This document shows positions 1 to 64,000 of a stretch of 64,000 nucleotides of DNA, piece after piece; the first letter of the stretch is position 1, and each line of letters starts with the position of its first letter. Location of the stretch: contig JAXHLW010000013.1 of assembly GCA_034521815.1 (NCBI GenBank), positions 256,001 through 320,000 on the forward strand, given 5' to 3'. The position numbers and the translations under genes were made by a program. The notes under the pieces were generated by a model. It ran no database searches, was not told where the DNA came from, and was given only the letters and a program-made list of their open reading frames with translations. The stretch comes from Trueperaceae bacterium (GTDB lineage Bacteria > Deinococcota > Deinococci > Deinococcales > Trueperaceae).

Positions 1-2
1 TC

Positions 3-122
3 ACGCTGATCGAGGTGCCGGGCAACGCGCACGACCTCCTTCACGACGTCGCGTCGGAGCAGGTGCTGAGCACGATCGTGACGTGGAGCCTGGAACGCCT
101 TGGCCTCGCCGGCCGCGCGTAG
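3..122 (+). CDS. 3' end of an alpha/beta hydrolase (lysophospholipase-like), truncated by window start
   Basis: Frame from 3 reads TLIEVPGNAHDLLHDVASEQVLSTIVTWSLERLGLAGRA*, matching the typical C-terminal catalytic-His motif (G-x-x-H-x-L-L-x-D/E) and last helix; not in ORF track. Confidence 0.6.
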   Translation, partial: TLIEVPGNAHDLLHDVASEQVLSTIVTWSLERLGLAGRA

Positions 123-162
123 GCCCATAGTCCGTAGGCCGATGGTCCGTAGGCCGGTGCTC
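118..162. repeat. 3 imperfect copies of a 15-bp unit (CGTAGGCCnnnnnTC) spanning the stop codon
   Basis: cgtaggcccatagtc / cgtaggccgatggtc / cgtaggccggtgctc. Confidence 0.75.
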
Positions 163-172
163 CGATCGATCG

Positions 173-1318
173 TCAGTCGTCCAGCCGGAACACCATGAAC
201 TTGAGGTAGCGCCCCTCGGGAAACGACGCCGGAACCGGATGGTCGGCCGGCTGACCGCCACGGTGAACCACGGTGCCGTGGCGGCCGGCCTCGCGCAGGC
301 CGGCGCGGACGGCGCCCTCGAACGCTTTCGGTGACACCTGCGCGGTGCACGACGCGGTCGCCAGCAGGCCGCCCGGCGCGACCAGGCGGGCGGCCCCCGC
401 GTTGAGTCGCCGGTACGCCGCCTCCGCCCTGGCCCGCTGCCGCTTCCGTCGCGCCAACGACGGCGGATCGAGAACGACCAGCTCGAACGCCTCGCGTTCG
501 TCCGCCCAGCGTGGCAGCGCAGCGAACACGTCCTCGTGGACGAGCCGGTGGCGAGACGCCGGCAGGTCGTTCAGCGCGACGTTCCGCTCCGCGTCGCGCA
601 GCGCGGCCTCGGCGACGTCCACGCTCCACGCCTCTCGCGCCCCGCCGTCCAGGGCGTTGACGGTGAAGCCGCCGGCGTAGGCGAACAGGTTCAGCACGCG
701 CGCGTCGCGAGCCAGCTCGCGCACGGTGGCCCGATGCTCGCGGTGGTCGAGGAACAGGCCGGTCTTCTGCCCCTCGCGGACGTTGGCGAGGAACCTGAGC
801 CCGTTCTCGATCACCGTCTCCTCGGGGGGAGGAGCCTCCCCCGCGAGCACCTCGAGGCCGTCCGCGCGGCGCACCACGACGCCCTTCAAGCGGGCCTCGC
901 GCAGCAGCGTCCTGGCGACGAGAGGGAGGTACGGCTCGACCGAGGAGGCGTGGGGCTGGATCACCGCGAACCGGCCGTAGCGGTCGGCGACCACCGCGGG
1001 CAGGCCGTCGCCCTCGCCGTGGATCAGGCGGTAGGCGGTGTGACCGGCCGCGGCCAGAGGGTCCCGCGCCCGGACCGAGCGGGCCACCGCCGCGCGCCAC
1101 CAGGCGTCGTCCGGGGTCGCCTCCCACGAGAACAGGCGCACGCCGATCGCCCCCTCGTCGTCGTACAGGCCGAACGCCACGGCCGAGCCGGCCTCCACGC
1201 GCACCCACTCGCCGACCCGAAGGTCGTGCCGTGGCAGCCGGTCACGGTAGATCCACGGGTGGCCGGAGCGCAGCGCGCGCTCCAGATCGGGCGTCAGCGT
1301 CACGGTGGCGAGACTCAA
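173..1318 (-). CDS. rlmI: RlmI/RlmK-family class I SAM-dependent rRNA methyltransferase (23S m5C1962-like)
   Basis: GHPWIY PUA-like N-terminus, GEGDGLP, GQKTGLFLDHR, LNLFAYAGGF, LDPPS, YLK motifs; TTG start, exact start uncertain. Confidence 0.85.
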   Translation of the reverse strand: MSLATVTLTPDLERALRSGHPWIYRDRLPRHDLRVGEWVRVEAGSAVAFGLYDDEGAIGVRLFSWEATPDDAWWRAAVARSVRARDPLAAAGHTAYRLIHGEGDGLPAVVADRYGRFAVIQPHASSVEPYLPLVARTLLREARLKGVVVRRADGLEVLAGEAPPPEETVIENGLRFLANVREGQKTGLFLDHREHRATVRELARDARVLNLFAYAGGFTVNALDGGAREAWSVDVAEAALRDAERNVALNDLPASRHRLVHEDVFAALPRWADEREAFELVVLDPPSLARRKRQRARAEAAYRRLNAGAARLVAPGGLLATASCTAQVSPKAFEGAVRAGLREAGRHGTVVHRGGQPADHPVPASFPEGRYLKFMVFRLDD

Positions 1319-1357
1319 GGCGTGCTCACCCCTCCATCATGCCAGGCCTGTTCACGT

Positions 1358-2071
1358 TCACGAAAGCCCGGCCAGCGCTTTCGCCTCGGCCAGGACCGCG
1401 TCCAGCATCGGCTCGGTGAGCACGCCGGTGTTCGTGTTCTGGAAGCTGACGTGGTAGCCGTCGATCAATGGCAGCGCGGCCACCTCCGGATACGCCTCGT
1501 CCAGGCGGTGCACCTCGCCGTGGGCGAAGCGGTGGCGGGCCTTCACCAGCCGCGCCCCGCGCGCCTTCACCAGCTCCAGGTAGGCATCGTGCGCGAACGC
1601 GCCCAGCGCCAGGACCACGCGCAGCCGCGGCAGCGCGCCCAGGTCGCCGACCAGCCAGGGGCGGCAGCGGGCCGCCTCGTCGCGCGTGGGCTTGTTGCCG
1701 GGCGGGACGCAGCGCACCGCGGCCGTGATCCACACTCCCCGCAGGCGCAGGCCGTCACCGCGCGACAGGCTGCGGGGCCGGTCCGCCAGGCCCGCCCGGT
1801 GCAGCGCGGGGAAGAGGACCGAGCCGGAGGCGTCGCCGGTGAACTGACGGCCGGTACGGTTCGAGCCGTGCGCGCCGGGCGCCAGCCCCAGCAGCACCAG
1901 CCGGGCCTCCGGATCGCCGAAGCCCGGCACGGGGCGTCCCCAGTACGGCTCGTCGCGGTAGGCGGCCCGCTTGCGGGTGGCCACCGCCTCGCGGTGCTCG
2001 ACCAGGCGCGGGCACGCCGTGCAGCGCTCCAGCTCGCTGGGCAGGCGCTCGTGCGCCGACCACGAGGTCAC
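1358..2071 (-). CDS. udgB: Uracil-DNA glycosylase, family 5 (UdgB-type, 4Fe-4S)
   Basis: C-terminal part of ORF 1358..3334: CTACPRL, GLAPGAHGSNRTGRQFTGD, RCVPPGNKP, YHVSFQNTNTG; GTG at 2071 overlaps the upstream TGA (GTGA). Confidence 0.88.
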   Translation of the reverse strand: MTSWSAHERLPSELERCTACPRLVEHREAVATRKRAAYRDEPYWGRPVPGFGDPEARLVLLGLAPGAHGSNRTGRQFTGDASGSVLFPALHRAGLADRPRSLSRGDGLRLRGVWITAAVRCVPPGNKPTRDEAARCRPWLVGDLGALPRLRVVLALGAFAHDAYLELVKARGARLVKARHRFAHGEVHRLDEAYPEVAALPLIDGYHVSFQNTNTGVLTEPMLDAVLAEAKALAGLS

Positions 2072-3228
2072 GCGTCCGCGAGCGTCCGGGCGATCCGCTG
2101 CAGCGCGTCGTCGACGATGGCGCGCGAGGTCGCGAAGTTCAGGCGCGCGAAGCCGCGGCCGGCAGGGCCGTAGCTGGCGCCGTCGTTCAGGCCCAGGCGC
2201 GCACGCTCCAGCAGCGCGCCGGCGGGGTCGTCCGCCAGCGGCGTGTTCCGGAAGTCCAGCCAGGCGAGGTAGGTGGCCTCGGGCGAGTGCATCCGAACGC
2301 CGGGAAGACGGTCGCTCACGACCTGTGCCACGTGGTCGCGGTTCGCTTTCAGGTACGCCAGCGTGTCGTCCAGCCAGGCGTCCGCGTCGCGCACCGCCGC
2401 CAGGGCTCCCGCCTGCGACACGCTGGGGGCCGGCATCGCGAAGCCGAACATCGCCTCCTTGAACCGCTCCATCACGGCCGGATCCTCGGCGACCGCGAAG
2501 CCGATCTTCAGCCCGGCCAGGTTGAACGCCTTGGTCGGCCCGACCAGGGTGACGGTGCGCCTCGCCACCTCGGGCGACACGGACGCGAACGGCACGTGGG
2601 TCGTGCCGTAGTTCAGGTCGGCGTGGAGCTCGTCGGAGACGACGAACAGGCGGTGCTCCAGCACCCGCTGGGCCAGCGCCTCGAGCTCGGCGCGGTCGAA
2701 CACGCGACCGGTCGGATTGTGCGGGTGACACAGCGCCAGCAGCCGCGTCGACGGGTCGATCGCCGCGTCGAGCGCGTCCAGGTCCAGCCTCCAGCCGCCT
2801 TCGGTCTCGGTCAGGTCGGCCGTCTGGAAGGTCCGTCCCTGCTTCTCGGCCGCCATCCGGAACGGGGGATAGAGCGGCGTCGTCGCCAGCACGCCGTCGC
2901 CCTGCGAGGCGAACGCCTTCACGGCTCCGAACAGCCCCGCCACCGTTCCGGGGACGATCCAGACCGCGTCCGGATCGACCCGCCAGCCGCTGCGACGCTC
3001 CAGCCGGTCGCAGACCGCCTGGCGAAGCCCCGGCAGGCCGCCCCACTCCGGGTAGCCGAACAGGTCGCCGTCGGCGTAGGCGCGAAGGGCCGCGCGGATC
3101 GGCTCGGCCACGGGAAAGTCCATGTCCGCCACCCACAACGGCAGCACGTCGGCGTCGTAGAACCGCCACTTCATCAACGGTCGCGCCCGCAGCGCGTCCA
3201 CGGTCAGGTCGTCGTAGGGGTGAGCCAT
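2068..3228 (-). CDS. patB: MalY/PatB-family PLP-dependent C-S lyase (cystathionine beta-lyase)
   Basis: LPLWVADMDF, PHNPTGRVF, SDELHADL, PTKAFNLAG (PLP Lys), TYLAWLDF, RLNFAT. Confidence 0.9.
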   Translation of the reverse strand: MAHPYDDLTVDALRARPLMKWRFYDADVLPLWVADMDFPVAEPIRAALRAYADGDLFGYPEWGGLPGLRQAVCDRLERRSGWRVDPDAVWIVPGTVAGLFGAVKAFASQGDGVLATTPLYPPFRMAAEKQGRTFQTADLTETEGGWRLDLDALDAAIDPSTRLLALCHPHNPTGRVFDRAELEALAQRVLEHRLFVVSDELHADLNYGTTHVPFASVSPEVARRTVTLVGPTKAFNLAGLKIGFAVAEDPAVMERFKEAMFGFAMPAPSVSQAGALAAVRDADAWLDDTLAYLKANRDHVAQVVSDRLPGVRMHSPEATYLAWLDFRNTPLADDPAGALLERARLGLNDGASYGPAGRGFARLNFATSRAIVDDALQRIARTLADA

Positions 3229-3272
3229 GCGGGAGGATACCCAAGCGGCTCCGGCACCGGTACCGTGAGGGC

Positions 3273-4276
3273 ATGGACCTCGACGTGAGCGTTCCCTCCT
3301 GGGCCAGGCACGTGGTGTCGGACCTCACCGACATGCACCGGGCGCCCCGGCCGGTCGACGCTACGAAGGTCGCGCGCTTTCGGCTGGCGCTTCCGGACGA
3401 CGTCTACTTCGAGTACGGCTTCATGGACGAGGAGGGTCGACTGCGTGCCGATCCCGATGCAGAGGAGCGCGCCGACAACCCCTGGTACGACGAGGCGAGC
3501 TGCGTCCGTGGGCCTCGCTACCGCCCGCACCCGCTGGCGTCGCCGGATCCGGAGGCGGCTCGCGGCCGGACACGCAGGCTCCGCTTCGAGGACGCCAGCG
3601 GCACCCCCCGCCGGGCGACGGTGTACGAGCCCGCCGGCTTGTCGGGGCCGGCACCGTTGGTCCTGGTGCACGACGGCACCGCGTACCAGCGCATCGCGGC
3701 GCTTCCCGCCGTGCTCGAGGCGCAGGTCGCTGCTGGGCGTGTCCGTCCCGCTCGGCTGGCGTTCGTGGACCCGTCGAGGCCCGAGCGACGCGAGGACGAG
3801 TACGGCTTCGGCGCGGACTACCAGGCGTTCCTGCGCGACGTGGCGGTGCCGCGCCTCCGCGACGAAGCCCAAGCGGAGGGTGGCCTGCTGCTGATGGGCG
3901 CGTCGCTGGGCGGGCTGGCCTCGACGCAGCTGGCGCTGCACGATCCTTCCGCCGTGGCAGGCCTGGCGCTGCAGTCGCCGGCGTTCCTCGGTGCGCCCGA
4001 CGAGCGGACGTTCCACGGCACCGAGCGCTCCTGGCTGCTCGAGGCGCTGGCCGCGGACGATCGTGCCCTGCCGTGGCGGGTCTACCAGGAGGTCGGCTCG
4101 ATGGACTGGCTCCACGACGTGAACGCGGAGGCGGCCGAGCGGTTGGCCGAGCGCGTCGACGCGCACCGCTTCGAGGTCCGCCCCGCCGGCCACAACTGGA
4201 CGTTCTGGCGCGACGGGACCGCGCAGGCGCTCGAGCACATCCTGCCGCCCGTCGCGCCCGGCGGTACGATGCCGGC

Positions 4277-4280
<4 letters not shown>
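3273..4280 (+). CDS. Esterase, Fes/enterochelin-esterase-like alpha/beta hydrolase
   Basis: HDG motif, nucleophile elbow GASLGG, QSP, catalytic GHNW(TFW). Confidence 0.8.
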
Positions 4281-5665
<1,385 letters not shown>

Positions 5666-5733
5666 GGGGGCGCCCGCACGGCCTTGGCCGCCTTCGCGGG
5701 CTGGGCCTGCGCGAACTCGGGCACCGGTAGGGC

Positions 5734-6459
5734 TCAGCCGCCCTCGGCGGCCTCCTCCTCGGTCTCGTCGGCCCGCTCGTCGATGATCTCGGCGTCCTCG
5801 GGGAGGAACGTCACGCTGTCGGCCTCCAGGCCGGTGTCCAGCGCGAGGTCCTCGAACACCAGCTCGGCCAGCAGGTCGCCGTCGCGACCGAACAGCTCCA
5901 GGCGGTAGGGCAGCAGGGTCGACTCGGGGATCGTCACCGACACCCACGCGATCTGCGCGTTCTCCTCGACGTTGTCGAGCCGAACGATCGTCGCGGGTCC
6001 GTGCGGCGTCTCGGTCTCGCCGACGGTCGACGCCGCGTACCCCGCGAACAGGCGCTCCAGGTCGAACGTGACCTGGAGCTCCTCGTCGTCGCCGGCGCCG
6101 ATCAGGCCGCCCAGAGCGTCCGGATCGTCGGCGTCGAACAGCGTGACCTGATTGGTCAGGAACGTGTAGTTCGCGACCGTGTCGCCGTCGAGCACCACGA
6201 TGTTGTCCGCCAGGGCGTCGGGCTGCAGCACGTACGCGCTGGCCACGCGTCCTTCGGGGATCGCCTCGACCTCGAGCTCCAGCCGGATCTCCGTGCCGTC
6301 CCCGTCGATCAGCCGGCCGGTCAGCAGGAACGAGACGTCGCCGATCGCCTCGGCGGTCTCCGCGACCCGGTCCAGGAGGGCGTCGGCGTCCTGTTGCGCG
6401 AACGCGACGGAGGCGCTCGCGAGGAGAAGGAGGGCGGTGAACAGGGCAGGTCGAATCAT
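5734..6459 (-). CDS. Secreted LolA-like outer-membrane lipoprotein carrier protein, strongly acidic
   Basis: Signal peptide (..SVAFA/QQ), QPDALADNIVVLDGDTVANYTFLTNQV segment typical of Deinococcota LolA-like proteins; TAGGCT -10 lies 7 nt before ATG 6459. Confidence 0.65.
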   Translation of the reverse strand: MIRPALFTALLLLASASVAFAQQDADALLDRVAETAEAIGDVSFLLTGRLIDGDGTEIRLELEVEAIPEGRVASAYVLQPDALADNIVVLDGDTVANYTFLTNQVTLFDADDPDALGGLIGAGDDEELQVTFDLERLFAGYAASTVGETETPHGPATIVRLDNVEENAQIAWVSVTIPESTLLPYRLELFGRDGDLLAELVFEDLALDTGLEADSVTFLPEDAEIIDERADETEEEAAEGG

Positions 6460-6603
6460 GCGCACCAGCCTACCCCCGCCCCCGCAGGGGGGCGTGAGGG
6501 AAGGGTGAGGCGGGCGCGCGCCAGCGTGAACGCACGTTCAGACGGCCGTCACGAACGCGCCTAGGGGACCGTGCTACCTTCGCTGCACGAAAGGAGGTCG
6601 TTC

Positions 6604-7842
6604 ATGAAACGCATCCTCTCCATTCTCGCGGTCGTGGCCGTCCTTACATCCGTCGTCTCCGCGTTCGCCCAGGGCGTCCGCTTCGAGCCTCGCGCCATCG
6701 TCGTCAATCCTTCACCGTCGTTCGGGGTGACGGTGTTCCTCGACAAGTCGGGCGAGGTCCCGACCTACCGTGTCGGCGAAGAGATCCGCATCAGCGTCCG
6801 CGTCGACCGTGACGCGTTCGTCTACCTCTACAGCCTGCAGCCCGACGGCACGGTGACGCAGATCCTGCCCAACCGTTTCGACGACGAGCATTTCCTGAGG
6901 GCCGGTCAGACGAGGACGTATCCGCCCTCCGGTGCCGGCTACGTGTTCAACGTCGAGCCGCCCACCGGCCTGTCGAAGGTCGTGGCGGTGGCCAGCACCC
7001 GCGAGCTCCAGACCCGGGAGCTGGCCCGCTTCCAGTCCGGTCAGAGCTTCGCGACCAGCGACATCGGCGAGCGCGGCTTCCAGAGCGCGTTCCGGATCGT
7101 CGTGAACCCCGTGCCGCAGTCCGATTGGGTGACCGCCACGACGTACTACGACGTCAGCCGGAGCGGGAGCTCGCAGCCCACCAGGCCGGCGGAAGCGACG
7201 CTGGCGATCGACTCCGATCCCCAGGGCGCGAACGTCTACTTGGACGGCAGCCTCCTAGGCGCCACGCCGCTGCGCGCCACCGCCCAGCCTGGCAACCGCA
7301 GCCTGCGGATCGAGCGGGACGGCTACCGCACGTTCGAGACCACGCTGCGTCTGTCGCCGGGCGAGTCCCGACGCGTGAGCGCCGACCTGGAGCGCGTCCC
7401 GACCACCGGAACGGTGCGGTTCGAGTCGAACCCCGACGGCGCGGACGTGTTCGTGAACGGACGGTTCCAAGGAACCACGCCGATCGCCGCACAAGACTTC
7501 CAGCCCGGCACGTACGACGTGACGTTCGAGCGTTCCGGCTACACCCCCGAGCGGCGTAGCGTCACGGTCGAGCGGGGCCAGAGCCAGACGGTCAGTGTCC
7601 GTCTGAGCCCACGGCTCGGATCGCTTCGAGTGAACGCGAACGTCGGCGGTGCGCAGGTCTTCCTCGACGGCCGGGCCGTCGGAACGATCGCCAGCGGAAG
7701 CGGCGTCCTGAACGTCGAGGAGCTCGAGCCCGGCGATTACCAGCTCACGGTGGTCGCGCCCGGATACGAGACGTTCGTGTCCCGGGTCTCGGTCCGCGCC
7801 GGCGAGATGTCCGACGTTCGACTCCGTCAGTCGCCGCTCTGA
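6604..7842 (+). CDS. Secreted DUF4384 + three PEGA-domain protein (S-layer-associated type)
   Basis: AGGAGG RBS, signal peptide, YRVGEEIRISVRVDRDAFVYLY (DUF4384-like), repeated SxPxGAxVxxDG..G.TP PEGA motifs. Confidence 0.8.
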   Translation: MKRILSILAVVAVLTSVVSAFAQGVRFEPRAIVVNPSPSFGVTVFLDKSGEVPTYRVGEEIRISVRVDRDAFVYLYSLQPDGTVTQILPNRFDDEHFLRAGQTRTYPPSGAGYVFNVEPPTGLSKVVAVASTRELQTRELARFQSGQSFATSDIGERGFQSAFRIVVNPVPQSDWVTATTYYDVSRSGSSQPTRPAEATLAIDSDPQGANVYLDGSLLGATPLRATAQPGNRSLRIERDGYRTFETTLRLSPGESRRVSADLERVPTTGTVRFESNPDGADVFVNGRFQGTTPIAAQDFQPGTYDVTFERSGYTPERRSVTVERGQSQTVSVRLSPRLGSLRVNANVGGAQVFLDGRAVGTIASGSGVLNVEELEPGDYQLTVVAPGYETFVSRVSVRAGEMSDVRLRQSPL

Positions 7843-7872
7843 GCGACCGCGCTCCGAGCGACCGCGCTCTGA
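7835..7872. repeat. About 2.5 copies of a 15-bp unit spanning the PEGA-gene stop codon
   Basis: cgctctgagcgaccg / cgctccgagcgaccg / cgctctga. Confidence 0.75.
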
Positions 7873-7886
7873 CCCGCCCGCACGCC

Positions 7887-7922
7887 ACCGCGGAAGCGTC
7901 CGATCCCGGACGCTTCCGCGGT
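7887..7922 (+). terminator. Perfect 16-bp stem-loop, probable terminator of the PEGA gene
   Basis: ACCGCGGAAGCGTCCG-atcc-CGGACGCTTCCGCGGT; no clear U-tract. Confidence 0.6.
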
Positions 7923-7936
7923 ATGGTGTCGCCTAC

Positions 7937-8770
7937 GTGAAGGAAGCCGCTCCCGACGACACGACCGCGCCCGCGCCGGCCCCCGTCACCGCTTTGGTGC
8001 TGGCGGGCGGTGACGCGTCGGACGCCTTGGCGGCCGCCGTCGGGGCGCCGGCGAAGGCGTTGGTGCCGCTCAAGGGGCGTCCACTCGGGGCGTACGTGCT
8101 CGACGCGCTCCTCGGCGCCGCCTTGGTCCGGCGGATCGTCTGGGTCGGTGCGGCGGACGCCGAGATGCGCAGTCGCGTGGACCTCGTCGTTCCCGGCGGC
8201 CCTAGGCTGGCCGATTCGCTGGCGATCGGGCTGGGAGCCGTCGCGGCGGAGGTGCAAGGTGGCGAGCGACTGTTGCTGGTCAGCGCCGACATCCCTTGGC
8301 TCGGAGCCGACAACGTCGACCGGTTCGTGACCGAGGCCGGAACGGAGCACGATCTGGTCTATCCGGTCGTCTCGCGCGAGGCCTGCGAGGCGGAGTTCCC
8401 GTCGCTCGCCAGGACCTGGGTTCGGCTGGCGGGCGGTGACGTGACCGGCGGCAACGTGATGCTGGCGCGTCCCGAGACGCTCCGCGCGCTGCTTCCCTGG
8501 GTGGACCTCGCCACGCGCGACCGGAAAGCTCCCGTCCGCCTGGCCTGGCGGCTGGGTCCAGGCATGCTGATCGCCCTGCTCGCGGGGCGCGCCACGCTCC
8601 CGATGCTCGAAGCGCGCGTGGGACGACTGCTGGGAGCCGACGTGCGGGCGATCGCCAGCGACGACGCGACGCTGGGCAGCGACATCGATCGCATCGAGCA
8701 GCTTCCCGCCACCCTGCGCCTGTCCGATGGACGAGCCGCCGTCCAACGCGACGAGCCGAGGTCGGCGTGA
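7937..8770 (+). CDS. Nucleotidyltransferase-family protein (MobA-like NTP transferase)
   Basis: ALVLAGG, KALVPL.GRP, SADIP, TGGN, DID motifs. Confidence 0.8.
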   Translation: MKEAAPDDTTAPAPAPVTALVLAGGDASDALAAAVGAPAKALVPLKGRPLGAYVLDALLGAALVRRIVWVGAADAEMRSRVDLVVPGGPRLADSLAIGLGAVAAEVQGGERLLLVSADIPWLGADNVDRFVTEAGTEHDLVYPVVSREACEAEFPSLARTWVRLAGGDVTGGNVMLARPETLRALLPWVDLATRDRKAPVRLAWRLGPGMLIALLAGRATLPMLEARVGRLLGADVRAIASDDATLGSDIDRIEQLPATLRLSDGRAAVQRDEPRSA

Positions 8771-9326
8771 GACGCCCGTCGCAGCTTCGGCTTGCCGCCC
8801 TTTTGGGGCCAGCGCCTCGATCGCGGCCGCGTTGCTGGCCGGCTACCTCGTGCACGTCCTGATCGACGGTGACGGGCGGCTCGGCTTCGGCACCTTCAAC
8901 GCCGCCGGCCTGCTCGAGGGGCTGGTGTTCGTGCTGGCGTTCTCGACCAGCCTCCGCTACGTCCGCAGCGCGCTCAGGCTGCCCAGTCCGACGCTGCTGT
9001 CGTTCGGACTGGTCGCTCCGCCGAACGCGGCCCGGGTGGCGCAGTCGGTTCCGCAGGTCGACGCGGCGCGTGGCCTGCACACCCTCATCGAGAACCGGAT
9101 CGTGATCGTGGAGGAGGACGGCGTCCCCGTCGGCGTGGCCGGCGTCAGGCGCGAGCGCATCACCTCGTGGGAGGAGCTGGTGAAGGTCGACGGCGGCGTC
9201 GCCGTCACCGACCTGCGCCGCGTGCTGGCCCACGAGCCGCTGGTGATCGTCACCGAAGGCGACCAGGTCCGTGGCATCGTCACGCAGGAGATGTACCTGG
9301 CCGGCTTGTGGGGCTCGGTGCGCTAG
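8767..9326 (+). CDS. Membrane protein with two N-terminal TM helices and a degenerate CBS-like C-terminal domain; probable 1-nt frameshift near 8805
   Basis: GTG 8767 overlaps the upstream TGA and reads MRRPSQLRLAALLG; one extra G in the GGGG run joins ORF 8727..9326 (ASASIAAALLAG.., GIVTQE). Confidence 0.55.
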
Positions 9327-9344
9327 GCGCGAGGGCTCGCTGGT

Positions 9345-10217
9345 TCAGGCGCCGGGCGCCGCGATCAGCGCGGACTCGGGGTACGCGACGATCACGAGCG
9401 CGCCAGGACCCAGATGCGTCGCCAGCGCAGGTCCGAGGCGTTGGATCCGGCCTTCGCGCACATCGAGGCGCGACGTCTCGAGCGCCTGCACCAGCGCGCC
9501 TGCGTCGCTCAAGTCGTCACTGGCCACGCCGATCGCGACGCGAACGGGCTGCGGATCGTCGCGCGGCTCCAGCTCTCGAACGATCGCAGCGACCTTCCGC
9601 GTGACGCGCGCCGACGCCAGCGGCACGATCTCGCCCTCCCGCATCGTCAGCAGCGGCTCGACGGACAGCACGCCCGAGACGACTCCGCGCATCCAGCCGA
9701 TCCGGCCTCCGCCGCGCAGCCACGCCAGTCCCGCGGGCGCCAGGACCACCCGACTGGCGTCGCGGATCCGCTCGGCCGCCGCCACGACCTCGTGCGCCCC
9801 TCGACCGGCGGCGGCCGCCCGTGCCGCGGCAAGGACCTGCTCGGCCAGCGCAGGGCCGGCCGCACGCCCGTCGACCACGTGCACGCGGTCCCGCACCCCC
9901 GCTCGCTTCGCGCCCTCGAGCGCGTGCGTCATCGTCTCCGACAGCTTCGACGAGAGATGGATCGATACGACCTCGTCCGCTTCGGCCAGGGCGGCCGCGT
10001 ACACCTCGGCGAAATCCTCCGCGTCCGGGGGGCGCGTCCGCGGCCGGGGCCCGTCGCTACGCATGCGGCGGTACAGCTCGGTCGGCAACAGCTCGCGTCC
10101 GTCCCGGTACGTTTCCTCGCCGATCCGAACGCGCAGGGGGACGGCGACGACGTCGGCGGCAAGCAGGCTGGACGGAGGCAGGTCGCAGCTCGAATCGGTC
10201 ACGACACGGATCGTCAC
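9345..10217 (-). CDS. DegV/FakB-family fatty-acid-binding protein
   Basis: IRVVTDSSCDLP, SIHLSSKLS, GGRIG, HLGPGAL. Confidence 0.9.
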   Translation of the reverse strand: MTIRVVTDSSCDLPPSSLLAADVVAVPLRVRIGEETYRDGRELLPTELYRRMRSDGPRPRTRPPDAEDFAEVYAAALAEADEVVSIHLSSKLSETMTHALEGAKRAGVRDRVHVVDGRAAGPALAEQVLAAARAAAAGRGAHEVVAAAERIRDASRVVLAPAGLAWLRGGGRIGWMRGVVSGVLSVEPLLTMREGEIVPLASARVTRKVAAIVRELEPRDDPQPVRVAIGVASDDLSDAGALVQALETSRLDVREGRIQRLGPALATHLGPGALVIVAYPESALIAAPGA

Positions 10218-10267
10218 GCTCCCACGCTCGCGTCATCGCTATGACGAAATTCTTACAGCGGCCCGCG

Positions 10268-11266
10268 TCAGGAGCCGGCTCGGGCGGCCACGTCCAGGGG
10301 AAGGTACGGCGCCGCGTCGCGGGTCCAATCGGACGGCAGCGGTCCCCTTCGCCGCCGCGCCCGCGCTGCCAGCGCGATCATCGCCCCGTTGTCGGTCGCA
10401 AGCCCCTCCGGGGGCACGCGCACGTTCAGTCCGCTGGCCGCGAGCGCGTCGCGCAGGCGCAGGTTCGCGGCCACGCCGCCGACGACGGTCACGTTCCGGC
10501 ATCCCTCGTGCCGGGCGGCACGAACGAGGGTGCCCACCAGCGCCTCGACCACGGTCCGCTCGAACGACGCCGCCACGTCGGCGGGACGCGCGTCGGGCGT
10601 TCGCTCCAGCAGCACCGCCACGGCGGTCTTGAGCCCGCTGAACGAGAAGTCGAAGCCTTCCTGGCCACGAAGCGGCACGGTCAGCGGATAGGCGTCGGGA
10701 TCGCCGCCGAGCGCCAGCTCGGCCAGGGCCGGCCCTCCGGGGAAGGGAAGGCCGAGCAGCCTCGCGACCTTGTCGAACGCCTCGCCCGCCGCGTCGTCCC
10801 GGCTGCGGCCCAGCTCGGTGGGAACGCCGTCGGCGTCGACGCCGAACAGGCTCGTGTGGCCACCCGACGCCACCAGGCAGAGGTGGCGCTCGCCCTCCAT
10901 GTCGGCGGACGCGAGGTGGCCTTCGAGGTGGTGGACCGGCACGAACGGCACGCCTCGTGCCCAAGCGAGCGTCTTGCCCCAGGTGAGGCCGACCAGCAGG
11001 GCCCCGACGAGGCCCGGTCCGTAGGTGGCCGCGACCAGGTCGACGTCGTGCAGCGTGGCGCCCGCGTCCTCGAGCGCTCGCGCCGCCACGGCGTCGATCA
11101 CCGCGAGATGCTCGCGGCTGGCGCGCTCGGGCACCACGCCACCGAACGGCGCGTGAACCGCGGTCTGCGAGGCGACGACGTTGGCGCGCACGACACCGGA
11201 TTCGATGTCGACGAGGCCGATGCCGGTGTCGTCGCAGGAGGTGTCCACGCCCATGATCAGGGGCAC
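10268..11266 (-). CDS. tsaD: tRNA N6-threonylcarbamoyladenosine transferase
   Basis: DTSCDDT, GGVVPERASREH, HHLEGH, ASGGHT, DDAAGEAFDK, FSFSGLKT, TDNGAMI. Confidence 0.96.
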   Translation of the reverse strand: MPLIMGVDTSCDDTGIGLVDIESGVVRANVVASQTAVHAPFGGVVPERASREHLAVIDAVAARALEDAGATLHDVDLVAATYGPGLVGALLVGLTWGKTLAWARGVPFVPVHHLEGHLASADMEGERHLCLVASGGHTSLFGVDADGVPTELGRSRDDAAGEAFDKVARLLGLPFPGGPALAELALGGDPDAYPLTVPLRGQEGFDFSFSGLKTAVAVLLERTPDARPADVAASFERTVVEALVGTLVRAARHEGCRNVTVVGGVAANLRLRDALAASGLNVRVPPEGLATDNGAMIALAARARRRRGPLPSDWTRDAAPYLPLDVAARAGS

Positions 11267-11307
11267 GGGAGGGACGCTACCACGTCGGCGTCGGGTATCC
11301 TCCCGCC

Positions 11308-12485
11308 GTGCGCCACCGAGGCTCCGACCGTCCCGGCGACGACGTCGTCCCGGCTCCGACCGACCTGGCGACGATCGTTTCGGCTACGACCGTGCCGACG
11401 TCGCCGGCGTGTCCTTCTCGTGGCGCGCCGGCTGTCGTGGACACCCGGCGCCGCCGGCCGGCTGGACCGCCCTGGTCGAGACGGCCCGCTCGCTCCGCGG
11501 CGACGTCCTGGACGCGTCGGCCTGCCTGGGCGTGCCGGCGCGTGCCGCGACGGCGGCGGACGTGGTCGTCCTGGAGCCGTCGGCGCTGGGCCTCTCCGCC
11601 CTCCGGCACGACCTCGCGGCTGCGGCAGCGGACGTGGATGCGCGCCTGCGGGTCTCGGCGGGCCTTCCGTGGGACGCTCCGCGAGGATCGTTCGATCACG
11701 TGCTGCTGGCCCCGCCCGCGGAACGGGGCTCGCACCGGGTGCGGAGCGAGATCCACGCCGCGGCCGCCGCGCTTCGGCCTGGCGGGACGGCGTGGATCCT
11801 GCTCGAGAAGGACCGCGGCGCCAAGCGGTACGAGCGCGAGGCTCGCGCGTCGTTCGGGGAGGTGCAGGTCGTCGACCGCCGCAAGGGCTGGCGGCTTTCG
11901 CGGGCGACGCAGCCCCGGTCCGACGTTCGGCCCCAGCCGTGGTCGACGTTCGAGACGCCCCACGGCGAGGCGGCGGCGCTGGCGGGCTGCTTCGCGGCCG
12001 GCAAGCTCGATCCGGGCAGCGCGCTGCTGCTGGAGCGCATGGATGCAGGCGGCGCCGTGGTCGGCGGCGCCACCGTGCTGGACCTGGGCTGCGGCTGGGG
12101 GCCGCTGGCCAGGCACGCCGCGCGCCGCGGCGCGCGGGTGACGGCCGTGGACGACGACCTGGCCGCCGTCCGGAGCTGCGTGCAGAACGTGCCGGACGCG
12201 CGGGTGGTGCACGGCGACCTGGACGACCCCCTGGACCGGGACGAGAGGTTCGAGCGGGTGATCCTCAACCCGCCGTTCCACGTCGGCAGCGGCGTCCGGC
12301 TGGGACTCGGACGGGCGTTCCTCGACGCTGCGCGCCGGCGCGTGTCGCCGGGTGGCGAGATCTGGCTCGTCGCGAACGACGCCCTGCCGTACGAGGCGAC
12401 GTTCTCGTCGCGCGAGACGGTCGACGTGCTCGCGCGGGCGGGCGGCTTCAAGGTTCTCCGGGCTCGTCCTCCCAACGTCCGGTGA
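11308..12485 (+). CDS. RsmC/MTS-family class I SAM methyltransferase (16S m2G1207-like), probable frameshift near 11344
   Basis: FAAGKLDPGSALLL, LDLGCGWG, NPPFH, WLVAN..LPYE; TATCCT -10 lies 6 nt before GTG 11308, whose frame is one base off the main ORF. Confidence 0.8.
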
Positions 12486-13356
12486 CCCGGGGGCCCCGCC
12501 CGATCGGCGGCTCGAGCACTCGGCCGTCCGAGCCGGCGTAGCGCTCCAGGATCTCCAGGCAGGCCGTCACGCGAGCGGCGGAGCAGACCACGCCCAGCGT
12601 GGGCCCTGCGCCGGAAAGGTAGGCGGCCCAGGCGCCCGCGGCGCGCAGCTCGCGCTGCGCCTCGGCGAACCCGGGCAGCAGGTGGTGCCGGTACGGTTCG
12701 TGGGTCACGTCGGCGGACGCGAACCGAAGCAGCTCCGGCTCGTCACGGAGGACCGCCAGCGGCCAGAACGAGACGCGGCTGGCCGTGGCGACCGCCTCGG
12801 CGCGCGGGATGTGGGGCGGCAAGACCGCGCGTGCGTCCTCGGTCCGGACCTCGAACGCCGGCACGCCGAACAGCAGCCGCCACGACGGCGGCCACGGCAG
12901 CACCCGCGTCATCCAGCGGGCGTCGTCGCGCGCGCTCACCGTGAGACCGCCGAACAGCGCGGGGGCGACGTTGTCGGGGTGGCCCTCCAGATCGGCGGTC
13001 AGCTGGTACACGCCGTCCAAGCCCAGCTCGCCGCCGCAGACGGCGTCGCCCAGCAAGGCGCCCGCGACCAGCGCGGCGGACGACGATCCCAGCCCACGCG
13101 CCAGCGGAATCGGATTGTCCGCTTCCAGCAGAGCCGTCGGCGCCGTCCGGCCGGTGGCCTGGACGGCGGCACGGAAGCCGCGGTGGACGAGGTTGTCGGG
13201 ACCGGCGTCGACGGTCCCGTCGCCGCGGTAGACGAATCGGTCGCGCGTCGCTGGCGTCGCCCGCACCACCAGCTCCAGGCCGATCGAAAGCCCCAGGCAG
13301 TCGAAGCCGGGGCCCAGGTTGGCGCTACTGGCGGGAACGGTCACCTCGAGCGGCAC
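12448..13356 (-). CDS. thrB: Homoserine kinase
   Basis: VPASSANLGPGFD, PLARGLGSSSAA, EGHPDNV, HEPYR, LSGAGPT. Confidence 0.96.
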   Translation of the reverse strand: MPLEVTVPASSANLGPGFDCLGLSIGLELVVRATPATRDRFVYRGDGTVDAGPDNLVHRGFRAAVQATGRTAPTALLEADNPIPLARGLGSSSAALVAGALLGDAVCGGELGLDGVYQLTADLEGHPDNVAPALFGGLTVSARDDARWMTRVLPWPPSWRLLFGVPAFEVRTEDARAVLPPHIPRAEAVATASRVSFWPLAVLRDEPELLRFASADVTHEPYRHHLLPGFAEAQRELRAAGAWAAYLSGAGPTLGVVCSAARVTACLEILERYAGSDGRVLEPPIGRGPRVTGRWEDEPGEP

Positions 13357-13365
13357 GCGCGGAGG

Positions 13366-14856
13366 CTACCACGCACCGCCGAGCGCCTTGCGAGCGCCAG
13401 GAATCGCGTCGGCGAGGTCGCTCGCGAGCAGGGCGGCGCCGTGCCGGCGGGCCGCGCGCTCGCCCGCGCGCGCGTGCAGATGGACGGCCGCGGCGACCCG
13501 GGCCAGCGCGTCGTCGTGAGGCGACGCCAACGCCGCTCCGAGCAGCCCTGCGAGAACGTCGCCGGTACCGCCCGACGCCATGCCGGGATGGCCGGCGGCG
13601 ACGATGCGGACCCGGCCGTCGGGATCCGCGAGCACCGCGCCGGCGGACTTCAGGACGACGCCCGAGCTCCACGCCTCCGCGAGACGTCGCGCGCTCCCGA
13701 TCGGGTCGGCGTGGACCTCGTCCGAGCCGGTCCGCAGCAGCCTGGCCGCCTCGCCGTGGTGCGGGGTCAGCCACCTCCCCGGACGTCGCGAGCTCGACTC
13801 GCGAAGCTCCTCGTCCAGCGCGCTGGCGTCCAGCACGGTCGGTGCGTCGCCGTGCTCGAGCGCGTACACGAGCTCGGGAATCCGGCTCTCGTCCAGACCG
13901 GGACCGAACACCCGCGCGGCGGCGTGCCGCGGGTCGGTCGCGGCGAGCGCGCGGGACAGCGCTCCCACCCCTTCGCCCAGGACCAGCGCGATCGTCTCGG
14001 GCCAACGACCCGGATGGACGGCGTCGGTCAGGAGGGTCACCAGCCCGGCACCGCCGCGGTGCGCACCGCGACACGCCAGCTCTGCGGCACCCGACCAGCG
14101 GGCCGACCCGGCGGCGATCAGGACGGTCCCCGCGTCGTACTTGTGGGCGGCGGGATCGTGCGCCGGCCAGGCGCGGGCGGCGGCGGCGTCGTCGATCAGC
14201 TCGGGTCGCTCGCGCTCGGGCAGCGCGCCCGCGGGCATGCCGATGTCGGCGACGGTCCACGACCCGAACGCGAACCGGGCGGGGGAAAGCACGGAGGCGT
14301 GACAGGCGTACGCGAGCTGCACGGTCCTGTCGGCCCGGACGTGCCGTCCGGGCGGAACGGCTCTGTCGGCGTCCACGCCGCTGGGCACGTCGACCGCGAG
14401 CACCGGACCGGTCCATTCGGTCAGGCGCGCGACGACCCGCTCGGGGTCGCCCTCCAGAGGCCGGTCCAGACCGGTCCCGAACAGCGCGTCGACCACGACG
14501 TCCGCGTCGCGCAGCGCGCTCGCGAGCGTGTCCTCGTCCAGGGTGCCGATGTCCGCGACGTCGCGCCAGGCGAGGCGTGCCCCCTCGGCCGCGTCGCCAC
14601 GCGAGCCGTCCGGGCGGAGCGCCAGCACGACGGGCCGCAGACCGCCGCTCGCGAGGTGGCGTGCCGCGACGTACCCGTCTCCGCCGTTGTTCCCCGCGCC
14701 GCACAGCACCAGCGGGCGCTTGGCGCGGGGCCAGCCGCTCCGGACGGCGGCCGCGACCGATCGTCCGGCGGCTTCCATCAGGCGCGAGGGTGGCGCGCCC
14801 AGCCCGGCGGCGGCCTCGTCGGCCGCCTTGACGTCAGCTGCGGAGACGAGGCGCAT
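13366..14856 (-). CDS. nnr: Bifunctional NAD(P)HX epimerase/dehydratase (YjeF)
   Basis: LMEAAG, GAGNNGGDG, DALFGTGL, AVDVPSG, HKY..G, TPHHGE, GGTGDVLAG. Confidence 0.95.
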   Translation of the reverse strand: MRLVSAADVKAADEAAAGLGAPPSRLMEAAGRSVAAAVRSGWPRAKRPLVLCGAGNNGGDGYVAARHLASGGLRPVVLALRPDGSRGDAAEGARLAWRDVADIGTLDEDTLASALRDADVVVDALFGTGLDRPLEGDPERVVARLTEWTGPVLAVDVPSGVDADRAVPPGRHVRADRTVQLAYACHASVLSPARFAFGSWTVADIGMPAGALPERERPELIDDAAAARAWPAHDPAAHKYDAGTVLIAAGSARWSGAAELACRGAHRGGAGLVTLLTDAVHPGRWPETIALVLGEGVGALSRALAATDPRHAAARVFGPGLDESRIPELVYALEHGDAPTVLDASALDEELRESSSRRPGRWLTPHHGEAARLLRTGSDEVHADPIGSARRLAEAWSSGVVLKSAGAVLADPDGRVRIVAAGHPGMASGGTGDVLAGLLGAALASPHDDALARVAAAVHLHARAGERAARRHGAALLASDLADAIPGARKALGGAW

Positions 14857-15007
14857 GGCCCGAGTCTACTACCCGGTCCGTGCCGCGGGCGGCCACGCCT
14901 GGCGCGCGTCCGTCGCGATGCGGACCTTCGTCCCTTGCGCCCCGGGGGCCGGGTGCACGATCATGGACTACGGCCCCACCCGCCGGGTCGCACGCGAGGA
15001 GGCCGCG

Positions 15008-15394
15008 ATGCGGATCAACCTGACCCCAAGACGACCCGCCGAGCGTGTGCGTGCCGGTCTCGACGCCTGTCGCGTCGAGGTGCTGCGCGACATCGCGCGC
15101 GATCCACCAGGACGATTCGATCCGCGGGCGGCCCGGGCCCGTGCCCGCGTCTACGAGCGGGTGCGGATCGACCTGGACCGATTCGGGCTCGAGATCGCGA
15201 TAGCCCGCGCTGCCGCCGCCTACCGGCACGTGCCCCTCGTACCCCCACGCCTGCTTGGACGTCATCCAGCGGCCCGTGGTCGCGGCGAGGCGTTCGAGAA
15301 GGTGTTCGATGCCGCCGGCGTCGATCCGACCCAGGTCGAGCGCATCCGTCGCTTGCGGCCCCGGTTCGTCGACGACCCTCAGGCCGCGTCCTGA
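15008..15394 (+). CDS. Hypothetical protein (128 aa)
   Basis: GAGGAGG RBS before ATG 15008, host-like codon usage, fills an intergenic gap; no recognisable motif. Confidence 0.55.
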   Translation: MRINLTPRRPAERVRAGLDACRVEVLRDIARDPPGRFDPRAARARARVYERVRIDLDRFGLEIAIARAAAAYRHVPLVPPRLLGRHPAARGRGEAFEKVFDAAGVDPTQVERIRRLRPRFVDDPQAAS

Positions 15395-15485
15395 CCGGTC
15401 ACCGGCGAGCCGTGGCCCCTGCGTCGTGATCCGTGAATCGTGAGCTGCCGGCCCGTGGCGAGCACGGGCCGGCAGCGGCCGACGA

Positions 15486-16436
15486 TCAGTCGTCCAGGAT
15501 CGATGCGATCCGCTGGGTCGCGTCGGACGACAGGGTGAGGTCGCCGGCCGCGAGGTTCTCCTCGATCTGCTGGACCTTGGTCGCGCCGGTGATGACCGAC
15601 GACACGCCCGGCTGACGAAGCACCCACGCCAGCGCCAGCTGCGCACGGCTGACGCCCAGGTCGTCCGCGACGTCGCGCAGGGCGATGACCTTGCGGCGGT
15701 TCTCCTCGGTCAGGAAGCGCGACGCCATGGACTCGTCCGCGGCGAAGCGGCTGCCCTCGGGAATCCCGTCGTCGTACTTTCCGGTCAACATCCCTTGCGC
15801 CAGCGGGCTCCACACCACCAGGCCGACGCCCTTGGGCTCCGTCACCGGCAGGATCTGCTCCTCGACCCGCTGCCGGTGCAGCATCGAGTAGTGCGGCTGC
15901 TCGACCACCGGGGCGACGAGCCCGTGCGCTTCGGCGTAGGTGTGGGCCTCGGCGATCTGGGCGGCGGACCACTCGCTGGTGCCCCAGTAGTGCGCCCGGC
16001 CGCTGCGGACGATGTCGCTGAACGTCTCGACGATCTCGGGCATCGGCGTCTCGGGGTCGTGCCGATGCGCGAAGTAGATGTCGAGGTAGTCCTCGTCCAT
16101 CCTGTCCAGCGACCGGTCGATCGACTCCATGACGTGCTTGCGTGACAGCCCGCGATCGTTGACGTCGTCCGACATCGGCCAGAACACCTTGCTGGACAGC
16201 ACCAACGTGTGGCGGGGAGCGCCGATGTCGTGGAGCACGCCGGTCATGAAGCGCTCCCCTTCGCCGCGCGCGTAGATGTCGGCGTTGTCGAAGAAGTTGA
16301 CCCCGCCCTCCAGCGCCTTCTCGACGATCTCCGTGATGAGCTTCCGATCCTGGACGCTGTCTCCGTACGTGGTCCAGGCGCCCAGGCTGACCTGCGACAC
16401 CTTGAGTCCGCTGTTTCCGAGTCTGCGATAGTCCAT
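15486..16436 (-). CDS. Aldo/keto reductase (Kv-beta/AKR6-like)
   Basis: YRRLGNSGLKVS, FFDNADIY, SSKV, YWGTSEWS, WSPLAQGMLTGKY, ITGATK. Confidence 0.92.
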   Translation of the reverse strand: MDYRRLGNSGLKVSQVSLGAWTTYGDSVQDRKLITEIVEKALEGGVNFFDNADIYARGEGERFMTGVLHDIGAPRHTLVLSSKVFWPMSDDVNDRGLSRKHVMESIDRSLDRMDEDYLDIYFAHRHDPETPMPEIVETFSDIVRSGRAHYWGTSEWSAAQIAEAHTYAEAHGLVAPVVEQPHYSMLHRQRVEEQILPVTEPKGVGLVVWSPLAQGMLTGKYDDGIPEGSRFAADESMASRFLTEENRRKVIALRDVADDLGVSRAQLALAWVLRQPGVSSVITGATKVQQIEENLAAGDLTLSSDATQRIASILDD

Positions 16437-16515
16437 CGATGGCCTCCGGTGCGAGCGTACCGCTCCGGAGCGGGAGTCCGGCGTCGCGCCGCGGGCGTGC
16501 GGCTATCATCGCCGC

Positions 16516-18089
<1,574 letters not shown>

Positions 18090-18102
<13 letters not shown>

Positions 18103-19106
18103 CGGCCGGACCGGGATCGCGGCCGGCGTCGCGAGGCCGGCTCGCCGTGCGGACCGACCTCCCGTAGCGCCTCGTGGACCACGGTGACGATCGTGTCCAC
18201 GGTGGCGCGCTGGTGCGATCGGCCGTCGGGGAGGTGCATCTCGTCGTCGAGGTAGCCGGCGCGGCCGGTGTGGTCCATCGAGCCGAGATCGACGACCTCG
18301 ATCCGCCCGTCGGCCTTCAGCCGGTTCCAGGTCGACCAGCGCACCCACGGCCAACGGCCGGGGAAGAACGCCGCGCCGATCCTGGCCACGACGTCGTTCT
18401 GGCCCCGAATGTGGACCATCTTCGCCAATCCGTCGGGGCTCCTCGGACTGGCCATGACGCCGCCCAGCGAGACGACGTGGGCGGGCCGGCCGATCCGCGC
18501 CGCCAACGGAGCCGCCGCGCCCATCGCGATCTGCCCCCCGCCGCTGTAGCCCACGAGCACCACCGGCGCGTCCGACCCGGGGCGGTAGCCGTCGCGCGCG
18601 AGCGCACCGAGGACGAGGTCGGCGGTGCCTTCGTCGTACATCGGGCCGTAGCGGCGGTCGGTCGAGACGGCGACCTGCCAGGCGTTGCGGAGGTTGATCA
18701 GCATGCCCGCGACGCCCGCGAGCTGCCGCCGGCTCATCTTGCCGGCCAGCGCCCAGCGCCAGAAACGCGCGAAAAGTCGCTGCCCGGTGAGAGCCCGGTT
18801 CGTCACGGAGTAGGGGAACACCTCGATGACGTGCACGTTCGGCAGCTCGGCCTGGAGGCTCCGTAGGAAGGCCCGCTCCCTCGGTGCGAACGTCGCTCCA
18901 CCGACGGAGTGGACGCCCGAGAGGAACACGAGCCAGCCAGCCGGTGGCGGGTCGACCGGCTCGTTGGGCGGCATCGGCTCGCTCTCGGTGCCGTACCAGC
19001 CCGCCCACCAGCCCAGCGCCTCGAGCGGGGCGAGCAGACCGGCGACGAGCATCGCCGCGACGGCCGCCAGCGCCAGCGTGCCCAGGTCCGGCAGCGGCAG
19101 CGTCAC
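18090..19106 (-). CDS. Membrane-anchored alpha/beta-hydrolase-fold protein
   Basis: N-terminal TM, LAPLEALGWWAGW, nucleophile GYSGGG, D and H candidates (NDVV, MDHTG); GTG overlaps upstream TGA. Confidence 0.75.
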
Positions 19107-19702
19107 GGCTGGCGCTCCCGAGCACGCGGACCGGCACGGCCCGCGACCCGTTCGCGGATGCGGCGCGTGGCGGCCACGACCGGACGGCCCACCGTCCGGG
19201 ACAGCAGCTCGGTCACGATCCATGCGGCTCCCAACGCGACGAGCGCCTCGGGCAGGGTGAAGCCGAACGTCGCGCGGGCACCGACGGCCAGCGCCAGGAA
19301 CGTCCATACCGTCAGCGCGACGCCGATGCCCGAGCCGAAGTAGGGCGTGAGCACCACGAATCCGAGAAGGCGCGGGGCGTGCGCCAGCCCGACGATCTTG
19401 ATCACGGCGGCGAACGGGGCAGGATGCCCGAACGCCACCGTTCCCGCCGTCGTCAACGCTCCGGCCCAGACGCCGACCGAAGCTGCGAAGATCGCGGTGC
19501 CCAGACCGATGCTCAGGACGAATCGCCACGGGGGGACGCGGTTCGCGACCAGCGCGACGCTCTGGCCCAGCACGTGCGACAGGCCCGATCCGACCAGGAC
19601 GAGGATCGCGATGCGCAGGCCGTGCGGATGGTTCACGACGTTCGTGAACGCCGCGGGATCCAGGCGGAGGGCGCCGGCGACGAGAGCCCAGAGACCGTCC
19701 AC
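19103..19702 (-). CDS. Yip1-like polytopic membrane protein
   Basis: About 5 hydrophobic segments, GQSVALVANRV, LAHAPRLLGF..LTPYFG. Confidence 0.7.
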   Translation of the reverse strand: MDGLWALVAGALRLDPAAFTNVVNHPHGLRIAILVLVGSGLSHVLGQSVALVANRVPPWRFVLSIGLGTAIFAASVGVWAGALTTAGTVAFGHPAPFAAVIKIVGLAHAPRLLGFVVLTPYFGSGIGVALTVWTFLALAVGARATFGFTLPEALVALGAAWIVTELLSRTVGRPVVAATRRIRERVAGRAGPRARERQP

Positions 19703-19703
19703 G

Positions 19704-20900
19704 TCAGTGGACGTGGGCGTGGTCGAGCTCGCCCGGCGCGATAGGGAGACGATCGCCTCGGAACATGAACGCCGCGATCAGGGTCGTGACCGGTACGGCG
19801 AGGATGAGGCCGATCGAGCCGACCAGGGTGTGGACCACCTCGGCCGCGATGAGCTCCAGGTTGACGGCGCGGGCGAAGCCGATCTCGCCCTGCCCGAGCA
19901 GCACCAGGAGCGGTAGCGCGGCTCCGGTGTAGGCGAGCACGAGGGTGTTCACGAGCGATCCGATGTGGTCCAGTCCCACGTTCATGCCGCGGCGGTAGAG
20001 CGTGCGGACGTCCCAGTCCGGATCGGCGTGCGCCAGCTCGCGCACGACCGCCGCTTGGACGATGGTGATGTCGGTCAGCGCTCCGAGGGCGCCGATCATC
20101 AGCCCGGCCAGCATCAGGCCACGCAGCGCGATGTTCGGCGCCGTGGCGGCGATCATCGCGGCGTCCTCGCTGCCGAACCCGGTGAGGTGCGCCAGGTCGG
20201 TGAACACGATCCCGAGCAGCATCGTGACGACGGCCGCCAGGAAGGTGCCGATCAGGGCGGCCGTGGTGGACCAGCTGACGCCGTGGACGAAGTAGATCGC
20301 GAGGATCAGAATGGCGCTGACGCCCAGCAGCGAGATCGGCACCGGGTGGTCGCCGGCGACGATGCGCGGAACGACGAACCCGATCACGATCGCCAGGCTC
20401 GCGCCGGTCGCCAGGAACGCTCGCAGGCCTTTGAACCGTGCCACGGCGACCGACACCAGCAGGAACAGGCCGACGAGCCAGCCGAGCGCGGGGCGTCGCA
20501 CCCAGTCGGCCACCACGTGCACACGCTCACCGCTCGGTCCGGGACTGTAGTACACCTCGACCCGGTCGCCCACCTCGAACGCCGGCAGCTCGTAGCCGGC
20601 CATCGGGTCCTGGCCCGGAAGGCGCGCCTCGATCACGCGTCCGGTCGACAGCTCCACCAGCGCCGTCCCCGATCCGTTCCCCTGGTCGACCAGGGTACGG
20701 ATCGTGCCATCGACCCAGCCGATCGCGGACGCATCGTCCATCGGCGCGCCGGGCGACTGCGCCGTCGCCACGCTCGCCAGCACGATCGCCAGCACGATCG
20801 CCAGCACGCCGAGCAGCAGTCGTGTCAGACGCCGACGCGGGCGACGAGCCGCGCCGTGCGAAGCGTCACGGGGCGCTTCGCCCGAACGCCCGGTGCTCAC
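19704..20900 (-). CDS. YibE/F-family membrane protein with C-terminal His motif
   Basis: VADWVRR, IGALGALTDIT, G.DHIGSLVNTLVLAYTGAALP, GSIGLILAVP.TT; ends LDHAHVH; GTG 20900 overlaps the regulator TGA. Confidence 0.88.
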   Translation of the reverse strand: MSTGRSGEAPRDASHGAARRPRRRLTRLLLGVLAIVLAIVLASVATAQSPGAPMDDASAIGWVDGTIRTLVDQGNGSGTALVELSTGRVIEARLPGQDPMAGYELPAFEVGDRVEVYYSPGPSGERVHVVADWVRRPALGWLVGLFLLVSVAVARFKGLRAFLATGASLAIVIGFVVPRIVAGDHPVPISLLGVSAILILAIYFVHGVSWSTTAALIGTFLAAVVTMLLGIVFTDLAHLTGFGSEDAAMIAATAPNIALRGLMLAGLMIGALGALTDITIVQAAVVRELAHADPDWDVRTLYRRGMNVGLDHIGSLVNTLVLAYTGAALPLLVLLGQGEIGFARAVNLELIAAEVVHTLVGSIGLILAVPVTTLIAAFMFRGDRLPIAPGELDHAHVH

Positions 20901-21304
20901 GAAGGCGGCGTCGGCGCGTCGGAGCGGTGCTGGCACCGCTCGCACAGGCCGTACAGCGTGAGGGCGTGGTCCTCGACGCGGAAGCCGCCAGGCAGGGTGA
21001 CGCCTTCGAGGATCGAGACGGGACAGTCGGCCTCGAGCTCGAACACCCCCTGGCAGGCACGGCAGATGAAGTGGTGATGGTGACCGCGTCCGGACGGCTC
21101 GTAGCGGGTCGCGTCGTCCGGCAGGTGGACCGCGACGACGGTGCCGGCTTCCTCGAGCCGAGCCAGGTTCCGGTACACCGTAGCCAGTCCGAGGCTGCTC
21201 TGCTCCTGCCTGGCCGCGTCGTGCACCTGGTGCGGCGTGAGCGGCCCCTCGGCATCGTGCAGCGCCCTCAGGATCGCGCGTCGCTGGCTGGTTCGGCGAG
21301 TCAT
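20897..21304 (-). CDS. Fur-family transcriptional regulator (Zur candidate)
   Basis: TSQR.AIL, LGLATVYRNL, HHHHFICRAC, C-terminal CERC. Confidence 0.92.
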   Translation of the reverse strand: MTRRTSQRRAILRALHDAEGPLTPHQVHDAARQEQSSLGLATVYRNLARLEEAGTVVAVHLPDDATRYEPSGRGHHHHFICRACQGVFELEADCPVSILEGVTLPGGFRVEDHALTLYGLCERCQHRSDAPTPPS

Positions 21305-21331
21305 CGTCGGCAAGTCTACCGGCCGGTGAGG

Positions 21332-21700
21332 TCAGGCGTCGTCGCTGACCGAGCGGCCCAGCATCGGTCCGAGGGGGCGGCCTCCCAGCAGATGGACGTG
21401 CAGGTGATCGACTTCCTGGCCGCCGTGCTCCTTGCAGTTCACGATCAGGCGGTAGCCGTCGTCGGCCAGGCCTTCGGCCTCGGCGATGCGGCGCGCCACC
21501 GTGAACAGCCGTCCCAGCATGGGCTCGTGGACCGGCTCGACGTCCGCGGCGGTGGGGACGGGCTCGTTCGGCACGATCAGGACGTGCACCGGGGCTTGGG
21601 GCGCGATGTCGCGGAAGGCGGTCACGAGGTCGTCCTGGTAGACGACGTCGGCCGAGACCTCGCCACGCACGATCCGTTCGAACAGCGTCTCGTCGCTCAT
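21332..21700 (-). CDS. HIT-family (histidine triad) nucleotide-binding protein
   Basis: [37 protein letters not shown]. Confidence 0.93.
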
Positions 21701-21704
21701 GGCC

Positions 21705-22235
21705 TCAGTCCACGGACGCCGCGACCAGCTCGCGCATCGTGAACAGCGCTGCGAGCTCGACGCCCGCCGCCGCCAGCGCTTCGGGTCCGCCGGCCTGACG
21801 GTCGATGACGCACAGGGCCTTCTCCACGATCGCTCCACGCTCGCGGAGGTCGTGGGTCGAGGCCAGCAGCTGGCCGCCCGAGGTCACGACGTCCTCGACG
21901 ATCAGGAGTCGCTTTCCCTCGACGGGGCCGCCCTCGGCCAGCTTGCAGGTGCCGTACGTCTTGGCCTCCTTGCGAACGAACAGGGCAGGCAGGCCGGTAC
22001 GCTGCGAGAGGATCACGGCCAGGGGGATGCCGCCGGTCTCGAGTCCAGCGAGAGCGTCGGCTCCATCGGGCACGAGCGGGGCCAGCGCGTCCCCGATCTC
22101 GGCCAGGAGTCGCGGGTCCGATTCGAACAGGTACTTGTCGAAGTACTCGTGGCTGACGGCGCCGCTGCGAAGCACGAAACGGCCGGTGAGGTGGGAGGCG
22201 CGATGGATCTCGCGGGCGAGCCGGGTCCGGTCCAT
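21705..22235 (-). CDS. pyrE: Orotate phosphoribosyltransferase
   Basis: [36 protein letters not shown] motif. Confidence 0.93.
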
Positions 22236-22289
22236 GACCGTATGCTACCGCCGCCGCGTTGCCCGAGACCTCGCCAACCTGCGCCGATG

Positions 22290-22298
22290 TGCTATACT
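22290..22298 (+). promoter_or_regulatory. Extended -10 promoter (TG-n-TATACT) of rpmB
   Basis: tgctatact at 22290-22298, about 135 nt upstream of the rpmB ATG. Confidence 0.55.
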
Positions 22299-22433
22299 CA
22301 CGCGTTCCCTGCCGGAGCGACGCGCGTCGTCGCGGATCCGGCCGACGCCCACGCGACGCCCACGGTTCGCCTCGGTGGGCGATTTCGATCGACACGTCTC
22401 GGCGCCGACGGTGCCGGAGCGCAGGAGGAGAGC

Positions 22434-22676
22434 ATGCCGCGAGTTTGTGCCGTCACCGGCAAGAAGACCCGGAGCACCACGACCAGCAAGCGCAAGGGGT
22501 CGCCGAAGAAGCGTGGCGGCGTCGGCGTCAAGCAGGTCGGGGTCCACAAGCGTCAGATCAAGCCGAACCTGCAGAAGCGCACGATCTGGGTCGACGGCGC
22601 GCCACAGAAGGTGTGGCTCTCGGTCAAGGCGATGCGCACCATGGATCCGACGCTGTTCATGAACCCGCACAAGTAG
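22434..22676 (+). CDS. rpmB: 50S ribosomal protein bL28 (Deinococcus-Thermus type, single Cys)
   Basis: MPRVCAVTGK, GGVG.K..G..KR..KPNLQK, VWLS; GGAGGAG RBS. Confidence 0.9.
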   Translation: MPRVCAVTGKKTRSTTTSKRKGSPKKRGGVGVKQVGVHKRQIKPNLQKRTIWVDGAPQKVWLSVKAMRTMDPTLFMNPHK

Positions 22677-22694
22677 CCGCAGGCAGCGAGCCTC

Positions 22695-22717
22695 GTCGCC
22701 CGGGCAGGGCGGCGACG
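22695..22717 (+). terminator. GC hairpin after rpmB, possible terminator
   Basis: CGTCGCC...GGCGACG inverted repeat; no U-tract. Confidence 0.35.
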
Positions 22718-22912
22718 TCCGTGCCCCAAGTGCGACGCTCGGCCCTGTTCGGGGCCGAGCGTCGTTCGTGGCGTGGTCCGTGTCGGAGCTCGTCATATCC
22801 GTTTCATGACAGCGCGATCTCGATACTGGTCGTGTAGCGACGGTCGTGCACGCCGGCCCGATGGAAGCTGGACATGATTCTGGCTGTACTTGTGTTCGCT
22901 CGCGGTGGTGGG

Positions 22913-22947
22913 TACAATCGCCAAATGATGAAAATGCATTCTCAACA
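22913..22947 (+). promoter_or_regulatory. -10 box TACAAT plus Fur/Zur-like operator overlapping the znuA start
   Basis: TACAAT 22913-22918; near-palindrome TGAAAATG|CATTCTCA 22929-22944 (7/8 arm match), an AT-rich island in GC-rich DNA. Confidence 0.7.
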
Positions 22948-23989
22948 AGCCGACGGGTTCCGCCTCCTCGCCCTCCGCGGGCGCACGCTCCTGACGACGG
23001 CGATCCTCGTGGTCCTGGGCCTCGCGGTCAGCGCCCACGCCCAGCCTCGCGTGGTGGTGTCGATCGAGCCGTACCGCGACGCGGTCCAGCGCCTTCTGGG
23101 CGACGACGCCACCGTGGAGGTGCTGCTTCCGCCCGGGGCCAGCCCGCACGCCTACGATCCGACGCCGCGGCAGGTGGCGGGCCTCGCGGACGCCGACCTG
23201 GTGATCGTGAACGGCGGTCTGGACGGGTGGGTACTCGCGATGGTCGACGCGCTCGGCGGGGACGTGCCGGTGTTCGTCGCGATCGAGTCGTTGCCGCTGA
23301 GCGAGCTGGTCGCGGGTGATCACGAGCACGATCACGACCACGCCGACGACGAGCAGCGGCGACGAGCCGACGAAGACCACGCGGACGAAGAGCACGCCGA
23401 CGAAGAGCACGCCGACGAAGAGCACGCGGAGGAGGACCGTGCCGACGTGCCCGCCAGCTACGGCGACGTCAATCCGCACGTCTGGCTCGATCCGGGACAC
23501 ATGCGCACGATCGTCGCCGCGATCGCCGAGCGCCTGAGCGAGCTCGATCCGGCGCGCGCGGACGCCATCGCCCAGCGGTCCGCGACGTACCTGGCCGAGC
23601 TGGATGCGCTGGACACCGAGATCGCTCGCACGCTCGCGCCCGTCGCGGGTGCCCCGTTCGTCCCGTTCCACGACGCTTGGCCGTACTTCGCCGCGCACTT
23701 CGGGCTGGATCTGATCGTCGAGATCGAGCCGTTCCCCGGACGCGAGCCCACCGCCCGTGAGCTCGCCGATGCGATCGACACGATCCAGCGGGCCGGAGCG
23801 GCAGCCGTGTTCTCCGAGGTCCAGCTCGCGGAGCGCGCCGCACGCGTCCTCGCGGACGAGGCCGGCGTCCGTCTGGGCGTGCTGGACCCCATCGGTGGCG
23901 CGCCGGGGCGGCGAAGCTACGCCGAGCTGCTGCGCTACAATGCCGCCGTGATCCTGGAGGCGCTCCGACCCGACGCCGACCGACCTTGA
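22925..23989 (+). CDS. znuA: Zn/Mn ABC transporter substrate-binding protein with His/acidic loop
   Basis: PPGASPHAYDPTP, NGGLDGW, DHEHDHDH..(ADEEH)n loop, NPHVWLDP, HDAWPYF. Confidence 0.92.
   Translation: MMKMHSQQADGFRLLALRGRTLLTTAILVVLGLAVSAHAQPRVVVSIEPYRDAVQRLLGDDATVEVLLPPGASPHAYDPTPRQVAGLADADLVIVNGGLDGWVLAMVDALGGDVPVFVAIESLPLSELVAGDHEHDHDHADDEQRRRADEDHADEEHADEEHADEEHAEEDRADVPASYGDVNPHVWLDPGHMRTIVAAIAERLSELDPARADAIAQRSATYLAELDALDTEIARTLAPVAGAPFVPFHDAWPYFAAHFGLDLIVEIEPFPGREPTARELADAIDTIQRAGAAAVFSEVQLAERAARVLADEAGVRLGVLDPIGGAPGRRSYAELLRYNAAVILEALRPDADRP
23375..23430 (+). repeat. In-frame 15-bp tandem repeat encoding (HADEE)n
   Basis: cacgcggacgaagag / cacgccgacgaagag / cacgccgacgaagag / cacgcggaggag. 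Confidence 0.85.
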
Positions 23990-24063
23990 CGTCGAACGGG
24001 CGCTCGGTTCCAGGCCCGCCGTTCGGCACGGCCAGCCCGAGCGAGCCGCCGATGGAGGACGCC

Positions 24064-24804
24064 ATGAGCACGTCCCCAGCCCTTCGCTTGCGCCACGTCA
24101 CGGTACGGCGTGGCGACGTGGAGATCCTTCGCGACATCGACCTGGACCTGGGCGAGCGACGCTTTCTGGCGATCATCGGACCCAACGGCGCGGGCAAGTC
24201 CACCCTCGTGAAGGTGCTGCTGGGACTCGTCGAGCCGGACCGCGGCGAAGCGCTCCTGTTCGGGCGTCCCGCCGGGAGCGATCCCGTTCGGATCGGCTAC
24301 GTCCCTCAGCTCAAGACGTTCGATCGCTCGTTTCCCGCCACGGCGCTGGAGCTGGTCGTGTCGGGGCTCAGGCGTGCCTGGCCGGGACGCGTGAGCCGGC
24401 ACGAGCACGACGTGGCGTGCGAAGCGCTGGAGCGGGTCGGGGCGGGACGACTCACGGACCGCCCCCTGGCGCGGCTCTCTGGAGGCGAGCTCCAACGGGC
24501 CTACCTGGCCCGTGCGCTGGTCCGCCGGCCCGATCTGGTGATCCTGGACGAGCCCGCCACCGGCGTCGACTTCCTGGCCGAACACGACCTGAACCGGCTG
24601 CTCGAGGGGTACCAGAGCGACGCCGACGCCACGGTCGTGATGGTGACCCACGACCTCGCCGCCGCTCGGCATCACGCGACCGACGTGCTCGTGCTGAACC
24701 GCGTGGTGATCGGCTTCGGACCGCCGGAGCGAGCCCTGGCCGGCGACTGTCTGGAGCGCGCCTACGGGCACGTGGGCCACGGGCACGGCCTGGTCGTGCC
24801 GTGA
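24064..24804 (+). CDS. znuC: Zn/Mn ABC transporter ATP-binding protein
   Basis: GPNGAGKST, IGYVPQ, LSGGELQR, LDEP, His-rich tail; GGAGG RBS before ATG 24064. Confidence 0.9.
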   Translation: MSTSPALRLRHVTVRRGDVEILRDIDLDLGERRFLAIIGPNGAGKSTLVKVLLGLVEPDRGEALLFGRPAGSDPVRIGYVPQLKTFDRSFPATALELVVSGLRRAWPGRVSRHEHDVACEALERVGAGRLTDRPLARLSGGELQRAYLARALVRRPDLVILDEPATGVDFLAEHDLNRLLEGYQSDADATVVMVTHDLAAARHHATDVLVLNRVVIGFGPPERALAGDCLERAYGHVGHGHGLVVP

Positions 24805-25643
24805 TCGCGGAGCTGTCCGGCATGCTGGACTACGCGTTCATGCAACGCGCTCTGCTGGGGGGCGTCGCCATCGCGACCATGACGGGCTTGCTGGGCGTCT
24901 TCGTGGTGCAGCGCGGACTGGCGTTCCTGGGCGACGGCTTGGCGCACGCCTCGTTCGGGGGGATCGCGCTGGGCGCGCTGGTCGCCTACGGCACCTCGGG
25001 CAGCGGCGTGCTGTCGCAGCCGCTCTGGGTGGCGCTGCCGTTCACGATGGCTGCGGCGCTCGCGATCGCCTGGGTGAGCGATCGCACCGAGCTGTCCAGC
25101 GACACGGCGATCGGCGTGTTCTTCGCCGTCTCGGTCGCCCTGGGCGTCCTGTTCCTCTCCCGCATCCCGCCCGACCGGAACGTCGTCGACGTCTGGCACC
25201 TGCTGTTCGGCTCGATCCTCGCGGTCGGACCGGGCGACCTCACCATCATCGTCGTGACCGCGGCCGTGGTGGTCGGCCTCCTCGCCGCGGCCTGGGGCCG
25301 CCTGGCGTACGCCACCTTCGACGCCGAGCTCGCGGCGAGCGACGGCGTTCCGGTCCGAGCTCTCGACTACGCACTGTTCGCGGTCGCCGCGGTCGCCGTC
25401 GTCGTCAGCGCTCAAGTCGTGGGCGTCGTGCTGATGGCCGCGTACCTGGTGATTCCCGCCGCCGCGGCGCGACTGCTGGCGCCCACCTTGTCCGCCATGA
25501 CGTTCGGTGCGATCGCGATCGGGGTGACGACCACCTTGGCCGGCCTGGTGGCCTCGTTCTTCGCCGACGTACCGAGCGGCTCGGCGATCATCCTGCTGCA
25601 GGCCGCGGTCTTCCTCGTCGCGACGGTCGCCGCTCGTCGCTGA
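24801..25643 (+). CDS. znuB: Zn/Mn ABC transporter permease
   Basis: FMQRAL, GDGLAHA.FGG, LFGSIL, TFD.ELA, VPSGSAII; GTG overlaps the znuC stop. Confidence 0.9.
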   Translation: MIAELSGMLDYAFMQRALLGGVAIATMTGLLGVFVVQRGLAFLGDGLAHASFGGIALGALVAYGTSGSGVLSQPLWVALPFTMAAALAIAWVSDRTELSSDTAIGVFFAVSVALGVLFLSRIPPDRNVVDVWHLLFGSILAVGPGDLTIIVVTAAVVVGLLAAAWGRLAYATFDAELAASDGVPVRALDYALFAVAAVAVVVSAQVVGVVLMAAYLVIPAAAARLLAPTLSAMTFGAIAIGVTTTLAGLVASFFADVPSGSAIILLQAAVFLVATVAARR

Positions 25644-25724
25644 CGCTTGGTCGTGACGAACGCCTGAGCGATCGACAGATCGCCGTGGCGCGTCGCTCAG
25701 CGCCACGGCGCGAGGCCGCTTCGC

Positions 25725-27722
25725 TCAGCTCCGTTCTCGTGACCCGCCGGCGCCGCTAGGCACGTGCGCGAGGTCGCTCGTGCCGGTGTCGTCGTCCGAA
25801 TCGTCCGAGTCGTCCGAGTCGCCCGAGTCGCCGACATCGTCGTCAGCGGCACGACCGCCGCCGCCATCACGGTCGTCGCCTCCGGCTTCGTCGGCGCCAT
25901 CGGCGTCGCCCCGGATCGTGCGCAGCAGCTCCGGGAAGCGGCGTTCGACCTCGTCCTCGACGTCCGGATCCATCGTGATCTTCTCCGGCCAGGCGCGTGA
26001 GAAGCCCTCTTGAGGCAGCTTGGGTGTGCCGTCCACCACCCAGGTCGGCCCGCCGAGCGCGTCCTCGACCACCTGCACGTCGCGCTCCGGATCGATGTTG
26101 TTCAGCATCGTCCAGATGCAGTCCTCGAAGTCGGTGGGATCGGTCGTGTCGTCGAGCACGGCGATCCAACGGATCCCGCGAGCGGCGTACTGTCGCGCCG
26201 CCCACTCGCCGAGGTGCCGACCCTGATCGGGACGCACCTTGCGCGTGGTGATGAACCAGAACCCTCCACCGGGCTGATCCTGGGCGACCGTCTCCGCGTG
26301 GTAGGGAAGCGTCGCTGCCGAGCGGGCGGGCGCCGCCTCCCACGGCGTGCCGCCACCTTCCTCCTCGTGCTTCGTCGTGCCGTCCAGCACGAGCTTGCTG
26401 CCGTAGCTCCACGACCTGCTGGCGTGGTCCAGCACGTCGATCGGTCCCTTCGCGATCTGCTGGTCGCGGCCCGGCTGCGCACGAGCCAGGACGTGGCGCC
26501 AGAAGGCGGCGTGGTCCTGAGGGGCGACCTCGGGATCGTCCGAGACCAGGATCACCTTCGCGAACATCATCTGCCCGAGCCCCAGCAGGCCGTTGGCGAC
26601 CTTGTACGCCTGGCCGGGGTAGGCCTTGTCGATCACGACGTTCACGAGGTTGTGAGCGATACCCGCCGGCGGCATGTGGTAATCCCGGATCTCCGGAAGG
26701 ATCAGCTGCGCCGGAGCCAGGAACAGGCGCTCGCTCGCCTCGATCAGGTAGGCGTCCTCCATCGGCGGCCGGCCGACGATCGTCGCGGGGTAGACCGGGT
26801 CGCGTCGCATCGTCACGGCGGTCACGTGGAACGTCGGGTAGAGATCCTCGAGCGTGTAGAAGCCGGTGTGGTCGCCGAACGGTCCCTCGACGCGCCACGG
26901 CTCCTCGGGATCGACGTAGCCCTCGAGCACGAACTCCGCCTGGGCGGGGACCTCGAGGTCGACGCTCACGCCGCGAACCAGCTCGACGCCCCGGCCACGA
27001 AGCCAACCGGTGAGCGAGAACTCGTTGATTCCCGGGATCGGCGGCAGGGGTGCGGTCGCGGCGTACGTGAGCGCCGGGTCGCCGCCCAGCGCGACCGCGA
27101 CCTCGAGCTTGCGGCCGGCCTTCCGAGCGTTCTCGAGGTGGCGTGCACCGGTCTTGTGGCGCTGCCAGTGCATGCCGGTCGTGTTCCGGTCGTACACCTG
27201 CATCCGGTACATGCCGATGTTGACGTCGCCCGCGACCGGGTCGCGGCTGATCACCAGCGGCAGGGTCACGAACGGACCGCCGTCCCCCGGCCAGCAGGTG
27301 AGGACCGGCAGCCTGGACAGGTCGACCTCGTCCCCGCGCCACACGACCTCCTGCACGGGAGCGCGCCGCACGCGCTTGGGCGGCAGCGACGCCAGCTCCC
27401 TGAGCTTGGGAAGGTTCGAGGCGAGCCCCATCAGGCCGCCACCGACCTTCACGTCGAGCAGCTCGCGGACGCGGTCGCCCAGGTCGTCGAGCGTCTCGAC
27501 ACCCAGCGCCCACGCCATCCGCCGGCGCGTGCCGTACAGGCCGATCACGACGGGGAAGTCGCGGTCCTCGACGTTCTCGAACAGGAGCGCCGGACCTTCG
27601 GCCTTCACGGCCGCGTCGGCCAGCACGGTGATCTCGAGCTCGGCGCGGACCGGATCGCGCACGCGCACCAGCTCGCCCTTCTGTTCGAGGAAGCTCAGGA
27701 ACCGCTGCAGATCTGCGTACAT
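25725..27722 (-). CDS. UbiD-family prFMN decarboxylase (menaquinone/futalosine-pathway type) with acidic low-complexity tail
   Basis: GPALLFENV, WPGDGGPFVT, NIGMYR.Q, EGPFGDHTGFY, GRPPMED, DVLDHA. Confidence 0.9.
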   Translation of the reverse strand: MYADLQRFLSFLEQKGELVRVRDPVRAELEITVLADAAVKAEGPALLFENVEDRDFPVVIGLYGTRRRMAWALGVETLDDLGDRVRELLDVKVGGGLMGLASNLPKLRELASLPPKRVRRAPVQEVVWRGDEVDLSRLPVLTCWPGDGGPFVTLPLVISRDPVAGDVNIGMYRMQVYDRNTTGMHWQRHKTGARHLENARKAGRKLEVAVALGGDPALTYAATAPLPPIPGINEFSLTGWLRGRGVELVRGVSVDLEVPAQAEFVLEGYVDPEEPWRVEGPFGDHTGFYTLEDLYPTFHVTAVTMRRDPVYPATIVGRPPMEDAYLIEASERLFLAPAQLILPEIRDYHMPPAGIAHNLVNVVIDKAYPGQAYKVANGLLGLGQMMFAKVILVSDDPEVAPQDHAAFWRHVLARAQPGRDQQIAKGPIDVLDHASRSWSYGSKLVLDGTTKHEEEGGGTPWEAAPARSAATLPYHAETVAQDQPGGGFWFITTRKVRPDQGRHLGEWAARQYAARGIRWIAVLDDTTDPTDFEDCIWTMLNNIDPERDVQVVEDALGGPTWVVDGTPKLPQEGFSRAWPEKITMDPDVEDEVERRFPELLRTIRGDADGADEAGGDDRDGGGGRAADDDVGDSGDSDDSDDSDDDTGTSDLAHVPSGAGGSRERS
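25791..25835. repeat. 9-bp tandem repeat encoding (DSD/G)n in the UbiD tail
   Basis: gtcgtccga/atcgtccga/gtcgtccga/gtcgcccga. Confidence 0.75.
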
Positions 27723-27789
27723 ACGAGCATGCTACCCGTCGAGCGTGGCTGCCCGTGGGCGCCTGGCCACACACATGACCGGAGGCGCC

Positions 27790-29073
27790 TCAGAGCAGTC
27801 GAGCGACGATGCGGGCTCCCGCGAGCCAGGTGCCCAGGGCCGACCCCAGCGTCGCGCCGAAGAACACCAGCAGCGTGCGTGCGACCCTGTTCGTGTACCA
27901 GCCGCGAAGCTTCGTCGCGTCGCTGCGCAAGGTCGCGAAGTCGCCCACGCTGGGCTTGCGGCGCCACAGCTCCAAGGCCGCGGCGACGAAGCCGGCACCG
28001 ATCGTCGGATTCAGACTGGTGAGGGGGGCGGCGAGGGCGGTACCCACCACCGTCACGGGATGCGCGGCCGCCACCATCGCTCCGATCGCAGACGCGACGC
28101 CGTTGATCCAGAACCAGTCGCCGATCAGCTGGCGGCCGAGCTCCGGATCGCGAAGGAACCCGATCGCGAAGCCGCTCAGGACCAGCGCGACGATCGCCCA
28201 CGGAAGGGCGCGCACGACGAGCGAGGCCGGCGGCACCGTGGACAGCTGCTCGATGGCGGCCTGAGGGTCTTCCTCCGAGGCCTCGCTCAGCGCGGTGCGC
28301 ATCCCGCTCAGGTGACCGGCGCCGATGATCGCGAGGATCGGGTCGGGCGTCTCGCCCGCCGCCTTCGCCTCCTGCGCGATCCTCTCGGCCTCCTGCCGGA
28401 TGCGTGCCGCCATGAACGTGTCGCGCTCGGCGATCAACGGCTGGTACAAGCGCTCGGAGCGCTCGGCGAACTCGGCGAACGTCGCCTCGAGCACGTCGCC
28501 GTCCTTGAGTCGCTCGATCTCCTCCTCCGAGATCTGCTCGCGGGAGAGGACGCTGGCGACCAGCCCGGCCATCAGCTCCAACCTGCGCCACCACGGCACG
28601 TTCCGGTACACGCGCCGCAGCGTCACGCCGATGTCGCGGTCGATCAGCAGAAGCGGAAGGTCGGCCTCCTTGGCGGCGGCGATCGCGTCGCGCATCTCCT
28701 GCCCCGGCTCGATCCCGTACTGGTCCGCGAGGCGCTGCTGGAACGCACCGAGCGCCAGGTTCGCGGCCATCGCGCCGGCCTGCCCGCGACGGATCACGGT
28801 GAACAGATCGGTCTTCAGCATGCGGTCGGGATCCACCAAGCCCGCATGGCGCGAGGCGTCCAGCTCGATCGCGACCGTTCCGTACTCGCCCGAGGCGATC
28901 CGGGCGCGGACCTCGTCCGCGCTGGCCCGCGATACGTGGGCCGTTCCCAGGAGCGTCACCGGCACGCCGTGCACCAGGACGGTCGCCGAGGGGCCACCGG
29001 CCCCGTCCGGGGCGGGCCGCTCCGTGGCTTCGCCGGGCGCCTGGCCCGGTGCGTGCAGGGGGTCGGTGTCCAT
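27790..29073 (-). CDS. TraB/GumN-family protein (pheromone-shutdown TraB-like)
   Basis: LLGTAHVS, IELD..R, PGQEM, DRDI.VTL.R, ERD.FMA, IGAGHL.G, APLTSLNP.IGAG; start MDTDPL at 29073. Confidence 0.9.
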   Translation of the reverse strand: MDTDPLHAPGQAPGEATERPAPDGAGGPSATVLVHGVPVTLLGTAHVSRASADEVRARIASGEYGTVAIELDASRHAGLVDPDRMLKTDLFTVIRRGQAGAMAANLALGAFQQRLADQYGIEPGQEMRDAIAAAKEADLPLLLIDRDIGVTLRRVYRNVPWWRRLELMAGLVASVLSREQISEEEIERLKDGDVLEATFAEFAERSERLYQPLIAERDTFMAARIRQEAERIAQEAKAAGETPDPILAIIGAGHLSGMRTALSEASEEDPQAAIEQLSTVPPASLVVRALPWAIVALVLSGFAIGFLRDPELGRQLIGDWFWINGVASAIGAMVAAAHPVTVVGTALAAPLTSLNPTIGAGFVAAALELWRRKPSVGDFATLRSDATKLRGWYTNRVARTLLVFFGATLGSALGTWLAGARIVARLL

Positions 29074-29199
29074 AGGCGTTCGAGTGTACCGGCTCGCGTC
29101 CGTACGGTGCCATCCGCGGCGTACGCGGAGCATCGCCATGCCCCCTCCCGCGTCGCCGACACGATGCGCCGGGCGCGGCACGACGGTACGCTGGCCGTC

Positions 29200-31047
29200 A
29201 TGAAGTCCAGCGAGACGCGTCGCACCCCCGGCCGCTACGGTTCCGACGGCACGACGAACGAGGCGTCCATGCGCAAGAACCTGGCCCAGGAGGTCGACCG
29301 TGCCAGGGTCTGGCTGCCGCTCTCGATCGTCGGGATCGTGGTGCTGTTCGAGCTGGGCTTGGTGCCCCTCCTCGGGCCGGAGACCGGGCCGTGGGTGCGC
29401 TTGGCGTTCTACAGCATCCTCGGGCCGCTGGCGACCGTGCTCACGCTGTCGTGGATCTTGCGCGAGGTGCGCGCTCGCGAGCAGGCGCGGTCCGAGCTGG
29501 CGACGACCTACCTGGAGCTGCAGGACAGTCACGAGCTGTTGGCCGCGATCCAGCGGGTGACCGAGCGATTCGCCGCTGCGACCGATCTCGAGGAGGCCGT
29601 GCGGGCCGCCGCCAGCGGGATTCGCGAGGCGACGGGCGCCCAGGCGAGCGCCGTGGTGCTCGGCGTCGAGATGCGCGAGCTGGCCGGCGAGGAGAACGTG
29701 GACGACGAGCTGCGCGCACGGATCCACGCGCGCGACGCCGCGGTGCGACGCGGACAGACGCCTCCCGAGCTCGAAGAGGGTCCCTCGGGATCCCGCTGGC
29801 TGCTGTCCGGACCGGTCCGTCAGGGTGAGCGCGTGACCGGAAGCGTGCACGCCGTGTTCGCGTCGGAGCCCGCACCGAGGTCGCGCGAGGCGTTCGGGAT
29901 TCTCGTGGCCGAGTTCGCCTCCGTCGCCGAGGCTTCCCAGAGTCGGATGCGCGACCTGCTGACGCTGTTCGACGTCGACCGCTCGATCCGGGCGGAAGGG
30001 AACCTCGAGCGGCTGCTCGGAACGTTGCTCGAGCGGACGCTGCAGCGGGTGGACGCGTCGCGCGGAGCGGTGTTCCTGGCCGATGCCGGGCCGCTGCTCC
30101 AGCCCAAGGTCGTGCGTCCAGACGAGCCGATCGGCCCGCTCCACCGCGACGAGGACGTTCTGGCCAAGTGGGCGATGCGCGGAGGCCCTCAGCTCGTCAC
30201 GACGCTCGGCGCAGAGATCCGAGCCGAAGCCGGCGGTCTGCTGCGCGACTCGTGTTGCGCCGTGGTGCTGCCCCTCCTGGCCGACGACGAGCTGTTGGGC
30301 GTGGTCGTCCTCGGCGTGGACCGGCCCGGAGCGGTCCGTCCGGCGCAGCTCCCCTTCCTCTCCCTGCTCGCGGGGCAGGTCTCGCTGGCGGTCCGCAACG
30401 CACGGGCGTACCTGCACAGCGAGGAGCTCGCGATCGGCGAGGAGCGCTCCCGCATCGCTCGCGAGATCCACGACGGCGTCGCGCAGTCGCTCGCGTTCGC
30501 GGCGCTCAAGATCGATCTGGGCAGGCGCCTGATGGGCCGCGACGAGGAGCGTGCCCGCGACGAGCTCCAGAAGGCGGGGGACACCGTCCGCGAGTCGATC
30601 CGCGAGGTCAGGCGCAGCATCTTCGCGCTACGTCCCGTCGACCTCGAGCGCCACGGCTTCGTCGAGACGGTCCGTCGCTACGCCTCCGACTTCGGTCCCC
30701 AGAACGGCGTCCAAGTGAACCTCGAGATCGGCGAGGTCGGCGATCTCGAGGTGCGTAGCGAGGCGGTCCTGTTCAGGATCTTCCAGGAGGCGATGCACAA
30801 CGTCGCGAAGCACGCGCGCGCCAGGTCCGTCTCGGTCCAGCTGGGGCGCGACCACCGGATGCGGGCGTTCGTCGAGGTGAGGGACGACGGCGCGGGGTTC
30901 GACGTCGACGACGTCGGCGACCGCGTCACCAGCGCGGGAGGACTGGGGCTGCGGCAGATGCGCGAGCGGGTCGAGGGGCGAGGCGGCGATTTCGAGATCA
31001 CCAGCGTGCCGGGCGAGGGTACGCGCGTACGCGCAGCGGTGTACTGA
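29200..31047 (+). CDS. Membrane GAF-domain sensor histidine kinase (HisKA_3, NarX/DesK class)
   Basis: Two TM helices, GAF-like segments, EERSRIAREIHDGVAQSL H-box, QEAMHNVAKHA N-box, DDGAGF, GLGL, GEGT; TACGCT -10 lies 7 nt before ATG 29200. Confidence 0.92.
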   Translation: MKSSETRRTPGRYGSDGTTNEASMRKNLAQEVDRARVWLPLSIVGIVVLFELGLVPLLGPETGPWVRLAFYSILGPLATVLTLSWILREVRAREQARSELATTYLELQDSHELLAAIQRVTERFAAATDLEEAVRAAASGIREATGAQASAVVLGVEMRELAGEENVDDELRARIHARDAAVRRGQTPPELEEGPSGSRWLLSGPVRQGERVTGSVHAVFASEPAPRSREAFGILVAEFASVAEASQSRMRDLLTLFDVDRSIRAEGNLERLLGTLLERTLQRVDASRGAVFLADAGPLLQPKVVRPDEPIGPLHRDEDVLAKWAMRGGPQLVTTLGAEIRAEAGGLLRDSCCAVVLPLLADDELLGVVVLGVDRPGAVRPAQLPFLSLLAGQVSLAVRNARAYLHSEELAIGEERSRIAREIHDGVAQSLAFAALKIDLGRRLMGRDEERARDELQKAGDTVRESIREVRRSIFALRPVDLERHGFVETVRRYASDFGPQNGVQVNLEIGEVGDLEVRSEAVLFRIFQEAMHNVAKHARARSVSVQLGRDHRMRAFVEVRDDGAGFDVDDVGDRVTSAGGLGLRQMRERVEGRGGDFEITSVPGEGTRVRAAVY

Positions 31048-31086
31048 GGCGCGGGCGCGGCGCCGCATCGCGAAGCGCGCGTTTCG

Positions 31087-31122
31087 GCGCCCGTTCCGTC
31101 GCGCCCGTTCCGTCGCACCCGT
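31087..31122. repeat. About 2.5 copies of a 14-bp unit in a convergent intergenic region
   Basis: gcgcccgttccgtc x2 + gcacccgt. Confidence 0.75.
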
Positions 31123-31136
31123 GCGGCCACGACGAA

Positions 31137-31163
31137 GGGCCCGAGCGCGTACGCCCGGGCCCC
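31137..31163. terminator. Hairpin between the convergent kinase gene and rpmE, probable bidirectional terminator
   Basis: GGGCCCG...CGGGCCC inverted repeat. Confidence 0.5.
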
Positions 31164-31218
31164 TCCGTTCGCTGCACACCTGCACACGACACGACCGACC
31201 GGCCGCGCCGAGCGGCGA

Positions 31219-31428
31219 CTACTTGCGGTAGCTGGTGCCGAACCGCTTCTGGAACTTCTCGACCCGGCCCTCGGTGTCGATGAAGCGCTGCTGGCCGGTA
31301 TAGAAGGGGTGGTTGCCCGACCACACGTCGACGTGGATCTCGGGCTTGGTGCTGTACGTCTCGAGCACCACTTCGCCGTCGCAGATGATCTTGCACGGCA
31401 CGAGCTTGGGATGGATGTTCTTCTTCAT
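31219..31428 (-). CDS. rpmE: 50S ribosomal protein bL31
   Basis: MKKNIHP, STKPEI.VDVWSGNHPFYTG, EGRVEKF.KRFG. Confidence 0.97.
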   Translation of the reverse strand: MKKNIHPKLVPCKIICDGEVVLETYSTKPEIHVDVWSGNHPFYTGQQRFIDTEGRVEKFQKRFGTSYRK

Positions 31429-31579
31429 GGCGTTCTCCTCGCGCTTCGGGGTCGCGTTCCGATCGTTCTGGCGATGGTCTTCCTGCCCCTACGTCGGCGC
31501 CGCCTCACGGGGCTGCCGACCGTAACCGAACGATCGTAGCAGACTTGTGCAGCTGCCGCCAACTCTCGTCGCTGTGCTG

Positions 31580-32011
31580 TCAGGCGCCGGACGCGGACGC
31601 ACGCACCTGACGTTGCAGCCGGCGCAGCATGCCCTCCATGCCGCGCAGCCGAAGGGGACTGATCAGATCGCTCAGGCCCAGCTGGCCCGAGACGTCGCCG
31701 GGGACGGCGAGGACCTCCTCGACCGTGCGGCCGTCGAGGCCGTGCGCCAGGATCGACGCGAAGCCTCGGGTGGTCGGCGCCTCCGGCGGCGCATCGAACC
31801 AGATCGACACCCGGTCGTCGTGCACCTCGCTGGTCAGGAACAGCGGCGTCTGGCACTCTTCGACCTTCTCGAAGCGGTCGCCCTGCCCTGCGAGCTCGTC
31901 CGGAAGGGGAGGAAGCTTGTTCGCGTACTCGAGAAGGAGCTCGAGCCGCAACGCCCGTGGTGCCCGCGCGAACTGGTCGATCACGTGCTGCAAGGAGTCT
32001 GGAACGCTCAT
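31580..32011 (-). CDS. sufE: Cysteine desulfuration protein SufE
   Basis: LLEYANKLPPLP, VEECQTP, APTTRGFA, SPLRLRG. Confidence 0.9.
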   Translation of the reverse strand: MSVPDSLQHVIDQFARAPRALRLELLLEYANKLPPLPDELAGQGDRFEKVEECQTPLFLTSEVHDDRVSIWFDAPPEAPTTRGFASILAHGLDGRTVEEVLAVPGDVSGQLGLSDLISPLRLRGMEGMLRRLQRQVRASASGA

Positions 32012-32063
32012 GGTGCGAGCCTATCCGCTCGGCCGCCCTCGCTCCGTGGTCCGGATCGCCTCC

Positions 32064-33218
32064 TCACGCCGTCGTCGCTGCGCCCGGCGCGGGCGCCCCG
32101 CGCGAGAAGCGATCGACCGCGAACCGCGGCGTCCACCAGGGGCTGCTCCCCTCCAGCGCCAGGTCGGCCATCATGGCGCCCAGCGCGGGGCCGAACTTGA
32201 ACCCGTGGCCGCTGAAGCCGCCGGCGACCCACGCCGAGGGCACGCTGGGGTGCGCCCCGATCACGAAATCGCTGTCGGGACTCTTCGTGTACAGGCACAG
32301 CGACGCAGAAAGCATCGGTCCTACACCGGGAAGCAGACGCCGAACGCGCTGCACGGTCCGCTCCGCGCGGGTCGCGTCGGAAGCGTCCGCACGCTCGGCC
32401 AGGCGGATCCGTGGCGCGCCCGAGTGGTCGCTGACCTTCACCGCCGCAGGGTGCTCCAGACGCCCCATACCGTAGGTGTCCGTGTCGCGATCGATGAACA
32501 CGGGCATCGTCTCCGCCCCATGGTCCGGCCCAGCGGGAGCGCCCAGGTAGAGCACCTGCTGCTGTTCGATCCAGAGCGGCACGTCCACGGCCAGCGGGCC
32601 CTCGGCCAGCCAAGGCCCGGCCGCGACGATCGCCCCGTCGGCGGCGATCCGCTCGCCGCTCGCCGTCGCCGCGACGATCCCGCCGGCGTCGGGCTCGAGA
32701 CCGGCCAGCGGCGTCTCGAACCGCAGCTCGGCCCCAAGGTCGGCTGCGCGGCGAAGCGCGGCGAGCAGCGCCCGGTCCGCTGCCACCACGCCCGCGTCGG
32801 GCTGATGAATCGCCTCGACGTCCGACGCCGGAGCGAACGCCGGAAAGCGCTGCCGGACCTCGGCGGCGTCCATGCGTCGGTGCGGGCGGCCGTGGGCGCG
32901 CAGCGCCTCCTCGATCCGAGGCAGCTCGCTGCCGCCGCGCGTCTCGAGGTCCAGCCCGCCCGAGCGCCACACCAGCCGCTCGCCGCTGTCGCGCTCCAGC
33001 GCCCGCCAGCCCTCGTCCGCACGGACGGCCAGTCGGACGTAGTCGGTCTCGGGGTAGGCGTGCCGGAAGATGCGCGAGCCCCCGTGCGACGAGCCGCGGT
33101 CGTGGCCGCATGAGCGTGCCTCGAGCAGGGTGACGCGGACGCCGCGCTCCGCCAGCGCCAGAGCGGTGAACGAGCCGGCCAGACCGGCGCCGACGATGAT
33201 CAGATGCGATGTCGACAT
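32064..33218 (-). CDS. solA: N-methyltryptophan/sarcosine oxidase family FAD oxidoreductase
   Basis: IVGAGLAG, GSSHGGSRIFR, CLYT..PD, GFSGHGFKF; start MSTSHL at 33218. Confidence 0.85.
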   Translation of the reverse strand: MSTSHLIIVGAGLAGSFTALALAERGVRVTLLEARSCGHDRGSSHGGSRIFRHAYPETDYVRLAVRADEGWRALERDSGERLVWRSGGLDLETRGGSELPRIEEALRAHGRPHRRMDAAEVRQRFPAFAPASDVEAIHQPDAGVVAADRALLAALRRAADLGAELRFETPLAGLEPDAGGIVAATASGERIAADGAIVAAGPWLAEGPLAVDVPLWIEQQQVLYLGAPAGPDHGAETMPVFIDRDTDTYGMGRLEHPAAVKVSDHSGAPRIRLAERADASDATRAERTVQRVRRLLPGVGPMLSASLCLYTKSPDSDFVIGAHPSVPSAWVAGGFSGHGFKFGPALGAMMADLALEGSSPWWTPRFAVDRFSRGAPAPGAATTA

Positions 33219-33299
33219 GGGGCAGCATAGTCCGCCCGGCACGACGCCTGGCGCGAACCTCGCCGGAGGGTCGCGAGAACCGGTGGTATCCTCCGCGGC

Positions 33300-34607
33300 A
33301 TGCCCGACGTGCCCGATCCCCTCCCCCTGGTGCCCACCGGTCCGGTGGACCTGGAGATTCGCGTGCCCGGCTCGAAGTCGCTCACGAACCGTGCGCTGGC
33401 CGTCGCGGCGCTCGCGGACGGCGTGAGCGAGCTGAGCGGCGCGCTGATCGCGGAGGATCGCGCGGTGATGGCGGACGGCCTGCGTCAGCTGGGCATCGAC
33501 GTCGAGGGGGAGGGCGAGGAGGTCTCGGTGCACGGTGCCGGCGGCCGGATTCCGGCCGAGGAGGCCGAGCTGGACCTGCGCCTCTCGGGCACGGCGATCC
33601 GCTTTCTCGCGGCGATCTGCGCGCTGGGCCACGGCAGCTACCGGCTGGACGGAAACGCGCGCATGCGCGAGAGGCCGATCCGGGATCAGCTCGATGCGCT
33701 GCGTGCGCTGGGCGCAGACGCCGTCGACGAGACGGGGAGCGGCTGTCCACCGATCCGGATCGAGGCGAGCGGCCTTCGGGGCGGCACCGTCCGTGTGGCC
33801 GGCGATCGCTCGTCGCAGTACCTGTCGGCCTTGCTGATGGCGGCGCCGGCCGCGGACGGGCCCGTCCGGCTGGAGGTGCAGGGCGAGCTCCTCTCCAAGC
33901 CGTTCGTCGACATGACGATCGGGGTGATGGAGGCGTTCGGCGTTTCGGTCGTTCGTGACGGCTACGCGGCGTTCGACGTCGCGCCGTCCCGCTACCATGC
34001 CCGTGCATACGAGATCGAGGCCGATGCGATGGCGGCCGGCTACTTCTGGGCCGCCGCGGCCGTCACCGGTGGCCGCGTACGGACCCCGGGCGTAGGCGCT
34101 GCGAGCGTGCAGGGCGACCGAAGACTGGCCGACGTCCTGGACGAGATGGGATGCCGCACCACGTGGGAACGAGACGGCGCCCAAGTCGTCGGCCCTCCGG
34201 TCGGCCGCCTGCGGGGCGGAACGTTCGACCTGAACGACATGCCCGACCAGGCCCAGACGCTCGCGGTGTGTGCGCTGTTCGCCGACGAGCCCGTGCGGAT
34301 CGAGAACGTCTGGAACCTGCGCATCAAGGAGACCGACCGGCTGGCCGCGTTGGCGCGCGAGCTGTCACGCCTCGGCGCGACCGTCGTCGAGGAGGAGGAC
34401 GCGCTGACGGTCCACCCGCTCGAGCCGGGCGATCTCACGGGGCCGGTCACGATCGAGACCTACGGTGATCACCGCATGGCGATGGCGTTCGCCGTGGCGG
34501 GCTTGCGCCTCCCGGGCCTGTCGCTTCGCGATCCGGGCTGCGTCGCGAAGACGTACCCGGGCTTCTTCGAAGACTGGTCGCGACTCGCGCCGACGGCGCT
34601 ATCATGA
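33300..34607 (+). CDS. aroA: EPSP synthase
   Basis: PGSKSLTNR, SGTAIRF, RMRERP, SSQYLS, KETDRL, DHRMAM, KTYP. Confidence 0.96.
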   Translation: MPDVPDPLPLVPTGPVDLEIRVPGSKSLTNRALAVAALADGVSELSGALIAEDRAVMADGLRQLGIDVEGEGEEVSVHGAGGRIPAEEAELDLRLSGTAIRFLAAICALGHGSYRLDGNARMRERPIRDQLDALRALGADAVDETGSGCPPIRIEASGLRGGTVRVAGDRSSQYLSALLMAAPAADGPVRLEVQGELLSKPFVDMTIGVMEAFGVSVVRDGYAAFDVAPSRYHARAYEIEADAMAAGYFWAAAAVTGGRVRTPGVGAASVQGDRRLADVLDEMGCRTTWERDGAQVVGPPVGRLRGGTFDLNDMPDQAQTLAVCALFADEPVRIENVWNLRIKETDRLAALARELSRLGATVVEEEDALTVHPLEPGDLTGPVTIETYGDHRMAMAFAVAGLRLPGLSLRDPGCVAKTYPGFFEDWSRLAPTALS

Positions 34608-35260
34608 GCGACGTGCGCGACGTGATTACGATCGACGGCCCGGCGGCCAGCGGCAAGTCCACCGTGGCGTACCGGGTCGCCGCTCGTCTGGGCGTCCCGT
34701 TCGTCTCCTCGGGGCTGCTCTACCGAGCGGCGACGCGGCTGGCGCTGGACGCCGGCGCCGATCCGGCAGGCGAGGAGGGTCTCTTGTCGCTGCTGACCGA
34801 CCACGACGTGCGCCTGGTTCCCAGCGCCGACGGCAACCGCGTCCTCGTCGACGGCCGCGACGTGACGGCGGACCTGCACACCGACAGGGTGGACGAGGCC
34901 GTCTCGACCGTCGCCGCGCGGCCCCGGGTCCGGGCCTGGGTGAACGCCCGGCTCCGCGAGATCGACGGATCGTTCGTGATCGACGGTCGGGACATGGGCA
35001 AGGACGTGTTCGACGACGCCGTGGCGAAGGTGTACCTGACGGCCCGGCCCGAGGTGCGCGCCGCTCGCCGGGTCGGGGAGCGTGCCGCGGCGCTGGACGA
35101 AGTCACCGACGCTATCCGACGTCGTGACGCGCTGGATGCGCGCCAGTCGGCGCCGGCCGAGGAGGCGACCCTGATCGACACCAGCGACTTGGATCTCGAC
35201 CAGGTCGTGACGCGGGTACTGACCGTCGTCGCCTCGCGGCGCGGCGCCGTGCGATCGTGA
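34604..35260 (+). CDS. cmk: Cytidylate kinase
   Basis: ITIDGPAASGKST, SGLLYRA, DGRDMG, RRD..D. Confidence 0.95.
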   Translation: MSDVRDVITIDGPAASGKSTVAYRVAARLGVPFVSSGLLYRAATRLALDAGADPAGEEGLLSLLTDHDVRLVPSADGNRVLVDGRDVTADLHTDRVDEAVSTVAARPRVRAWVNARLREIDGSFVIDGRDMGKDVFDDAVAKVYLTARPEVRAARRVGERAAALDEVTDAIRRRDALDARQSAPAEEATLIDTSDLDLDQVVTRVLTVVASRRGAVRS

Positions 35261-36186
35261 GCAGCGTCGTCCGCTCGGCCTCGACGCTTCGGCGCGTGGT
35301 CGTGACCGCGAGCCGGCACAAGCCCGACGCGGTGCCGCTGGCCAGACGGTACGCCGACCGGCTCCGTGAGCTGGGTGCCGACGTGGACCTGGAGGTGGAC
35401 GGGAGCGCTTCGCTGGCCGAGCGGGCCAGGCACGCCGACCTCGTCGTGTCGGTCGGCGGCGACGGGACGCTGCTCGACGTCGCGCGTCGCTTGGTCGGCG
35501 CCGACGTGCCGGTCCTGGGGGTGAACCTGGGCAAGCTGGGGTTCCTGGCCGGCTTCTCGCCCGAGGAGTTCGAGGCCTACCTGGATGGCGCGTCGCCCCA
35601 CGCCTGGCGCGTCGACGAGGAGATGATGCTCCAGGCCCGCGTGAACGGAGGCCAGCCGCACGTCGCGCTCAACGACGTCGCCGTCTCGCAGGGCGTGATG
35701 ACCCGTCTGTTGGAGATCGACATGTGGGTCGCCGGCGAGCACGCCATCGCCTACCGTGCGGACGGTCTGGTCGTGAGCACGCCGGTGGGCTCGACCGCGT
35801 ACTCGCTGTCGCTGGGCGGACCGATCCTGGGCCGGGGATTGCGGGCGTTCGTGATCACCCCGATCGCGCCGCATTCGCTCACCAACCGTCCGATCGTGGT
35901 CGGTGCCGACGTGTCCATCGAGTTCGTGGTGCACGGACGGATCGACGAGCTGGCCCTGCTCGCCGACGGACAGGAGCGCATCGATCTGGGCGAGGGCGAC
36001 CGCGTCGAGATCGATGCGGCATCCGGCACGGTGCTTCTCGTCAGCAGCGGACGACTGGGGCCGTACGGCGTGATGCGCGAGAAGCTGGGCTGGGGGCTCG
36101 GTCCGGCGATGAGCCGAAACGCGGGTGCTCCGGCCGGCGCCAAGAAGGTGTCGGAGACGGAGACCAGCGCCGACGAAACCGTGTGA
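35257..36186 (+). CDS. nadK: NAD kinase
   Basis: GGDGT, G.NLGKLGFL, ALND, DGLVVSTPVGSTAYSLS.GGP. Confidence 0.95.
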   Translation: MSSVVRSASTLRRVVVTASRHKPDAVPLARRYADRLRELGADVDLEVDGSASLAERARHADLVVSVGGDGTLLDVARRLVGADVPVLGVNLGKLGFLAGFSPEEFEAYLDGASPHAWRVDEEMMLQARVNGGQPHVALNDVAVSQGVMTRLLEIDMWVAGEHAIAYRADGLVVSTPVGSTAYSLSLGGPILGRGLRAFVITPIAPHSLTNRPIVVGADVSIEFVVHGRIDELALLADGQERIDLGEGDRVEIDAASGTVLLVSSGRLGPYGVMREKLGWGLGPAMSRNAGAPAGAKKVSETETSADETV

Positions 36187-36229
36187 TGGCTCCTATCGGG
36201 CGACGGACCGCCCCGGGCATGATCACCGA

Positions 36230-36848
36230 GTGAACGTGCTTCGCCCCGAATTCTTCCGACGTATCGACGAGCGCCCCGACGCCCTGTTCTACCGGCGGCC
36301 CCGTACCGCGTCGCATCTCGATGACGAGGCGATGCGGTTCGTGCGCGACGCGAACGACGAGCTCCTTCCTGGGGGCGGGCGGATTCTGGACCTGATGGCC
36401 GGGTCGTGCTCGCACCTCGGAGATCGTTATGCCGAGGTCGTCGGTCTGGGGTTGAACGCCGACGAGCTCCACGCCAACCCGACGGATCGGCTCGCCGGTC
36501 CTGTTCGACCTCAACCGGAACGCCGAGCTTCCGTTCGAGGCGGCGAGCTTCGACGGCGCCGTCTGCACCGTGAGCGTGCAGTACATGACGCGCCCGCTGG
36601 ACACGTTCGCGTCGCTGGCCCGTGCGCTGCGTCCCGGCGCACCGTTCGTCGTGGCGATCTCGACCCGCATGTTCGAGCAGAAGGCGGTGCTGGCGTGGCG
36701 AGCGTCGGACGACGAAGCGCACCTCCGGCTGGTCCGGACCTACTTCGAGGCGTCCGGCGGCTTCGGAGCGATCCACCAGCGTCATCACCGTCCGAGCGCC
36801 GGCGTCCCGGTGACCCTGCTGTGGGCGGCGGCCCGCGACGTGAACTGA
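36230..36848 (+). CDS. Class I SAM methyltransferase (type 11), split by a 1-nt frameshift near 36482
   Basis: Frame 1: FRRIDERPDALFY..PR...HLD, ILDLM, GLN..EL.ANP; frame 2: DLN..LPF...FD...C.VSVQY..P...LRPG. Confidence 0.8.
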
Positions 36849-36930
36849 CCGTTCGTCCGTAGCCGAGTCCGAGTCCGTCGCCGCGCCGCGCGGGAGGGGC
36901 CACGGGCCAGCGACGACTATACTGCCGGTC

Positions 36931-38160
36931 GTGACGCGCCGCCCCAGGCTTCTTCTGCTCTCGAACGGACACGGCGAGGACATCGTCGCGGCCCGGCTGG
37001 CCCGCGAGCTGCACGAGATCCGTCCCGACGTCGACCTGAGGGCGTTTCCGACGGTCGGCCCCGGACGCGCCTATCGGGGCGGTCCCGCGAGGCGGGTCGG
37101 TCCGCTGCGGTCGCTGCCGAGCGAAGGGCTCACGTTCGAGCGGCACGACGTGCTCGGCGCCGATCTCCGAGCCGGTCTCGTTGCCATGACGCTGGCGCAA
37201 GCTCGCGACCTCCGTGCGATCCGGACCGAGGTGGTGGTCGCCGTCGGCGACGTGTGGATCGAAGCTCTGGGGACGCTGCCACGTGCGCGGCGGCGTTACG
37301 CCGTGCAGACGCTGCTGTCCGTCCGCATGGCCGGGGAGAGGCGTCGCTGGGGGATCGGCGCGTTCCGGGAGCGGTTCACGCTGGTCGAGCGGCTGCTGCT
37401 GCGTGCGTCGTATCGCCGCGTGTACCTTCGGGACGACGCCAGCGCGGATGCGCTCCGGGGCCGGGGCGTGCGACAGGCGCGAAGCGTCGGGAACCCGATG
37501 ATGGACGGCCTCGACGTCGCGCCGCTGCCGCTGCGGCGGGGAGACCACCCCTGCGTGGTGCTGCTGCCCGGCAGCCGTCGCTACGCGAACGACGCGCTGA
37601 CCGTCATGCTGGACGCGCTGACGCGGCTGCGGTCGGTGGTCGCCGTTCTGCCATGGGCCGGCGACGCCACGCCGACGGCGCCGGCCGGCTGGAGCACGTC
37701 CGACGGTCCCCTCGGCGGCCCCGTCTGGCACCGGGACGGCGCCGTGGTCCACGTCGCGGGTCGGTTCGAGGAAGCGCTCGCCTGGGCCGAGCTCGCGATC
37801 GGGACGAGCGGCACCGCGCACGAGCAGGCCGCGGGGCGAGGGGTCCCCGTGATCGCGTTTCCGTGCGGTCCGAGCTACCGGCCTTCGTTCCTCGCCCGGC
37901 AGCGGCGCCTGCTGGGGGACGCCGTCGAGATCGTCGCCGCCGACGGTGGCGTCGTCGCCGACGCCGTTCGTTCGCTGGCGGCGCAGCCGGACGAGCTGCG
38001 AAGACGCGCACAGGTCGGTCGCGACCGCATGGGCCCCGCGGGCGGAGCCAGGCGGATCGCGGCCGAGGTGCTGGCCGACGCGGCCGGCGCCCTGGACCGT
38101 GCAGCCGACGCTCGAGACGGCCCGACGAAGGTAGCCTCGGCCATTGGAGACGTCACGTGA
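36931..38160 (+). CDS. Lipid-A-disaccharide-synthase-related GT-B protein (TIGR03492-like)
   Basis: LSNGHGED, P.VG.G.AY, VGD, VGNPMMDGL, LLPGSR, GTAHEQAAG.G.P, RMGPAGG. Confidence 0.85.
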   Translation: MTRRPRLLLLSNGHGEDIVAARLARELHEIRPDVDLRAFPTVGPGRAYRGGPARRVGPLRSLPSEGLTFERHDVLGADLRAGLVAMTLAQARDLRAIRTEVVVAVGDVWIEALGTLPRARRRYAVQTLLSVRMAGERRRWGIGAFRERFTLVERLLLRASYRRVYLRDDASADALRGRGVRQARSVGNPMMDGLDVAPLPLRRGDHPCVVLLPGSRRYANDALTVMLDALTRLRSVVAVLPWAGDATPTAPAGWSTSDGPLGGPVWHRDGAVVHVAGRFEEALAWAELAIGTSGTAHEQAAGRGVPVIAFPCGPSYRPSFLARQRRLLGDAVEIVAADGGVVADAVRSLAAQPDELRRRAQVGRDRMGPAGGARRIAAEVLADAAGALDRAADARDGPTKVASAIGDVT

Positions 38161-39410
38161 CCCGACCACCGAACCCCGACCGTTCCGAGCTCGACCGTTC
38201 CGAGCCCGACCGTTCCCCGCACGAAGCGTCGCCCGTCCAGGGCGCTCGCTCCGCCGACCCGGCCACCGCAGCCCGTGCGAGCCGCGGTGCGAGCCGCGGT
38301 GCGAGCGAGGTGGTGGTGGAGCTCGACACGGTGACGAAGAGCTACCAAGACCCGGCCCACCCGGCCGTGGACCGTCTGTCGCTACGCGTCGCGCGCGGCG
38401 AGACGGTCGCGCTGCTCGGACCGTCGGGATGCGGCAAGACGACGCTGCTACGTCTCATCGCGGGCTTCGAGGCCCCCGATTCCGGCTCGGTCGTCGTGGC
38501 GGGCCGAACCGTGTCCAGTCCGACCGTGTTCGTGCCGCCCGAGGACCGCCGGATCGGGTTCGTGTTCCAGGACTACGCGCTGTTCCCCCATCTCGACGTG
38601 CTCGGAAACGTCGCGTTCGGGCTGCGTCAGCGCTCGGCCGCGGCCAGGCGACAGCGCGCCCGCGAGGTGCTGGACCTGGTGGGGCTCACCGTGTTCGCTC
38701 GGCGCTACCCGGGCCAGCTGTCGGGGGGGCAGCAGCAGCGGGTCGCCCTGGCGCGGGCGCTGGCGCCCGGTCCCGATCTGATCCTGCTCGACGAGCCGTT
38801 CAGCAACCTCGACGCCGCCCTGCGCGCGGGAACGCGCGACGAGGTCCGCCGCATCCTGGAGCGCAGCGGAGCGACGACCCTGCTCGTGACGCACGATCAG
38901 GAGGAGGCGATGACGTTCTCCGATCGGCTGGCGGTGATGCGAGCGGGCCGGCTGGAGCAGGAGGGAGCGCCGGAGGAGACGTACCTGACGCCGCGTACGG
39001 CGTTCGTCGCCGGCTTTTTGGGCAGGACGAACCTGGTCCGTGGCGATGCGAACGGAGACACGGTCAGGACCAGTCTCGGCGAGGTGCCCCTGACACGCGC
39101 CTCGTTCGGTCAGGTGCTCGTCTCGTTGCGGCCCGAGGACCTGGTGCTCGTGCCCGGTCGCGAGCACGACGACGACGAGGCCGCGCTCCAGGGGCCGCCG
39201 GGCAGCGCCGGCGGCCTTCCGGTCGTCGTGACCGAGCGCAGCTTCCACGGGCACGATCTCGTGTTCCGCTGCCGCGCGGTGGCGCCGGGCGTGGGGGCCG
39301 ACGAAGGGTGGATCGTGCGGACCGGACCGGCGGCGACCTTGCAGCCCGGCCAGCGCGCCTGTCTGCACGCGCGCGGCGCGGCGGTCCCGCTCGAGAGCAG
39401 CCGCCGCTGA
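38157..39410 (+). CDS. ABC transporter ATP-binding protein, FbpC/PotA type
   Basis: [47 protein letters not shown]; repetitive N-terminal extension, start uncertain. Confidence 0.88.
38176..38306 (+). repeat. 15-bp (cgaccgttccgagc) x3 and 12-bp (gcgagccgcggt) x2.5 tandem repeats in the ATPase N-terminal extension
   Basis: Encodes [14 protein letters not shown] and [10 protein letters not shown]. Confidence 0.7.
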
Positions 39411-39416
39411 GCGGCG

Positions 39417-40553
39417 TCAGGGACGCTGTGGGGCGAGCGGTTCCTGGAGCAGCTCGGAGAGTCGGGACAGGCAGCGGTGGTGCTTCTTGGCGTACGCGCC
39501 TTCGCGGTACGACCGGTCGAAGATCGCTCCTGGCGGGACGGTGCCGCTGGCGCGCAGGCGCACGCCCATGTCGTAGAGCTTGTCGATGAAGTGCACGAAC
39601 CGTAGCGCGTCGTTCTGGTCGGCGATCGGCTCGATCCCGTCGATCACCAGCACGTCGGCGTCACGGAGCAGCCCGCCGTAGCGGATCGGGTGCAGCTGCG
39701 CCAAGGCCCGGGTCAGCTCCGCACCGGTCGTGGCGACCACGGTTCCCGTCGCCTCGCGCACGGTCGACGCCAGCTCCGCCGCGGACGTCCACTGCCCGCG
39801 CCGCGCTCCGGCACGATGATCGGGGCCGTCGATCGGAACCACGGTGAACCGGTCGGCGATTCCCTGGATCTCGCGACGGAAGTCGCTCGCCGCGAACCGG
39901 CCGGCGCCTTGCGAGGCCGGCTCGGTGTTCGACGTCGTCAGCACCGAGGTGCCCCGCGCGAACGCCTCGCGCAGGAACGTCGCGATCATCAGCGTGTTGC
40001 CGGGATCGTCGAGCTCGAACTCGTCCAGGCACACCAGCGCGACGTCGGCGAACGCGTCGCGCGCACCGTCCCGCCCCAACGCGCCCAGCAGATAGACGAG
40101 CTCCTGGAACGACAGGTAGCTCTTCGCTCGGACCGGGAGCCGTGCCGCGTGCCAGGCCGCGGCGAGAAGGTGCGTCTTGCCGACCCCGAACCCGCCGTCG
40201 AGGTACAGGCCGGTTCCTTCCCGCCGTCGGCGCCAAGGCAGGATGCGCCGCCTTGGCGCCGCCGTTTCGGCAGCGGCCCGGGCGAAGTCGGCCACCGCGT
40301 CGCGAGCCTCCGCCTGCGAGGGGTGGGCGGGCCGGTACGCCGCGAACGACGTGGTTCCGAACCGGGGCGGTGGAACGAAGCCGTCCAGACTCGTGGCCGC
40401 CGGCGTGTCGCTGGCCGCCGGCAGCCCTCGGACGACGTCGCGACCTGGCCCACGTCGCATGGGTCCGGGATCCGTTTCGCGATCGCCCTCTTGATTGGCC
40501 TCGTGATCGGGGCGAAACGCGCGAGGGCCCGTCGAGGGGGGAATCGTCGGCAC
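39417..40553 (-). CDS. zapE: Cell division ATPase ZapE (AFG1 family)
   Basis: PPPRF, GLYLDGGFGVGKTHLL, DEFELDDPG, TTSN, D.ALRFV.FIDKLYD, RCLSRL. Confidence 0.9.
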   Translation of the reverse strand: MPTIPPSTGPRAFRPDHEANQEGDRETDPGPMRRGPGRDVVRGLPAASDTPAATSLDGFVPPPRFGTTSFAAYRPAHPSQAEARDAVADFARAAAETAAPRRRILPWRRRREGTGLYLDGGFGVGKTHLLAAAWHAARLPVRAKSYLSFQELVYLLGALGRDGARDAFADVALVCLDEFELDDPGNTLMIATFLREAFARGTSVLTTSNTEPASQGAGRFAASDFRREIQGIADRFTVVPIDGPDHRAGARRGQWTSAAELASTVREATGTVVATTGAELTRALAQLHPIRYGGLLRDADVLVIDGIEPIADQNDALRFVHFIDKLYDMGVRLRASGTVPPGAIFDRSYREGAYAKKHHRCLSRLSELLQEPLAPQRP

Positions 40554-40634
40554 GGGCGGACGCTACCACGCCTCTCGGCGGGCCCATCGGGCCGGCCCGC
40601 TCGTCGGGCCCGCTCCTCGCGGGACTCCCGCGCG

Positions 40635-40663
40635 TTGACGCCGTGTCGCGGTTCGCGTAGCAT
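40635..40663 (+). promoter_or_regulatory. Sigma70-type promoter of the riboswitch-btu operon
   Basis: TTGACG-17 nt-TAGCAT. Confidence 0.65.
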
Positions 40664-40669
40664 CGGGCG

Positions 40670-40800
40670 AGTCCGCGACTCGGGGAAGTCCGGTGCGAAT
40701 CCGGCGCTGTCCCGCAACGGTGTCCGCCCACGAGGCGGAAGCCCGATCACCGAGTCCAGGACCGAACGGCACCCCCTTGCGAGGACGAGGATGGGGCGCC
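40670..40800 (+). ncRNA. Cobalamin riboswitch (compact form)
   Basis: GGGAA-GTCCGGTGCGAATCCGGCGCTGTCCCGCAACGGT..AAGCCCGATCACC core, closing GACTCGG/CCGAGTC, kissing partner TTGCGAGG for loop CCCGCAA; lies upstream of btuFCD. Confidence 0.9.
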
Positions 40801-40918
40801 CCGGTCGCTACGACACGCGCGCTTCGACAGGGTTACGGCACGCACGCGTCGCTTCGCCTCCCCGGCATCCCACGGCACATCGGCCGCTCGTTCTTCGCAG
40901 GAGCCCGAGGAGGCTCAT

Positions 40919-41839
40919 GTGAAGCATGCCCGTGACCACCGGAACCCCGCCGCCATTCTCGTTTCCCGCGCCGTCGCGCCGGTCGCCATCGTCTTGGCGA
41001 TCCTCGCCTTCGGCGTCGCCTTCGCGCAGGGGCGCGTCGTCGACGATCTGGGACGCGAGATCGTCCTGGACGCCTCGCCGCTGCGGATCGTGACGATGGT
41101 CCCCACCCACACCGAGACCGTCTGCGCGCTGGGCGCGTGCGACCGTCTGGTCGGCGTGGACTCGTTCAGCAACGTCCCCGCCGAGGTGAGCCGTCTCCCC
41201 GACCTGGGCAGCGCCTTCGACGCCGACCTCGAGGCGTTGATCGCCTTGGAGCCCGACCTGGTGCTGACCGACGAGTACAGCGGTCTCGCCGAGGCGCTCG
41301 TGCCGCTCGGGATCCCCGTGTACGCCGGCACGCCGCAGACGGTGGCCGAGGTGTGGAGCACGACCGAGGCGCTGGCCACCCTGCTGGGCCTCGAGAGCGA
41401 AGCGGCTCTCCTGATCGGTAGGGCGCAGGGCCGGGTGGAGGCGCTGAGCGCATCGGTCGCCGGGCTGCCGGCGCCACGGGTCTTCGTCGAGCTCGACGCG
41501 ACGCCGTACAGCGTCGGGCCGGGGTCGTACCTGGGCGAGCTGCTGACCCTCGCCAGGGCCGACAACATCGTGCCCGGCCGCCTGGGCGACTTCCCGCAGG
41601 TGGATCCCGAGCTCGTCGTCGCCGAGGATCCGCAGGTGATGATCCTGCTCGACGCGCCGTTCGGCGAGAGCGCCGAGACCGTGGCCGCCAGGCCGGGCTG
41701 GGGCTCGCTGTCCGCGGTGCGGGACGGCGCGGTGATCGAGCTGGACCAGGCCAGCGTGGACCTTCTCACGCGTGCCGGACCCAGGCTCCCAGACGCGCTC
41801 GAGCTTCTGATCGAGCTTCTGCGGGAGGTCAGACCCTAG
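40919..41839 (+). CDS. btuF: Cobalamin ABC transporter substrate-binding protein
   Basis: DDLGREI, RIVT..P..TE...ALG, E.LIALEPDLVL, AVR.G.V, RAGPRL; riboswitch context. Confidence 0.88.
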   Translation: MKHARDHRNPAAILVSRAVAPVAIVLAILAFGVAFAQGRVVDDLGREIVLDASPLRIVTMVPTHTETVCALGACDRLVGVDSFSNVPAEVSRLPDLGSAFDADLEALIALEPDLVLTDEYSGLAEALVPLGIPVYAGTPQTVAEVWSTTEALATLLGLESEAALLIGRAQGRVEALSASVAGLPAPRVFVELDATPYSVGPGSYLGELLTLARADNIVPGRLGDFPQVDPELVVAEDPQVMILLDAPFGESAETVAARPGWGSLSAVRDGAVIELDQASVDLLTRAGPRLPDALELLIELLREVRP

Positions 41840-42880
41840 GTGCAGCGGACCGCCGTTCGGGCCGTACCGGCCCCGTCGCCACGCTGGACGGTTCGCACCG
41901 CGTCCGCCGTGGGGCTGGCCGCGGTGGTCGTGGCGGCGCTCGCCGTCGGGTCCGTCGCCATCACGCCCGGCGAGGTGGTCGGCGCCATCGCGCGCGGTCT
42001 GCAGGGACGTCTGGACGGAGCGATGGACGTGATCGTCTGGCAGGTGCGGGTTCCGCGGGTGCTGCTGGCCGCGGCGACGGGCGCGGCGCTGGCGCTTGCC
42101 GGAACCGCCTACCAGGCGGTGTTCCGCAACCCGCTCGCCGATCCGTACCTGCTGGGGGCGGCCTCCGGTGCGGGCTTCGGCGCCGCGCTCGCCCTGGTCC
42201 ACGGCGCGACCTGGGCGTGGCTGGGGCTCCTCGGCGTCGGGGGGGCCGCGTTCCTCGTCGCCGTGACCACCGTGGTCGTGGTGGTGCTTCTCGCTCGGCG
42301 CCGGGGCCGGCTTCCCATCGTGTCGCTGATCCTCGCCGGCGTGGTGCTGGGCTCCAGCCTGTCGGCCGCGACGAGCTTCGTGATGCTCGCCGACCGGGAG
42401 CGAACGGCCGGTGTGCTGGCCTGGCTGCTGGGCAGCTTCGCGTTCGCGGGCTGGCGTGACGTCGCGATCCTGGCGGCATGCCTGGTCCCCGCCGTGCCCG
42501 CCGCGCTGGCCGCACGCCGGGCGTTCGATCTGCTTCTGGTGGGCGAGACGTCGGCGCGGCAGCTGGGCCTGCCGGTCGAGCGCTTCAAGTGGACGGTCGT
42601 GCTCGGCGCGACGCTGCTGACGGCCGCCGCCGTGTCGGTCGCGGGCGTGATCGGCTTCGTGGGCCTGATCGTGCCGCATGCGGTGCGCCTCGCCGTCGGT
42701 CCGGAGCACCGCGAGCTGGTCCCGCTGTCGGTGCTCTGGGGTGCGGCCTTTCTGGTCGGGGCCGATCTGGTCGCCCGTACGGTCCTGTCACCCGCCGAGC
42801 TGCCGGTCGGGATCGTGACCGCGCTGGTCGGCGGACCGTTCTTCTTGGTGCTGCTCCGTCGCGGACGGGAGGCGTGGTGA
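41840..42880 (+). CDS. btuC: Cobalamin ABC transporter permease (FecCD family)
   Basis: RVPRVL, FRNPLADPYLLG, WLLGS, G.IGFVGLIVPH, ELPVG..TAL.GGPFF. Confidence 0.9.
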   Translation: MQRTAVRAVPAPSPRWTVRTASAVGLAAVVVAALAVGSVAITPGEVVGAIARGLQGRLDGAMDVIVWQVRVPRVLLAAATGAALALAGTAYQAVFRNPLADPYLLGAASGAGFGAALALVHGATWAWLGLLGVGGAAFLVAVTTVVVVVLLARRRGRLPIVSLILAGVVLGSSLSAATSFVMLADRERTAGVLAWLLGSFAFAGWRDVAILAACLVPAVPAALAARRAFDLLLVGETSARQLGLPVERFKWTVVLGATLLTAAAVSVAGVIGFVGLIVPHAVRLAVGPEHRELVPLSVLWGAAFLVGADLVARTVLSPAELPVGIVTALVGGPFFLVLLRRGREAW

Positions 42881-43635
42881 GCCTCGTCGTTCAGGGCGTC
42901 GGCTTCTCGTACGAGGCCGGACCGGAGGTGATCCGCGGCCTGGACGTCGCGTTCCAGCCCGGCGAGCTGGTCGGGCTGATCGGGCCGAACGGAGCGGGGA
43001 AGTCGACGCTGGTGGGGCTGGCGTCCGGCGTGCTCAGGCCCCGCCATGGAACCGTCGAGCTGGACGGACGGCCGCTGCGCCGCTTCGGAAGGCGCGAGCT
43101 GGCCCGCCGGCTTGGCGTCGTGCCGCAAGTGCCGGAGCTGCCCTCCGGCTTCTCGGCCCGCTCCGTCGTGGCGATGGGTCGCGCGCCGCACGTGGGGTTC
43201 TTCGCCAGCGAGGGACCGCAGGATCGCGCGGTGATCGAGGCCTCGATGCGCCGGGTCGACGCCTGGCGCTTCCGTGACCAGCCGGTGGGGTCGCTGTCGG
43301 GCGGCGAGCGACAGCGCGTGGTGTTGGCGCGCGCGTTGGCGCAGCAGCCGGACTGGCTCCTCCTCGACGAGCCCACCGCGCACCTGGATCTTCGCTACCA
43401 AGCGGAGCTGATGCGCCACGCGGCCCGTCTGGCGGGCGAGGGCCTCGGGGTCGTCGCCGTGCTCCACGACTTGAATCAGGCGGCCCGCTGCGACCGGGTG
43501 CTGCTCTTGGACCGTGGTCGGATCGTCGCCGACGGCACGCCGGAAGAGGTGTTGCGCGCGCCGTTGCTCGAACGGTCGTTCGGAACGCGGGTCCGCGTGC
43601 AGCCGGGCGATCGGCCGGTCGTCACCGCCGAGTGA
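42877..43635 (+). CDS. btuD: Cobalamin ABC transporter ATP-binding protein
   Basis: GPNGAGKST, MGR.PH, LSGGERQR, LDEPTAHLD, HDLN. Confidence 0.88.
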   Translation: MSLVVQGVGFSYEAGPEVIRGLDVAFQPGELVGLIGPNGAGKSTLVGLASGVLRPRHGTVELDGRPLRRFGRRELARRLGVVPQVPELPSGFSARSVVAMGRAPHVGFFASEGPQDRAVIEASMRRVDAWRFRDQPVGSLSGGERQRVVLARALAQQPDWLLLDEPTAHLDLRYQAELMRHAARLAGEGLGVVAVLHDLNQAARCDRVLLLDRGRIVADGTPEEVLRAPLLERSFGTRVRVQPGDRPVVTAE

Positions 43636-43660
43636 CGACCCCCGAGTGACGACGCCCGAG
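43628..43660. repeat. 14-bp tandem duplication spanning the btuD stop
   Basis: ccgagtgacgaccc / ccgagtgacgacgc / ccgag. Confidence 0.7.
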
Positions 43661-43674
43661 CGGCCCTTCGCACG

Positions 43675-44832
43675 TCAGCTCAGACCGCGATCGTCGCTCT
43701 CGGGGTCGAACCGGTCCTGAACGTGGATCGCCCTCCTGTAGAACTCGACCAGCGCCTCGGTCGCCGCCAGCCAGCCGTGCTGCTCCATGTCTTCGCGCGC
43801 CTGGCGCCCCAGCCTTCTGCGCAGCACGTCGTCGGTCAGCAGGCGCCTGAGCTGCTCGGTCAGGTCGCCCAGATCGCCTGGCGTGAACATCAGTCCGTTC
43901 TCGCCGTGTCGGATGACGTCGGGGATCCCGCCGGCCCGCGCGCCGACGGCGGGGACGCCCGAGGCCATCGCCTCCATCGCCACGAACCCCAGCGTCTCGG
44001 TGTCGGAGGGGAATGCGAACACGTCCGCGCTGGCGTAGGCCGAGGCGAGCTCCTCGCCGGACAGGTACCCCGTGAACACCGTCGGCGTCCCTGCGAACCG
44101 CTTCTCGAGCTCCTTTCGAGCCGGTCCCGAGCCCACGAACGCCAACCGCACGTCCCCTAGCTGCGTGATCGGGGCGTACAGCCAGTCCAGCCGCTTCTCG
44201 AACGACAGGCGACCGACGTACAGCATCAGCGGCTTGTCGGGCTCGCCGTCCGAGAGCCGGCTGCGCATCGCCTGGCTCCTGAGAGCCGGCCGGTACAGCT
44301 CGGTGTCCACCGCCTTCGGCCACAGCCGTACCCGCTCGATGCCCAGGCCTTTGGCCGAGTTCACCATCGGCATGCTGGTGCACAGGTTCACGTGCGCCTG
44401 GTTGTGGACGTCACGCAGGAACCGGTCCGAGATCGGGGACAGGAACGGGAGCTTGAGGTGCTTGGCGTACTGCGTGATGTCGGTGTGGTAGCTGGCCAGG
44501 AGAGGAAGCCCGCGCTGACGAGCGACCATCGTGCCCCACAACCCCAAGATCACCGGATTCACGACGTGCACGACGTCGGGACCGAAGCGGTCGAGCTCGC
44601 GCCCGATCCGGGGCCGGGGCAGGCCGAGGAACAGCTCGGGGTACCACGGCCAGAACGGCACGCTGGGCACGCGCACCACCCGGTGCCCGGCAGCCTCGGC
44701 CGGCGGCCGGCCGGGGGCGAAGATCAGCGCCTCGTGGCCGAGCTCGGTCAGCTTCTCGAGGCTTCGAACGACGCGGGTGACCACGCCGTCGATCTTCGGC
44801 AGGAACGTCTCGGTGAAGAGCGCGATACGCAC
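43675..44832 (-). CDS. sqdX: GT4 glycosyltransferase, sulfoquinovosyldiacylglycerol synthase type
   Basis: RIALFTETFLPKIDGVVTR, HVVNP..LG, SYHT, YVGRLS.EK, FPS.TETLG..A.EAMASG; directly downstream of sqdB; AGGAGG RBS. Confidence 0.85.
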   Translation of the reverse strand: MRIALFTETFLPKIDGVVTRVVRSLEKLTELGHEALIFAPGRPPAEAAGHRVVRVPSVPFWPWYPELFLGLPRPRIGRELDRFGPDVVHVVNPVILGLWGTMVARQRGLPLLASYHTDITQYAKHLKLPFLSPISDRFLRDVHNQAHVNLCTSMPMVNSAKGLGIERVRLWPKAVDTELYRPALRSQAMRSRLSDGEPDKPLMLYVGRLSFEKRLDWLYAPITQLGDVRLAFVGSGPARKELEKRFAGTPTVFTGYLSGEELASAYASADVFAFPSDTETLGFVAMEAMASGVPAVGARAGGIPDVIRHGENGLMFTPGDLGDLTEQLRRLLTDDVLRRRLGRQAREDMEQHGWLAATEALVEFYRRAIHVQDRFDPESDDRGLS

Positions 44833-44855
44833 GCGGTCGTCCCTCCTGGAGCGCC

Positions 44856-46052
44856 TCAGTCGTCGCTTGACGGCACGCCGGGCTTCTGGCGGCGCGTCCA
44901 GGTGGCGGTGGCGGGGATCTTGGCGCGGTCGGCGCGGTGGGCGTACTTGCGGGCGACGCTGGTGACCTCTTCGAGCAGGCCGGCTTCGAGGGTGGTGGGC
45001 TCCAGGCCGAGGTCGAGGAACAGGTCGTTCTTGACGTGGAGGTCGTTCTCGCTGTCTTCGTTGCGGGGGTTGTCGACGTGGGCGACGTCGGCGCCGGCGA
45101 TGTCGGCGACGATCTTGGCGAGGTCGCGGACGCGGTGGGTTTCGGTCATCTGGTTGAGGATCTTGACGCGTTCGCCGCGCTCGGGTGGGTTTTCGAGGGC
45201 GAGCTGGATGCAGCGGACGGTGTCTTGGATGTGGATGAAGGCGCGGGTCTGTCCGCCGGTGCCGTGGACGGTGAGGGGGTAGCCGACGGCGGCTTGCATG
45301 AGGAAGCGGTTGAGGACGGTGCCGTAGTCGCCGTCGTAGTCGAAGCGGTTGACGAGGCGTTCGTCCTGGTCGGTCTCGCTCGTGTGGGTGCCCCAGACGA
45401 TGCCTTGGTGGAGGTCGGTGATGCGGAGGTGGTCGTTCTTGGCGTAGTACGCGAAGAACAGCTGGTCTTGGGTCTTGGTCATGTGGTAGATCGACCCGGG
45501 GTTGGCGGGGTAGAGGATCTCTTGGCGGACGGTGGTGCCGTCGTCGGTGGTGACGTCGACGGGGAGGTAGCCTTCGGGGATCTTCATGCCGGCGGTGCCG
45601 TAGCCGTAGACGCCCATGGTGCCGAGGTGGGCGAGGTGGACGTCGAGGCCGGATTCGACGATCGCGGCGAGCACGTTGTGGGTGGCGTTCAAGTTGTTGT
45701 CGACGGTGTAGCGCTTGTGGGCGCTGCTTTTCATGCTGTAGGGCGCGGCGCGTTGTTCGGCGAAGTGGACGATGGCGTCGGGCTTCTCGTCTTGGATGAG
45801 GGTGAGCAGGCGGTGGTAGTTCTTGGCGACGTCGAGGCGTTCGTAGCGGATGTCGCGTCCGGAGACTTCTTTCCACGCCTTCTGGCGGGTGCCCATGTGT
45901 TGGATGGGGGTGAGGCTGCCGGCTTCGAGCTCGTTGTCGATGTTGCGGCGGCTCAGGTTGTCGACGATGGTGACGTCGTGGCCGAGGGCGCTGAGGTGCA
46001 GGCTGGTGGGCCAGCCGCAGAAACCGTCGCCGCCGAGGATGAAGACCTTCAT
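44856..46052 (-). CDS. sqdB: UDP-sulfoquinovose synthase
   Basis: GGDGFCGWPT, HFAEQRAAPYSM, HLGTMGVYG, PGSIYHMTK, DLHQGIVWG, RFDYDGDYGTVLNRF, GGQTRAFIHI.D; GGAGG RBS, ATG 46052. Confidence 0.93.
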   Translation of the reverse strand: MKVFILGGDGFCGWPTSLHLSALGHDVTIVDNLSRRNIDNELEAGSLTPIQHMGTRQKAWKEVSGRDIRYERLDVAKNYHRLLTLIQDEKPDAIVHFAEQRAAPYSMKSSAHKRYTVDNNLNATHNVLAAIVESGLDVHLAHLGTMGVYGYGTAGMKIPEGYLPVDVTTDDGTTVRQEILYPANPGSIYHMTKTQDQLFFAYYAKNDHLRITDLHQGIVWGTHTSETDQDERLVNRFDYDGDYGTVLNRFLMQAAVGYPLTVHGTGGQTRAFIHIQDTVRCIQLALENPPERGERVKILNQMTETHRVRDLAKIVADIAGADVAHVDNPRNEDSENDLHVKNDLFLDLGLEPTTLEAGLLEEVTSVARKYAHRADRAKIPATATWTRRQKPGVPSSDD

Positions 46053-46137
46053 TCGGACCTCCGAGGGAAGTGGAGATGCCGCGAGGACGCGCGCTGCGCC
46101 CGCGGAAACGACCGACTGTACCACCGCTCGACCCGGC

Positions 46138-47370
46138 TCAGGACTCGCCTTTGGGCCCAAGCCGGAACCGTCGCCGCCACGCTCGCAAGCGGCGCTGGAG
46201 CCACCGGCGCCGGTACGGATCGGCCCCCGCCCTCCACTCGCCGCTCTTCACGAACGAGCCGATCACGATCGACGCGATGAAGAACGGATGGAGCACCGCC
46301 CAGGCAGCCAGACCCGGACCCACCAGGTCGTCCCGGTCCAGCTGCCGCGCGCCGATCGCGACGCCGACCACCTCGATCCCGATCTCCGCCAGCCACAGCG
46401 CAGCCACCCACGGCGCCAGCTCCGGCACCGCCGGCGTGACGACGACGGCGGCCGAAAGCGCGACGGACTGGAACCCCAGCAAGGCGATCGAGGCGAGAAA
46501 CCCCGGGTGGTAGTGCATCGGATGGTGGTACCTCGACACCCAGCGCCGACGCTGCAGGTAGAACGCCCGCCAGCTGGACACCGGTTGCGTCAGCACCCGC
46601 GTCTCCGGGCGGCTCGCGAACACGATGCGGCTTCCGGGCAGCCGGCCGAGACGCTGCGTGAGCAGGTCCTCGTCGCCGCTCGGCGCACGACCGGTCGCGC
46701 CGAAGCCGCCGGCGGCCTCGAACGCGTCGCGACGGTACGCCTGGTTGTTGGCGCTCGACGCGAACTTCCAGCCGAACCTCGTGAGCGAGCGCGAGACCAA
46801 CATCAGCGACAGCCAGTCGATCGTCTCGAACCGATGCAGGAACCGATCCACCCCGCCCCGCCGGGTCGTCTCGACATAGCCGACGACCATCGTCACCCCC
46901 GGCGCGAAGTGCGCCACCATCCCCTCGAGCCAGCCGCTCGGGTAGCGACAGTCGGCGTCGCTGGTCACGATGATCTCGCCGCTCGAGGCGTCGATGCCGT
47001 GCCTCACGGCGTTCACTTTGGGGGCCAGCCGGCGGTCCGGCACCTCGACACGCACGCTTCGGATCCGGGGATCGCGAGCGGCCGCGGCCGCGATCACGTC
47101 GGGGGTGCCGTCGCTGGATCGATCGTCGACCACCACGAACTCGGCGTCACCGGGGTAGCTCTGCGCGGACAAGGACGCCAGGGTCGGCGCCAGATCGTGC
47201 TCCTCGTCGTGGGCGGGCACGATCACGCTCACCGAGGGTCGCCGGCTCACCAGGCGCTCCTCGCCGCGGCGGAACAGCCCGACGAACGCGAGGCCCATCA
47301 GTCCCACGTAGGGAAGGGCGAGAGCGTAAAGAACGACGACGAACGCAGCGAGCAAAGCGACGACCTCCAA
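46138..47370 (-). CDS. Membrane GT2 glycosyltransferase
   Basis: N-terminal TM, SVIVPAHDEE, VDDRSSDGT, TSDADC, GDED, QRRRW, C-terminal TMs; TTG start inferred. Confidence 0.85.
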   Translation of the reverse strand: MEVVALLAAFVVVLYALALPYVGLMGLAFVGLFRRGEERLVSRRPSVSVIVPAHDEEHDLAPTLASLSAQSYPGDAEFVVVDDRSSDGTPDVIAAAAARDPRIRSVRVEVPDRRLAPKVNAVRHGIDASSGEIIVTSDADCRYPSGWLEGMVAHFAPGVTMVVGYVETTRRGGVDRFLHRFETIDWLSLMLVSRSLTRFGWKFASSANNQAYRRDAFEAAGGFGATGRAPSGDEDLLTQRLGRLPGSRIVFASRPETRVLTQPVSSWRAFYLQRRRWVSRYHHPMHYHPGFLASIALLGFQSVALSAAVVVTPAVPELAPWVAALWLAEIGIEVVGVAIGARQLDRDDLVGPGLAAWAVLHPFFIASIVIGSFVKSGEWRAGADPYRRRWLQRRLRAWRRRFRLGPKGES

Positions 47371-47426
47371 CGACGCGGCGAACCTACCACGACCCCCTAT
47401 CCGAGGCCGCCGAGGTAGCCTTCGGC

Positions 47427-49757
47427 ATGCCGGCATCCACCCCCCTCCGCGAGGCCGGGCCGCCGGACGGGTACGACAGCTTCCACGGCTGGCTGCGCGA
47501 GCTCGACGAAGGGCAGGGGCGCATCGCCGTCCACGCGTTCGTGCCGCCGCGCGGTGGCGACCCGGCGAGCGAGGTGGCCGGACCGTGGGCCCCGCTGGCC
47601 GCGCGGCTGGGGCTGCGTCCGTGGCGGCACCAGGCCAGCGCCTGGCGTCACCTCGCGGACGGACGGGACGTGGTTCTCGCCACGCCCACCGCGTCGGGCA
47701 AGTCGCTCGTGTATCAGCTGCCGGTGCTGCAGGCGGCCGGCGACGGCCGTACGGCGCTGATGCTGTTCCCGACCAAGGCGCTGGCGGGCGATCAGCTTCG
47801 GTCGCTCCGCTCGCTCGCCGGCGCGCTAGGTCAGGACGCCGTCTCCGACCGGTACACCACGTACGACGGCGACACGCCGCGCGCTGCGCGTCGCGGACGC
47901 CGCGAGCAGGCCGCCGTCGTCGTGACGAACCCGGACATGCTGCACCTCGGCATCCTGCCGTTCCATTCGGGCTGGGCGTCGTTCCTGGCTCGCCTCGACG
48001 TGATCGTGGTCGACGAGCTTCACGCCTACCGCGGGGTGCTCGGCAGCCACGTCGCGAACGTGCTTCGCCGGCTTCTCCGGATCGCGGAGAGCTACGGGGC
48101 CGCGCCCAGGATCGTGGCCGCCAGCGCCACGATCGCGAATCCGGCCCGGCTGTTCGAGGCGTTGACCGGGCGGACCGCTGTCGCGATCGACGTCGATGCG
48201 GCGCCGCACGGCGCGCGGGAGGTGGTGTTCTGGGAGCCACCGGCCCGGAACGGCGACGGGGACAGGCGTCGGAATCCTGTCGCCGAGGCGGCGGATCTCG
48301 CGGTCGCGTTCGCCCGGGCGGAGCTCAAGAGTCTGTTCTTCTGCAACTCGCGACGGGCGGCCGAGCTCCTGGCCCGCTACGCCTCCGCACGGCTGGGCGA
48401 CGCCGAGTCGTGGCGCGTCGACGCGTACCGCGCGGGGTACGACGCCGCCGAGCGACGCCGGATCGAGCACGACTTCGCCGCAGGGAGGATCACGGTGCTC
48501 GCGGCGACGAGCGCGCTGGAGCTCGGCGTCGACGTGGGCGGGGTGGACGCGGTGGTCATGGTCGGCTATCCGGGCTCGTCGATGTCGTTCTGGCAGCGCG
48601 CGGGCCGCGCGGGCCGCAGCGGGGCGCGGGCGCTGACGCTGCTCGTCCCCGGCGACGATCCGCTGGACGACCACTACCTGCGGCATCCAGGGCACATCCT
48701 GGAGGGCGCGGTCGAGGCGGCGGTCGCCGACGGCCACAACGACGTGATCCACGCGGCGCACTTGCCGTGCGCCGCGGCCGAGATCCCGCTGGCCGCTCAC
48801 GAGGCGTGGCTCGCGCCCGGGATCGACCTGGACGGGGTGCCGGGGTTGCATCGCGTTGGCGAGCGTTGGCTCGCCAGCGGCCGTTTCCCGCACCGGCGGG
48901 TGTCGTTGCGGGGCGGCGGCGTGGGGCGCGTTCGTCTGGTCGAGGCCGCCGAAGGCCGCTCGCTGGGAAGCGTGGACGTCGCTCGGGCCGTTCGGGAGCT
49001 GCACGTCGGCGCGGTGCACCTGCACCGGGGCGATCCGTACCTGGTCGTGGAGCTGGACCTGGAGGCGCGGCGCGCGACGCTGCTGCCGCACATCGAGGAT
49101 TGGTACACGCAGGTTCGCGGCGAGACCCGGGTGGAGGTGCTCGAGAACGGCGTCGACGGCGACGTCCGCCTGGCGGCCGAGCTGGGCCTGGAGGCCGGCG
49201 TGTCGGTGGGCCGCGTCCGCGTCGTGCACGAGGTGTCCAGCTACGTGCGCAAGCGCTACCGCACGGGCGCGATCCTGGAGGAGCGCCTCCTGGACCTGCC
49301 GCCCGAGTCGTACGAGACGCAGGCGGCCTGGCTGGCGATGGCGGACGAGGCCCGCTCGGGATCGGTCGCGCCGGAGACGTTCGCCGCGGGGATGCACGCG
49401 CTGGAGCACACCCTGATCGGTCTGCTCCCAGCGTTCGTGCTGTGCGAGCGAGCCGACGTGGGCGGCGTGTCCTACCCGTGGCATCCCGAGCTTGGGCAGC
49501 CCACGCTGTTCGTGTACGACGGCGCCCCGGGCGGCGTGGGCTACGCCGCGGCCGGGGCGAGCGTCGCGCTGCGCTGGCTGGACGCCGCGCGCGAACGGCT
49601 CGAGGCCTGCCCGTGCCGGGCGGGCTGTCCTCGCTGCGTGTTGTCGCCGAAGTGCGGCAACGGCAACCAGTTCCTCGACAAGGCGTCGGCGCAGCGGCTC
49701 GCGGAGGCGTTGCTCGCGCGGCTGGGGCGGAGGCGATCGCTGGTCGCGTCCGCCTGA
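47427..49757 (+). CDS. DEAD/DEAH helicase with DUF1998 C-terminus (MrfA/SftH/Hrq1-like)
   Basis: TPTASGKS, PTKAL..DQ, TNPDMLH, DELH.YRG, SAT, QRAGRAGR, HALEH, YDG.PGG.G, CPC..GC..C..S.KC. Confidence 0.92.
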   Translation: MPASTPLREAGPPDGYDSFHGWLRELDEGQGRIAVHAFVPPRGGDPASEVAGPWAPLAARLGLRPWRHQASAWRHLADGRDVVLATPTASGKSLVYQLPVLQAAGDGRTALMLFPTKALAGDQLRSLRSLAGALGQDAVSDRYTTYDGDTPRAARRGRREQAAVVVTNPDMLHLGILPFHSGWASFLARLDVIVVDELHAYRGVLGSHVANVLRRLLRIAESYGAAPRIVAASATIANPARLFEALTGRTAVAIDVDAAPHGAREVVFWEPPARNGDGDRRRNPVAEAADLAVAFARAELKSLFFCNSRRAAELLARYASARLGDAESWRVDAYRAGYDAAERRRIEHDFAAGRITVLAATSALELGVDVGGVDAVVMVGYPGSSMSFWQRAGRAGRSGARALTLLVPGDDPLDDHYLRHPGHILEGAVEAAVADGHNDVIHAAHLPCAAAEIPLAAHEAWLAPGIDLDGVPGLHRVGERWLASGRFPHRRVSLRGGGVGRVRLVEAAEGRSLGSVDVARAVRELHVGAVHLHRGDPYLVVELDLEARRATLLPHIEDWYTQVRGETRVEVLENGVDGDVRLAAELGLEAGVSVGRVRVVHEVSSYVRKRYRTGAILEERLLDLPPESYETQAAWLAMADEARSGSVAPETFAAGMHALEHTLIGLLPAFVLCERADVGGVSYPWHPELGQPTLFVYDGAPGGVGYAAAGASVALRWLDAARERLEACPCRAGCPRCVLSPKCGNGNQFLDKASAQRLAEALLARLGRRRSLVASA

Positions 49758-49803
49758 GTCGCAGGGGGCGGCGTGAACGATCCGCGTGCTAGACTGCCGC
49801 GCC

Positions 49804-50688
49804 ATGCGCATCGGTTTCGTCACCCGACTTCTCTGGGATCGCTGGGGTCCGTTCTGGAGCCGCCTGCTCCACGCGGCCGGCGCCGAGGTGGTCACGCCCG
49901 ACGCGGAGCGCCTGGAGCGCGCCTCGCACGACCCGCGCCTGGGGGCGGTGTCGGGGCGGGCGTTCCGCGCGGCCGCCGCCGAGGCGATCGCGCTGTCGGG
50001 ATGCGAGCGACTGATCGTGCCCGACCCGAACGTCGGCTACGACGGTGCGAGGGGCAGCGCGCAAGATCCGTTCGTCGCGGACTTCCCGGGAGCCTTGGCG
50101 CAGGCGGTGCCGGGCCTTCCGCCTCTTCTGTCGGTGCCCGCGGACCTGTCGTCGCCCGCGATCGAGAGCTTGGCGATCTCGATCCTGTCGACCGTGTCGC
50201 CGTCGGGCGGGACGGTGCGGCGTGTCTGGCAGACGCATCGCGCCGACCTCAAGACGCCGCGCGCACCGGGCTTGGCGACGGCCAAGCTACCGTCCACGAC
50301 GGTCACGGTCGCTCTCGTGGGGCAGCCGTGGCACCTGGGCGAGCCGCTGCGTGAGCGGCTCGAGAGCCGCGGCGAGCATCTCGTGTCCGCGCACCAGCTG
50401 GATCCGGCAGCGCTTCGCACCGAGGGCTGGCGCGTGGACGAGAGGCTGGCGCCCACCGACGCCGAGGCGCTGGGCGCGGTTCGCCTCTTGGCGCGCCGCC
50501 CCGGCATCGCGCGGCTTCGCATGGTGGTCGATCCCGAGTCCGGCGCCGACGCCTGGCTGGAGCGTCGTGCGCGGAGCCTGGTCCGGCGACCGTTCGAGAC
50601 CGTGGAGCTTCCTGCCGCCGTTCCGTCGAACGACGCCGCGTCCGAGACGGACCGTCCGTCCCCGGACGACGAGGAGCGGACGGCCTGA
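49804..50688 (+). CDS. Hypothetical protein resembling the DUF2229 (CoA-enzyme activase-associated) domain
   Basis: N-terminus RIG..R.L....PFW...L...GAEVV and internal LVGQPW resemble DUF2229; TAGACT -10 upstream. Confidence 0.55.
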   Translation: MRIGFVTRLLWDRWGPFWSRLLHAAGAEVVTPDAERLERASHDPRLGAVSGRAFRAAAAEAIALSGCERLIVPDPNVGYDGARGSAQDPFVADFPGALAQAVPGLPPLLSVPADLSSPAIESLAISILSTVSPSGGTVRRVWQTHRADLKTPRAPGLATAKLPSTTVTVALVGQPWHLGEPLRERLESRGEHLVSAHQLDPAALRTEGWRVDERLAPTDAEALGAVRLLARRPGIARLRMVVDPESGADAWLERRARSLVRRPFETVELPAAVPSNDAASETDRPSPDDEERTA

Positions 50689-50691
50689 GCG

Positions 50692-51009
50692 ATGGGCTGG
50701 CTGCTGCTGATCACGTCGCTGGCGTACGCCGTCGTCTCGACGTTCGGCGCCTGGACGGTGGCGCGCAGGCGGCGGGCGCTGGCGTTCACGTTCATGGCGT
50801 CGGCCGCCCTCCTGACGGTCGGCGGCGTGGCCGCCGCCTATCGCGTGCACGAGAGCTGGGTCCTGCTGGCGGCCGGCTCGGTCATCGCGTCGGCCGCGTC
50901 GTTGTGGACCGCACGCCGGGTGCTGGGCCGCGTCGTCGCCCGCAACCACCTGGCGAGGGCCGTTCTGGGCGTCGCGCTCACGGGGATCGCGGCGGTGTTC
51001 CTGCGCTGA
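50692..51009 (+). CDS. Small 4-TM membrane protein
   Basis: Four hydrophobic segments, starts 3 nt after the upstream stop. Confidence 0.7.
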   Translation: MGWLLLITSLAYAVVSTFGAWTVARRRRALAFTFMASAALLTVGGVAAAYRVHESWVLLAAGSVIASAASLWTARRVLGRVVARNHLARAVLGVALTGIAAVFLR

Positions 51010-51053
51010 GCGCCGCACCGTGTGCATCGACCCGCGGGCGGCTCGCGACGGGG

Positions 51054-51106
51054 CGCGCCCGACACCGCGCCCGGCACCGCGCCCGGCACCGCGCCCGACA
51101 CCGCGC
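51054..51106. repeat. 12-bp tandem repeat, about 4.5 copies, in a convergent intergenic region
   Basis: cgcgcccgacac / cgcgcccggcac x2 / cgcgcccgacac. Confidence 0.85.
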
Positions 51107-51123
51107 GACATCGCGCGCAACAC

Positions 51124-52317
51124 TCAGAACGCGGCGCGGCCCGTGATCTCGCGACCCAGGATCAGGGTGTGGATCGTGTCGGTCCCTTCGTAGGTCGAGA
51201 CGGTCTCGAGGTTCAGCATGTGCCGGATCGCGGCGTACTCGGTGGTGATCCCGTTGCCGCCCAGCAGGTCGCGTGCCGCGCGCGCGACGCCCAGGGCGGC
51301 TCGCACGTTGTCGCGCTTGGCCAGGCTCACGCGTGCGGGCGTATCCTTGCCCGCCTCCTTCAAGCGGCCCAGCTGGTAGGCGAGCAGGCTGCCCTTGGTG
51401 AGCTCGCCGAGCATGTCGGCGAGCTTGGACTGCACGATCTGCTTGCCTGTGAGGGGCACGCCGAACGACGGCCGCTCCTCCAGGTAGCGGACCGCCTCCT
51501 CGAAGGTCGCGAAGCCCGCGCCCAGGGCGCCGAAGGCGATGCCGAAGCGCGCCTGGTTCAGGCACGACAGCGCTCCCCCCAGGCCGACGACGTCCAGGCG
51601 GTTCGCGTCGGGAACGGCGACCTCGTCGAGGTGCAGCTCGCTGGTGACCGAGGCGCGCATGGACGCCTTCGTCTTGATGTCCTCGGCCGAGAACCCCTCG
51701 CGGTCGGTCTCGACCAGGAAGCCGAGCACCCGGCCCGAGTCCTCGTCGCGAGCCCAGACGATCGCGACGTCGGCGCGCGTGCCGCTGGTGATCCAGCGCT
51801 TCACGCCGCGGACGATCCAGTCGTCTCCGACCTTGCGGCAGCGCGTCGTCATCGCGCCGGGGTCGCTACCGGCGTCCGGCTCGGTGAGGCCGAAGCAGCC
51901 GACCGCCTCGCCCGAGGCCAGTCGCGGAAGCCACGTTTCCTTCATCGCGTCCGAGCCGTACTCGTGGATGGGCCACATCACCAGGCTGGACTGAACGCTG
52001 ACGAAGCTCCGCAGGCCGCTGTCGGCGTACTCGATCTCGCGGTTCAGCAGGCCGTAGGCGGTGTACGACGCCCCGGCGCCGCCGTACCGTTCGGGAAGCG
52101 CCACGCCCAGCATGCCCATCTCGCCGAACGCTTTCGGCAGATGGGCGGGGAACAGGCCCTCCCGCCACCACTCGCCCACGTGGGGGAGAAGCTCGGAACG
52201 CACGAACTCTCGCACGCTGTCGCGGATCATGCGCTCCTCGGGCGTGTGCAGTGCGTCGATCTCGTAGAAGTCCTGAAGCTCGCGGGAGGTCTTGCTCTCG
52301 GGTGCGGTCGCGTTCAT
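51124..52317 (-). CDS. Acyl-CoA dehydrogenase, glutaryl-CoA dehydrogenase-like
   Basis: DSGLRSFVSVQSSL, GCFGLTEPDAGSDP, G.KRWIT, LGGNGI..EY..IRH..NLE.V.TYEGT. Confidence 0.9.
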   Translation of the reverse strand: MNATAPESKTSRELQDFYEIDALHTPEERMIRDSVREFVRSELLPHVGEWWREGLFPAHLPKAFGEMGMLGVALPERYGGAGASYTAYGLLNREIEYADSGLRSFVSVQSSLVMWPIHEYGSDAMKETWLPRLASGEAVGCFGLTEPDAGSDPGAMTTRCRKVGDDWIVRGVKRWITSGTRADVAIVWARDEDSGRVLGFLVETDREGFSAEDIKTKASMRASVTSELHLDEVAVPDANRLDVVGLGGALSCLNQARFGIAFGALGAGFATFEEAVRYLEERPSFGVPLTGKQIVQSKLADMLGELTKGSLLAYQLGRLKEAGKDTPARVSLAKRDNVRAALGVARAARDLLGGNGITTEYAAIRHMLNLETVSTYEGTDTIHTLILGREITGRAAF

Positions 52318-52354
52318 GCGTCGTGAATCCTCTCAGGGCGCGCTTCGAGCGTCG

Positions 52355-52600
52355 TCACTCGCCGAACAGGTGCCGCAGCGCGTCGGCCTTGCCGGTCTTG
52401 GGGCGGAGCGCCCAACGGTTTTCGCCGACCGACTCGATGCGCTCCTGTCGTACCAGGGTGGATAGGGCCGCCTCGATCGTGTCGACGGCGAGCTCGTCGC
52501 CTCTCGCCTCGTCGACCCAGCGCTGCACGTCCCGCACGGTGGCTCCGCGGGGACCGGCTGCCTCCACGGCTTCATGAACCCAATCGTCGACGGTCGTCAT
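52355..52600 (-). CDS. Small hypothetical protein, winged-HTH-like (81 aa)
   Basis: MTTVDDWV..ATVRDVQ..TIEAALSTLVRQERI..RW pattern; TACACT -10 lies 6 nt before ATG. Confidence 0.7.
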   Translation of the reverse strand: MTTVDDWVHEAVEAAGPRGATVRDVQRWVDEARGDELAVDTIEAALSTLVRQERIESVGENRWALRPKTGKADALRHLFGE

Positions 52601-52668
52601 GCCCCGAGTGTATCGGCGCTCGCAGCTGGGGATCGCAAGGTAGGCGCCGGACCTCGGCGGGCCCACGG

Positions 52669-53649
52669 TCAGCGCGCCACCGCGTCGTCGTCCGCCGGGC
52701 GTCCGGGACGGCGGTAGACCTCGCGCGAGCCGGACGAGGCGTCGGCCCAGCTGGGCGTGCGCTCCATGGTGATCGCGTTCACCGGGCAGGCGGACACGCA
52801 CGCGTCGCATCCGATGCACTGAGACGGCTCGAGAACCAGAGCTCCGCTACCGTCGTCGTCGTACGCGCGCGAGAAGGCGTCGGTCGGACACACCCGCGTG
52901 CAGATGGGGCAGAGGATGCAGGCGTCGCTCACGAGCGGCAGCGGCCACGGCACCGCCTGGTCCGCTGGGGGGTCGGCCAGCGTGAGCGCCCGCCAGGTCC
53001 GAGCCGCCTCGGTCGGCATCTCGCCGTCGTCGTCGCCCGGGTCCAGAGGCGCCAGCGCGTCGGAAGCGCTCGTCGCCAAGCTCCGCCAGCCTCCGCGAAG
53101 CAGCGCCCGGCGATCGATCGTCTCTGCGGTGTCCTCGTCGTCCAGCTCGTCCCGTCGCTCGACGCGGATCTCGCGCTCGCTTCCGCGCATCTCCAGCAGC
53201 ACGCGCGCCCGCTCGGCCACGCCGTGAATCGCGTCCAGGACAGCCGGGCCACCGACCTCGCAGTCGGCGCAGTCGCCGTGGGCCAGCACCACGGAGGTCC
53301 GCCCCCGCAACAGCTTGTGCAGGTCGGTGGGCCGAAGCCGGGCGAGGCAGTGCACCGTCTGCGCGTCACCGCTCACGCGGGAGCACTTCACGGGGCGGCC
53401 CGCGGACAGGCGCAGCTTGGGCTCGAGCGCTTGCGACGGGCACGCCTGGACGCACAGCCCGCAGCCGCTGCAGTCGACGTCGTCGATCTCGACCCCGCGT
53501 CCACGCACGGTGACGGCGTCGTGGGGACAGACGTCGGCGCAGCGTGTGCAGGCGGCCGGGGATTGCCGCACCGCCAGACAGCGGGCCTTCGTGAACTCGG
53601 GCCGAACGTCGGCGGCGCGGAAGACGAAGCTCAGGAGATCGTCGAACAT
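52669..53649 (-). CDS. Polyferredoxin-like 4Fe-4S protein
   Basis: CTRCADVCP, CSGCGLCVQACP, CILCPICTRVCP, CIGCDACVSACP; GGAGAG RBS. Confidence 0.88.
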   Translation of the reverse strand: MFDDLLSFVFRAADVRPEFTKARCLAVRQSPAACTRCADVCPHDAVTVRGRGVEIDDVDCSGCGLCVQACPSQALEPKLRLSAGRPVKCSRVSGDAQTVHCLARLRPTDLHKLLRGRTSVVLAHGDCADCEVGGPAVLDAIHGVAERARVLLEMRGSEREIRVERRDELDDEDTAETIDRRALLRGGWRSLATSASDALAPLDPGDDDGEMPTEAARTWRALTLADPPADQAVPWPLPLVSDACILCPICTRVCPTDAFSRAYDDDGSGALVLEPSQCIGCDACVSACPVNAITMERTPSWADASSGSREVYRRPGRPADDDAVAR

Positions 53650-53698
53650 GAACTCTCCAGGGTGCGGTGGACGCCGTCCCATCCGCACGGATCGTGAC

Positions 53699-54800
53699 TC
53701 AGAAGCCGTACACCTCGTGGCGCTGGGGGCTCAGCTTCTTGGCGTAGCCGGTCGCTTCGAGGTAGGCGTCGAAGTCGTCGAAGTCCAGCTGCTGCTTCTG
53801 ATCCGAAAGGGCCACGGCGGGGTTGGGGTGCACCTCGACCATGATGCCGTCGGCGCCGACGGCCAGACCGGCCTTGGTGAGCGGGACCAGCAGGTCGCGG
53901 CGACCGCCGGAGTGCGTGACGTCGACGACGACGGGAAGGTGCGTCTCGAGCTTGGCGAGGGCGACCGCGGAGACGTCCAGCGTGTTCCGGGTGGTCGGCT
54001 CGTAGGTACGGATGCCGCGCTCGCACAGGATCACGTTCGGGTTCCCCTCGTGCAGAAGGTACTCCGCCGCCATCACCCACTCCTGGATCGTGGCGGACAG
54101 GCCCCTCTTGAGCAGGACCGGCTTGCGGCTCCGCCCGATCGCCCGAAGCAACGTGAAGTTGTGCATGTTGCGGGCGCCGATCTGGAGCACGTCGGCATGC
54201 TCCTCGAACGCCGGCAGGTCGCGCGCGTCCATGATCTCGGCGACGAACTTCAGGCCGTTCGCGTCCGCGGCCTCTCGGCCGAGGCGAAGACCGTCGACGC
54301 CGAGGCCCTGGAACGAGTACGGGTCGGTGCGTGGCTTGAACGCCCCACCGCGGAACAGGGTCACGCCGCGCGAGGCGAGGCGCTCGGCGGTGATGTTGAT
54401 CTGCTCGCGCGACTCGATCGCGCACGGTCCGGCGATCAGCACCGGTGGTTCACCCGAGCCGACGCGAAGGTCGCCGATCTCGACGATCGTGTCGCGGTCC
54501 CGGGACGCGCCGCGAGGTGAGGTAGCTCTTCTTGTCCTGTTCCTGTTCGAGGTGCATCGACGCCTGGAAGATCTGCTTGAACAGGCTCTTGACGGTGGCG
54601 TCGTCGAACGGGCCGCGGTTCGCGGCGGTCAGGGCGTCGAGCATGGCCTGTTCGCGGACCGGATCGTAGTGCGACGACCCGGTCTGCGTCTGAAGCTCGC
54701 CGATGGCCTCGGCCAGCTCGGCGCGCTTCGAGAGCTTGTCGAGGATCTCGAGGTTCAGGGTGTCGATGTCGTCACGAAGGCTCCGGATCTTCGCTTCCAT
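53699..54800 (-). CDS. Bifunctional chorismate mutase / DAHP synthase (type I-beta), split by a 1-nt frameshift near 54511
   Basis: AroQ domain (LR..ID.LN..IL..L.KR, YDPVRE, GPF) in 54450..54800; IAGPC, GGAFKPRT.PY.FQG, QIGARNM.NF, LCERGIRT, SD..QQL in 53699..54442; same architecture as Bacillus AroA(Q). Confidence 0.9.
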
Positions 54801-55503
54801 GGCGTTCCTTCCGCTGCGATAGGCGTACGACGAGGATGGTGAGCTCGTAAAGTACCACGAGCGGTCCTGCGACGAGGGCGAAGTTGAACGGGTCCGCGGT
54901 CGGGGTGATCACCGCTGCGAGCACCATCCCGCCGACGATCGCCCAGCGGCGGTACTGCGTCATCAGCCGGGCGCGCAGGATGCCGATGCGGGCCAGCAGG
55001 TAGCCCAGGACGGGCATCTCGAACATCAGGCCGAACACGCCCATCAGCAGCAGCAGCGCCGAGATGTAGCGGCCGATCGACAGCAGGCCTTGCGCCTCGC
55101 CGCCCAGGAAGCTGAGCAGGATCGGAATCGTGAACGGAAGGACCACCCAGTAGGCGAACGCCACGCCTCCCGCGAAGGCGAGGGCGGTGAAGAGGATGAA
55201 CGGTATGGCGTAGCGGCGCTCTTCCGGGTAGAGGCCGGGCGCGAGGAACGCCCAGATCTGCGACACGATCACCGGCGCGGCCAGCACCAGGCCGAAGAAC
55301 GAGGCGATCTGCATGCTGGCGACGAACGGCTCGAGGATCGAGAAGTAGTTCAGCGTCATCGAGTCCGGCAGCGGGGCCTTGAGCCAGTCCAGCAGCTGGA
55401 ACCGCACGGTGAAGGCGATCGCGGCCGCGACGACCCACGCGCCCAGCGACACGAACAGCCGGGTGCGGAGCTCCGCGAAGTGGTCGATCAGGGTCATGGC
55501 CAT
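54772..55503 (-). CDS. tatC: Twin-arginine translocase subunit TatC
   Basis: LIDH..ELR.RL, QIWAFLAPGLY.EERR, FEMPV, AAVITPT.DP, LYE. Confidence 0.95.
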   Translation of the reverse strand: MAMTLIDHFAELRTRLFVSLGAWVVAAAIAFTVRFQLLDWLKAPLPDSMTLNYFSILEPFVASMQIASFFGLVLAAPVIVSQIWAFLAPGLYPEERRYAIPFILFTALAFAGGVAFAYWVVLPFTIPILLSFLGGEAQGLLSIGRYISALLLLMGVFGLMFEMPVLGYLLARIGILRARLMTQYRRWAIVGGMVLAAVITPTADPFNFALVAGPLVVLYELTILVVRLSQRKERHGSEDPEPS

Positions 55504-55585
55504 GGCGAAGGGGAGGGCCCGACGGAGCTCGGCGGCGCGCTACGCGAGCGCGCCGCCGAGCGGAGGCGCAGGCCGACGCGGCACC

Positions 55586-55924
55586 TCAAGCGTCCGGGGC
55601 GACCTTCTTGTCGGGGTCGTCGGAGCGGGGCTCGCTGGCGGCCTCGGGATCGCTGCTGGTCACCGGCTCGCTGGCGGTCACGGGGGGCTGGCGCGTCTCG
55701 CTCGCGGGCTTGGGCTCGCTGGACGCCTTCGACGGCGTGGCTGCCGGCTCGCCCTTCTCGCCTTCCTCGAAATCGTTCTTGATGTCGCGGATGCCCTTGC
55801 GGAACTCACGGACCGACTGACCGAGACCCTTGGCCATCTCGGGAAGGCGGCGCGGACCGAAGATGAGCAGCACCACGACCAGGATGATGAGCAGTTCCCA
55901 GATTCCCAGTGGACCGATACGCAT
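55586..55924 (-). CDS. tatA: Twin-arginine translocase subunit TatA
   Basis: GIWELLIIL..LLIFGP.RLPE.AKGLG..VREFRKG; GGAGG RBS. Confidence 0.95.
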   Translation of the reverse strand: MRIGPLGIWELLIILVVVLLIFGPRRLPEMAKGLGQSVREFRKGIRDIKNDFEEGEKGEPAATPSKASSEPKPASETRQPPVTASEPVTSSDPEAASEPRSDDPDKKVAPDA

Positions 55925-56083
55925 TCGGGGACCTCCTGGCTGGAATGGTACCACCTGTTTTCGGGACGTTTGGGAACGGGCCGACAGGCTCGGAGATGAG
56001 CTCGGCGGCGCCGCTCCGGAAGGGCCTTCGGGGCTCTGGCCACCCGCTCTCCGGCGGGCCGCGGAAGCGGTCTCGCGGAGTCG

Positions 56084-56112
56084 TTGACACCCCCTGGGGC
56101 CCGTGCTAGTCT
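56084..56112 (+). promoter_or_regulatory. Strong sigma70 promoter of the tRNA-tuf operon
   Basis: TTGACA-17 nt-TAGTCT with TG extension. Confidence 0.8.
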
Positions 56113-56162
56113 CCTAGACCGGACGCGGAAAGAGGCGTCGTGACGTCACCGACGAGGAGGAT

Positions 56163-56238
56163 GCCACCCTAGCTCAACTGGTAGAGCATCCGACTTGTAA
56201 TCGGAAGGTTGTCGGTTCGATTCCGATGGGTGGCTCCA
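56163..56238 (+). tRNA. tRNA-Thr(TGT)
   Basis: GCCACCC/GGGTGGC acceptor, anticodon loop CT-TGT-AA, GGTTCGATTCC, encoded CCA. Confidence 0.96.
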
Positions 56239-56277
56239 CGTTTGCGCCGCGCGCGTCCGATCGGCTTTGGGCCGCAT

Positions 56278-56363
56278 GGGTAGGTGCCCGAGTGGTTAAA
56301 GGGGACGGACTGTAAATCCGTTGGCTTATGCCTACGCTGGTTCGAATCCAGCCCTACCCACCA
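56278..56363 (+). tRNA. tRNA-Tyr(GTA)
   Basis: GGGTAGG/CCTACCC, CT-GTA-AA, long variable arm, GGTTCGAATCC, CCA. Confidence 0.96.
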
Positions 56364-56447
56364 CGCTGGAAGCCGGTCACGCCTCGAGCCGGTCCGCGGC
56401 CGTTCCGCGGGTTTTCGATCCGGGTCAGGGGCCCTCGCTCCGACCTC

Positions 56448-56523
<76 letters not shown>

Positions 56524-56571
56524 GGCGTCCGTGGCCCCATCGGCTCAGGACGCGATCCCGGGTCCAGGTAG

Positions 56572-56646
<75 letters not shown>

Positions 56647-56766
56647 AATCCCAGGCCCCGTAGAACGACGCGATCCGTCGGAGCACGTCCCGCGGATCGT
56701 GACTCGTCTGTCGCCGCGGCGGGCCCTACACCCTCCCGCACGGCGCGAAGGAAAGGACCAGACACC

Positions 56767-57984
56767 ATGGCGAAAGCTACGTTCAACCGTACGAAGCCGC
56801 ATGTGAATGTTGGGACGATTGGGCATGTGGATCATGGGAAGACGACGTTGACGGCGGCGATTACGTTTGCTGCTGCGGCGATGGATCCGTCGGCGACGAC
56901 GATGTCGTATGACCAGATCGATAAGGCGCCGGAGGAGAAGGCGCGTGGGATTACGATTAATACGTCGCATGTGGAGTATCAGACGGAGTCGCGTCATTAC
57001 AGTCATGTGGATTGTCCGGGGCATGCGGATTATGTGAAGAACATGATTACGGGTGCTGCGCAGATGGATGGTGCGGTGTTGGTGGTGTCGGCGGCGGATG
57101 GTCCGATGCCGCAGACGCGTGAGCACATTTTGTTGGCTCGGCAGGTGGGGGTTCCTTACATTTCCGTGTTTTTGAACAAGGTGGACATGGTGGATGATGA
57201 GGAGCTTTTGGAGCTTGTGGAGATGGAGGTTCGTGAGCTTTTGTCGTCTTACGAGTTTCCTGGGGATGATGTGCCTGTGGTGTCTGGGTCTGCGTTGAAG
57301 GCGTTGGAGGCGTTGTCGGCGAATCCGAATGTGCAGCGTGGTGAGGATGCGTGGGTGGATAAGGTTTGGGAGCTTTTGGATGCGGTGGATGCGTATATTC
57401 CGACGCCTGAGCGGGATGTGGATAAGCCGTTTTTGATGCCTGTCGAGGATGTGTTCACGATTACGGGTCGTGGGACGGTGGCGACGGGTCGTGTTGAGCG
57501 GGGTGTTGTGAAGACGGGGGATGAGGTGGAGGTTGTTGGTCTTTCGAATACGCGGAAGACGGTTGTGACGGGTGTGGAGATGCATCGGAAGACGTTGGAT
57601 AGTGGGATGGCTGGGGATAATGTCGGGGTTTTGCTTCGTGGTGTGGCGCGGGATGATATCGAGCGTGGGCAGGTGCTTGCGAAGCCGGGTTCGATTACGC
57701 CGCATACGAGGTTTTCTGGGAGTGTGTACATTTTGAGGAAGGAGGAGGGGGGGCGTCATTCGGCGTTTTTTGCGGGGTATCGTCCTCAGTTTTACTTTCG
57801 GACGACGGATGTGACGGGGGTTTGTACGTTGCCGTCGGATGTGGAGATGGTGATGCCGGGGGATAATGTGGAGTTGTCGGTGGAGTTGATCAAGCCGATT
57901 GCGATGGAGGAGGGTCTTCGCTTCGCGATTCGTGAGGGTGGTCGTACGGTGGGTGCGGGCGTCGTGACGGGAATCCAGGAGTAG
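56767..57984 (+). CDS. tuf: Elongation factor Tu
   Basis: [52 protein letters not shown]. Confidence 0.99.
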
Positions 57985-58359
57985 GCGCTTCACAGGTCCG
58001 CGGGCTCACGCCGCCGGCGGCCTGCGAACGGACGGTTTCCGGACGTGACACGTCCGGTCCGTCCGTCTGCTATCCTGCTCAGGTTGCACCGCCGCGATGC
58101 GGACCGGCGCACTGCCGCGGAGCCTGCGCGGGGCTGTTCGATCACAGGACCGTTCCGCTCGAAGACCCGGCCGCTCGAAGGCCGTCCGCTCCAAACCACC
58201 GCGCTCGCGGGCGCGATCGCACCCCTGACGGCGTCTCGTCCGAACGACCCTCGTGGAATCGCACGACCGAACGAGCACGACCGCACGAACCACGACGAGC
58301 CACGGAACGTACGATGCAAGGCGCTACGGAGGAAGGCACCACGGAAACGGGAGACCATC

Positions 58360-58524
58360 ATGGCGAGTGACGTCCGCATCAAGCTTCTGCTCGAGTGCAC
58401 CGAGTGCAAGCGTCGAAACTACGCGACGAACAAGAATCGGCGCAACACCACGACCAAGCTCGAGCTGAGCAAGTACTGCCCCTGGGACCGCAAGCACACC
58501 AAGCACCGTGAAGTGAAGGTGTGA
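58360..58524 (+). CDS. rpmG: 50S ribosomal protein bL33
   Basis: [41 protein letters not shown]. Confidence 0.97.
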
Positions 58525-58527
58525 GGC

Positions 58528-58707
58528 GTGAAGACGATCATGCAGTACCTCCGCAACTCCCGCGCCGAGCTCGGACGGGTCACCTGGCCCACCCGCAGCG
58601 AGGTGATTCAGTCCACCCAGGCGACGCTCCTGTTCGTGCTGATCACGGTCGCCTTCTTGCTGGTCGCCGACACGACGCTCGGCAACCTCATCGGCCTGCT
58701 CACCTGA
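58528..58707 (+). CDS. secE: Preprotein translocase subunit SecE
   Basis: Not in ORF track; reads [59 protein letters not shown]. Confidence 0.95.
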
Positions 58708-58762
58708 CCGTTTCTTCGTCGACCCCACCGTGGGGCGTTCGGCCCCAGGAGGACCGAGGCGC

Positions 58763-59320
58763 ATGAGCATCGAATGGTACGCCGTCCACACGTACGTGGG
58801 ACACGAGGACAAGGTCAAGGAGAACATCACGGGACGGGCGCGCACGCTCGGGATCTCGGATATGATCTACCAGGTCGTCGTTCCCAGCGAGGAGACGGTG
58901 GAGCACGCCCCGGGCGGCAAGCGCGAGGTCGTCAAGCGCAAGCTGTTTCCCGGGTACATCTTCGTGCAGATGGACCTCGGCGACAATCCCGACGAGCCCA
59001 ACGAAGCGTGGGAGGTCGTGCGCTACACGCCGGGCGTCACCGGCTTCGTCGGCACGTCCACGCACGCGGTGCCCCTCTCGCCCGACGAGGAGCTGCGCAT
59101 GCTGGGCACGCTGGGCATCACCGGCTCGAAGGAGGCCCCGAAGATCAAGGTCACCTTCCATGTCGGCGACATGGTGCAGGTCACCTCGGGCCCGTTCGCC
59201 GACTTCACCGGCGTCGTCTCGGAAGTCAACCCCGATCGCGGCACCCTCAAGGTGCTCGTCTCGATCTTCGGGCGGGAGACCCCCGTCGAACTCGACTTCG
59301 CGCAGGTCGTCAAGAGCTGA
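58763..59320 (+). CDS. nusG: Transcription termination/antitermination factor NusG
   Basis: [44 protein letters not shown]. Confidence 0.97.
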
Positions 59321-59388
59321 CGACGCTGACGCGTCGCGCGCACGAACCCCGGCGCTGGCCAGCGCACGGGGGAGCGTAAGGAGGAATC

Positions 59389-59821
59389 ATGGCCAAGAAA
59401 GTCGTAGGGATCGTCAAGCTGCAGCTGCCGGCCGGGGGCGCCACACCGGCTCCGCCCGTGGGGCCGGCGCTGGGCCAGTACGGTGCCAACATCATGCAGT
59501 TCGTCAAGGAGTACAACGCCGCGACCGCCAGCCAGGCGGGCGCCGTCGTGCCGGTCGAGATCACCATCTTCGCCGACCGCTCCTTCACCTTCGTCATGCG
59601 CACGCCGCCCGCGAGCTACCTGATCAAGCAGGCCGCTGGCGTGCAGAAGGGCTCGGGCGTGCCGGACGCCGAGAAGGTCGGCTCGATCAGCTGGGACCAG
59701 TGCCTGGAGATCGGCCGGACGAAGATGGAAGACCTGAACGCCGGCGACGAGGTCGCCGCCGCGCGCATCATCGCCGGCAGCGCCCGCTCGATGGGCGTGA
59801 CCGTGGAAGGGGCGCCCGATC

Positions 59822-59829
<8 letters not shown>
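59389..59829 (+). CDS. rplK: 50S ribosomal protein uL11
   Basis: [32 protein letters not shown]. Confidence 0.98.
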
Positions 59830-60505
<676 letters not shown>

Positions 60506-60569
60506 TTCTGCATCCCGGTGCGTAGCGGGGGCTAGCACGCCCTCCTCGGGCGTCGCCCGAACCACCTGA

Positions 60570-60625
60570 TGGCGTTGGAGACAGCAGGGGCCGGCCAGGC
60601 TTAAAGATCCTGCCGAGGCGTCCGG
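60570..60625 (+). ncRNA. L10 ribosomal protein leader (cis-regulatory)
   Basis: GAGACAGCAGG...TTAA...CCTGCCGAGG pattern upstream of rplJ. Confidence 0.75.
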
Positions 60626-60713
60626 GAGCGGCGAGAAGCCGCAGCCCGCGCTACGCTTCGCGGCACGTTCGCACCGCCGGTGCGGACGACACGAGAACGA
60701 ACGGGAGCATTCC

Positions 60714-61244
60714 ATGGCGAATCCAAAGAACGAAGCGACGGTCGCCGCGCTCCGCGAGTCACTCGCGGACGTGAAGACCTTTTTCGTCGTGGACTATCAG
60801 GGTCTCTCCGCGGGGGACCTCGGCAGGTTGCGCGCTTCGGTGCGCACCGCCGGTGGTCGCTTGCTCGTCGCCAAGAACACGTTGATCAACGTGGTCCTCA
60901 GGGAACAGGGGATCGACGGGTTCGACGAGACGTTGCAAGGTCCCAGCGCTCTGGTGCTGATCGGGGACGACCCGGTCGCGCCGGCGAAGGCGCTGACGGA
61001 CTTCGCGAAAGACCATCCGAAGGAGCTGCCCGCCGCCAAGGGCGGTCTGCTCCAAGGCGGTCAGGTCGGGCCCGAAGCGCTCGCCCGGATCGCCAAGCTG
61101 CCTACCCGCGACGAACTCCTCAGCCAGGTCATCGGTGTGCTTCAAGCCCCGATGCAGCAGCTGGTCGGCGTTCTCGAGGGACCGCAGCGGGACCTGGTGT
61201 CCGTGATGAACAACTACGCAGAGAAGATGAAGGAAGGGAACTGA
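60714..61244 (+). CDS. rplJ: 50S ribosomal protein uL10
   Basis: VDYQGL, LR...[19 protein letters not shown]. Confidence 0.96.
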
Positions 61245-61245
61245 C

Positions 61246-61630
61246 ATGGCATTCGATAAACAAGCGATGGTGGATCAGCTCAGCGGCCTCACGGTCCTGG
61301 AGCTGGTGGATCTGGTGGACTCCCTCAAGGAGACGTGGGGCGTCGAAGCGGCTGCCGCCATGCCGGCCGGCATGATGATGGCCGCGGGCCGCTGCGCCCG
61401 AAGCGGCCGCCGCGGAAGAACAGACGGAGTTCACGGTCTCGATCACGAGCGCCGGGGACAAGAAGCTGCAGGTGATCAAGGAAGTTCGCGCGATCACGCA
61501 GCTCGGCCTCAAGGAGGCCAAGGAGCTCGTCGAGTCCGGCGGCGTCGTCCGGGAGGACATCTCCAAGGACGAGGCCGACGAGATCAAGCAGAAGCTCGAA
61601 GCCGCGGGCGCGTCCGTCGAGGTCAAGTAA
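61246..61630 (+). CDS. rplL: 50S ribosomal protein bL12, frameshifted near 61387
   Basis: LTVLEL.DLV..L.E.WGV then, in the next frame, [52 protein letters not shown]. Confidence 0.95.
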
Positions 61631-62040
61631 GGCGTCTTGCGCGCACCGGATGCACACGGAGTCGCCCGGTCGACGTTTCGTCGGCCGGGGCGACCCCGCC
61701 TACCCGGACGCGAGCGGCGCGACCGTTCGCCGATCCGGCACGACGTAGCCAGCGACTATCTTCCGCTATTCTGGATATTTGAACCGTTCGCCCGCCTGCT
61801 CCCCGTGGAGGTGGACTTGCGCAGCGCTCCGATCGAGACGGTTGGGACCGTCCCTAGCGATCGATTCGGGACCGAGCCGTCGAAGGGCGCAACGGGCGCC
61901 CGAACGTACGATACCGACCGCCGCACGCCGAACGCCTGCCCGCTCCGGGTGGACGAGGGCGTGACGGCGCAGCGTCACGACATCGGCAAGACCGTCTGCG
62001 CCACAGTCGGCGTGGACGCAGCGCATGCAGTGAAGGGGTG

Positions 62041-64000
62041 ATGATGCGCGAGATCGAATCGTTCGGTAGCATCCGCGAGGTCACGGAGCTTCCAAACCTG
62101 ACCAACATCCAGATTACGTCGTACGAGCATTTCTTGCAACGCGACATGGCCCCGACCGAGCGTGAGATGCACGGTCTGCAAGCCGCGTTCCGCGAGATCT
62201 TCCCGATCGACGAGACCGAGCGCGGCCGCCAGACCGGCCTGGTCATCGACTTCCTCGAGTACACGCTGACCGACCCCGAGTTCACGCCCGAAGAGTGCCG
62301 CGAGAAGGACCAGAGCTACCAGTCGGGCCTGTTCGCCAAGCTGCAGCTCGTGCACAAGGACACCGGCCTGATCAAGGAAGACCAGGTGTTCCTCGGCGAC
62401 CTCCCGCTGATGACCGAGGACGGCTCGTTCGTGATCAACGGGGCCGACCGCGTGATCGTGTCGCAGATCCACCGCTCGCCCGGCGTGTACTTCACCAGCT
62501 CGCTGCGCAGCAGCGGCGCGAAGAGCCTGACGGCCAGCATCATCCCGATGCCCAAGCGGGGACCGTGGATCGAGCTCGAGTTCGACAACGCCGGCGTGCT
62601 CTGGATGAAGGTCAACAAGCGGAAGTTCCCCTTCAGCCTGCTCCTGCGCGTCCTGGGTCACAGCGACGAGTCGATCCGCGAGCTGTTCGCCGGCCACGAG
62701 TCGCTGGTCGACCCCACGCTCGAAAGCGAGGAGGCCTCGGGAATCACGCCGGAAGAGGCGCTCCTGCGGCTGTTCACGGTGCTCCGGCCCGGCGATCCGC
62801 CCAAGGTCGACAAGGCGACGAGCTACCTGTTCGGGCTGCTCGCCGATCCGCGCCGCTACGACCTCGGCGAGGCCGGCCGCTACAAGGTGAACGAGAAGCT
62901 CGACCTGGAGTTCGAGCCGAAGACGCTGCTGGGCTTCGAGGACGGTCGCTTCATCGACTACGGCCTGATCCCGACGCTGCAGTACCTCGTCAAGCTGCAG
63001 GCGGGCGACGAGGACGTCTCCGAAGACGACATCGATCACCTCGGAAACCGCCGCATCCGGACCGTCGGCGAGCTCGTCGCCGACCAGATCCGGGTCGGGC
63101 TCGGTCGCATGGCCCGTGGCGTCCGCGAGCGCATGCTGCTCGGCAACCCCGACGCTGCGACGCCGCAGAAGCTGATCAACAACCGGCCGATCGTGGCCGC
63201 GCTGCGCGAGTTCTACGGCCGCAGCCAGCTGTCGCAGTTCAAGGACCAGATCAATCCGCTCTCCGAGCTGCGGCACAAGCGGCGCATCTCGGCGCTCGGA
63301 CCGGGCGGACTGACGCGCGAGCGTGCGGGCTTCGACGTGCGTGACGTGCACCGCACGCACTACGGCCGGATCTGTCCGATCGAGACGCCCGAAGGCGCCA
63401 ACATCGGTCTGATCACGTCGCTCGCGAGCTACTCGCGCGTGAACGGGCTCGGCTTCATCGAGGCTCCCTACCGCCGCGTCGTGGATCAGAAGGTCACCGA
63501 CGAGGTCGTGTACATGACCGCCCACGAAGAGGACCGCTACGTCATCGCTCAGGCCAACACGGTGCTCGACGCGGACGGCGGCTTCGTGAACGAGCGGATC
63601 GTGGCGCGCGACCAGGGCGATCCGGTCTTCGTCGCCCGCGAGGACGTCGACTTCATGGACGTCTCGCCCAAGCAGATCATCTCGGTGCCGACGTCGCTGA
63701 TTCCGTTCCTGGAGCACGACGACGCGAACCGTGCCCTGATGGGCTCGAACATGCAGTCGCAGGCGGTCCCGCTGATCAAGGCGGACGCGCCGTACGTCGG
63801 CACCGGCGTCGAGGAGCGCATCAGCCTCGATTCGGGCACCTGCGTGATCGCGACCGAGGCCGGCACCGTCGGCTACGTGGACGCCGAGCGCATCCGCGTC
63901 ACCAGCGACAAGGGGGTCGAGCGCGAGTACGAGCTGACCCGCTTCCAACGCTCGAACCAGAACACGAACCTCGACCAGCACCCCATCGTGGAGCTCGGCG
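62041..64000 (+). CDS. rpoB: RNA polymerase beta subunit, 5' part (runs off window)
   Basis: MREIESFGSIRE..LPNLT.IQ, FVINGADRVIVSQIHRSPG, DDIDHLGNRR, SQLSQFKDQINPLSELRHKRRISALGPGGL, HYGRICPIETPEG, DDANRALMGSNMQ; absent from the ORF track because there is no stop. Confidence 0.98.
   Translation, partial: MMREIESFGSIREVTELPNLTNIQITSYEHFLQRDMAPTEREMHGLQAAFREIFPIDETERGRQTGLVIDFLEYTLTDPEFTPEECREKDQSYQSGLFAKLQLVHKDTGLIKEDQVFLGDLPLMTEDGSFVINGADRVIVSQIHRSPGVYFTSSLRSSGAKSLTASIIPMPKRGPWIELEFDNAGVLWMKVNKRKFPFSLLLRVLGHSDESIRELFAGHESLVDPTLESEEASGITPEEALLRLFTVLRPGDPPKVDKATSYLFGLLADPRRYDLGEAGRYKVNEKLDLEFEPKTLLGFEDGRFIDYGLIPTLQYLVKLQAGDEDVSEDDIDHLGNRRIRTVGELVADQIRVGLGRMARGVRERMLLGNPDAATPQKLINNRPIVAALREFYGRSQLSQFKDQINPLSELRHKRRISALGPGGLTRERAGFDVRDVHRTHYGRICPIETPEGANIGLITSLASYSRVNGLGFIEAPYRRVVDQKVTDEVVYMTAHEEDRYVIAQANTVLDADGGFVNERIVARDQGDPVFVAREDVDFMDVSPKQIISVPTSLIPFLEHDDANRALMGSNMQSQAVPLIKADAPYVGTGVEERISLDSGTCVIATEAGTVGYVDAERIRVTSDKGVEREYELTRFQRSNQNTNLDQHPIVELG

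Follow-up and report, generated by a model that had tools for sequence, protein, structure and literature searches.

GC-biased gene conversion (gBGC) constitutes a non-adaptive drive that is limited to heteroduplex DNA, acts against codon preference and is ascribed to biased mismatch handling, favouring G and C on both strands. The strand skews associated with replication and transcription, with G in excess of C and T in excess of A on the sense strand, are small and extend over whole genomes or transcripts. The RIP of fungi is triggered by duplication and removes C, mutating both strands, making the copies diverge and inactivating them. The tuf and recA paralogs of a Trueperaceae bacterium and its relatives, described here, share something with each of these processes. 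Like gBGC, they appear to be under a non-adaptive, heteroduplex-limited drive that opposes codon preference, but one that favours G and T, on one strand, and acts between paralogs of one genome; T3 rises, GC3 falls (from about 0.90 to 0.65 in tuf) and C is the base lost, which is not the outcome of gBGC. Their skew has the direction of the replication and transcription skews but stays within a gene or tract. The background amounts to about ±0.02, and fusA, the UTRs, the recA tails, the ribosomal-protein genes and nusG are all normal, a distribution that fits neither replication-associated GC skew nor transcription-associated mutational asymmetry. With RIP they share the link to duplication and the removal of C, but a single strand is affected and the copies are 98-100% identical and open.

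In gene arrangement, the tufA/tufB pair of Salmonella and E. coli (PMC5485169) is alike, with near-identical fusA-linked and tRNA-linked copies whose identity is confined to the CDS. The part of that account available to us describes no compositional drive, whereas here the tract is compositionally extreme and recA behaves alike. A further counterpart is NucS/EndoMS repair, with which the present case shares a two-domain NucS, MutS1 and MutL not being found, and the same keto/amino axis. In the available parts of the sources, NucS is described as preferring G-T, G-G and T-T mismatches and acting weakly or not at all on A-C, and its loss as increasing homeologous recombination (PMC8228993); in M. 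smegmatis, oligo-borne G-G, G-T and T-T mismatches are incorporated >500-fold less often than all others, in a NucS-dependent manner (PMC11551767). These same parts concern Actinobacteria and Archaea, replication-error repair and a barrier to homeologous recombination (PMC8228993, PMC11551767). No report of NucS shaping the composition of paralogs was found in the literature, and a search conducted mostly at the level of titles and abstract openings returned no published description of the pattern presented below.

The window, that is, the whole stretch of DNA analysed, comprises 64,000 nucleotides of the Trueperaceae assembly (G000). It contains tuf copy 1 at 56767..57984 on the + strand, a G/T island of 405 codons and a stop. 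Its product is EF-Tu, with Pfam E-values of 2.7e-66 for GTP_EFTU, 9.7e-21 for domain 2 and 1.4e-38 for domain 3, and its best PDB matches are EF-Tu chains (742 bits, residues 1-404). The 406 third positions hold 241 G, 139 T, 24 C and 2 A, and the roughly 94% of codons ending in G or T are decoded largely by wobble. In 400-bp windows, GC skew goes from about 0 outside tuf to 0.45-0.50 inside and back down on either side, and GC content declines from about 0.67 to 0.55; the skew of the gene is 0.43 overall and 0.82 at third positions, with T3 up to 0.34. Against a reference set of 1683 roughly called genes (skew3 mean -0.08, SD 0.11; T3 mean 0.058, SD 0.026), tuf deviates by +8.0 SD in skew3, +11 SD in T3 and -7.9 SD in C3. 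The skew is thus confirmed as real, and an assembly or sequencing artefact is ruled out by the same pattern in >20 independently assembled relatives.

The codon counts agree with the preliminary description, which had reported a run of 41 consecutive codons (8-48) ending in G or T and Leu encoded mostly by TTG and CTT. Such a run has a chance probability of about 3.6e-14 at the genome p(G or T) of 0.47, and Leu is encoded by 18 TTG, 8 CTT, 0 CTG and 0 CTC, a shift from CTG to TTG (0 vs 18). Thr is ACG in 32 of 32 cases with no ACT, Ala is GCG 28 times vs GCT 6 times, four-fold sites carry 149 G and 64 T, and A ends only 1 of the 56 two-fold codons concerned. AGG makes up only 2 of the 24 Arg codons, the AGY share of Ser is not raised, and residual C peaks in WWY codons. 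The pattern was also said to run to the last codons and to stop at the edges of the ORF; the skew does end there, but 3 C and 1 A occur within the last 10 codons, as do 2 C and 1 A within the first 7.

The surroundings of the gene are ordinary. The 200 nt on each side of tuf copy 1 have a skew of -0.04 each, the flanks of the tuf copies range from -0.04 to -0.11, and the UTRs are C-rich. Four tRNA genes, tRNA-Thr(TGT), tRNA-Tyr(GTA), tRNA-Gly(CCC) and tRNA-Thr(GGT), lie 5' of tuf at 56163..56646 on the + strand in a canonical tufB-type context and, together with the spacer of about 120 nt, are free of skew. Of the tRNA-tuf-rpmG-secE context proposed earlier, the tRNA part was recovered, while the one short ORF checked for rpmG/secE had no Pfam match. 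The highly expressed nusG, rplK, rplA and rplJ (58730..61244, + strand, identified from N-terminal sequences) serve as internal controls and use C-ending codons as claimed, with an ordinary C3 of 0.41-0.53 and T3 of 0.03-0.09; fusA, rpsJ and the S10/spc genes have a C3 of 0.48-0.58. The sqdB-like epimerase gene at 44856..46160 on the - strand had been put forward as an independent signal of the same polarity. This polarity holds on the + strand only and is opposite on the gene's own coding strand, where C3 is 0.74; the gene is single-copy and ordinary in relatives, and it is not part of the phenomenon.

A second, fusA-adjacent tuf lies outside the window at C13:518418-519635, as the proposed duplication required, and matches copy 1 at 98.7% identity over exactly the CDS, from ATG to stop; two indels in it are probably assembly errors. 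The fusA gene directly 5' of it is normal, with a C3 of 0.53. An absolute GC skew >0.25 occurs in only six 600-bp windows of the 2.63-Mb assembly. The two tuf and two recA copies account for four of these, which bears out the expectation that outliers would be enriched for multi-copy genes. The two recA copies rank 1 and 2 among the 1683 called genes. Both encode RecA, with RecA and RecA_C domains at E-values of 5.8e-137 and 1.3e-137, and they share 98.7% identity across a core of about 985 bp flanked by copy-specific tails.

The tuf and recA pairs are ancient paralogs that evolve in concert, combining near-identity within the tract, unrelated flanks and persistence while orthologues diverge. 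Copies of tuf within a genome differ at 0-4 synonymous sites in 9 relatives, vs 30-255 between species, and recA core identity is 97.8-100% in 9 genomes. The differences between copies have a mixed spectrum in direction, and many of the variants also occur in other species. The skew is confined to the stretch common to both copies; tails, UTRs and fusA are normal. For recA in G000, C3 is 0.44 in the tails vs 0.21 in the core (Fisher 3e-5), for that in G005 it is 0.44 vs 0.24 (Fisher 6e-4), and in four further genomes pooled it is 0.40 in the tails (99/248) and 0.12 in the cores (320/2615), although the normal composition of the tails may partly reflect youth, since they are not alignable between species. 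A parabolic C3 profile along the recA core, as expected under a simple conversion-frequency model, was not seen; C3 climbs toward the 3' end of the core in several genomes.

Other repeats, of 86-98% identity, are present in G000, among them paralogs of 86-95% identity, tandem repeats of 8 kb and small contigs that occur in duplicate, and many of the repeats resemble assembly or strain duplicates. Their skew is about 0, which rules out a repeat-wide process. An IS4-type transposase fragment at C13:220750-221352 is G3-rich and single-copy.

The bias follows the coding strand. Identical tuf copies lie on opposite strands in complete relatives, and in G056, G109 and G157 the recA copies are mutually inverted on one contig with both G/T-rich on the coding strand, so that the bias cannot be replication-based. 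This argues against the suggestion in the preliminary description that C is removed from one physical strand. The cumulative skew of C13 peaks near 600 kb, which would put recA2 on the lagging strand; this is a weak indication, and the ribosomal-protein gene next to recA2 suggests the opposite.

The bias is also still at work. Between species of the genus, 24-25% of tuf four-fold sites differ, and 39-41 of 45-47 differences are exchanges of G and T, while C stays at 1-6% of these sites; G/T turnover thus continues with C kept out, and the exclusion of C through this turnover means that the pattern is maintained in place. Among single-step amino-acid changes in the genus, amino-to-keto changes outnumber keto-to-amino changes by 13 vs 4 (p=0.049). 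The effect is at the nucleotide level, on the keto/amino axis. The tRNA set is standard, and NNT-specific tRNAs are absent except for Arg-ACG, which rules out translational adaptation. Together with residual C being highest in WWY codons, it supports the earlier claim that the codon usage of tuf runs, and its driving force acts, against translational preference. Horizontal transfer, which had been thought unlikely, is not the cause, since the EF-Tu tree follows taxonomy (SH-aLRT 97 for the family, 92 for the genus) and the gene is vertically inherited.

The skew varies with the complement of mismatch-repair genes. Within the genus, 11 of 11 genomes gave a match to NucS but none to MutS_I or MutL_C, in a search whose MutS_I/MutL_C controls succeeded for 11 of 14 reference genomes and with G000 being 83.5% complete; NucS of G000 carries both domains, NucS_N and NucS_C, at 86.4 and 48.2 bits. 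The other skewed genera of the family likewise have NucS, with MutS_I/MutL_C not found. A prediction set before computing, namely a tuf C3 <=0.11 with T3 >=0.25, held in 8 of 9 further NucS-only genomes, and the same thresholds were reached by 0 of 11 further MutS+ family members. The extreme form is seen only where NucS is found without MutS1/MutL. For recA, the NucS-only G056, G109, G112 and G157 have duplicated genes with a 970-990 bp core, 97.8-99.7% identity and a skew3 of +0.63 to +0.75, while the MutS+ G034, which shares this architecture (99.2%) and flank GC (0.70-0.72), has a skew3 of -0.44, and recA of the MutS+ G013 is also unskewed. In G012, G021, G024 and G025, whose tuf is skewed, recA is single-copy and unskewed. 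The duplication-driven process proposed at the outset is therefore right as to the link with duplication but insufficient, since same-family MutS+ relatives of the same GC show no skew in tuf and recA pairs that are homogenised to the same degree.

The correspondence with repair type extends to the absence of skew in g11, where neither system was found (0/9 for both families), and in g10, which has both, but it has exceptions. In g12, MutS_I was found in 23/23 genomes and NucS in 0/23, the NucS of G000 as a query also giving no match, and tuf nevertheless shows a moderate form (C3 0.16-0.23, T3 0.14-0.18, TTG 15-20); g14 has both systems and a skew3 of 0.51. The moderate form in these MutS+ groups indicates that NucS is not strictly required. 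The NucS-only G032 has a tuf C3 of 0.33 and T3 of 0.23, while C is scarce in another manner in the MutS+ G131 (C3 0.13, T3 0.21, A3 0.15) and g23 (C3 0.08-0.11, A3 about 0.5). At genus level, repair type and skew are associated with a Fisher p=1e-4, a value that overstates the case in that the threshold was picked post hoc. Neither the EF-Tu tree nor the 16S tree resolves the family backbone, and the relatives do not count as independent; the NucS-only state may go back to a single origin or to a few, in which case any co-inherited trait would correlate equally well. The rRNA genes offer no third homogenised family, 16S occurring once in each of the 5 NucS-only genomes searched.

From the observed anatomy of the islands, their confinement to the common tract, their persistence through turnover and their co-variation with the repair gene set, we infer NucS as the candidate cause of the skew. 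Our tentative reading, to which we give a little under even credence, is that conversion between the tuf and between the recA paralogs is made keto-biased by NucS filtering of heteroduplexes. Gene conversion would keep the pairs near-identical over a fixed tract (the whole CDS of tuf, about 985 bp of recA), and a persistent strand-specific bias within it would move free coding-strand sites from amino (C, A) to keto (G, T) bases; G and T would exchange freely, with translational selection just picking between them. The source of the bias would be the mismatch surveillance of the lineage, NucS/EndoMS with no detectable MutS1 or MutL, which, if its specificity is as in other organisms, would act on G-T, G-G and T-T and be blind to A-C, C-C, A-A, C-T and A-G. 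Supposing that in the usual heteroduplex a transferred strand of template sense is annealed to the resident coding strand, a donor allele with coding-strand G or T would enter as C or A and escape detection, and one with coding-strand C or A would enter as G or T and be removed wherever it meets a resident G or T. The outcome would be one-way conversion, toward coding-strand keto bases. The sign of the bias would require preferential transfer of one strand sense, possibly through exposure of the non-template strand by transcription. More generally, and somewhat more doubtfully, surveillance by NucS/EndoMS alone might make transcribed paralogs convert each other like a ratchet that moves only to G/T, against translational selection, a new strand-specific class for which we suggest the name keto-biased gene conversion and which would be visible as gene-sized islands of NNK codons.

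A conversion-linked bias could instead stem from another co-inherited factor of the lineage, such as a recombination pathway, a glycosylase or heteroduplex resolution. Confinement to the tract and dependence on duplication fit such a factor equally, the moderate skew of g12 and g14 speaks for it, and the association with NucS may rest on very few independent events; it is nonetheless unlikely, with no alternative candidate identified, lineages with neither system unskewed, and a keto/amino axis with free G/T exchange that matches the published specificity of NucS unusually well. Deamination of C (and A) on one strand, single-stranded during repeated recombination between the copies, as the preliminary description suggested, has the composition in its favour: a gain of G+T at the expense of C and A is classically the mark of deamination on a single strand, the changes from CTG to TTG, from NNC to NNT and from NNA to NNG agree with it, and the effect is limited to the recombining tract. 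It is quite improbable all the same. Four-fold sites became mainly G (the ACG and GCG counts above), single-step C>T amino-acid changes number 0 among 21, two-ended breaks would expose both strands, and MutS+ relatives with the same conversion are unaffected. Ectopic conversion is also rare, at about 1 per 1e5-1e6 generations in the available part of the Salmonella study (PMC5485169), so that the extra single-strand exposure would be small. A context-specific deaminase was rejected on the weakness of the context effects seen. The simple C-to-T, RIP-like process of the preliminary description fails on the same four-fold sites, on the depletion of A and on copies that are intact and near-identical.

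Gene-specific selection on the transcript or template, duplication being a parallel sign of high demand, is unlikely. A C-poor mRNA might fold less, escape Rho or RNase or be tuned to translation under stress, and a template with few G and T might suffer fewer oxidative or UV lesions; EF-Tu and RecA are needed in bulk or after damage, and the pattern has been kept over long times against translational preference. The tuf mRNA indeed folds more weakly than its synonymous recodings (mean MFE per 120 nt of -38.0 vs -45.1 +/- 1.1), as does that of recA (-41.1 vs -47.3), but this is an automatic consequence of composition. Arg CGN is not shifted to AGG nor Ser TCN to AGY, which means that C as such is not avoided; the UTRs are C-rich, the tails of recA itself are normal in 6 genomes, the fusA next to tuf2 is normal, and the ribosomal-protein genes and nusG are unaffected. 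Moreover, lineages with a skewed tuf have an unskewed recA when the latter is single-copy, and MutS+ genomes of the same family and GC that carry these paralogs show no skew or are C3-rich. If a donor with G/T-ending codons had supplied foreign alleles for both genes, through homologous recombination in conserved coding parts, this would account for boundaries that match these parts, for TCT/AGT, CTT/TTG and AAT/GCG variants common to copies and species, and for a mosaic along the gene in G018. Such an origin is highly improbable given that the EF-Tu tree recovers family and genus and that C is excluded through the four-fold turnover; no such donor is known, the top skew3 being 0.50 among the 80 diverse bacterial tuf genes listed, in distant phyla, and 0.33 in the 24 with high-GC flanks.

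The tuf and recA skew points to biased gene conversion of a strand-specific, so far undescribed kind. The EF-Tu gene is among the most highly expressed in bacteria and a standard example of optimal codon usage, and its largely wobble-read, G/T-ending codons imply that a non-adaptive force has long overridden translational selection in these lineages. If NucS-filtered conversion is true, genome composition would directly reveal the specificity of a repair enzyme, a second axis, specific to the strand, would be added to biased gene conversion, and similar islands would be predicted in the homogenised paralogs of Actinobacteria and NucS-only Archaea. It would also make tuf and recA, common markers of phylogeny and codon adaptation, misleading in these lineages. 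With the same paralogs and the same GC but different mismatch-repair genes, the family constitutes a natural experiment in which the influence of mismatch surveillance on concerted evolution becomes testable.

The gene for elongation factor Tu (tuf copy 1; window 56767-57984, + strand) encodes a standard EF-Tu with the Pfam domains GTP_EFTU, D2 and D3, whose top structural relatives are EF-Tu chains (742 bits), and its third codon positions are largely given over to G and T (n=406; G 241, T 139, C 24, A 2). These counts confirm the G/T island of the preliminary description, including the run of codons 8-48 in which every third base is G or T, an outcome with a chance of about 3.6e-14 at the genome G-or-T frequency of 0.47. 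GC skew is 0.45-0.50 within the gene and is back to about 0 within 200 nt of either end. Measured by skew3, which is (G3-C3)/(G3+C3) from third-position base fractions on the coding strand, tuf lies 8 SD above the 1683 called genes (mean -0.08, SD 0.11), and in T3 it lies 11 SD above them (mean 0.058); these genes come from a crude codon-model caller, whose calls span about 72% of the assembly and do not include tuf itself. An antisense ORF of 482 codons (window 56545-57993, - strand) spans all of tuf but is not regarded as a gene: with almost no T at potential stop-codon positions of the antisense strand, such a frame should arise by chance.

An annotation-free scan of the whole assembly, G000 (2.63 Mb, 13 contigs, 71% GC), in 600-bp windows finds just six islands with |GC skew| above 0.25: two copies of tuf, two of recA, one IS4-type transposase fragment and one sqdB-like gene. 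The suggested tie between skew and duplication is therefore supported, four of the six being the tuf and recA pairs. The tuf island in the window lies 3′ of four tRNA genes, and tuf copy 2 (G000:C13:518418-519635; positions 2419-3636 of sequence L033) lies outside it, between fusA and rpsJ; the recA copies occupy C1:332470-333582 and C13:1275596-1276714, the second upstream of RNase Y. The transposase fragment (C13:220750-221352, - strand) comprises the N-terminal domain only, is single-copy with a G3 of 0.61, and may be foreign DNA. The sqdB-like epimerase gene (window 44856-46160, - strand) has the lowest skew3 in the genome (-0.62; runner-up -0.47). It had been offered as a parallel to tuf of the same polarity, which is not borne out: it is a separate matter from the tuf/recA skew, because it is a minus-strand gene whose own coding strand is the richest in C3 of the whole genome (0.74), is single-copy and has ordinary orthologues in four relatives (skew3 -0.09 to -0.22).

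The bias works on nucleotides, not on codon endings. Leucine in tuf is encoded by TTG (18) and CTT (8) and never by CTG or CTC, the codons that account for 0.57 and 0.31 of genome usage; two-fold pyrimidine-ending codons end in T 75 times and C 18 times, two-fold purine-ending codons in G 55 times and A once, and four-fold sites carry G 149, T 64, C 6 and A 1. C per se is not shunned, arginine remaining CGN (AGG in 2 of 24) and serine TCN. Since the tRNA set is ordinary, NNT codons must be decoded by wobble, and the ribosomal-protein block uses NNC codons; together with the codon counts, this means that the coding strand is keto-rich (G, T) and amino-poor (C, A) against translational preference. 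The leftover C peaks in weak WWY codons (TAC 50%, AAC 30%), which should be where translational selection for C is strongest.

Identity between the two tuf copies is 98.7% over the stretch from ATG to stop, beyond which they are unrelated. The recA copies of G000 share a homogenised 985-bp core at 98.7% identity and differ in their N- and C-terminal tails, which are acidic or Ala/Ser-rich; this two-recA architecture is present in at least nine genomes of the family, including MutS+ members, in which the MutS mismatch-recognition domain is found. The flanks of either tuf and either recA (four genes checked) show no skew; fusA, directly upstream of tuf copy 2, has a C3 of 0.53, and rpsJ, the S10/spc genes, nusG, rplK and rplA are of ordinary composition. 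Within recA, C3 is 0.44 in the copy-specific tails vs 0.21 in the core in G000 (Fisher 3e-5), 0.44 vs 0.24 in the related genome G005 (6e-4), and 0.40 (99/248) vs 0.12 (320/2615) pooled over four others (G056, G109, G112, G157), the N-terminal starts of the tails being guessed and the tails possibly just young, because they are not alignable between species. Tuf copy 2 carries +1 and -1 indels about 200 nt apart, in or beside G runs, with the frame broken between them; they are absent from all covering contigs of the public metagenome runs X1 and X2 and from part of those of X3 and X8, contigs too short for assignment to one tuf copy, and are probably assembly errors. The assembly's remaining repeats are free of skew. 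Its tandem duplications (8 kb and 7.6 kb; 97% identical) and further internal repeats (96-98%) lie at C13:1667675-1683560, C12:16766-31987, C13:961753-986044 and on small contigs C6, C7 and C10, and some small contigs copy stretches of large ones (94-99% identity); all of these resemble strain variation or artefacts of assembly.

Same-genus relatives have a tuf C3 of 0.01-0.06, and the pattern recurs in several other genera. Tuf copies within one genome show 0-4 synonymous differences, whether the lineage is skewed or unskewed. Comparisons of species within the genus show differences at 24-25% of four-fold sites (45-47 sites), of which 39-41 are G/T; because these sites turn over while C stays excluded, the force is still active rather than a leftover of the past. 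In the protein tree of EF-Tu, both the family (SH-aLRT 97) and the genus (92) come out as groups; this gives no hint that the gene was replaced by a foreign one, and the vertical inheritance favoured in the preliminary description holds. The EF-Tu of G000 is Thermus-like, and its sequence is present in sediment, lake and hypersaline-lake metagenomes. Among 80 tuf genes of other phyla the top skew3 is 0.50, and the 24 flanked by high-GC DNA reach a skew3 of at most 0.33 and a C3 no lower than 0.31; the background set includes six from Actinobacteria, of which five are ordinary in composition. In genus g23 of the family (G103, G106, G148; sequences L174, L176, L177), tuf third positions are purine-rich (A3 0.46-0.52, C3 0.08-0.11), unlike both keto-skewed and ordinary relatives.

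Duplication is necessary yet insufficient for the skew. A skewed recA occurs only in genomes with duplicated recA and a skewed tuf: the single-copy recA of four genomes with skewed tuf (G012, G021, G024, G025) has a skew3 of -0.13 to +0.10, and in G013 both pairs are homogenised and neither is skewed. As skew thus differs between lineages with equal duplication, some lineage factor must contribute; because the bias lies on the keto/amino axis, NucS/EndoMS was considered and repair genes were searched for, the sampling being widened later to 151 genomes of the order. In the genus, 11/11 genomes (G000, whose NucS has both domains, being only 83.5% complete) gave hits to NucS_C but to neither MutS_I nor MutL_C, as did the other skewed genera of the family, a state termed NucS-only; unskewed family members have the reverse set. 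When tuf skew was predicted from repair type before composition was computed, C3 <=0.11 with T3 >=0.25 was found in 8/9 further NucS-only genomes (the exception, G032, has C3 0.33 and T3 0.23) and in 0/11 further MutS+ family members. The NucS-only G056, G109, G112 and G157 each have two recA copies with cores of 970-990 bp at 97.8-99.7% identity, a skew3 of +0.63 to +0.75 and 23-24 TTG codons; MutS+ G034 matches them in architecture (99.2% identity) and flank GC (0.70-0.72), yet has a skew3 of -0.44 and C3 of 0.64. Genera g10, with both systems, and g11, with neither found, are unskewed. In g11 (e.g. G020, G028, G040), the order-wide search gave 0/9 for both NucS_C and MutS_I, and MutL_C was found in 0/2 genomes searched; the genus may be without any known mismatch repair, because none was found and the genomes are 98-100% complete.

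Some lineages depart from this association. A moderate form of the skew is present in genus g12 (MutS+ in 23/23 genomes, NucS in 0/23), g14 has both repair systems and a skew3 of 0.51, and tuf is C-poor in other ways in G131 and g23. The NucS-only state may go back to one origin or to just a few, so that the association has little statistical independence; the family backbone is without resolution in the EF-Tu and 16S trees, and the genus-level Fisher test used a cut-off set post hoc. C3 along the recA core shows no parabolic profile. A selective origin of the skew is also possible, given the weaker mRNA folding. The deamination of one physical strand of duplicated DNA, proposed in the preliminary description, is not supported: the recA copies are mutually inverted on one contig in three genomes, yet each is G/T-rich on its own coding strand.

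A conversion model can be built on NucS. The enzyme acts best on G-T, G-G and T-T mismatches and weakly or not at all on A-C, and without it homeologous recombination between sequences of 90% identity goes up about ten-fold, according to PMC8228993; in Mycobacterium smegmatis, oligonucleotides making G-G, G-T or T-T mismatches are incorporated >500-fold less than those making any other mismatch, in a NucS-dependent manner (PMC11551767), and the repair patch is described as short (PMC11551767; PMC11551744). We suppose that the heteroduplex between paralogs would consist mostly of the resident coding strand and a transferred template-sense strand. A donor G or T would then come in as C or A, unseen by NucS, and conversion would go ahead; a donor C or A would come in as G or T and be removed if opposite a resident G or T; and G/T and C/A differences would give G-A, T-C, C-T or A-G mismatches and be ignored. 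Such a model would yield one-way amino-to-keto conversion, free G/T turnover, limitation to the shared tract and a need for NucS acting alone. The assumed strand asymmetry cannot be replicative, because of the same recA inversion; a candidate source would be transcription, which bares the non-template strand. Among amino-acid changes in the genus, amino-to-keto outnumber keto-to-amino 13 vs 4, six of the former being I-to-V, an excess that accords with keto-directed conversion.

The literature that came up in our search, as far as its accessible text goes, holds no description of a keto-skewed tuf/recA pattern. In its defining features the skew matches neither RIP nor replication skew nor transcript-wide mutational asymmetry. 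It operates in the manner of biased gene conversion, without the defining feature of gBGC, since it lowers GC3 and acts strand-specifically. As in tufA/tufB concerted evolution, the skewed tuf is a homogenised pair, but one to which a compositional drive is added.
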